From contig NZ_CP147990.1 in the NCBI RefSeq assembly GCF_037902255.1, positions 510,001 through 542,000 of the forward strand: a stretch of DNA of 32,000 bases, written 5' to 3'. The notes beneath the pieces were generated by a model. The model did not search any database. It had not been told where the DNA came from and saw only the letters and a program-made list of their open reading frames with translations. Within the stretch, counting starts at the first letter, position 1. The number at the start of each line of letters is the position of its first letter. This document shows positions 1 through 32,000 of the stretch, one piece after another. A program made the translations under genes and the position numbers. This DNA is from Candidatus Electrothrix sp. GW3-4. Its GTDB lineage: Bacteria > Desulfobacterota > Desulfobulbia > Desulfobulbales > Desulfobulbaceae.

Positions 1-2706
1 CCCTTGGTTTGCTCTGCCTTTAACGCCGACTTTGATGGCGACCAGATGGCAGTGCATCTCCCGCTGTCGGTTGAGGCCCAGGTTGAGGCCAGGGTCCTGA
101 TGATGTCCACCAATAATATCCTCTCTCCGGCCAGCGGCAGCCCCGTTATTATACCGAGTCAGGATATTGTCCTCGGTCTTTACTATATGACCAGGGAACG
201 CTACGGTGTTGCTGGTGAAGGGGCTGTTTTCAGCTCACCTGCTGAGGCGCGCATGGCTTATGACCACGGTGCAGCCCATCTCCAGGCAAGAGTGAAGGTA
301 CGTCTGAACGGTGAATTGGTTAAGACAACGGTTGGAAGAATTATTGTTGGTGAACTTCTGCCGGAACGTATTCCCTTTGCTGTGGTTAATAAGGAGCTTT
401 CCAAGAAAGAGCTGGGATTTCTGGTGGACTATACATACCGTCATGCTGGCACCAAAGATACCGTTATTCTTGCTGACCGTCTGAAAGACTTGGGATATGA
501 GCAGGCGACCAGGGCAGGGATCTCTATCTGTATTAATGATATGAAGATCCCGGTCAACAAAGAAGAATTTGTTGAGGAGTCTGAGCGCAAGGCTGCCGAG
601 GTGGATGAGCAGTATTCGGACGGTTTGATCACCGATGGTGAGAAATATAATAAGATCGTTGATATCTGGTCAAAGGCCACTGACAAAATCACCCAGGAAA
701 TGATGGAAGAAATGTCTGTGGACTATGTCAGGGACGGGGAGGGGAACCTGCGTGATTTGAAGAGCTTTAACTCCGTCTACATTATGGCCGATTCTGGTGC
801 TCGTGGTTCAAAAGACCAGATCAGGCAGTTGGCCGGTATGCGCGGGCTGATGGCAAAGCCCTCCGGTGCTATTATTGAAACACCGATTAAGGCGAATTTC
901 CGTGAAGGGCTGTCAGTTCTGGAGTACTTTATCTCAACCCACGGTGCCCGTAAAGGTCTTGCAGATACAGCGTTGAAGACAGCGAACTCCGGTTACCTGA
1001 CCAGACGATTGGTCGATGTTGCCCAGGATTCCACGATTGTGGAGAAAGACTGTGGCACCATGCGCTACACAGTTGCTGAGCCTCTCCTGGATGGTGGTGA
1101 AGTTATTGTCCGTATTGGCGAGCGAATACTCGGTCGGGTTGCCAGTGACGACATCATTGATCCACAAAACGGTGACATCATCGTTGAGATGGATGAAGAG
1201 ATCACCGAAGAGAAAGTAGAGGCCATTGAAGCTGCTGGTATTGACCGGGTGCGGATTCGTTCCGTTCTGACCTGCGAATCGCGACGGGGAGTGTGCGCGA
1301 TGTGTTACGGTCGTGATCTGGGGCGTGGCCATATGGTAAATATCGGTGAGGCGGTTGGTATCATTGCTGCCCAGTCCATTGGTGAGCCGGGTACCCAGCT
1401 GACCATGCGGACCTTCCATATCGGTGGTACGGCAAGTCGATCTATTGAGCAGGCGGAAATCCGCAGCCAGCGCTCTGGTATTGTGCGCTATAAGGAACTG
1501 CACTCGGTAACCAATGCTGCTGGCTTTGAGGTGGTCATGAACCGCAATGCTGAGATCACCATTGTGGATGACCAGAATGTAGACCGGGAACGCTTTCCTG
1601 TGCCTTACGGAGCCGAAGTCCGGGTCGCCGATGGTGAGCGGGTAGAGCCGGGTACCGTTATTGCCGATTGGGATGCCTTTTCTATTCCCATTGTTGCAGA
1701 AGTCACTGGTCGGGTGAAGTATGGCGATGTTATTGAAGGTGATACCATGCAGGAGCGTGTTGACCAGGTGACCGGTAAGGTATCCAGGGTTATTATTCAC
1801 GCCACCACGGCGAAACACTCCAGCCCGAGGATTTCTCTCAAGGACGGTCGTGGTCGGACCATTAAGCTGCTTGAAGTCGAGCATGACGCCCGCTATCCAT
1901 TGCCTGTCGGTTCCATTATTACGGTTGATGAGGGGAATGAGGTGCCAGCGGGTACTGTGGTCGCAAAGATTCCGCGTGAAACCACCAAGACCAAGGATAT
2001 TACAGGTGGTCTGCCCAGGGTTGCGGAACTCTTTGAGGTGAGGAAACCCAAAGAGCAGGCCATTGTTACAGAAATTGATGGTCGGATTAGTTTTGGGAAA
2101 GAGCTCAAAGGAAAGAGACGGGTTGTTGTCACCCCGGAAACCGGTGAACCCAGAGAATACCTGATTCCCAAGGCCAAGCATGTTACCGTGCATGAAAGCG
2201 ATTATGTCAAGGCTGGTGATGCCCTGATGGATGGATCCATTCTTCCCAACGATATCCTGAAGATTAAAGGTGAAGAAGAGTTGGCACAATTCCTTGTTGA
2301 TGAAATTCAGGAAGTGTATCGTCTTCAGGGTGTTAAAATTAATGATAAGCATATTGAAACCATTGTTCGCCAGATGTTGAAGAGGGTCAGGATCACCGAT
2401 CCAGGCGACACTAAATTTATGCTTGATCAGCTCACGGAAAAATGGATGTTTTACGATGAGAACAGACGTGTCATGGATGAGGGGCTTCAGCCTGCTTCAG
2501 CCGAACCCCAGTTACTCGGGGTCACCAAGGCATCATTGTCCACAGACTCATTTATTTCAGCTGCTTCGTTCCAGGAAACAACCAAGGTCTTGACCAATGC
2601 GGCCATGGCTGGCAAGGTTGATACCTTAGACGGCTTGAAAGAAAATGTCATTATGGGACGTTTGATTTCAGCAGGAACAGGATTGTCGAGGTATAAAATA
2701 AATTAG
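1..2706 (+). CDS. rpoC: DNA-directed RNA polymerase beta' subunit, C-terminal ~900 aa (5' end outside the window)
   Basis: The ORF is open from the window edge. It carries the catalytic [12 protein letters not shown] motif at the start and the trigger-loop/bridge-helix region ([16 protein letters not shown]). It is followed by rpsL, as in the canonical rpoBC-str arrangement. Confidence 0.98.
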
Positions 2707-2725
2707 ACATCATGATTGTTTTTGC

Positions 2726-2754
2726 TTGACGTTGTGTGTTGAAGATGATAGAAT
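2726..2754 (+). promoter_or_regulatory. Sigma70-like promoter for the str operon (TTGACG-17 nt-TAGAAT)
   Basis: TTGACG at 2726-2731, a 17-nt spacer, and TAGAAT at 2749-2754. It lies in the rpoC-rpsL intergenic region, about 64 nt upstream of the rpsL ATG. Confidence 0.55.
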
Positions 2755-2817
2755 CTCCTTCTGTTGCTTTTTGCACAGATAGAGGTAGTGTATATTTTAT
2801 TGAAAAGGTAAGGGAAG

Positions 2818-3189
2818 ATGCCCACAATTAATCAGCTCGTTAGGAAAAGAAGGAAAAAGCAGGTTAAGCGTTCAGATACGCCTGCGCTGCAGAATTGTCC
2901 GCAAAGGCGTGGCGTCTGTGTTCGTGTCTATACGACGACCCCTAAGAAGCCGAACTCTGCTTTGCGTAAGGTTGCCAGGGTGAGGTTGACGAACGGACTT
3001 GAGGTTACCTCGTATATACCTGGTATAGGGCATAACTTGCAGGAGCACTCCGTTGTTTTGGTTCGTGGCGGTCGGGTGAAGGATCTGCCTGGTGTTCGTT
3101 ATCATATTGTGCGTGGAACATTGGATGCTTTGGGTGTGAGTGATCGAAAGCAGGGGCGGTCTAAATATGGCGCGAAGCGTCCTAAATAG
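2818..3189 (+). CDS. rpsL: 30S ribosomal protein S12
   Basis: [13 protein letters not shown]... and [19 protein letters not shown] are S12 hallmark sequences. An AAGG/GGGAAG RBS lies upstream. Confidence 0.98.
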
Positions 3190-3220
3190 CTATTTGTAAT
3201 ATTTATCGGGGTGTAAGGCT

Positions 3221-3694
3221 ATGCCGAGAAAGAAGTTGCAGGACAAGCGTGCTGTCGAGGCCGATCCGAGGTATAATTCTGTTTTGGTGTCCAGGTTTAC
3301 GAACGGTCTGATGCTGGATGGGAAAAAGACTCTGGCTCGGCGGATGTTTTATGACGCGATGGCAGTTGTAGAGGAGAAGGTTTCGGATGAAGAGCCGTTG
3401 GCCGTTTTTGAGGCTGCAATGGAGAACGTTCGTCCGAGGGTTGAGGTGAAAAGTCGCCGTGTCGGTGGCGCGACCTATCAGGTGCCTGTTGAGGTTCGTC
3501 CTGATCGTCGTAATGCCTTGGCTATTCGTTGGATTATCAGCTTTGCAAAGAGTCGTTCTGGTCGCTCTATGGCGGACAAGCTCGCTGCTGAATTGATGGA
3601 TGCCTATAATAATAGAGGGGCGTCGGTCAAGAAGCGTGACGATACTCATAAGATGGCTGAGGCGAATAAAGCCTTTGCTCATTATCGCTGGTAG
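3221..3694 (+). CDS. rpsG: 30S ribosomal protein S7
   Basis: 157 aa. It ends ...KAFAHYRW, typical of S7, and sits between rpsL and fusA. Confidence 0.97.
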
Positions 3695-3752
3695 TCTCTG
3701 TTTCTCTTTTGGCTGGGTAGGTAAGCTAGGAAATAAACATGTAGGGTGACCT

Positions 3753-5831
<2,079 letters not shown>

Positions 5832-5854
5832 TTTAAGAGCAAGAGGTAAGGCAG

Positions 5855-7045
5855 ATGGCTAAAGAAAAATTTGAGCGGACAAAGCCGCATGTCAATGTTG
5901 GAACCATCGGTCATATTGATCATGGTAAGACGACCCTGACAGCGGCGATCACACGAGTATTGGCAACCAAGGGGCAGGCAGATTTTACTGATTTTAGTGA
6001 TATCGATAAGGCGCCTGAAGAGAAAGAGCGTGGAATTACCATTGCAACAGCTCATGTCGAGTATGAGAGCGAGGGGCGTCATTACGCGCATGTAGACTGT
6101 CCTGGTCATGCTGATTATATCAAGAATATGATTACCGGTGCTGCTCAGATGGACGGCGCAATTCTTGTTGTTGCTGCTACTGACGGTCCTATGCCGCAGA
6201 CTCGCGAGCATATCCTGCTGGCGCGTCAGGTCGGTGTTCCGGCTATGGTTGTCTTTCTGAACAAGTGCGATCAGGTTGATGATGAAGAGTTGATTGAGCT
6301 GGTTGAGATGGAGCTTCGTGAGTTGCTGGATAAGTATGATTTTCCTGGTGACGATACCCCGATCATTCAGGGGTCTGCTCTGGAAGCGCTGGAGAATCCC
6401 GAAGATGAGGCTAAGTCCAAATGCATTTGGGAGCTGATTGAGTCTGTTGATTCCTGGGTCCCGGAACCTGAGCGTGATGTAGATAAGCCTTTCCTGATGC
6501 CGGTTGAGGATGTCTTTTCTATCTCTGGTCGTGGTACTGTTGCAACCGGTCGTGTTGAGAGCGGTGTGATTCACGTTGGTGATGAGATTGAGATCGTTGG
6601 TATTCGTGAGACCCAGAAGACTACCATTACCGGGGTGGAGATGTTTCGCAAGATCCTTGATGAAGGTCAGGCTGGCGATAACATCGGTGCTCTGCTACGT
6701 GGAACCAAGCGTGAAGAGGTTGTTCGTGGTCAGGTTCTTGCCGCACCTGGTTCTATCACTCCGCATAAGAAGTTCAAGGCAGAGTGCTATATTCTGACAA
6801 AAGAAGAGGGTGGCCGTCACACCCCGTTTTTTAACGGTTACCGGCCCCAGTTCTATTTCCGTACCACCGATGTGACAGGCGTTTGTACGCTTGAGGAAGG
6901 TGTGGAGATGGTTATGCCTGGTGATAATATCCATATCACAGGAGAGCTGATAACGCCTATCGCTATGCAGGAAGGACTTCGTTTCGCTATCCGCGAGGGC
7001 GGCCGTACAGTAGGTGCTGGCGTGATCAGCGAAATTATTGAGTAA
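5855..7045 (+). CDS. tuf: Elongation factor Tu
   Basis: [41 protein letters not shown] and NKCD motifs. 396 aa. Confidence 0.99.
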
Positions 7046-7054
7046 GAGGAAAAA

Positions 7055-7369
7055 ATGATCCCCACAGATAAAATTCGCATCAGACTGAAAGGGTATGATT
7101 ATAAATTACTTGATCAGTCGACTCGTGAAATAGTTGAGACAGCCAGAAGAACCGGTGCAACAGTTGCCGGTCCGATTCCGTTGCCTACAAGTATCAATAA
7201 ATATACGGTATTACGATCACCGCATGTGGACAAGAAGTCCCGTGAGCAGTTTGAGATGCGAACTCACCGGCGGTTGCTTGATATTCTTGAGCCGACCCAG
7301 CAGACAATAGATTCTTTAATGAAGCTTCAGCTGTCAGCCGGTGTTGATGTGGAGATCAAGCTGCCGTAG
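7055..7369 (+). CDS. rpsJ: 30S ribosomal protein S10
   Basis: 104 aa with [14 protein letters not shown]...[16 protein letters not shown]. Starts 9 nt after tuf. Confidence 0.97.
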
Positions 7370-7445
7370 CCGCTCTTTGTTACAATGTGCCAAAGATCAG
7401 ATCAGCGTGAATCGCTTTGAATAGAGTTAGCATACAGGTAAACAA

Positions 7446-8078
7446 ATGCCGAATACAAATGGAATACTGGGGCGGAAAGTAGGAATGACCCGAGTCTATA
7501 ATGAAATGGGACGGTCTATTTCTGTTACCGTGATCGAAGCTGGCCCCTGTAAGGTATTGCAGAAAAAAACTGAAGGCAAGGAGGGCTATAACGCCATCCA
7601 GGTCGGTTTTTTGGAGAAAAAAGAGTCCAGATTGAACAAGCCCGAAGCCGGACATTTTAAGCGATCAGGCGGAACCGGCTATTATCACGTTCGAGAATTT
7701 CGGGTAACTGAGCCGGATACCTATGAAATCGGTCAGGAAATCACTTTGGCTGAGGTTGTAAAGATCGGAGATCGTGTCGATGTTACCGGGAAGACCAAGG
7801 GGCGCGGATATCAGGGTGTTATGAAACGGTACGGCTTCGGAGGTGGTAAGGCCTCTCATGGCTCTGGTTTTCACAGAGCGCCCGGTTCAATCGGCTGTAG
7901 TGCATATCCTGGACGCGTGGTCAAGGGAAAAAAGCTGCCGGGACACATGGGGACTGATAAAAAAACAGTGAAGAACCTTACGGTGGTTGATGTTCGCGAA
8001 GATGAGAACATCCTTCTGGTCCAGGGTGCGGTCCCCGGCGCTAAAAACGGTTTGGTCAGCATTTATACCAAGGCCTAA
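7446..8078 (+). CDS. rplC: 50S ribosomal protein L3
   Basis: GILGRKVGMTRVY... and KGRGYQGVMKR motifs. 210 aa. Confidence 0.97.
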   Translation: MPNTNGILGRKVGMTRVYNEMGRSISVTVIEAGPCKVLQKKTEGKEGYNAIQVGFLEKKESRLNKPEAGHFKRSGGTGYYHVREFRVTEPDTYEIGQEITLAEVVKIGDRVDVTGKTKGRGYQGVMKRYGFGGGKASHGSGFHRAPGSIGCSAYPGRVVKGKKLPGHMGTDKKTVKNLTVVDVREDENILLVQGAVPGAKNGLVSIYTKA

Positions 8079-8107
8079 GTGCTTAAGGTGTCTGCAAGGA
8101 GATACTC

Positions 8108-8731
8108 ATGTCAGTTTGTGATGTAGTGAATACCTCGGCTGAAAAGGTCGCGGAAATAGAAGTAAATGATAATTTGTTCGGTGTCGAGGTCGATACAGGA
8201 ATACTCCATGAGGTAGTCTGTATGCAGCGCGCCAATAGGCGCCGGGGAACCGCCTCGACAAAGACAAGAGGTGAGGTTCGCGGCGGCGGAGCAAAGCCGT
8301 GGCGTCAGAAAGGAACAGGTAGGGCCAGAGCCGGAAGTAATACTTCCCCGGTATGGCGCGGCGGTGGCACGACCTTCGGGCCAAAGCCGAGAGATTACAG
8401 CTACTCTATGCCGAAAAAGGTTCGCCGTCTGGCATTGCGCATGGCCCTTTCAGCTCGTATGAGTGAAGGCAATCTGGTCATCCTTGATCAATTTGCTATG
8501 GATGCTCCCAAGACAAAAGACTTTGTCAACGTGATGAAGAATTTTGATTTTGATTGCTGCCTTATTGTAACTGTTGAGGGAGAAGGTAATCTTCAGCTTT
8601 CTGCACGTAATGCAGTGGGGTATAAGACATTGCCTGTTGCTGGACTGAATGTGTACGATATTTTAAAGTATCCGAAATTGATGGTAATCCAGTCAAGTCT
8701 GGAACAGCTTGAAACGAGGCTGATGGTATGA
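8108..8731 (+). CDS. rplD: 50S ribosomal protein L4
   Basis: KPWRQKGTGRARAGS...WRGGG..FGPKPRDY motif. 207 aa. Confidence 0.97.
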   Translation: MSVCDVVNTSAEKVAEIEVNDNLFGVEVDTGILHEVVCMQRANRRRGTASTKTRGEVRGGGAKPWRQKGTGRARAGSNTSPVWRGGGTTFGPKPRDYSYSMPKKVRRLALRMALSARMSEGNLVILDQFAMDAPKTKDFVNVMKNFDFDCCLIVTVEGEGNLQLSARNAVGYKTLPVAGLNVYDILKYPKLMVIQSSLEQLETRLMV

Positions 8732-9018
8732 AAATACTCCATAATATAGTGAAGGGTCCTTGTCTGACCGAGAAGTCCAATCGCCTGCAGGAAGCTCACG
8801 GCTTAATCGTTTTCAAGGTTGATTCGAGAGCGAATAAAATAGAGATTGGTCAGGCTGTTGAGCAAATGTTTGATGTGAAAGTTGCCTCAGTCAGAACCAC
8901 TATGGTGCGCGGGAAGAAGAAAAGGGTCGGGCTGAAATCTGTCGGCCGAACCAGTGACTGGAAAAAGGCTTATATCACTTTGTCTGAAGGCGAGATTGAT
9001 TTTCTTGCTGAGCTGTAG
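8728..9018 (+). CDS. rplW: 50S ribosomal protein L23
   Basis: ATGA start/stop overlap with rplD. 96 aa, L23-like (LTEKS...FKV...ANK.EI..AVE..F.VKV), in conserved order. Confidence 0.95.
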   Translation: MKILHNIVKGPCLTEKSNRLQEAHGLIVFKVDSRANKIEIGQAVEQMFDVKVASVRTTMVRGKKKRVGLKSVGRTSDWKKAYITLSEGEIDFLAEL

Positions 9019-9083
9019 AACATAGCGATTCCTTTTTATTTTGGACGAGTAAGAGTGTAAAGCTTTAGATAACGGAAGGAAAA

Positions 9084-9905
9084 ATGGCAATTAAGACCCA
9101 TAAACCGACATCACCGGGCAAAAGGCATCATGTATCGATTCTGCAGTCCGATCTCTCTGATAAAGGTCCGGAAAAAAGCCTTCTTGCGCCTTTGAAAAAA
9201 TCAGGCGGTAGAAATAATTATGGACGGATCACCTCAAGGCATAGAGGTGGCGGTCATAAGCGACGGTACCGCATCATTGACTGGAAAAGAAATAAGACCG
9301 GTATCGCGGCCAAGGTGACGGCAATTGAATATGATCCGAACAGATCTGCAAATATTGCACTTTTAATCTATACGGACGGTGAAAAGTCGTATATATTGGC
9401 TCCTGCCGGTATTCAGGTCGGTGATCTTTTGATGGCTGGCAATGAAGCAGATATCAAGCCTGGTAACTGCATGCCAATGAGCAGTATTCCCTTGGGTACC
9501 ATTATTCATAATGTCGAGATGAAGATCGGCAAAGGTGCTCAGATGGTACGTTCCGCTGGAGCGTCAGCACAGCTCATGGCAAAAGAAGGTGATTATGTCC
9601 TCGTTAAATTACCTTCAGGCGAAGTACGAAAATTTAACAAGCAATGCCGAGCCTGCATCGGATCTGTAGGAAACTCAGAGCACGGAAGTCAAAAACTTGG
9701 TAAAGCCGGACGTTCCCGATGGAAAGGACGCCGGCCTTCAGTTCGCGGCGTGGCAATGAACCCGATTGATCATCCTATGGGCGGTGGTGAAGGAAAGAGT
9801 TCTGGTGGACGACATCCATGTACCCCGTGGGGTATGCCGACCAAGGGCTTTAAGACTCGTAAGCGTAAAGGCTCTGATCGCGACATCGTGACCAAGCGCA
9901 AGTAA
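9084..9905 (+). CDS. rplB: 50S ribosomal protein L2
   Basis: [15 protein letters not shown]..., GGGHKRRYR and [13 protein letters not shown] motifs. 273 aa. Confidence 0.98.
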
Positions 9906-9922
9906 ATCAGGAGAATTTCACA

Positions 9923-10198
9923 ATGCCACGTTCAATTAAGAAAGGTCCTTTTGTTGATGACCACCTGATGAAAAAGGTGGAGAATGCACAAGAGTCCGGG
10001 TCTCGTAAGGTCATTAAGACATGGTCTAGGCGCTCTGACATTATTCCAGATATGGTGGGACTCACCTTTGCTGTGCATAACGGCAAAAAATTTATCCCGG
10101 TCTATATTTCGGAAAATATGGTGGGTCATAAGCTGGGCGAGTTTTCCCCTACCAGAACCTATTACGGTCATGCAGCAGATAGAAAAGGCAAGCGCTAA
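9923..10198 (+). CDS. rpsS: 30S ribosomal protein S19
   Basis: [19 protein letters not shown]...TWSRRS...HNGKKFIPV...MVGHKLGEF. 91 aa. Confidence 0.98.
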
Positions 10199-10250
10199 GA
10201 ATAGCTTGTAATTATCAGCTCCAAACAAGATTACGATCAGGAGTACGACG

Positions 10251-10583
10251 ATGGAAACGAGAGCCGTCGCTAAATATATACGAATATCTCCGCAGAAGGC
10301 GAGGCTTGTTGCTGATGTTGTGCGGGGAAAAGATGTAGAAACTGCACTCACCACCCTGCGTTTTATGCCGAAAAAGGCAGCAAAAATCTTACGCAAGGTT
10401 TTGGAGTCAGCAGTTGCTAATGCCGAACAGACAGAAACCATTGATGTTGATACTCTGTATGTAAAAGAGATCCAGATCAATGGCGGACCGATGCTGAAAA
10501 GGTTTCGACCCCGTGCTATGGGAAGGGCCACTAGGATATTGAAACGGACCAGCCACATTACAGTGGTTGTTGATGAGGCCTAA
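10251..10583 (+). CDS. rplV: 50S ribosomal protein L22
   Basis: 110 aa. [16 protein letters not shown] and [18 protein letters not shown] are typical of L22. Confidence 0.97.
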
Positions 10584-10640
10584 ACCAGGGCCGCTCTTTG
10601 AGTCTTTGAGATTAACTGTATAGGGAAACGGAGGGATACC

Positions 10641-11288
10641 TTGGGACAGAAAGTCAATCCCATAGGACTGCGGCTCAATATTACCAGAACATGGGATTCG
10701 ATCTGGTACGCTGATAAAGATTATGCCGCCAACCTGTATCAGGATCAGCAGATACGCAAGTATTTGAAGAAGAAGTTGTACCATGCCGGAATCGCGCGCA
10801 TCGTTATTGAGCGCACCGGTGAGAAGGTACGGGTTAAGCTGCATACGGCACGTCCGGGGATAGTTATCGGCAAAAAAGGGGCCGAAATTGAAAATCTGAA
10901 GCGCGATCTTGAGCAGAAGTTTGGCCGTGAGTGCATGATAGATATTCAAGAAGTGCGACGCCCTGAAGCCGATGCTCAGCTTGTTGCGGAAAGCATTGCT
11001 ACCCAGCTGGAACGTCGTATCGCCTTCAGAAGGGCCATGAAAAAGGCTATTAGTTCAGCCCTTCGTTTTGGAGTAAAAGGAATCAAGATTTCTTGCGCTG
11101 GTCGTCTTGGCGGAGCTGAAATGTCCAGAACTGAGTGGTTTAAAGAGGGGCGTGTTCCCCTGCACACACTACGTGCAGATATTGATTACGGTACTGCTGA
11201 AGCCAGTACAACGTATGGAATAATCGGTGTAAAAGTGTGGATCTTTAAAGGCGAAGTATTAGCAGATAGTGAAATATCTCAGGACTGA
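10641..11288 (+). CDS. rpsC: 30S ribosomal protein S3
   Basis: TTG start giving [14 protein letters not shown]-domain [12 protein letters not shown] is present. 215 aa. Confidence 0.96.
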
Positions 11289-11324
11289 TCAGTGCGGAGA
11301 TAATATCTAACAGGTGTTATAAAA

Positions 11325-11741
11325 ATGTTAAGTCCACGCAAGGTAAAACATAGAAAACAGCATAAGGGCAGAATGCGGGGAGAAGCTCAGCGCGGATCCC
11401 AGATAGCATTTGGTGATTATGCGTTGAAGGCTGTAGGCTGCGGTCGCATGACTGCTCAGCAGATAGAATCCGCTCGTATTGCGATTAATCGTAAGGTTAA
11501 ACGTGGTGGTAAGATGTGGATTCGAGTTTTTCCGGCAAAATCCATTACAAAGAAACCTGCTGAGACCCGTATGGGTAAGGGTAAAGGTTCTCCTGAATAT
11601 TGGGTATGTGTTATTCGTCCCGGAAAGATTCTCTATGAGCTGAAAGGCGTACCTGAGGATGTTGCCAAAGAGGCTCTCAGGCTGGCCGGATACAAGCTGC
11701 CGTTTCCGACGAAGGTTATTACAAGGAGAGACAGCATATGA
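11325..11741 (+). CDS. rplP: 50S ribosomal protein L16
   Basis: [17 protein letters not shown]... and [15 protein letters not shown]. 138 aa. Confidence 0.98.
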
Positions 11742-11929
11742 AGGCAAGTGAATTGCGTCAGATGAGTGGCGAGGAGCTGAGAAAAAAAGAACTTGATCTT
11801 CGTGAAGATCTTTTTAAACTCCAGTTTCAGCATAAGATCAGATCGTTGGAAAATCCAGCCCGTTTGCGCCAGATTCGCAAGGATATAGCGAGAGTGCAGA
11901 CCGTCCTGACTGAGCAGGTACAGGCGTAA
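11738..11929 (+). CDS. rpmC: 50S ribosomal protein L29
   Basis: ATGA overlap with rplP. 63 aa, ELR..S.EEL...L.LR.ELF.LRFQ pattern. Confidence 0.95.
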
Positions 11930-11966
11930 ACGTCCTGTTAGAATAAATACAGCATTGGATCATAAG

Positions 11967-12227
11967 ATGACTGAAGAGCACAGGCCTAAAAAGACACAAT
12001 TAGGTTATGTAAAAAGTAACAGCATGGATAAAACGGTCGTCGTTCTTGTAGAGCGAAAGGTCCGTCATAAACTGTATGGGAAATATATTCGCCGTCATGT
12101 GAAATATATGGTTCACGATGCAGTTAATGAATGTCAAGTTGGAGATACTGTACTTATAGAAGAATGTCGTCCGCTTTCAAAGAATAAGCGTTGGTTTGTT
12201 AAAACGATAATCCAACGTGCTGTCTGA
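11967..12227 (+). CDS. rpsQ: 30S ribosomal protein S17
   Basis: I start at the ATG at 11967 (MTEEHRPKK...); the track uses a TTG at 11955. [19 protein letters not shown] and [10 protein letters not shown] are S17 motifs. Confidence 0.93.
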
Positions 12228-12270
12228 TTGACAGACCACTTTGACAGGAACGATTTAATCAGGTGATACC

Positions 12271-12639
12271 ATGATTCAGACAGAAACACTGCTGAATGTC
12301 GCAGACAACTCCGGAGCCAAGAAGGTTCTCTGTATTAGAGTACTTGGAGGGAGTAAGCGTCGCTATGCGAGTATCGGCGATGTCATAGTAGTAACAGTAA
12401 AGGAAGCCATACCGCATGCCAAGGTCAAGAAGGGTGATGTGCTTGATGCTGTAGTAGTGCGGACATCCAAGGCGATCAGTCGTCCTGAGGATACCACTGT
12501 TCGTTTTGATGATAATGCGGCAGTTTTGCTTTCAGGAAACGGTGAACCGATAGGGACACGTATTTTCGGCCCGGTTGCCCGTGAATTGCGGTCACTTGGA
12601 TTTATGAAGATTATATCTCTTGCACCGGAAGTACTGTAG
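12271..12639 (+). CDS. rplN: 50S ribosomal protein L14
   Basis: [28 protein letters not shown]. 122 aa. Confidence 0.98.
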
Positions 12640-12680
12640 AGAAAAGCTTACTGATGCAGGTTACGACACGAGGTAGGAAG

Positions 12681-13019
12681 ATGCGGCAGGGACAGACAAG
12701 TTTACTGATAAATGACCAGGTAGAGGTAATTACCGGTAAAGATAAGGGGCGGGTTGGTAAGATACTGAGAATAGACAGAGCAGCTAATCGAGCGTTTGTT
12801 GAACGCATCAATATGATCAAAAAGCATCAAAAACCCGTAGATGCTCAGCAACCCGGCGAGATCATTGAGCGTGAAGCTTCCATTCATATTTCAAATCTTA
12901 TGCTTGTCTGCCCTGAATGCGCAAAAACAGTGCGAATCGGTAAGAAGATACTGGAAGACGGAGTTAAGGTGCGGATGTGCAAAAGCTGTGGTGCTACCCT
13001 GGAAAAATCCAAGAAGTAA
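12681..13019 (+). CDS. rplX: 50S ribosomal protein L24
   Basis: KOW motif [13 protein letters not shown]. The ATG at 12681 follows a GAGGTAGGAAG RBS. The track ATG at 12654 is a possible alternative start. Confidence 0.9.
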
Positions 13020-13055
13020 GTAATCTGCTGCTGGTTACGGAACGGAGAAAATGAT

Positions 13056-13616
13056 ATGGGGACAATGAAAGAACTGTATGAGAGTGAGTGTATACCACAG
13101 CTCAAGGAAACGTTTGGCTATTCAAATAAATTTGAACTACCCAAGATTGAGAAAATAGTTCTTAATATGGGACTCGGTGAGGCAGTACAGAATCCAAAGA
13201 TTGTTGAGAAAGCTGCTCATGAGTTGACATTGATTGCCGGGCAGAAGGCGGTTGTCACGAGGGCCAGGAAGTCTATCGCTACCTTCAAGTTGCGTGAAGG
13301 AATGCCGATCGGAGCTCGTGTAACCCTCCGGCAGGAGAGAATGTATGATTTTCTATCCAAGCTTATAAATATTGCTTTGCCCCGGGTTCGGGATTTTCGT
13401 GGAATATCTCCCAAGGGGTTTGATGGCAATGGTAATTTTTCCATGGGAATTAAAGAGCATATTATCTTCCCTGAGGTTGATTACGATAAGATTGACAAGA
13501 TCAGAGGCTTGAACATCTCATTTGTTACCAACGCCAAAACTGATGAAGAGGGACGTACCTTGCTGAAGATGCTGGGTATGCCGTTTAAAGAACAAAAAAA
13601 CAGCACTGACCAATAA
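13056..13616 (+). CDS. rplE: 50S ribosomal protein L5
   Basis: L5-like ([15 protein letters not shown]...RDFRGIS.K.FDG.GN...G). GGAG lies 8 nt upstream of the ATG. Confidence 0.96.
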
Positions 13617-13642
13617 GGGTTATACACAGCAGGGAGCATTCA

Positions 13643-13828
13643 ATGGCAAAAAAATCACTGATTGCCAAAGCGGGCCGTAAACCGAAATTTAAGGTGCGCT
13701 CATATAATCGATGTCAATTGTGCGGGCGCCCACGGGCTTACCTGAGAAAGTTTGGATGTTGCAGGCTTTGCTTTCGTAAACTTGCGTCTGAAGGAAAGAT
13801 TACCGGGGTAACAAAATCAAGTTGGTAA
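13643..13828 (+). CDS. rpsN: 30S ribosomal protein S14, short zinc-ribbon (type Z) form
   Basis: 61 aa with [22 protein letters not shown] (CxxC...CxxC). Confidence 0.96.
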
Positions 13829-13878
13829 TCCGGTCAATGAAATTTTCACAAACGACTATTTAACAGAGGTGTATGTAG

Positions 13879-14277
13879 ATGTCTATGAGTGATCCGTTGG
13901 CGGATTTTCTAACTCGTATTAGAAACGGTATCCAAGCCAACTTTACATCGGTTGATATCCCCTTGTCTAACCTTAAGGTCAGAGTTGCAGATGTCCTGAA
14001 AAAAGAAGGATATATTGCTGATTATCATGTTGATGAGCAGGGTGTGCAAGGTACCTTGACGGTAGATCTTAAATACGGTCCGAATAACGAAAAGGTGATA
14101 ACCGGTATTCGCCGGGCCTCCAAGCCAGGTCTTCGTCAATATAAAAAGAGCGATGCAATTCCCCAGGTGATGAGTGGGTTGGGAGTCGCAATTTTGTCGA
14201 CTTCTCATGGAGTGGTCTCCGACCGTGAAGCAAGAAAGCTGAACGTGGGTGGTGAGCTTCTCTGTGAAGTCTGGTAA
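13879..14277 (+). CDS. rpsH: 30S ribosomal protein S8
   Basis: SDPLADFLTRIRNG at the N-terminus and GGELLCEVW at the C-terminus. 132 aa. Confidence 0.97.
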   Translation: MSMSDPLADFLTRIRNGIQANFTSVDIPLSNLKVRVADVLKKEGYIADYHVDEQGVQGTLTVDLKYGPNNEKVITGIRRASKPGLRQYKKSDAIPQVMSGLGVAILSTSHGVVSDREARKLNVGGELLCEVW

Positions 14278-14303
14278 CTTGCTCTTGTTCAGGAGGAACA
14301 ACT

Positions 14304-14843
14304 ATGTCACGAATTGGAAAAGAGCCGATTACACTCCCCAGTGGAGTGAAGGTTGAGATTGAGGGAACCCGCGTAAAGGTTACAGGCGCAAAGGGTGCTC
14401 TTGAGCGAGATTGTCGACCGGAAATAGAAATAGAGCAGAAAGAAGGTCAGATTTTCTTTGCGCCTAAAGGAAATAGCAAGCGTATTCGTTCGTTCTGGGG
14501 TATGACACGTACCCTGGTCAGGAATATGGTGCTGGGTGTGAATGAGGGGTTTGAAAAAAAACTGGTTGTTGAAGGTGTGGGATATCGTGCAAATGTGTCC
14601 GGTAAGACCCTTACCCTGAGCGTCGGCTATTCAAATCCGGTAGATTTTCCGCTTCCAGAGGGCATCTCAGCAGACGTTGATAAAAATAATCAGATTACTG
14701 TTGCCGGCATTGATAAAGAACTGGTTGGTCAGACCGCCGCTAAGATCAGAGATATACGGAAACCTGAGCCCTATAAGGGAAAAGGTATACGCTATATAGA
14801 TGAGCATATCGTGCGTAAGGTCGGAAAAGCCGGAGCAAAATAG
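14304..14843 (+). CDS. rplF: 50S ribosomal protein L6
   Basis: MSRIGKEPITLPSGVKV... and EPYKGKGIRY. 179 aa. Confidence 0.97.
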   Translation: MSRIGKEPITLPSGVKVEIEGTRVKVTGAKGALERDCRPEIEIEQKEGQIFFAPKGNSKRIRSFWGMTRTLVRNMVLGVNEGFEKKLVVEGVGYRANVSGKTLTLSVGYSNPVDFPLPEGISADVDKNNQITVAGIDKELVGQTAAKIRDIRKPEPYKGKGIRYIDEHIVRKVGKAGAK

Positions 14844-14869
14844 TTTAAGGATCAGGTGAAATAACCATC

Positions 14870-15235
14870 ATGGCAAAGCAAAGTGATAAGTTATCAGCTC
14901 GCTCAAAACGTATCCGAAGAATTCGCAAGAAGATCACCGGTACCTCTGAGCGCCCGAGAATGCGTGTTTTTCGCAGTAATCGACATATCTATGTGCAGAT
15001 AATTGATGATACCACGCAGAAGACCTTGGTATCAATGTCATCGGATGATAAGTCCTTTGACGGATCCGACATTAAAGGCAAAACGGAAAAGGCAGCCAAG
15101 GTTGGAGAGATTGTTGCACAACGGGCTATTGAGGCTGGAATAAAGAAGGTTGTTTTTGACCGTGGTGGTAATTTGTATCACGGTCGAGTTAAGGCCCTCT
15201 CAGATGGGGCACGCAAGGGCGGTTTAGTACTCTAA
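14870..15235 (+). CDS. rplR: 50S ribosomal protein L18
   Basis: RPRMRVFRSNRHIYVQIIDD and FDRGGNLYHGRVKAL..GAR.GGL. 121 aa. Confidence 0.97.
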   Translation: MAKQSDKLSARSKRIRRIRKKITGTSERPRMRVFRSNRHIYVQIIDDTTQKTLVSMSSDDKSFDGSDIKGKTEKAAKVGEIVAQRAIEAGIKKVVFDRGGNLYHGRVKALSDGARKGGLVL

Positions 15236-15303
15236 CCTGCCGGGTGTATTTACATATTTTTTTTAAATATTTCAGGTAATGGAAATTCCATTGGGGGTGC
15301 TAC

Positions 15304-15816
15304 TTGGCTGATTATAAGCGTGCCAAAGAAGGCAATCAGGACGAATTCATTGAGAAGATAGTCTATATTAACCGCGTCGCTAAGGTTGTAAAAGGTGGTC
15401 GTCGGTTTAGCTTCAGTGCTATAGTCGTTGTCGGTGACGGACAGGGAAAGGTCGGTTACGGACTTGGTAAAGCAAATCAGGTTCCTGAGGCTATTCGTAA
15501 AGGTGTTGAGAAGGCACGTAAGGATATGCAGAGAGTAGCATTGACTGATGTGTCCATCCCGCATTACATAGACGGTAAATTCAAATCCGGTAAGGTTATG
15601 CTGAAGCCTGCTTCTGATGGTACCGGAGTTATTGCAGGTGGAGCTGTGCGCGCCGTTCTTGAGGCTGCCGGAGTGCAGAATATCTTGACGAAATGTTTGG
15701 GCTCTAATAATCCTCACAATCTGGTGAAGGCAACTCTGAACGGTTTGAGAAGATTACGCTCAGCTGACGAGGTTGCCGCATTACGTGGTCTGGGCGTTGA
15801 CGAGGTTGTCAGCTAA
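15304..15816 (+). CDS. rpsE: 30S ribosomal protein S5
   Basis: TTG start after a [40 protein letters not shown] is S5-typical. 170 aa. Confidence 0.95.
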
Positions 15817-15896
15817 AGATGATGGTATGTTGATGTGGACAAGGTGCTGCATCAATAATGAGTCAAAAGTGAGTTTAGGCAAACGTTGGTTGAATT

Positions 15897-16076
15897 ATGA
15901 GTGATACAGTAACAATAACCCAAGTAAAGAGCGGTATTGGGAGCACCAAAAAGATCCGCGCAACTTTGGTCGGCTTGGGTCTGACAAAAATGCATAAGAC
16001 TATCACCAGGAAAGACACTCCTGAGATCAGGGGAATGATTCATAAAGTTCAACACCTGATAAAGGTTGAGGAGTAG
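15897..16076 (+). CDS. rpmD: 50S ribosomal protein L30 (not in the ORF track, 59 aa)
   Basis: Manual translation gives [59 protein letters not shown]. This fits the L30 pattern (ITQ.RS.IG......TL.GLGL......V...DTP.IRGMI..V..LVKVEE) and the expected rpsE-rpmD-rplO position. Confidence 0.95.
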
Positions 16077-16079
16077 AGC

Positions 16080-16520
16080 ATGCTGACCTTGAATAATCTT
16101 TCTCCAAATGAGGGAGCCCGCAAAGCAAAGAAGAGAGTAGGTCGGGGACCTGGAAGTGGTCTTGGGAAGACTGCTGGCCGCGGTCATAAGGGTGCTCGGT
16201 CTCGATCTGGATATACTGCAAAGCCTGGATTTGAAGGTGGTCAGATGCCGCTTCATAGGCGTTTGCCGAAACGTGGTTTCACTAATACCTTTAAGACCTC
16301 CTATAAGATTATTTCTTTATCTGATCTAGAGAGATTTGAAGATGGCGCCACCATTGATCGGCAGGCCCTGTTGGATGCAGGTCTGATCACAGAGCGTGAT
16401 ACTCTGGTTAAGGTCCTCGCTAATGGTGAAATCTCCAAAAAAGTTCAGGTCGAAGTTGATAAAGTCAGCCAAGGAGCCCAAGAAAAGATCATTGCGGCGG
16501 GCGGCACAGTAAAGGAATAA
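16080..16520 (+). CDS. rplO: 50S ribosomal protein L15
   Basis: [26 protein letters not shown]. 146 aa. Confidence 0.97.
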
Positions 16521-16523
16521 GAT

Positions 16524-17828
16524 ATGAGCGGTCTTGCCAGTGCAGCAAATATACCTGAGCTCCGTAAAAGAGTGATTTTCACTCTTTTAATGCTGTTGGT
16601 ATATCGTATGGGCGTTCAGATACCGACACCCGGTATTAATGGAGAGGCTCTTGCGGCTTTTTTTGAGCAGTATTCTGGTACCCTGTTTGGCATGTTTAAC
16701 ATGTTTTCCGGTGGTGCTTTGGAAAACTTTTCCGTTTTTGCTCTGGGCATTATGCCCTATATCTCAGCCTCAATTATTATTCAGCTTCTGACGGTGGTTA
16801 TCCCACAGTTAGAGCAGTTGAATAAAGAGGGTGAGGCAGGGCGTCGCAAGATTACCCAGTATACACGCTACGGCACAGTAGGACTTGCCCTGATTCAGGG
16901 TTTTTTTATTGCCTCTGGTCTCGAGGCAATGTCTGCTCCTTCCGGCGTACCTATTGTCTTGGTGGGAGGTCTTCAGTTTAAACTGATGACGGTCCTGACC
17001 CTGACAGCTGGCACTTCTTTTATTATGTGGCTCGGTGAGCAGATGACTGAGCGGGGTATTGGCAACGGTATCTCTCTCATTATCTATGCAGGTATTATTG
17101 CCCGCATGCCAGCTGCTATTGGAAAATCCATCCAGATGGTCAGCTCCGGTGATATTCCGATTATCATAGTGCCGGTTATGCTTGCTATGATGTTTGGAGT
17201 TATTGCTGTGATTGTCTTCTTTGAAACGGCCCAGCGCAGAATTCCCATTCAGTATGCAAAACGGGTTGTGGGAAGAAAGGTCTATGGTGGGCAGGCCTCT
17301 CATTTGCCCCTGAAAATTAATATTTCAGGTGTGATACCGCCTATCTTTGCCTCCTCTATCATGATGTTTCCGGCAACGATCGGTTCTTTTATTCAGATAG
17401 ACTGGGTGCAGAAGGCGTCAGCATCGCTGAATCCAGGTACGATCTATTATTATATTCTTTATGTAGCAATGATCGTGTTCTTCTGCTTCTTCTATACAGC
17501 GGTAACCTTTAATCCTGATGAAGTTGCAGAGAATCTGAAGAAGAACGGGGGCTTTGTTCCCGGTATCAGGCCAGGGAAGAAATCAGCTGAGTTTATTGAT
17601 AAGGTACTTACCCGAATAACTGTTGTCGGTGCTCTTTACTTAGCAATTGTCTGTGTGCTTCCGACTATTTTAGTGAGCAATTTCAACGTACCTTTCTATT
17701 TTGGCGGAACGGCACTTTTGATCGTTGTTGGTGTGGCTATCGATACTATCTCTAAAATTGAATCCCATTTGGTTATGCGAAATTATGAGGGATTTATGAA
17801 GGCCGGTAAGATTAAAGGCAGGCGCTGA
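16524..17828 (+). CDS. secY: Preprotein translocase subunit SecY
   Basis: 434 aa, polytopic, with SecY signatures (LGIMPYISASIIIQLL, ISLIIYAGI). Canonical position after rplO. Confidence 0.97.
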   Translation: MSGLASAANIPELRKRVIFTLLMLLVYRMGVQIPTPGINGEALAAFFEQYSGTLFGMFNMFSGGALENFSVFALGIMPYISASIIIQLLTVVIPQLEQLNKEGEAGRRKITQYTRYGTVGLALIQGFFIASGLEAMSAPSGVPIVLVGGLQFKLMTVLTLTAGTSFIMWLGEQMTERGIGNGISLIIYAGIIARMPAAIGKSIQMVSSGDIPIIIVPVMLAMMFGVIAVIVFFETAQRRIPIQYAKRVVGRKVYGGQASHLPLKINISGVIPPIFASSIMMFPATIGSFIQIDWVQKASASLNPGTIYYYILYVAMIVFFCFFYTAVTFNPDEVAENLKKNGGFVPGIRPGKKSAEFIDKVLTRITVVGALYLAIVCVLPTILVSNFNVPFYFGGTALLIVVGVAIDTISKIESHLVMRNYEGFMKAGKIKGRR

Positions 17829-17835
17829 GGCTTGA

Positions 17836-18621
17836 GTGGCAGCTGATAACGAGAAAAGCATCATCGTCAAGACTTCTGCTGAGATTGAGGTCATGCGTCA
17901 GGCAAATGGTATCGTCGCTGGCGTCTTGGAGATGTTGCAAAAGGAAATGCGCCCAGGCCTGACGACCCGTCAGATGGACCGTTGGGCGCATGAGTATTGT
18001 CGGGACTGCGGTGCAGAACCTGCTTTTCTTGGTTATAGAGGGTACCCGGCGAGTCTCTGCGTTTCCATTAATGAACAGATTGTCCACGGTATTCCTTCCA
18101 AAAAAGTGAAGGTGCATGAGGGAGATATTGTTTCTGTTGATTTTGGTGTGATCTATAATGGTTTTTATGGGGATTCAGCCATAACTATACCTGTGGGGAA
18201 ACTGACAGCTCGCAAGGACCGCCTGCTTCAGATAACTCAGGAAGCCCTGGAGCGGGGAATAAAGCAGGTGCAGGTTGGAAAGAGAATTTCCGATGTTTCT
18301 GCAGCTATTCAAAACCATGCAGAGAACAACGGTTTTTCCGTAGTCCGTCAATTTGTCGGACATGGAATAGGGGCCAGTCTTCATGAGGCCCCTGAAGTCC
18401 CTAATTACCTCCAGGCGGCCCAGCCTTCCCCAAGGATTGTTGAAGGAATGGTTCTTGCTATTGAGCCTATGGTCAATGTAGGCACTGCCAAGGTCAAGGT
18501 CTTGAAGGATGGCTGGACAGTGATTACAGCGGATAAAAAGCCGTCTGCCCATTTTGAGCACTCTGTTGCTGCTACAGCAGAAGGCCCCCTTGTTTTGAGT
18601 AGAAGAAAAGAAGAACTGTAA
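17836..18621 (+). CDS. map: Type I methionine aminopeptidase
   Basis: GTG start. Metal-ligand motifs are present (VHGIPS, DFGV...GFYGDSA, GHGIG..LHE.P, LAIEPM, EH). 261 aa. Confidence 0.95.
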   Translation: MAADNEKSIIVKTSAEIEVMRQANGIVAGVLEMLQKEMRPGLTTRQMDRWAHEYCRDCGAEPAFLGYRGYPASLCVSINEQIVHGIPSKKVKVHEGDIVSVDFGVIYNGFYGDSAITIPVGKLTARKDRLLQITQEALERGIKQVQVGKRISDVSAAIQNHAENNGFSVVRQFVGHGIGASLHEAPEVPNYLQAAQPSPRIVEGMVLAIEPMVNVGTAKVKVLKDGWTVITADKKPSAHFEHSVAATAEGPLVLSRRKEEL

Positions 18622-18650
18622 TCAATCGATAATATTGATGAGTTTTCGTT

Positions 18651-18674
18651 GAACCCCTACGGGTTCTTTTTTTT
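18651..18674 (+). terminator. Rho-independent terminator after map
   Basis: GAACCC-CTAC-GGGTTC hairpin (18651-18666) followed by eight T (18667-18674). Confidence 0.7.
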
Positions 18675-18696
18675 ATGCAAATCAGGTGAAAACTGG

Positions 18697-18724
18697 TTGT
18701 AAAAAAAACTTTTTTATATATAAT
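18697..18724 (+). promoter_or_regulatory. Sigma70-like promoter upstream of infA (TTGTAA-16 nt-TATAAT)
   Basis: TTGTAA at 18697-18702, a 16-nt A/T-rich spacer, and TATAAT at 18719-18724. It is about 45 nt upstream of the infA ATG. Confidence 0.55.
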
Positions 18725-18768
18725 AACCTTTTTTTATTTTTTATCGAGAATAAAACTGGATGGGAACT

Positions 18769-19008
18769 ATGGCCAAAGAAGAAGCCATTGAAGTTGAAGG
18801 AACTATAATTGAGCCTTTACCCAACGCGATGTTTCGTGTTGAACTTGATAACGGGCATAAGGTTCTGGCGCATATTTCCGGGAAGATGCGCATGCATTAT
18901 ATTAAAATTCTGCCGGGTGATAGAGTGACTGTGGAGTTGTCACCCTATGATCTGACAAGAGGGCGTGTCACTTTCCGCTCAAAAGGCGGCGGGAAAGGGA
19001 AGCGCTGA
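18769..19008 (+). CDS. infA: Translation initiation factor IF-1
   Basis: [71 protein letters not shown] is IF-1-like. The track start at 18760 adds MGT. The C-terminus has a short GGGKGKR tail. Confidence 0.95.
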
Positions 19009-19036
19009 ACCAAACAAGTCAGCAAGGAACAGAGAA

Positions 19037-19150
19037 ATGAAAGTACGAGCATCTGTTAAGAAAATGTGCAGCGACTGTAAGATCCTTAAACGAAAGGGTG
19101 TGGTTCGGGTAAACTGCAAAAATTCAAAGCATAAGCAGCGTCAGGGTTAA
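19037..19150 (+). CDS. rpmJ: 50S ribosomal protein L36 (37 aa; in the track only as the tail of a longer spurious ORF)
   Basis: [37 protein letters not shown] matches the L36 pattern, including the Zn-ribbon Cys/His residues. Confidence 0.95.
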
Positions 19151-19186
19151 CCTGCATAATGTAGCTTTTTTTAAAGGAGTAAAGTT

Positions 19187-19555
19187 TTGGCACGATTATC
19201 AGGTGTAGATTTACCGCGCAATAAGCATATGGACAGGGCGCTTACCTATATTTACGGTATAGGCCTCACGACTGCTCGCGCTATTTTGGATAAGGCCGAT
19301 CTTCCGTATCAGATGAATTCTGATGATCTGAGCGGCGATGACGTGACACGTATCCGGAAGATCATTGAAGCCGACTATGTCGTTGAAGGTGATCGTCGAC
19401 GTGAAGTGGCGATGGATATCAAACGCCATATTGATCTCGGTACCTACCGGGGGCGCCGTCATCGTATGAGTCTTCCCTGTCGTGGGCAACGGACAAAGAC
19501 CAATGCCAGGACCCGGAAAGGGCCCAAGCGCGGCGCAGCAGTACGTAAGAAATAA
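19187..19555 (+). CDS. rpsM: 30S ribosomal protein S13
   Basis: TTG start after an AAAGGAG RBS. MARLSGVDLPRNK....ALTYIYGIG and YRG.RHR..LP.RGQRTKTNART. 122 aa. Confidence 0.96.
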   Translation: MARLSGVDLPRNKHMDRALTYIYGIGLTTARAILDKADLPYQMNSDDLSGDDVTRIRKIIEADYVVEGDRRREVAMDIKRHIDLGTYRGRRHRMSLPCRGQRTKTNARTRKGPKRGAAVRKK

Positions 19556-19620
19556 GATTGTCAACACGCTTTTACTGCCGGTGAAAGTGCTATTCAGAGA
19601 CGGAGCTATACGGAGCGGAT

Positions 19621-20019
19621 ATGGCGAAAGGGAAAAAAGGCGCAGTGCGAACAAAGCGTCGTGAAAAGAAAAATGTTCCTGAGGGAATTATTTTTATTTA
19701 TTCAACGTTTAATAACACAGTAATAACCATTTCGGACAAGCTGGGTAATGTTGTCTCCTGGTCCAGTGCTGGTGTTATAGGCTTTAAGGGGTCTCGGAAG
19801 TCTACCCCCTTTGCAGCCCAGAACGCGTTGAGTGATGCGGTGGCGAAAGCAAAAGAAAACGGTCTGCGCAGAGTTGAGATTCGTGTGAAAGGACCAGGGC
19901 CTGGCCGTGAGGCTGCCCTGCGTGCTTTGACCGGAACTGACCTGGAAGTGTCAAAGATCGTTGACGTGACACCGATACCGCATAACGGCTGTAAGCCCCC
20001 TAAACGTAGGCGGGTTTGA
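19621..20019 (+). CDS. rpsK: 30S ribosomal protein S11
   Basis: G...I.STFNNT.ITI.D..GN...[19 protein letters not shown] and [17 protein letters not shown]. 132 aa. Confidence 0.97.
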
Positions 20020-20109
20020 GCACTAGCTCGTTTTTTTTTGTACGGTCGCTGCCAGCTATTGAGGCTGACCGCAGTGTAAAACCGATACCGATAATTGATG
20101 GAGGAATAA

Positions 20110-20739
20110 GTGGCCAGATATACAGGAGCTTCCTGCCGGACGTGCAGACGGGAAAATCTTAAATTGTTTTTGAAAGGCGAGAGATGTTACTCGGATAAGT
20201 GCTCATTTGAGCGGCGCGCCTATGCGCCCGGACAGCACGGGCAGAATCGTTTTCGCAAGGTCTCCGACTATGCATTGCAGCTGCGTGAGAAGCAGAAGGT
20301 GAAGCATATGTATGGAATGCTTGAGAAGCAGTTCCGTCGTTATTTCTATCTGGCAGACCATGCCAAGGGTGTTACTGGTCTGAATCTTCTGTCAATGTTA
20401 GAGCGCCGTCTCGATAATGTTATTTATCGTTTAGGATTCGCTGGTTCCAGAGATCAGGCACGCCAATTTGTTCGCCATAATCATTTTTTGATCAACGGCA
20501 AAAAGGTAAATATTCCCTCCTTGCAGGTGAAACCAGGTGATGTTATTAGCCTGAAGGAAAAAAGCCGCAAGAACGCTTTTGTCACAGAAAGTCTTGAGGC
20601 CGTTGCTCGCCGTGGTGTGCCCAGCTGGTTGGAGCTGGATAAAGGGAACTTTCAGGGGACAGTGAAGGCTATGCCTAATCGGGAAGAGATCACCATGCCG
20701 ATTAATGAACAGCTTATAGTCGAGCTGTACTCCAAGTAA
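20110..20739 (+). CDS. rpsD: 30S ribosomal protein S4
   Basis: GTG start after [31 protein letters not shown] and an S4 RNA-binding domain ([21 protein letters not shown]). 209 aa. Confidence 0.96.
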
Positions 20740-20757
20740 TACAAGGTCAGGTATTTC

Positions 20758-21804
20758 ATGGAACAGGAAATTCGGGATGATAATCCCTTTTACAAGAACT
20801 GGCATGACCTTGTTGCCCCGGAACGTCTGGAGGTTACCAGGGATAGCCATACAGAGAGGTATGGCAAGTTTATCTGCCAGCCCTTAGAACGCGGCTTTGC
20901 AGCGACCATAGGGAATTCTTTACGCAGGATTCTCCTCTCCTCTATCAGAGGTGCTGCAATTACATCCGTCCGGATTGAGGGAGCTGATCATGAGTTTACC
21001 ACAATTGACGGAGTGCATGAAGACGTCGCTGATATTATTCTGAACCTGAAACAGGTTCAGTTGAAACTCAACTCTCCTGAGACACGAACGGTCATTATTG
21101 AGAAAAGTGAGACAGGAGTGGTGACCGCCGGTGATATTGACGGTGGAGAAAAGGTTGAGGTGATGAATCCAGAGCAGCCGATCTGTACGGTGACTGGAGA
21201 AAATACCACCTTTCGTGCCGAGCTTGAGGTCCAGTGGGGCAAGGGCTATGTACCTGCCGAGTGGAATAAAAAGGAAAGTCGCCCTATTGGTGTGATTCCT
21301 ATTGATGCAGCTTTTTCACCGGTACGCCGTATTCAGTATGTGGTGAGCCAGGCTCGTGTTGGCCAACGGACAGACTATGACCGCCTCACAATAGAGATTG
21401 AGACAGATGGCTCTGTTTTTCCTGAGAATGCCCTTGCCTATGCGGCCAAGATTCTCAAAGAGCAGATGACGATCTTTATCAATTTTAATGAGCAGGAGGC
21501 AGTTGCTCCTGAACGAGCGGATGGAGATGGTGATGGGCAGGATTTTCCTGATTTCCTTGATAAGAATGTTGAGGATCTTGAACTCTCTGTCCGTTCTGCA
21601 AATTGTCTGAAGAACGCCAATATACAGTATATCGGTCAATTGGTACAAAAAACCGACGCTGAAATGCTGAAAACGAAAAACTTTGGTCGTAAATCACTGA
21701 ATGAGATTAAAGCGCTCCTCTCCCAGCATGACCTGACCCTTAATATGTCCCACGAGGGCTGGGTTCCGCCCTGTGAACGAGAGGACGCTGACAGCGAAGG
21801 CTAA
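20758..21804 (+). CDS. rpoA: DNA-directed RNA polymerase alpha subunit
   Basis: GNSLRRILLSSI.GAA and the C-terminal domain LELSVRSANCLKNANI.YIGQLV. 348 aa. Confidence 0.97.
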   Translation: MEQEIRDDNPFYKNWHDLVAPERLEVTRDSHTERYGKFICQPLERGFAATIGNSLRRILLSSIRGAAITSVRIEGADHEFTTIDGVHEDVADIILNLKQVQLKLNSPETRTVIIEKSETGVVTAGDIDGGEKVEVMNPEQPICTVTGENTTFRAELEVQWGKGYVPAEWNKKESRPIGVIPIDAAFSPVRRIQYVVSQARVGQRTDYDRLTIEIETDGSVFPENALAYAAKILKEQMTIFINFNEQEAVAPERADGDGDGQDFPDFLDKNVEDLELSVRSANCLKNANIQYIGQLVQKTDAEMLKTKNFGRKSLNEIKALLSQHDLTLNMSHEGWVPPCEREDADSEG

Positions 21805-21859
21805 TGAGCCCTTTCGTCTTGATCAGATAACCTGATTTACCGATTTTGAGGATAGAATA

Positions 21860-22243
21860 ATGAGACATAAAAAAGCCGGTAGAAAACTGAACAGGAGCGC
21901 CTCACATCGTTCAGCAATGATGCGGAATATCGTCACCTCACTGCTTGAGCATGAGCGGATTTCCACGACAGTGCCCAAGGCCAAAGAGGCCCGTCGCGTC
22001 GCGGAAAAGATGATCACCTTGGGAAAACGTGGTGATCTGCACGCTCGTCGGCAGGCAATGACCTATATCCGTTCAAAGGATATTGTGGCAAAACTCTTTG
22101 AAAAACTCAGTGAGCAGTATGCTGACCGTCAGGGTGGCTACACCCGCATTATTCGTACCGGAGTTCGCTCTGGCGATGCCGCACCTATGGCCATCATTGA
22201 GCTGGTGGGCTATGAGGAAGCTGCTGTACAGGAAGCAGAGTAA
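21860..22243 (+). CDS. rplQ: 50S ribosomal protein L17
   Basis: [22 protein letters not shown]...[22 protein letters not shown]. 127 aa. Confidence 0.97.
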
Positions 22244-22329
22244 AAGCTGAAGACAGAGTGTTACCCCGTTGAATGAAAGAGGTACAGCGTAACCTTTCTG
22301 TATCTTTCCTGTAACGGAAGGACGTATTG

Positions 22330-22367
22330 AGCCGGAATGATGATTATCATCATTCCGGCTTTTTTTA
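22330..22367 (+). terminator. Strong rho-independent terminator closing the alpha operon
   Basis: AGCCGGAATGATGA-TTA-TCATCATTCCGGCT gives a perfect 14-bp stem. Seven T follow (22360-22367 includes the closing T). Confidence 0.85.
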
Positions 22368-22379
22368 TGTGAAAAAAGG

Positions 22380-22447
22380 AAAAAGGGGACAGATTTTTTC
22401 TTTTCAAATGACCCATTTTGTTACCAAAGGAAATCTGTCCCCTTTTT
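22380..22447. repeat. Long-range perfect inverted repeat (16-17 bp arms, ~34-nt spacer) just upstream of the ykgJ-like gene
   Basis: The left arm AAAAGGGGACAGATTT (22381-22396) is the exact reverse complement of AAATCTGTCCCCTTTT (22431-22446). A22380/T22447 extend the pairing. Confidence 0.8.
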
Positions 22448-22461
22448 CAGTGGAGAACCGT

Positions 22462-23223
22462 ATGACCAGTGAAAAAAGCACAGTAACAGGGCCTGAAATT
22501 CAGACTATCCCCTTGCAAAACGACAAGGCATCATTTCAGTTTCGTTGCCATCCTGGCGTGAGCTGCTATCTCAATTGCTGTCATAAGCTAGAGTTGCGTC
22601 TCTATCCTTATGATATTCTTTGCCTGAAGAACAAGCTTGGCTGTAGCGCCGGTGAGTTCTTAGAGCGCTATACCCGCCTGGGAGCTGGTGCGCATCCCTA
22701 TTTTCCGGCAGTCATGCTCAACATGGTGGAGAGCGATGAGGCACCCTGTCCTTTTCTCACCGACAAGGGGTGTTCGGTTTATGCGGATCGTCCTTCTGCC
22801 TGCCGAACCTATCCCTTAGAACGAGGGGTTGAAAAAGCCGGGCCAAATGCACCATTGAAAAGCCATTATTCGGTTGTCCATCACTCCTATTGCAAGGGCC
22901 ATGAAGAGGAGAATACGTATACGGTTCGCCAATGGAAACGTGAGCAGCGGTTGGATTCCTTTAATCTGATGAACGATCTCTGGGCAGAGGTTGATGCCTT
23001 TCTTGCCAGCGACCCCTGGATGGGAGAGGGGCATGCAGGCCCACGCCAGCAATTGGCCTTTATGGTCTGCTATAATATTGATGCCTTTCGGGCCTACTGC
23101 AATGAGAATCAGCTGACCAGGCGCTTGAAGGTGAATCGCGAGCTGCGGAGGCGTATAGAACGGGATGATGCGGAGTTATTGAAATTCGGCTTTGACTGGT
23201 TACGGCAGGTTCTGAAAACATGA
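22462..23223 (+). CDS. YkgJ-family (UPF0153, CxxCxxCC) zinc/iron-chelating cysteine-cluster protein
   Basis: Cys-cluster motifs: CHPGVSCYLNCCH and CPFL..KGCSVYADRPSACRTYP. I start at the ATG at 22462 (GGAGA RBS 5 nt upstream). The track start at 22327 would read through the rplQ terminator hairpin. Confidence 0.8.
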   Translation: MTSEKSTVTGPEIQTIPLQNDKASFQFRCHPGVSCYLNCCHKLELRLYPYDILCLKNKLGCSAGEFLERYTRLGAGAHPYFPAVMLNMVESDEAPCPFLTDKGCSVYADRPSACRTYPLERGVEKAGPNAPLKSHYSVVHHSYCKGHEEENTYTVRQWKREQRLDSFNLMNDLWAEVDAFLASDPWMGEGHAGPRQQLAFMVCYNIDAFRAYCNENQLTRRLKVNRELRRRIERDDAELLKFGFDWLRQVLKT

Positions 23224-23233
23224 CGTATTTCGT

Positions 23234-23294
23234 AAGGGCGAACCTATGTGTTCGCCCTTATTGGGTTTTACTGGGCAGACACGCAGGTCTGCCC
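23234..23294. terminator. Two GC-rich hairpins between convergent genes (likely bidirectional termination)
   Basis: AAGGGCGAAC-CTATGT-GTTCGCCCTT (23234-23259, 10-bp stem) and GGGCAGAC-ACGCAG-GTCTGCCC (23273-23294, 8-bp stem). The first is followed by ATTGGGTTTTA. Confidence 0.6.
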
Positions 23295-23317
23295 CTACCG
23301 CAGTTTGTACACCTCCC

Positions 23318-23644
23318 CTATTTCTTTTGCCACTTCCCCCCGACCTTGACATACTGCCCAGCCGGAGTTTTTTCCATTGCCTTCTGACCAGCTAATTTCT
23401 CTACGGCACTGAGAGGCGTTTTGTTCTTCTTCGCAATCTGCTGATAATGCGCTTTACGCTTCGCATTGATATCCTTGATTAGTTGCTGAGCATCTGGGCT
23501 GGCTTTGACAACATCCAGGTAGCCGGTAGGGGTTTCACCGACAAGCCCTTGGGCCTTGGCGGCCTGGAGATCCAAGGCAAAAACCGGCTGACAGAGCAGC
23601 AGGGTGAAAAGGCAGAAAAGCAACAGCGTGATTGTGTTTTTCAT
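23318..23644 (-). CDS. ydbL: YdbL-family periplasmic protein (DUF1318)
   Basis: Signal peptide, then LDLQAAKAQGLVGETPTGYL...INAKRKAHYQQIAKKN...L..VEKLAGQK. This is the YdbL pattern. It is the last gene of a ydbH-ynbE-ydbL arrangement. Confidence 0.85.
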   Translation of the reverse strand: MKNTITLLLFCLFTLLLCQPVFALDLQAAKAQGLVGETPTGYLDVVKASPDAQQLIKDINAKRKAHYQQIAKKNKTPLSAVEKLAGQKAMEKTPAGQYVKVGGKWQKK

Positions 23645-23688
23645 GATGTTTCTCCTGTGAAAGACATGTGCGCAGTAACGGTGGCTGC

Positions 23689-23883
23689 TTAGAACAGTCC
23701 TTTTTCTTCTTTGAAGAGATTATCCAGTTCTTTATCCACCTTGACCAGGATCTCGTGTTGTATTTTTACGTTGAGGTTGATGGTAATGGGTTCAGAAGGC
23801 GCGGCAACCTCCACCTTGGGGGTGCAGGCAAAAAGAAACAGGGAAAGGATTCCGAGCAAACAAGGAATCAGCAGCTTGGTCAT
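23689..23883 (-). CDS. ynbE: YnbE-family small lipoprotein
   Basis: 64 aa. Lipobox LFAC followed by TPKVEVAAPSEPITINLNVKIQHEILVKVDKELD, typical of YnbE. Confidence 0.85.
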   Translation of the reverse strand: MTKLLIPCLLGILSLFLFACTPKVEVAAPSEPITINLNVKIQHEILVKVDKELDNLFKEEKGLF

Positions 23884-23961
23884 GATGTCCTCCAGCGGAG
23901 AATGGGATTAAGTGAGTCTGCGATAAGAATGCATTTTGTTAGGCAGTTTCCCTATTGTACC

Positions 23962-26643
23962 TCACCTGTAGCGCTGCTGCACCCGTTTATCTATCTTTTC
24001 GCTTAGTCCTTTGCTGTACCGTAATCCCTGGAGCAAGGTATTGAGGTTCTGTTCGATAGTAATGTTGAAATGGACCGGACGGCTACTGTCCAGTTCCGGG
24101 CTGATCCCCTGAAGACTGACCGCCAGATCAAGCTGTCCCGAGGGAGCATATTGGGCTGTACTCTGCAAGGAGGTATAGCGAAAATCCCTGACCGCCTTGA
24201 GGGCATATTCAGAGAGTCCGGTAAGATGCGCGTCCGGGGCTGCATAGCTGATTTCTCCACCTGGTGGCTCGTTATACAGTTCCCCCTTCTCCACAGAAAC
24301 CTTCTTATCATCGATAGTGACCGGGATCTTGCCGCTGATCTTGCCGGTGGCGTGCATATCTTTTACCTTCATCAGCTCGACTATAGTGGCCAGATCCACG
24401 CTGCTGACGTTCACGGTAAAGTTACTTTGCTGAGTGTTCAGATCATAGCGTATTTCTGGACTGCTCACCGTGCCCTGGAGGAGTCCTGCTTCCAGATTCC
24501 TGAGTTGCACTACAGGCTGTTTACCTGTCTGTGTTGACAAAAGAGCGGTTTTGGCGCTCAGTTTATGAACATCAAGGCCACCGATGACTCGTTCGACAGA
24601 TATCTTCCCTTCCCTCTGTGAGCCTAATTCAGGGAGAAGCATAAGATCCTGCTGGGTATTGAGGTTTTCAAAGAGAACTTTCTGAAAATACCCACTTCCC
24701 TCCTTAACATTTGCAAGCAGGGTGAGTTGGAAGGGATGGCTTTTTTGCCATTCGCCTCGGGTCTCCAGATGGACTGAGCCCTTGTCCAGATCAAAGGGAA
24801 ATTGCCATGTGTTGAGCAGGCCCGCCAGGGTGATATCTTCCTTATCCAAATCCAGTGCATTGTCTGTGCGCAGGGTAAAGAAACCCTCTGCGCGCGTCAG
24901 GTTGTGTTCCACCTCTGCCTGTATCTTGCCGGGGATACGTTCTGGATTGGCTTGCAGCTTGCTACTGATGATATGCTTTTGGAGGCGAAAATTTCCGCCA
25001 ACATTTTTCAGAGGGATCTCAGCTTGTGGGGTGGTGATGGTCAGGCTCGGGCTACTGAGGGTGGTGATGATCTCTGGTCCGGCATTGGTGCTGCGGAGGG
25101 CTGAAAAAGCACATTGCAGAGGACCGGTTTTGATATCCACAGAGCCAACCTTGATGGCAAGCGGTGCTACGTGCAGGGTGTTCTTTGCAAAGGACCATGT
25201 TGTCTTATTGCAATCAAAACGCAGTCGCTCCGGCGATTGGAGGAGGATCTCCTGGATAAGGGTGGAACCGGCCTTCAGGGACTTGATGTGGATCTTCTGT
25301 TTGTTTGCAAAGTCGAGCAGGAGCTGATCGCCCTTGCGCGAGAAGTCCCCGGCCAGATCAAGGCTGCACTCCTCAATGGTGATTCCCCCTAGGGTCAATT
25401 TACTGCCGTGAAAGGTCGAATCCCGATCAAAATGCACGTCATTGCCATTTAGCTTACCTGTGATGGAGATCTGGGCGGAAGAGGCGGTAAGGGAGGGCAG
25501 GGCGAACGACGAGGCTGCGATTATTGCCTTGAATCCATTGTCCTGATTCCCTGGCAGAGGGGCGTCCACTGTGCCGGAGAATTTGCCGTTGATAGCAGGA
25601 AGGGCCTGCGGCAGATAGGGGGCAAGGAAGCTGCGGAGTTGGTCACAGTGCAAGGAGTAGCTGCCCTTGATGCGCTGATCCTGCATGGTGAGGTCGGTCT
25701 TGAGGAACTCCTGCCTGCCTTTCTTCCCGAAGAGCAGCAGGCTGGCTTGCCGGGTATCAGGGGTGCCGCTGGCCTCCAGGTGGATCTGATGGTTGTTGCT
25801 GTCGCTTACAGTCAGGTTTGCCTGGAGTGCAGCATCAGGTGTGAGAGGGAGCGGTAAGGAGAAGGAACCGTCCAGGGTGCCTTCCGGTACAGGGATATTC
25901 CTCTCTGCTGTCAAGGGACGAAGAAAGAGTTCGTTAATAGGCTGGAGCAGCAGGTTAATGTTGCCAGCTAATCTATCCGGTTGGAGGTTGACTTTGGTCC
26001 GCAGTATTTCATCCTCGCCTTGTTTCCCGACGAGCTCAGCTGTGCCATGATGGGCATCTGGGCTGTGGAAATCCAGAAAGAGCTCTGTTTGTTGATCAGC
26101 CTGGAAGGTGGCTTGGGCCTGCAATGCTGTGCCGTTGGCCGAGGCAGTCAGGCGGATGTTTCCCTCTTTGATTTGCGCCGGGAAATTATCCCGGAGAACA
26201 ACCTTTTCCAGGATAATTTTTTCAATGGGCAAACGGACGCGGATGCTGTCCTCCAGCAGGGTGATCTTTTCGGGAAGCTGGAGGGCAGGGGAGGTCGTGC
26301 TCTTGCTCTCGCCCTTCTGGCTCAGTGCCACTTCCTCTATGGTCAGCAGATCGCATTTTCTGTTGTGCAGCAGCCGTTGCAGGTCGTATTGCAGGCTGAT
26401 TTGTTGTGTCTGGATATGGAGCGTGGTGCCCTTTTTCAGGGGAAAGGTTGCGTTGAGAAAATCAAAGCGGACTTGATCGGTTCCGAGAGCCGCAAGATGG
26501 ACAGAGGTCGCTGTGGCCCCGGCCCGCTGGAGAGCAGCTGTGATAAGCTGGTCAGCAAAGAAGTAGCGGATCACTACCAGAGCGCAGGCGGTAAGGAGGA
26601 CTGTCAGGAGCGCGAGTTTCAGGATGCGTTTGAGGATACGCAT
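23962..26643 (-). CDS. ydbH: YdbH-like AsmA-family envelope protein (893 aa)
   Basis: I start at the internal Met (MRILKRILKLALLTVLLTACALVV, an N-terminal TM anchor). The body is long and predicted to be beta-rich. The conserved YdbH C-terminus is present (GEISYAAPD...AL..FRY..L......Y.P.G.L.L...L.G..P......RPV.FN). The track's 99-aa N-terminal extension overlaps the divergent gene and is rejected. Confidence 0.85.
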   Translation of the reverse strand: MRILKRILKLALLTVLLTACALVVIRYFFADQLITAALQRAGATATSVHLAALGTDQVRFDFLNATFPLKKGTTLHIQTQQISLQYDLQRLLHNRKCDLLTIEEVALSQKGESKSTTSPALQLPEKITLLEDSIRVRLPIEKIILEKVVLRDNFPAQIKEGNIRLTASANGTALQAQATFQADQQTELFLDFHSPDAHHGTAELVGKQGEDEILRTKVNLQPDRLAGNINLLLQPINELFLRPLTAERNIPVPEGTLDGSFSLPLPLTPDAALQANLTVSDSNNHQIHLEASGTPDTRQASLLLFGKKGRQEFLKTDLTMQDQRIKGSYSLHCDQLRSFLAPYLPQALPAINGKFSGTVDAPLPGNQDNGFKAIIAASSFALPSLTASSAQISITGKLNGNDVHFDRDSTFHGSKLTLGGITIEECSLDLAGDFSRKGDQLLLDFANKQKIHIKSLKAGSTLIQEILLQSPERLRFDCNKTTWSFAKNTLHVAPLAIKVGSVDIKTGPLQCAFSALRSTNAGPEIITTLSSPSLTITTPQAEIPLKNVGGNFRLQKHIISSKLQANPERIPGKIQAEVEHNLTRAEGFFTLRTDNALDLDKEDITLAGLLNTWQFPFDLDKGSVHLETRGEWQKSHPFQLTLLANVKEGSGYFQKVLFENLNTQQDLMLLPELGSQREGKISVERVIGGLDVHKLSAKTALLSTQTGKQPVVQLRNLEAGLLQGTVSSPEIRYDLNTQQSNFTVNVSSVDLATIVELMKVKDMHATGKISGKIPVTIDDKKVSVEKGELYNEPPGGEISYAAPDAHLTGLSEYALKAVRDFRYTSLQSTAQYAPSGQLDLAVSLQGISPELDSSRPVHFNITIEQNLNTLLQGLRYSKGLSEKIDKRVQQRYR

Positions 26644-26939
26644 GGTTTTTTCGGGTTGTAGGTTACCGCCCAGAGGACGGAAGGGAAGATTGCTGTCCAG
26701 AGAGTCGTGTGGTACCAGAATGTAACCGACTACCTTATTGTAAAAGCATGGTATAGAAAGAAAGTCAATAGAAGAACGTGTGGCTTGACAGGATGATACC
26801 TGCCTGGGCAGGGCTGCTACGGGGGGAATGATTTTTTTGTTTACTCGTTTCCTGTTCCATGCTACTTGTTGTATTCCTTTGATAAGAAGGGAATATGGGC
26901 GGGATTTTACAGGGGAACTATGAACACACGAGGTATACA

Positions 26940-27350
26940 ATGAAAGGTATTATGAGAAGGGTAGCAGTAATGGCTATGTTGCTTTTGTTGCTGACAACGA
27001 ATCTCATCGCGGAAGAGAGCAAGGGAGAAAATGTTATGCCGGATATTGTCGGAAAAACGTATCTGTTTGATTATGGCGAGTATGCGTATGACATCACAAT
27101 AACATCGGATAAATCGCTGCATTGGAAGTTGGTTAAAGGAAGCTTTGAAGGGCCGAGCACAGGAGATAATCCGTATCTGTCCAGTAAAATAGCTGACAAT
27201 GTTCTCTTCATCTCCTGGAAGGAAGAAAGCGGGTATCAGTTTTATAATGTGATGGATTTGAATACCGGGAAGTTGACAACCCATGCTAATGCGGATGGGA
27301 TGTCTATTAATATGGGGAAGGTTTCGTTGTTAGGACAAAAGAATGATTGA
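26940..27350 (+). CDS. Secreted small protein with a possible lipocalin/calycin-like (PadC/MoaF-like) fold
   Basis: GAGG RBS 7 nt upstream of the ATG at 26940. Signal peptide MKGIMRRVAVMAMLLLLLTTNLIA. GKTYLFDYGEYAYDITI.SDKSLHWKLV.G....P...Y.S.KIADNVLFISW.E.SGY resembles the strand pattern of PadC/MoaF-type beta-barrels. The fold call is by recollection only. Confidence 0.6.
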   Translation: MKGIMRRVAVMAMLLLLLTTNLIAEESKGENVMPDIVGKTYLFDYGEYAYDITITSDKSLHWKLVKGSFEGPSTGDNPYLSSKIADNVLFISWKEESGYQFYNVMDLNTGKLTTHANADGMSINMGKVSLLGQKND

Positions 27351-28038
27351 AAATTATACAAAAGAAGTTCTAAACGCAAGAAAGTTTTCAAAACAAAAAA
27401 TTGAGACAGAATATCCTGAAGTTCCTGAAATATTAAGATTTATAGATAACTATTTTGCATCATTGATAAACCGTTTTGAAAATGTTAGTGGAATGGGAGA
27501 AATCAATAATTACAAATTTGCATTGATTGTATCTTTTATAAGAACTCAATTGATTATTAGTGAACATATACTAAATAGTGAATTAATTGAGGTCACAGTT
27601 TTAGAAAGAAAACAAATAGAATTAGTTGCGAGATTATCCGAAATTGATAAAAAAACAAGTAATAAAGAAGGGATCCAAAGATTAAAAGGAAAAACACCAA
27701 ATATTGGTAACGGAAACGTAAGCGATAATTTAAAAAGTATGTACGGAATGTTCTCTGAAATAGCACATTCATCAAAAACAGAACCATTTGCATTATTAGC
27801 AGAAAAACCAAATATTGACACAATTGGATTTAGTGTTTTACCCGAATATGATTCAAAAAATACTATTGTCGCTTTAAATAATCACATCCAAATATTTTTT
27901 GATTTTGTAATTTATATGTTTGCTTTTCAAAATGAACTTATGGAAGATTATAATGATAACCATGATATGGAATTAATAAATAATCTATTAGAATCAGGTA
28001 AACATTCTGGACTTACAGTATTTGACAGATTTAAATAA
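27343..28038 (+). CDS. AT-rich orphan protein, 231 aa, unknown function (predicted helical; possibly Abi/HEPN-like)
   Basis: A long ORF in a region that is strikingly more AT-rich than everything around it. Its start overlaps the upstream stop (ATGATTGA). I recognise no family. Y.MFSEIAHSS and helical R/E-rich segments are only faintly reminiscent of AbiV/DUF5677-type proteins. Confidence 0.6.
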   Translation: MIENYTKEVLNARKFSKQKIETEYPEVPEILRFIDNYFASLINRFENVSGMGEINNYKFALIVSFIRTQLIISEHILNSELIEVTVLERKQIELVARLSEIDKKTSNKEGIQRLKGKTPNIGNGNVSDNLKSMYGMFSEIAHSSKTEPFALLAEKPNIDTIGFSVLPEYDSKNTIVALNNHIQIFFDFVIYMFAFQNELMEDYNDNHDMELINNLLESGKHSGLTVFDRFK

Positions 28039-28437
28039 CGAGTAATGCCAGCACATAACATCTTGTATAAGTAATGGCAGGCGATGTGGTAAATATTAAG
28101 GTTTGTAACCCGCTTATACGGCATAGCGGCTTGATAGGAAAGTACCACGAAGTCTGTGCCACTACTCATACAATTTACCGTTACATACGTCTCAATACTA
28201 CCCTTCGGTATCACACCCCGAAATCAGACCGCGCAACGATGCGGGTTATCGCTCGGGTTGAAGATGCGAATCCCATAGAGTTTTCTACGAGCGAAAAGAA
28301 ACATAACTGTTCTTTTTCTCTTGCAATTACCCGAAACAGGAGCTAATCCTTTAATTCTGTTCAAGGAACGACACTCATCGCTCCTTTTGCAGAAGCAAAA
28401 CCCCGGAGGCGACCAGCAACGGTCTTTTCGCCGGTTC

Positions 28438-28584
28438 AATCAAAACGATTCACACTTAAATCAGAGCAATTTAAATGTGAATCAACACGATGGACACTTC
28501 AATCAGGACGATTTAAATTTAAATCGGGTCAATTTAAACTTCAATCAAGGCGATTTAAGTGTACATCAGGATGATTTAAACGTG
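28438..28584 (+). repeat. Array R: seven contiguous 21-bp direct repeats (consensus AATCA-NNN-CGATTT-AAAYN-TN)
   Basis: The units are AATCAAAACGATTCACACTTA, AATCAGAGCAATTTAAATGTG, AATCAACACGATGGACACTTC, AATCAGGACGATTTAAATTTA, AATCGGGTCAATTTAAACTTC, AATCAAGGCGATTTAAGTGTA and CATCAGGATGATTTAAACGTG. They are exactly head-to-tail with no spacers. Confidence 0.9.
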
Positions 28585-28650
28585 TTACTCTGTAGAGAAA
28601 GAAAGGATATATCAGTATATTGCACGATACAGTGCATGTAGGCAGGATTG

Positions 28651-28860
28651 ATGAGTGTAATGACTGACACTGAAATACGGATGAAGGGGATGCAGGTACT
28701 TGTCAATGCTCTGGGAGAAGTCCATGCTGAAAAATTTATTACGCTGATTTTACGCGAGCCGTTCAATTATACCGAATGGCAGCGGGATCTGTGGAACGAT
28801 AAATCAGTTGAGGAAATCAGCAGAATGGCGATGCAGCATCGCTTGAAGCAAGGCGATTGA
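28651..28860 (+). CDS. Small (69 aa) predicted helical protein of unknown function, lying between the two repeat arrays
   Basis: ATG at 28651, with AGG 4-5 nt upstream. MSVMTDTEIRMKGMQVLVNALGEVHAEKFITLILREPFNYTEWQRDLW...SVEEISRMAMQHR. I recall similar small proteins in toxin-antitoxin-like contexts but cannot name a family. Confidence 0.6.
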   Translation: MSVMTDTEIRMKGMQVLVNALGEVHAEKFITLILREPFNYTEWQRDLWNDKSVEEISRMAMQHRLKQGD

Positions 28861-28877
28861 GGCTTGTTTACCGCTTA

Positions 28878-29045
28878 CATTGATCCAAAGCCAACCGGAA
28901 TCAATACAAAGTCAATTTGAATCACTCCATTTCAAACCGGAATCAAGGCAAAGTCAATTGGAATTGGATCAAAGTAAATTGGAATCAGAGCAATTCTAAT
29001 TTGAATTATCTCAATTCCAGTGTGCATCAGGCCGATTCCGGCGTG
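28878..29045 (+). repeat. Array S: seven contiguous 21-bp direct repeats (28899-29045), paralogous to array R, plus a degenerate unit at 28878-28898
   Basis: The units are AATCAATACAAAGTCAATTTG, AATCACTCCATTTCAAACCGG, AATCAAGGCAAAGTCAATTGG, AATTGGATCAAAGTAAATTGG, AATCAGAGCAATTCTAATTTG, AATTATCTCAATTCCAGTGTG and CATCAGGCCGATTCCGGCGTG. Phase, orientation and the terminal GTGTR-CATCAGG unit match array R. Confidence 0.85.
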
Positions 29046-29140
29046 ATTGGTATCGGAGAGAACAACCAAGCAGGCTCGCTTGAGTGCAACAAAAGCGGAC
29101 AACATATCCTGTCAACCCAACCTCTTTTAACGCTATTCCG

Positions 29141-30439
29141 ATGCTATCAGAAATAGAAATACAAGACTTCAAAAGCTATAAAAAGGCAGCGCTTGCGCTG
29201 TCCCCACTTTCTATTTTGATCGGGGCAAATGCCTCTGGAAAGAGTAACGCGATTGAGGCATTGAGAATCCTGAACTGGATTGCCCAGGGACAAAAACTGA
29301 ATGCTATTAAATATGGTGTCAGTGATTCTGAAGATATTGTTCGAGGCCGTTTGTCCGATTTAGGCCGAGACGGGAACAGCCTGTTTACCTTCCTTTGCCG
29401 AGTAGCCACAACGGAATGGAATTCTCTGCTTATCGAACTCGAATGTCGTGAGAATGAACTGCATATCTCTCAAGAGTACGTTTCCTCTCCAAGCAGCAGC
29501 TTTCCGCTCTATCGTATCAAAGAAGCCAGCAAAGGAGACAGAACAGACGTTGTTGTTGAGTATAATAATTTTGCAAGAGGAGGAAGGAAGCCTGTTATTA
29601 CCTGCATTGATCAAATGGCTGTCTTTGCCCAGTTGGAAACACCTGCCCGTTTTGGCAGCTCGCATAAAAAGGCGCAGGCTGAAATTCCCAAAACGGTTGC
29701 CTTGTATCAAAAACTTCTTTCAAACATTCTCTTCCTTGATCCTGTCCCCTCTCTTATGCGTGAAGACGCGAATCGCCATGAGAAAAAATTGCGTGGAGAT
29801 GGAAAAAATCTTTCAGGTGTCCTTTATACCTTATGCCAAAACAAGGAGCAGAAATTCATCGTTTTGGACCTCATCCGTTCTCTTCCTGAACAGGATATAA
29901 CAGATATAACCTTCCTTGAGGGACGGCGAGGTGATGTCATGGTCGCATTGGTCGAGAGTTTCGGTGGCAAAACAAAATCATGGGATGCGACTCTGCTTTC
30001 TGACGGAACCCTCCGAGTCCTTGCCATTGCTGCCGCGTTACTTTCCGCCCCGGAGGGCTCTCTTGTTGTTGTGGAAGAAGTTGATAATGGAATCCATCCC
30101 AGTCGGGCAAGGCAACTCTTACAAGCAATGCGTGGGCTGGCTGAAAAAAGACAACTGCGTTTGCTGCTGACAACCCATAACCCGGCTCTTATGGACGCCT
30201 TACCTGATGAGGCAATAGGAGACGTTGTTTTTTGTTACCGTAACCCGGAAAATGGGTATAGTGAGCTGAAAAAATTGTCTGCTCTGGTCGATTATCCCTC
30301 TCTTATCGCACAGGGATCTTTAGGTCATCTTGTCACCAATGGGGTCGTTGAGAGATATGCCAAAAGTGATTGTACTCCTGAACAAAAAAAGGAAAAGGCG
30401 TTGGCCTGGCTTGCAGAACTTGATCAGGAGGAAGAATGA
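29141..30439 (+). CDS. ABC/SMC-like AAA_21/AAA_15-type ATPase (432 aa)
   Basis: The N-terminus MLSEIEIQDFKSYKK is typical of this family. Walker A is GANASGKSN, the signature-like motif is LSDGTLRVLAIAAALL, Walker B is LVVVEEVDNGIHPS, and the H-loop is LLLTTHNP. I start at the ATG at 29141; the track's GTG at 29084 adds 19 unlikely residues. Confidence 0.85.
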   Translation: MLSEIEIQDFKSYKKAALALSPLSILIGANASGKSNAIEALRILNWIAQGQKLNAIKYGVSDSEDIVRGRLSDLGRDGNSLFTFLCRVATTEWNSLLIELECRENELHISQEYVSSPSSSFPLYRIKEASKGDRTDVVVEYNNFARGGRKPVITCIDQMAVFAQLETPARFGSSHKKAQAEIPKTVALYQKLLSNILFLDPVPSLMREDANRHEKKLRGDGKNLSGVLYTLCQNKEQKFIVLDLIRSLPEQDITDITFLEGRRGDVMVALVESFGGKTKSWDATLLSDGTLRVLAIAAALLSAPEGSLVVVEEVDNGIHPSRARQLLQAMRGLAEKRQLRLLLTTHNPALMDALPDEAIGDVVFCYRNPENGYSELKKLSALVDYPSLIAQGSLGHLVTNGVVERYAKSDCTPEQKKEKALAWLAELDQEEE

Positions 30440-30890
30440 GTATCTGCATAATAGACACCTCTATTTTTTGCAACATTCTGAAAGCACCTGGGAAAGTCAG
30501 GATTATTCATCTATTATGGACTTGATGAAAGAAAAGATTCAAGGCGGTGAGTCATTGCTTTTTCCTATGACCGCTATTATAGAAACAGGGAATCACATTG
30601 CGCAAAATGGTGACGGAAGCCAGAAACGCTCCTGTGCTGAAAGATTTATAAAGCAGTTACAGGGGGCTATTGCAGGCGAGGCTCCCTGGACACCGATGAA
30701 GCCGTTTGCAATTGAAGAGTTCTTACGTTGGCTGGGTGAATTTCCAGATTACGCGATGAGAGACATTGGGTTCGGCGACCTCTCTATCATCAAAGATTGG
30801 GAAGAACTACGAAGAATTCACTCTGGACAGCGAGTATACATCTGGACGCTTGATAATGATTTGAAGGGGTATGATTATCACCCCGGTTAA
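30436..30890 (+). pseudogene. PIN-like domain protein interrupted by a 1-nt frameshift (or a sequencing error)
   Basis: The ATG at 30436 overlaps the ATPase stop (ATGA). Frame 1 reads MSICIIDTSIFCNILKAPGK and then stops at 30523-30525. The frame shifted by -1 continues from 30495 as SQDYSSIMDLMKEK...AIIETGNHIAQ...VYIWTLDNDL to the stop at 30890. The acidic residues D7, E (IIETG) and D.D (TLDNDL) are placed as in PIN nucleases. Confidence 0.65.
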
Positions 30891-30916
30891 TCGTAAATAA
30901 AGAAACCGAAAAAGTT

Positions 30917-31513
30917 ATGGCAAAGGATGATTCAGAAAAAGACAGACAAGCGCGGATTGAGAAATTACAGCGTAAAATTGAAGAACTGACCGGTGGAAAG
31001 CCTGTTTCATTCAGCTCAGAGAACTGTTCGTCGGAACTGAAAGAAAAATTCTTGGAATATGTGCTCACTTTTGAAGAGGGAGAGCATGCTCCGTTATTTG
31101 ATACCCTGACCAATGCCGGTCTGCATCTCCCGGCACCTGATGAGCTGGATGATGGAGCACTCACGGGGAAACTCTGGGAAGTCATTCATGCCCTGGCAAT
31201 GCTCGGAGTTTTTCTCCATAACACAGATCATCTGAATGATCGTGAACTCTATGAGGATCTGTGGCAGGATGCCTTACGGGAAGACTATTTTATTCAACCC
31301 GCGAACAGGGATTTCGCCTGTCATCTTGATATGATCGGCAGCGGAAGCGAGGAAGACCTCTTCATCTTCCTGAAATATTACGCAGACGAAGGAGAGCGGG
31401 AATGGTGGAAGGAAGAGTACCCGCAAGATGATTTTCCGGCTTCTGCACCAAGGCCCTATGATCGTGACCGTCATCTCCCTAAACGGGAGGAATGGGAAGA
31501 AGGCCAGTGTTAA
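30917..31513 (+). CDS. Hypothetical acidic protein, 198 aa, third gene of the ATPase operon
   Basis: Clean ATG ORF 26 nt after the PIN-like gene. N-terminal coiled-coil-like segment, LWEVIHALAMLGVFLHNTDHLNDRELYEDLW core, and a D/E/W-rich C-terminus. I cannot assign a family. Confidence 0.65.
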   Translation: MAKDDSEKDRQARIEKLQRKIEELTGGKPVSFSSENCSSELKEKFLEYVLTFEEGEHAPLFDTLTNAGLHLPAPDELDDGALTGKLWEVIHALAMLGVFLHNTDHLNDRELYEDLWQDALREDYFIQPANRDFACHLDMIGSGSEEDLFIFLKYYADEGEREWWKEEYPQDDFPASAPRPYDRDRHLPKREEWEEGQC

Positions 31514-31527
31514 TCGGTTACCCTGCC

Positions 31528-31674
31528 TTAAGCCGTCCGCATTTCCCGAACCATCTCCGTCGGGCTCTGCCCAAAGCAGCGCTTAACCTCGTGACTGAAC
31601 TGTGACGCATTTTCATATTCCACATTGTCCGCAGCAAGATAGACCTTCATATTTTCCTGTCCCCATAGACCCAT
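31528..31674 (-). pseudogene. Remnant of an AraC/XylS-family regulator (last ~48 codons only)
   Basis: Manual minus-strand translation gives MGLWGQENMKVYLAADNVEYENASQFSHEVKRCFGQSPTEMVREMRTA*. This matches the second HTH of AraC proteins (GY.N.S.FSR.FKR.FG.SP...R). An in-frame TGA lies immediately upstream, and there is no room for the N-terminal ~200 aa. Confidence 0.7.
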
Positions 31675-31724
31675 AGATCACAGGTCGTTGTTCGTCGTAG
31701 CTGTGACCGATCAATAATCGTTCA

Positions 31725-31787
31725 AAGCAGGTTGCCAGAACCTGCTTCATGTGCCCGGAGGATGTCCCCTCCGGGCTCTTTTATTTT
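31725..31787 (+). terminator. Tandem perfect hairpins; the second has a T-tract (rho-independent terminator-like)
   Basis: AAGCAGGTT-GCCAG-AACCTGCTT (31725-31747). GCCCGGAGG-ATGTCC-CCTCCGGGC (31753-31776) followed by TCTTTTATTTT. Confidence 0.6.
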
Positions 31788-31818
31788 ATGCAGTATGCAA
31801 AGCGTTGATCCCCTTTAT

Positions 31819-32000
31819 ATGTCAGAAGAAGAAAAGATGCAGCCTGATGCCCAGGTCGTCGCGGCAGTGCCCGCTGGTTGGTATGTCCTTGGCGTCCTCA
31901 GCCTGCTCATGGGATTCGGGTCCATCTCCACCGACCTCTATCTGCCCGCCATGCCAGTGATGGGCCGGGCCTTGGGTGCGGATGCCGGGATGATTGAGCT
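31819..32000 (+). CDS. Bcr/CflA-type MFS efflux transporter, N-terminal fragment (continues beyond the window)
   Basis: Manual translation gives MSEEEKMQPDAQVVAAVPAGWYVLGVLSLLMGFGSISTDLYLPAMPVMGRALGADAGMIE. The LG..S.L..F..IS.DLYLPA.P pattern is characteristic of Bcr/CflA family TM1. The start could instead be the ATG at 31837. It is absent from the track because no stop falls in the window. Confidence 0.7.
   Translation, partial: MSEEEKMQPDAQVVAAVPAGWYVLGVLSLLMGFGSISTDLYLPAMPVMGRALGADAGMIE

Follow-up and report, generated by a model that had tools for sequence, protein, structure and literature searches.

The window analysed here is a stretch of 32,000 nucleotides from Candidatus Electrothrix sp. 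GW3-4 (contig NZ_CP147990.1, positions 510,001 to 542,000). Near its 3' end it holds, in order, a conserved non-coding leader, a tandem array of 21-bp units (array R), the remnant of a PIN toxin gene, a gene for a 69-aa protein, a second array (array S) and a pair of genes catalogued by PADLOC as PDC-M07 (Table 1). The arrays are real, non-coding, copy-number-variable 21-bp repeats in cable bacteria, with R and S as two members of a single family of modular tandem-repeat elements. Related loci in other genomes are given below by L numbers and called proteins by P numbers.

Table 1. Features of the repeat locus and of its neighbours, in window coordinates
Feature	Position	Strand	Remarks
Conserved non-coding leader, 205 nt, in the place of the PIN gene 5' of R	28206..28412	+	Aligns with L001, L117, L125, L126
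Junction and entry motif of R (..AACGGTCTTTTCGCCGGTTC)	28413..28437	+	100% identical to L001
Array R	28438..28584	+	7 x 21 bp with 42-bp super-period; copies in relatives have 5, 11 and 13 units
Flank 3' of R	28585..28637	+	Recurs after the R array of L117
PIN toxin gene remnant, last 9 codons (VGRIDECND*)	28638..28664	+	tblastn with PIN proteins of L131, L004
69-aa gene, small downstream PIN partner	28651..28860	+	144 homologues; no Pfam/NCBIfam family
Entry motif of S (GGCTTGTTTACCGCTTA)	28861..28877	+	Directly 3' of the 69-aa stop; conserved in L001, L134, L131, L138, L127, L126, L128, L130
Array S	28878..29045	+	One degenerate unit (28878-28898), then 7 x 21 bp from 28899
AAA_21 ATPase, PADLOC PDC-M07A (neighbour)	29141..30439	+	PADLOC E = 4.5e-197 over 1-431 of 432; Pfam AAA_21
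PDC-M07B gene (neighbour), apparently frameshifted near 30490	30436..30890	+	PADLOC E = 2.5e-43

Build of the arrays and of the locus

TRF reports a period of 21 bp over 28438-28581 of array R, with 6.9 copies, 64% matches and 0% indels, and also the super-period of 42 bp with 80% matches, while array S was caught only partly (28886-28964). A repeat search recovers the 21-bp register in both arrays and ties the units of S to those of R. Over 126 nt the self-match at lag 21 is 0.643 in R and 0.611 in S, against 0.273 +/- 0.043 (maximum 0.452) in the remaining window, and R and S are the only blocks above 0.5 at this lag in the 32 kb. Lags of 7, 14, 20 and 22 give no self-match signal in either array, and a 7-nt sub-period is absent, the lag-7 match (0.26-0.27) being that of the background. 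The three methods confirm the two arrays of contiguous 21-bp units described in an earlier note on this DNA, and its spacings of 66 nt from R to the ATG at 28651 and 95 nt from S to the ATG at 29141 were reproduced. Also reproduced were its counts of AATC-N5-GATT dyads in R, perfect in three units and with one mismatch in four, and the last pair of units common to both arrays, ..GTGTA followed by CATCAGGATGATTTAAACGTG in R and ..GTGTG followed by CATCAGGCCGATTCCGGCGTG in S. The unit consensus, AATCRGGNCRATTYAARYKTR, is a pseudo-palindrome, and the arrays therefore score on both strands. A conserved entry motif, TTT(C/A)(G/C)CCG(G/C)TT, stands directly 5' of both arrays, and this motif, the unit consensus and the terminal units bear out the earlier view that R and S are paralogous. 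The units are contiguous and lack the spacers of CRISPR, and the locus is not a microsatellite either, as the same note had argued.

Across the family the element has three parts, a 5' entry motif (TTT(A/G)CCG.TT), 3-14 phased 21-bp units, and conserved terminal units closed by a G+C clamp. Among 86 units the information ranges from 0.05 to 1.8 bits per position, so that some positions are constrained and others free. The conserved tetranucleotide is AATC/GATT, and variation falls on positions 6-8 and 18-21. The 8-nt arm takes three types within a single array, CACACTTA, TAAGTGTG and TAAATTTA, which leaves only ~9 bp of constant sequence per unit. Small indels are absent from the arrays, although the units differ by ~35%.

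The PIN gene of the window has been deleted to its last 9 codons, which overlap the start of the 69-aa gene, and replaced by the leader and array R. Intact PIN genes (~140 aa) overlap the 69-aa gene in L003, L004, L131, L135-137 and L139-141. The entry junction of R is reminiscent of the 3' junction in a further cassette of this kind and resembles the segment 3' of the small gene's stop codon in L127, in L131 and at S in the window. The leader copies of L001, L117, L125 and L126 differ by 1-nt indels and hold no conserved ORF, and the window copy is 84% identical to that of L125 versus 74-77% to that of the syntenic L001. Its consensus fold is unconvincing, with few compensatory pairs, and Rfam returned nothing for leader or arrays at gathering thresholds and only chance miRNA-hairpin models at E <= 10. 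A TTCGAAT motif of the leader was considered as tRNA-like and rejected by inspection, and ARAGORN detects no tRNA in the window.

The 69-aa protein, whose best homologue among 144 is 97% identical and belongs to Ca. Electrothrix aestuarii, is presumably antitoxin-like. It matches no family of Pfam or NCBIfam, and its AF2 model consists of four helices (pLDDT 85) and matches no solved DNA-binding fold. BLASTP between the two families of small proteins found no similarity, although their PIN partners are 41% identical. Array S starts 17 nt past the stop codon of the 69-aa gene. Further 3', genes for PDC-M07A and PDC-M07B are adjacent, as PDC-M07 demands, and the stitched PDC-M07B protein reaches 184 bits over 3-158 of 161.

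Distribution and copy number in relatives

In the window and in L001, L134, L131, L138, L127 and L126 the S-type array adjoins the stop codon and shares the strand of the gene. At a protein identity of 87% or more it follows the 69-aa gene in 5 of 5 sampled loci, irrespective of what lies 3', and no array occurs in any sampled locus with a homologue at most 84% identical. The element goes back to a single acquisition, in the clade with 69-aa proteins at least 87% identical to the window's. Homologous loci do carry arrays of the same period and of varying unit number, as the earlier note had proposed to check; the absence of arrays from homologous loci, which it had named as evidence against its reading, applies to the distant homologues and not to the close loci.

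Array R has 5 units in L001, 7 in the window, 11 at P0124 and 13 in L117, and the S-type array has 12 in L001, ~14 in L131, ~12 in L138, 13 in L127 and 3 in L126 (3-14 overall). Between flanks that are 98-100% identical, the window and L001 differ by indels of 42 bp (R) and 105 bp (S), and unit number differs between close relatives by whole units only. The order PIN gene, small gene, array is intact in L131 and L127. Arrays are kept where the PIN gene is gone (window, L001, L134, L138, L126) and occur where the 69-aa gene is missing (L117, L127, L126, L128, L130 and the look-alike arrays of L109 and L092); conversely, the 69-aa gene stands without arrays in L003, L004, L132, L135-137 and L139-141.

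It is the small partner gene, in a decayed PIN toxin-antitoxin cassette, that the arrays accompany, and not the ATPase. Other genes lie 3' of the S-type array in L127, L131 and L138, and L001 keeps only a 375-bp remnant of the ATPase gene, whose adjacency to the arrays looks incidental. The layout "array-gene, array-operon", in which S was placed 5' of an ATPase operon, has to be abandoned, S being a 3' appendage of the 69-aa gene with differing genes downstream. Nor is the ATPase architecture undescribed, as had been thought, for the pair is already catalogued as the PADLOC candidate defence system PDC-M07. The analysis separates this candidate defence pair from the repeats, and the "array-operon" architecture should therefore not be propagated.

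The cassette-linked element belongs to Ca. Electrothrix-like Desulfobulbaceae. The entry motif and unit consensus also recur in unrelated flanks (L128, L130) and probably in Pyrinomonadaceae (L109 and L092, recovered by a later PWM scan). A genome scan with three copies of AATC-N4-CRA at 21-bp spacing gave at least 120 mostly unrelated 21-bp arrays, the pattern being too loose, and among the matches listed only L117 is a clear relative. No array was found in ~45 kb of related DNA outside the targeted loci, the 32-kb window holds this one locus only, and viral contigs scanned for the unit pair and for the leader core yielded neither. No description of these repeats or of PDC-M07 was found in the literature.

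This distribution bears on the possibility that the array is a neutral or selfish minisatellite, which had a single origin 3' of the 69-aa gene, is carried along with the cassette by recombination, is resized by slippage and has no role in the cell. Such an origin, judged unlikely, would account for an occurrence that is narrow and patchy (in every sampled locus above the identity limit and in none below it), for the highly variable copy number, for the persistence of arrays beside decayed cassettes and for the mere 4 called ORFs that overlap such arrays in protein collections. It accounts less well for units that are old and divergent (~64% matches) and have nevertheless kept both a phase of exactly 21 bp and a position-specific division into conserved and free sites, or for the recurrence of entry motif and consensus in the unrelated flanks and probably in Pyrinomonadaceae. 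The kept pattern and the recurrence argue for constraint or for an active spreading mechanism.

Coding potential and resemblance to known repeats

The AAT-CAN frame is open through R and most of S (ORFs 28321-28641 and 28917-29156), and the arrays could on this account be taken to encode heptad-repeat (N-Q-x-D-L-N-L) peptides. There is next to no chance that they do. This frame has stops in L128, L130, L131, L092 and the first unit of S, most arrays have the remaining frames interrupted as well, variation does not fall on third codon positions, no start codon is conserved, and the leader has 1-nt indels. P0122 and P0123 cannot be translated from their contigs with the standard code, TGA standing where the called proteins show W. 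A heptad-repeat protein was consequently rejected, no open frame being conserved in relatives and several arrays having stops in every frame. In-frame stops in relatives show the arrays to be non-coding, and the stops in the heptad frame rule out the coding arrays that the earlier note had listed as a possible refutation. In protein space the N-Q frame gave 3 matches and the S-G-R-F-K frame none, a HMMER scan of representatives gave 12 matches with only P0124 a real relative, and called ORFs overlapping such arrays number only 4 in billions of proteins. The arrays explain the spurious heptad "proteins" P0121-P0124 and a gene of 69 aa called spuriously on the minus strand of L001.

Among known non-coding repeats, the REP/BIME elements of enterobacteria and pseudomonads are likewise short imperfect palindromes in tandem clusters of variable unit number, situated just 3' of stop codons inside or at the end of operons. 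They are hairpin-prone on both strands and have been proposed to protect the upstream mRNA segment. The arrays are extragenic 3'-end clusters of imperfect palindromes within the range of 20-40 bp, S beginning close behind a stop codon. They differ from REP/BIME in their 21-bp unit, in a strict head-to-tail phase without linkers, in having AATC/GATT conserved instead of a GTAG-type motif, in showing no sign of hundreds of copies per genome (in ~45 kb of related DNA and the window), and in being tied to one gene family in the sampled clade. The BOX elements of Streptococcus pneumoniae (boxA-(boxB)n-boxC) share with them conserved end modules around variable internal tandem units, as seen in the entry/exit alignment and the unit counts of 3-14, and an intergenic, non-coding and structure-forming nature. 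BOX elements, however, have no evident sequence relation to the arrays, an internal unit of 45 bp and not 21 bp, and hosts of another phylum, and the copy number here appears low. The TAACTGA heptamer direct repeats are intergenic repeats of Beggiatoaceae, Cyanobacteria and Bacteroidetes with a 7-nt unit, mostly just 5' of start codons, in 169 sets per genome, for which binding of a post-transcriptional regulator has been proposed (PMC4679880). Both are non-coding tandem direct repeats of filamentous sulfur-cycling bacteria with a patchy spread across phyla (PMC4679880), whereas the present arrays have a period of 21 nt, no 7-nt sub-period, a place 3' of stop codons and a rare occurrence.

Possible roles of the arrays

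The best guess, a tentative one, is that the arrays are BIME/BOX-like modular extragenic repeats that are co-transcribed as a multi-hairpin 3' trailer, with a DNA-level protein-binding array and the neutral minisatellite as serious rivals. The array would be transcribed together with the gene 5' of it. Each 21-nt unit could fold into a stem of 8 bp capped by a G-rich loop of 5 nt, and the array ends may pair with each other, and such stems and end pairing would make a multi-hairpin 3' trailer as in REP/BIME and BOX elements. The trailer might serve as stabiliser or terminator for the distal, antitoxin-like portion of the transcript, and in a toxin-first operon it would raise the antitoxin-to-toxin ratio; the ATPase operon would be a neighbour only. 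Folding z-scores of -2.6 to -14 in 9 of 10 arrays, and of -2.2 to -5.3 for the window arrays folded with short flanks, are consistent with this, as is the mutual pairing predicted for the array ends (inverted repeats I5 and I10). The trailer reading is also favoured by the position of the S-type array directly behind the stop codon with downstream genes varying between loci, by conserved entry and exit modules around a variable middle with size differences of whole units, and by constraint at some unit positions of a non-coding sequence free of small indels. Across loci, no locally encoded protein co-occurs with the arrays.

Several results stand against the trailer. No terminator or promoter signal stands out, covariation is weak (only 2 of 16 positions exceed shuffles), and adjacent units are in no array more complementary than in shuffled unit order. 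In ~45% of units positions 4 and 10, which would pair innermost in the stem, are a mismatched C and A. The G-U versus A-C asymmetry is mixed and the antisense strand equals or surpasses the sense strand in folding, so that the palindromy could be a property of the DNA. Unlike REP/BOX, the element is absent from ~45 kb of related DNA outside the targeted loci and overlaps only 4 ORFs. With covariation tests this weak, no claim of proven RNA structure is made.

Protein binding accounts for the strict 21-bp (two-turn) phase and the conserved sequence of the dyad core no less well than an RNA trailer does. In an operator, centromere or iteron-type array, which is a rather doubtful reading, a dimeric protein would read the core AATCR-N3-YGATT. 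Its sites would lie every two helical turns on one face of curved DNA and could allow cooperative coating, and candidate binders are the 69-aa protein, a complex of PIN and its partner, or a host factor encoded elsewhere. An exact period without small indels in units that differ by ~35%, a conserved dyad with a free centre, and the lack of compensatory covariation and of strand bias are all expected of double-stranded DNA sites. A wedge model predicts ~160 degrees of in-phase curvature across 147 bp, which exceeds the 99th percentile of the window, and the strong curvature of R and S that the earlier note had proposed to check is thus predicted for both. Iteron and centromere arrays include the seven 22-bp iterons of R6K, ori2-repE-incC of mini-F, the 20-bp repeats of parC in pSK41, and parC1/parC2 of pB171. 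Direct tandem repeats of ~17-22 bp in helical phase, as in iterons, are found here (21 bp, 0% indels), and the likeness extends to dyad units of ~20-22 bp spanning two helical turns and to two arrays flanking a small gene. By analogy, the array-gene-array layout may recall mini-F ori2-repE-incC and pB171 parC1-parAB-parC2. The setting, however, is chromosomal, no Rep, ParA, ParM or ParR gene is present, and the flanked gene is a 69-aa toxin-antitoxin partner that co-occurs with arrays inconsistently. No neighbouring Rep, ParR/ParB or repressor co-occurs with the arrays, and no Rep or Par gene is called in the related loci looked at or in the ORFs adjoining arrays. The 69-aa protein, once regarded as the obvious binder, loses that standing, gene and arrays occurring apart and its four-helix model matching no known DNA-binding fold. 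Intact cassettes, moreover, have the array 3' of the operon and not at a promoter, and the arm varies among CACACTTA, TAAGTGTG and TAAATTTA around a constant ~9 bp. Motifs of IHF, H-NS and CsrA (CAGGAUG) and GANTC, compared by eye, were discarded, each fitting only a minority of units or being off by one position.

The same curvature, predicted to be strong and coherent in both arrays, had also suggested that phased bending tunes two promoters. This is very improbable. A 21-bp period makes bends add up in phase whatever the array, and the curvature is thus explained by the period; S is tied to the 3' end of a gene, with unrelated genes next to it in other loci; and promoter-like sites are not enriched.

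An RNA-level possibility other than the trailer is an RNA decoy or type III-like RNA antitoxin, in which 21-nt hairpin RNAs would serve as ligand or substrate of the cassette's PIN RNase or of the PIN-like PDC-M07B. The array is co-oriented with the PIN operon and immediately 3' of it, the units are hairpin-prone with purine- and G-rich loops (consensus RGGNC), and the N-terminus of PDC-M07B, MSICIIDTSIF, reads like a PIN beta1-Asp motif. Like the type III RNAs ToxI, CptI, TenpI and antiQ, the arrays are tandem repeats adjoining an RNase-type toxin module. Type III systems, however, have repeats of 34-45 nt 5' of the toxin gene, a terminator in between and toxins of the ToxN/AbiQ families, whereas the present units measure 21 nt and are placed 3' of genes with no conspicuous terminator, and Pfam and PADLOC scans detected no ToxN, AbiQ, CptN or TenpN-type toxin. 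Arrays are also kept at the five loci without a PIN gene, most operons of PIN and 69-aa genes have no array, and no Rfam family matches, which together make a decoy decidedly improbable.

A further reading, held to be quite unlikely, takes the 21-nt unit as a recognition module for a trans-acting factor common to phyla, with the arrays as sponges or landing pads. In an RNA version, hairpins with RGGNC loops would titrate an RNA-binding protein or the PIN RNase as a third, RNA component of the cassette; in a DNA version, the phased array would load a conserved protein. If true, it would explain why the same unit, entry motif and period stand behind unrelated genes in Desulfobulbaceae and apparently in Acidobacteriota.

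Should the arrays be only a lineage-specific extragenic repeat, their value would be practical, in annotation, in the marking of islets and as a strain marker. They mark a recombination-prone toxin-antitoxin/defence islet in the genomes of cable bacteria, and their variable copy number serves to tell strains apart. If, on the other hand, the conservation and exact phase reflect a trans-acting partner, the arrays would be an undescribed cis element on a toxin-first PIN cassette. Toxin-first operons would then have in them a means of favouring the antitoxin encoded distally, and repeat-mediated control could be tested in organisms not yet available in pure culture.

Two arrays of a common 21-bp unit

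The window contains two blocks of contiguous 21-bp units, array R and array S. TRF detected R at 28438-28581 (period 21, 6.9 copies, 64% matches, no indels) with an additional 42-bp super-period, and detected S only in part. A repeat search placed R and S in one common register and linked S units to R units. At lag 21, self-match over 126 nt reached 0.643 in R and 0.611 in S. Elsewhere in the window it was 0.273 +/- 0.043 with a maximum of 0.452, so that nothing besides R and S exceeded 0.5. Because lags of 7, 14, 20 and 22 were at background in the arrays, the unit is not heptamer-built. The contiguous arrays described in the earlier note are confirmed, and its counts for the dyads, the common last unit pair and the distances of R (66 nt) and S (95 nt) from the following genes are all right. 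Its exclusion of CRISPR stands as well, since the units are contiguous in both blocks, and so does the paralogy of R and S, which have the same unit consensus, the same last units and a similar entry motif just 5' of the first unit (TCTTTTCGCCGGTTC in R). R and S form one family of modular, non-coding, copy-number-variable 21-bp arrays.

Positions of features in the window and at related loci (L numbers)
Feature	Position	Remark
231-aa ORF	27343-28038	in a stretch of 31.6% G+C (about 45-55% elsewhere in window)
Leader	28206-28412	with array R
Leader, L001	L001:3586-3795	with R array
Leader, L117	L117:2696-2898	with R array
Leader, L125	L125:1007-1210	without array, before lipoprotein gene
Leader, L126	L126:2439-2648	before small gene; PIN gene reduced to last codons, as in window
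Array R	28438-28584
PIN remnant	28638-28664	overlaps and precedes 69-aa gene
69-aa gene	28651-28860 (+)
Extra degenerate unit of S	28878-28898
Array S	28899-29045
S-type array, L001		12 units; upstream leader and array R, as in window
S-type array, L134		contig ends within array; upstream Lamassu-like genes
S-type array, L131		about 14 units; upstream intact PIN gene
S-type array, L138		about 12 units; upstream BrnT-like toxin gene and small ORF
ATPase gene	29141-30439 (+)
PDC-M07B	30436-30890	apparent frameshift near 30490
198-aa acidic ORF	30917-31513	downstream of PDC-M07
Spurious protein over array	L001:4273-4482 (-)
Palindrome, L109	L109:1290-1420	directly upstream of 21-bp array
Palindrome, L092	L092:560-740	directly upstream of 21-bp array

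The arrays might also have encoded a heptad peptide, a possibility already raised in the earlier note. The window has an open AAT-CAN frame (N-Q-x-D-L-N-L); this frame contains stops in L128, L130, L131 and L092, and also in the first unit of S; the remaining frames are interrupted too. The free unit positions, 6-8 and 18-21, are not third codon positions. These in-frame stops and the lack of a third-position pattern rule out the peptide, to which we assign a negligible probability. Searches in protein space have found only four called ORFs overlying such arrays, and two of the called proteins, P0122 and P0123, cannot be translated from their own contigs in the standard code, the contigs having TGA where the proteins have W. 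Public annotations carry spurious proteins over the arrays in L001 and as P0121-P0124, some of them heptad N-Q-rich.

Genomic setting of arrays S and R

Array S starts 17 nt past the stop codon of the 69-aa gene, at a conserved entry motif (GGCTTGTTTACCGCTTA). Arrays at homologous loci, which the earlier note had proposed to look for, do exist: the same junction and an S-type array stand behind homologues of the 69-aa gene at four other loci, with varying unit number. The genes downstream differ among these loci and the window; in L001, which is syntenic with the window, the ATPase gene is reduced to its last 375 bp and a FitA/PIN pair occupies its place. S is thus anchored to a PIN cassette's small partner gene, at the gene's 3' end, and the suggestion that it is an operator for the ATPase fails, since S belongs to the 69-aa gene and the downstream genes change. 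Among the sampled loci, S is present in 5 of 5 with a protein 87% or more identical to that of the window and absent from all at 84% or less (L132/133, L135-137, L004, L139-141 and L003), so the array was gained a single time and the 69-aa protein family does not need it. The S-type arrays of L127 and L126 stand behind another small protein, with no BLASTP similarity to the 69-aa protein; the PIN partner in L127 is 41% identical to the PIN protein of L131. The stretch just 5' of the L127 array is still similar to the 3' end of the 69-aa gene, which suggests that recombination carried the array from one cassette to another.

The closest relative of the 69-aa protein (97% identity) is found in Ca. 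Electrothrix aestuarii, a cable bacterium of the Desulfobulbaceae. The protein matched no Pfam or NCBIfam family, and its confident AlphaFold model (four helices, pLDDT 85) matched no solved structure. In more distant genomes (L003, L004, L131, L135-137 and L139-141) the start of the homologue is overlapped by a gene lying upstream, which encodes about 140-150 aa and has weak matches to PIN domains. The 69-aa gene thus belongs to a toxin-first PIN cassette, as its small downstream partner. The remnant in the window encodes VGRIDECND*, the last nine residues of the PIN protein, and the toxin gene has been deleted and the 69-aa gene orphaned. A GTAGG junction lies just upstream of the remnant, with a similar one in L138 and L117.

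Array R lies behind a conserved non-coding leader of 205 nt (start GGTATCAC; invariant core GAAAAGAAACATAAC..TCTTGCAATT..GAGCTAATCCTTT.ATTCTGTTCAA), which precedes various genes and matches nothing in Rfam. Possible identities are a repeat bearing a promoter, a 5' UTR element and a small RNA. The window leader is 84% identical to the L125 copy and 74-77% to the syntenic L001 copy, whereas from the R junction through the end of the 69-aa gene the window and L001 share 98-100% identity. The leader copies are thus mosaic, and so, through recombination, is the locus. In L117 the leader is followed by R units and by a post-R flank that reaches the opening bases of the PIN remnant; a threonine-synthase-like gene adjoins them and ends nearby. 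This is a truncated copy of the leader/R module at another place in a genome. The number of R units is 5 in L001, 7 in the window, 11 under P0124 and 13 in L117. R is a second array copy and is fused to a leader that took the place of the toxin gene.

The AAA_21 ATPase and the next gene have been identified as parts A and B of the PADLOC candidate defence system PDC-M07 (E = 4.5e-197 and 2.5e-43), a neighbour of the repeat module. The ATG of PDC-M07B at 30436 overlaps the stop codon of the ATPase gene (ATGA), and the gene reads MSICIIDTSIFCNILK.. before it stops; the remaining protein is encoded in the 30330-30890 frame. The stitched protein matches positions 3-158 of the 161 in the PADLOC profile (184 bits vs 146 unstitched). 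Pfam PIN_12 gave a match at only E = 0.15. The apparent frameshift could reflect a pseudogene or a sequencing error. The 198-aa acidic ORF, without a Pfam, NCBIfam or PADLOC match, is missing from L001 along with PDC-M07B. The 231-aa ORF, also without a family match, is replaced in L001 by a different 317-aa gene and is probably acquired cargo in a variable islet between a MoaF-like gene and the repeat module.

Unit anatomy and competing readings

The unit consensus, built from 86 units, is AATCRGGNCRATTYAARYKTR, with least information at position 8 (0.05 bits) and most at position 2 (1.8 bits). From this position-specific conservation among old, divergent units and from the exact phase we infer constraint, which argues against a neutral or selfish minisatellite without function, a reading that is unlikely, though still a serious rival. 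Two conserved blocks, AATCR and CRATT, make up a dyad flanking a free centre, and the A/T-rich arm is itself almost self-complementary, so that each 21 nt can be drawn as a hairpin with a possible 8-bp stem and a loop of 5 nt rich in purines and G. Pairing is also possible between the two ends of the array (..CCGGAATC / GATTCCGG..). Nine of 10 arrays folded far better than dinucleotide shuffles (z -2.6 to -14), on both strands and with no consistent strand preference. Covariation is weak (2 of 16 arm positions above shuffles), neighbouring units showed no gain in complementarity over shuffled unit orders, and about half of the units have A at position 10, which creates a sense-strand C-A mismatch. 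The palindromy is real and may be read as RNA, single-stranded DNA or duplex DNA.

Duplex DNA bound by a protein would fit the strict two-turn period, the dyad conserved in sequence and the absence of covariation and strand bias. No binder gene co-occurs with the arrays, which counts against this reading and against the 69-aa protein as the obvious binder proposed earlier; we consider it unlikely, though close behind the trailer set out below. A trans-factor recognition module, a sponge or landing pad that might add a third component, an RNA, to the toxin-antitoxin cassette, is less probable again, and an RNA decoy or type III-like antitoxin is improbable. Curvature predicted by a simple wedge model is coherent at about 160 degrees per array, above the 99th percentile of the window; an in-phase bend would build up in any 21-bp array, and phased curvature tuning promoters is more improbable still than the RNA decoy. 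The highest curvature predicted in the window by this model lies at about 23599 and 18666 and exceeds that over the arrays.

Wider distribution and proposed role

The short metagenomic contigs L128 and L130 have unrelated flanks, 12-14 units of the same consensus and the entry motif ..TTTACCGCTTG. A loose genome scan has returned at least 120 loci; among the matches listed, two Pyrinomonadaceae (Acidobacteriota) contigs, L109 and L092, carry similar intergenic arrays with no toxin-antitoxin genes nearby. Of the 13 positions left free by the search pattern, the L109 unit, AATCGGGACGATTCAAATCAG, shares 11 with the family consensus, and L109 is a probable relative; L092, with a looser match, is a possible one. 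Very long perfect, REP-like palindromes of about 100-170 nt accompany both arrays. Bacillaceae loci from the same scan (L074, L011, L037 and L023) have 21-bp arrays with a 13-nt conserved block (AATCRTGCCAATT or similar) followed by 8 variable nt, several per locus and on both strands. No array relatives were found in viral contigs, no Rfam match was obtained, and a literature search found no paper on these 21-bp repeats. Among similar organisms, Beggiatoaceae have the nearest described phenomenon, intergenic heptamer repeats of TAACTGA (PMC4679880).

The arrays are rated as belonging to a known kind, the bacterial extragenic repeat elements. Our tentative preference is for a 3' trailer of multiple hairpins, co-transcribed and comparable to REP/BIME or BOX elements, because of the position right after the stop codon, the shared strand, the pairable modular ends and the want of a co-occurring binder gene. 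The array would be transcribed together with the gene in front of it, and in a toxin-first operon such a trailer may protect the distal antitoxin message.
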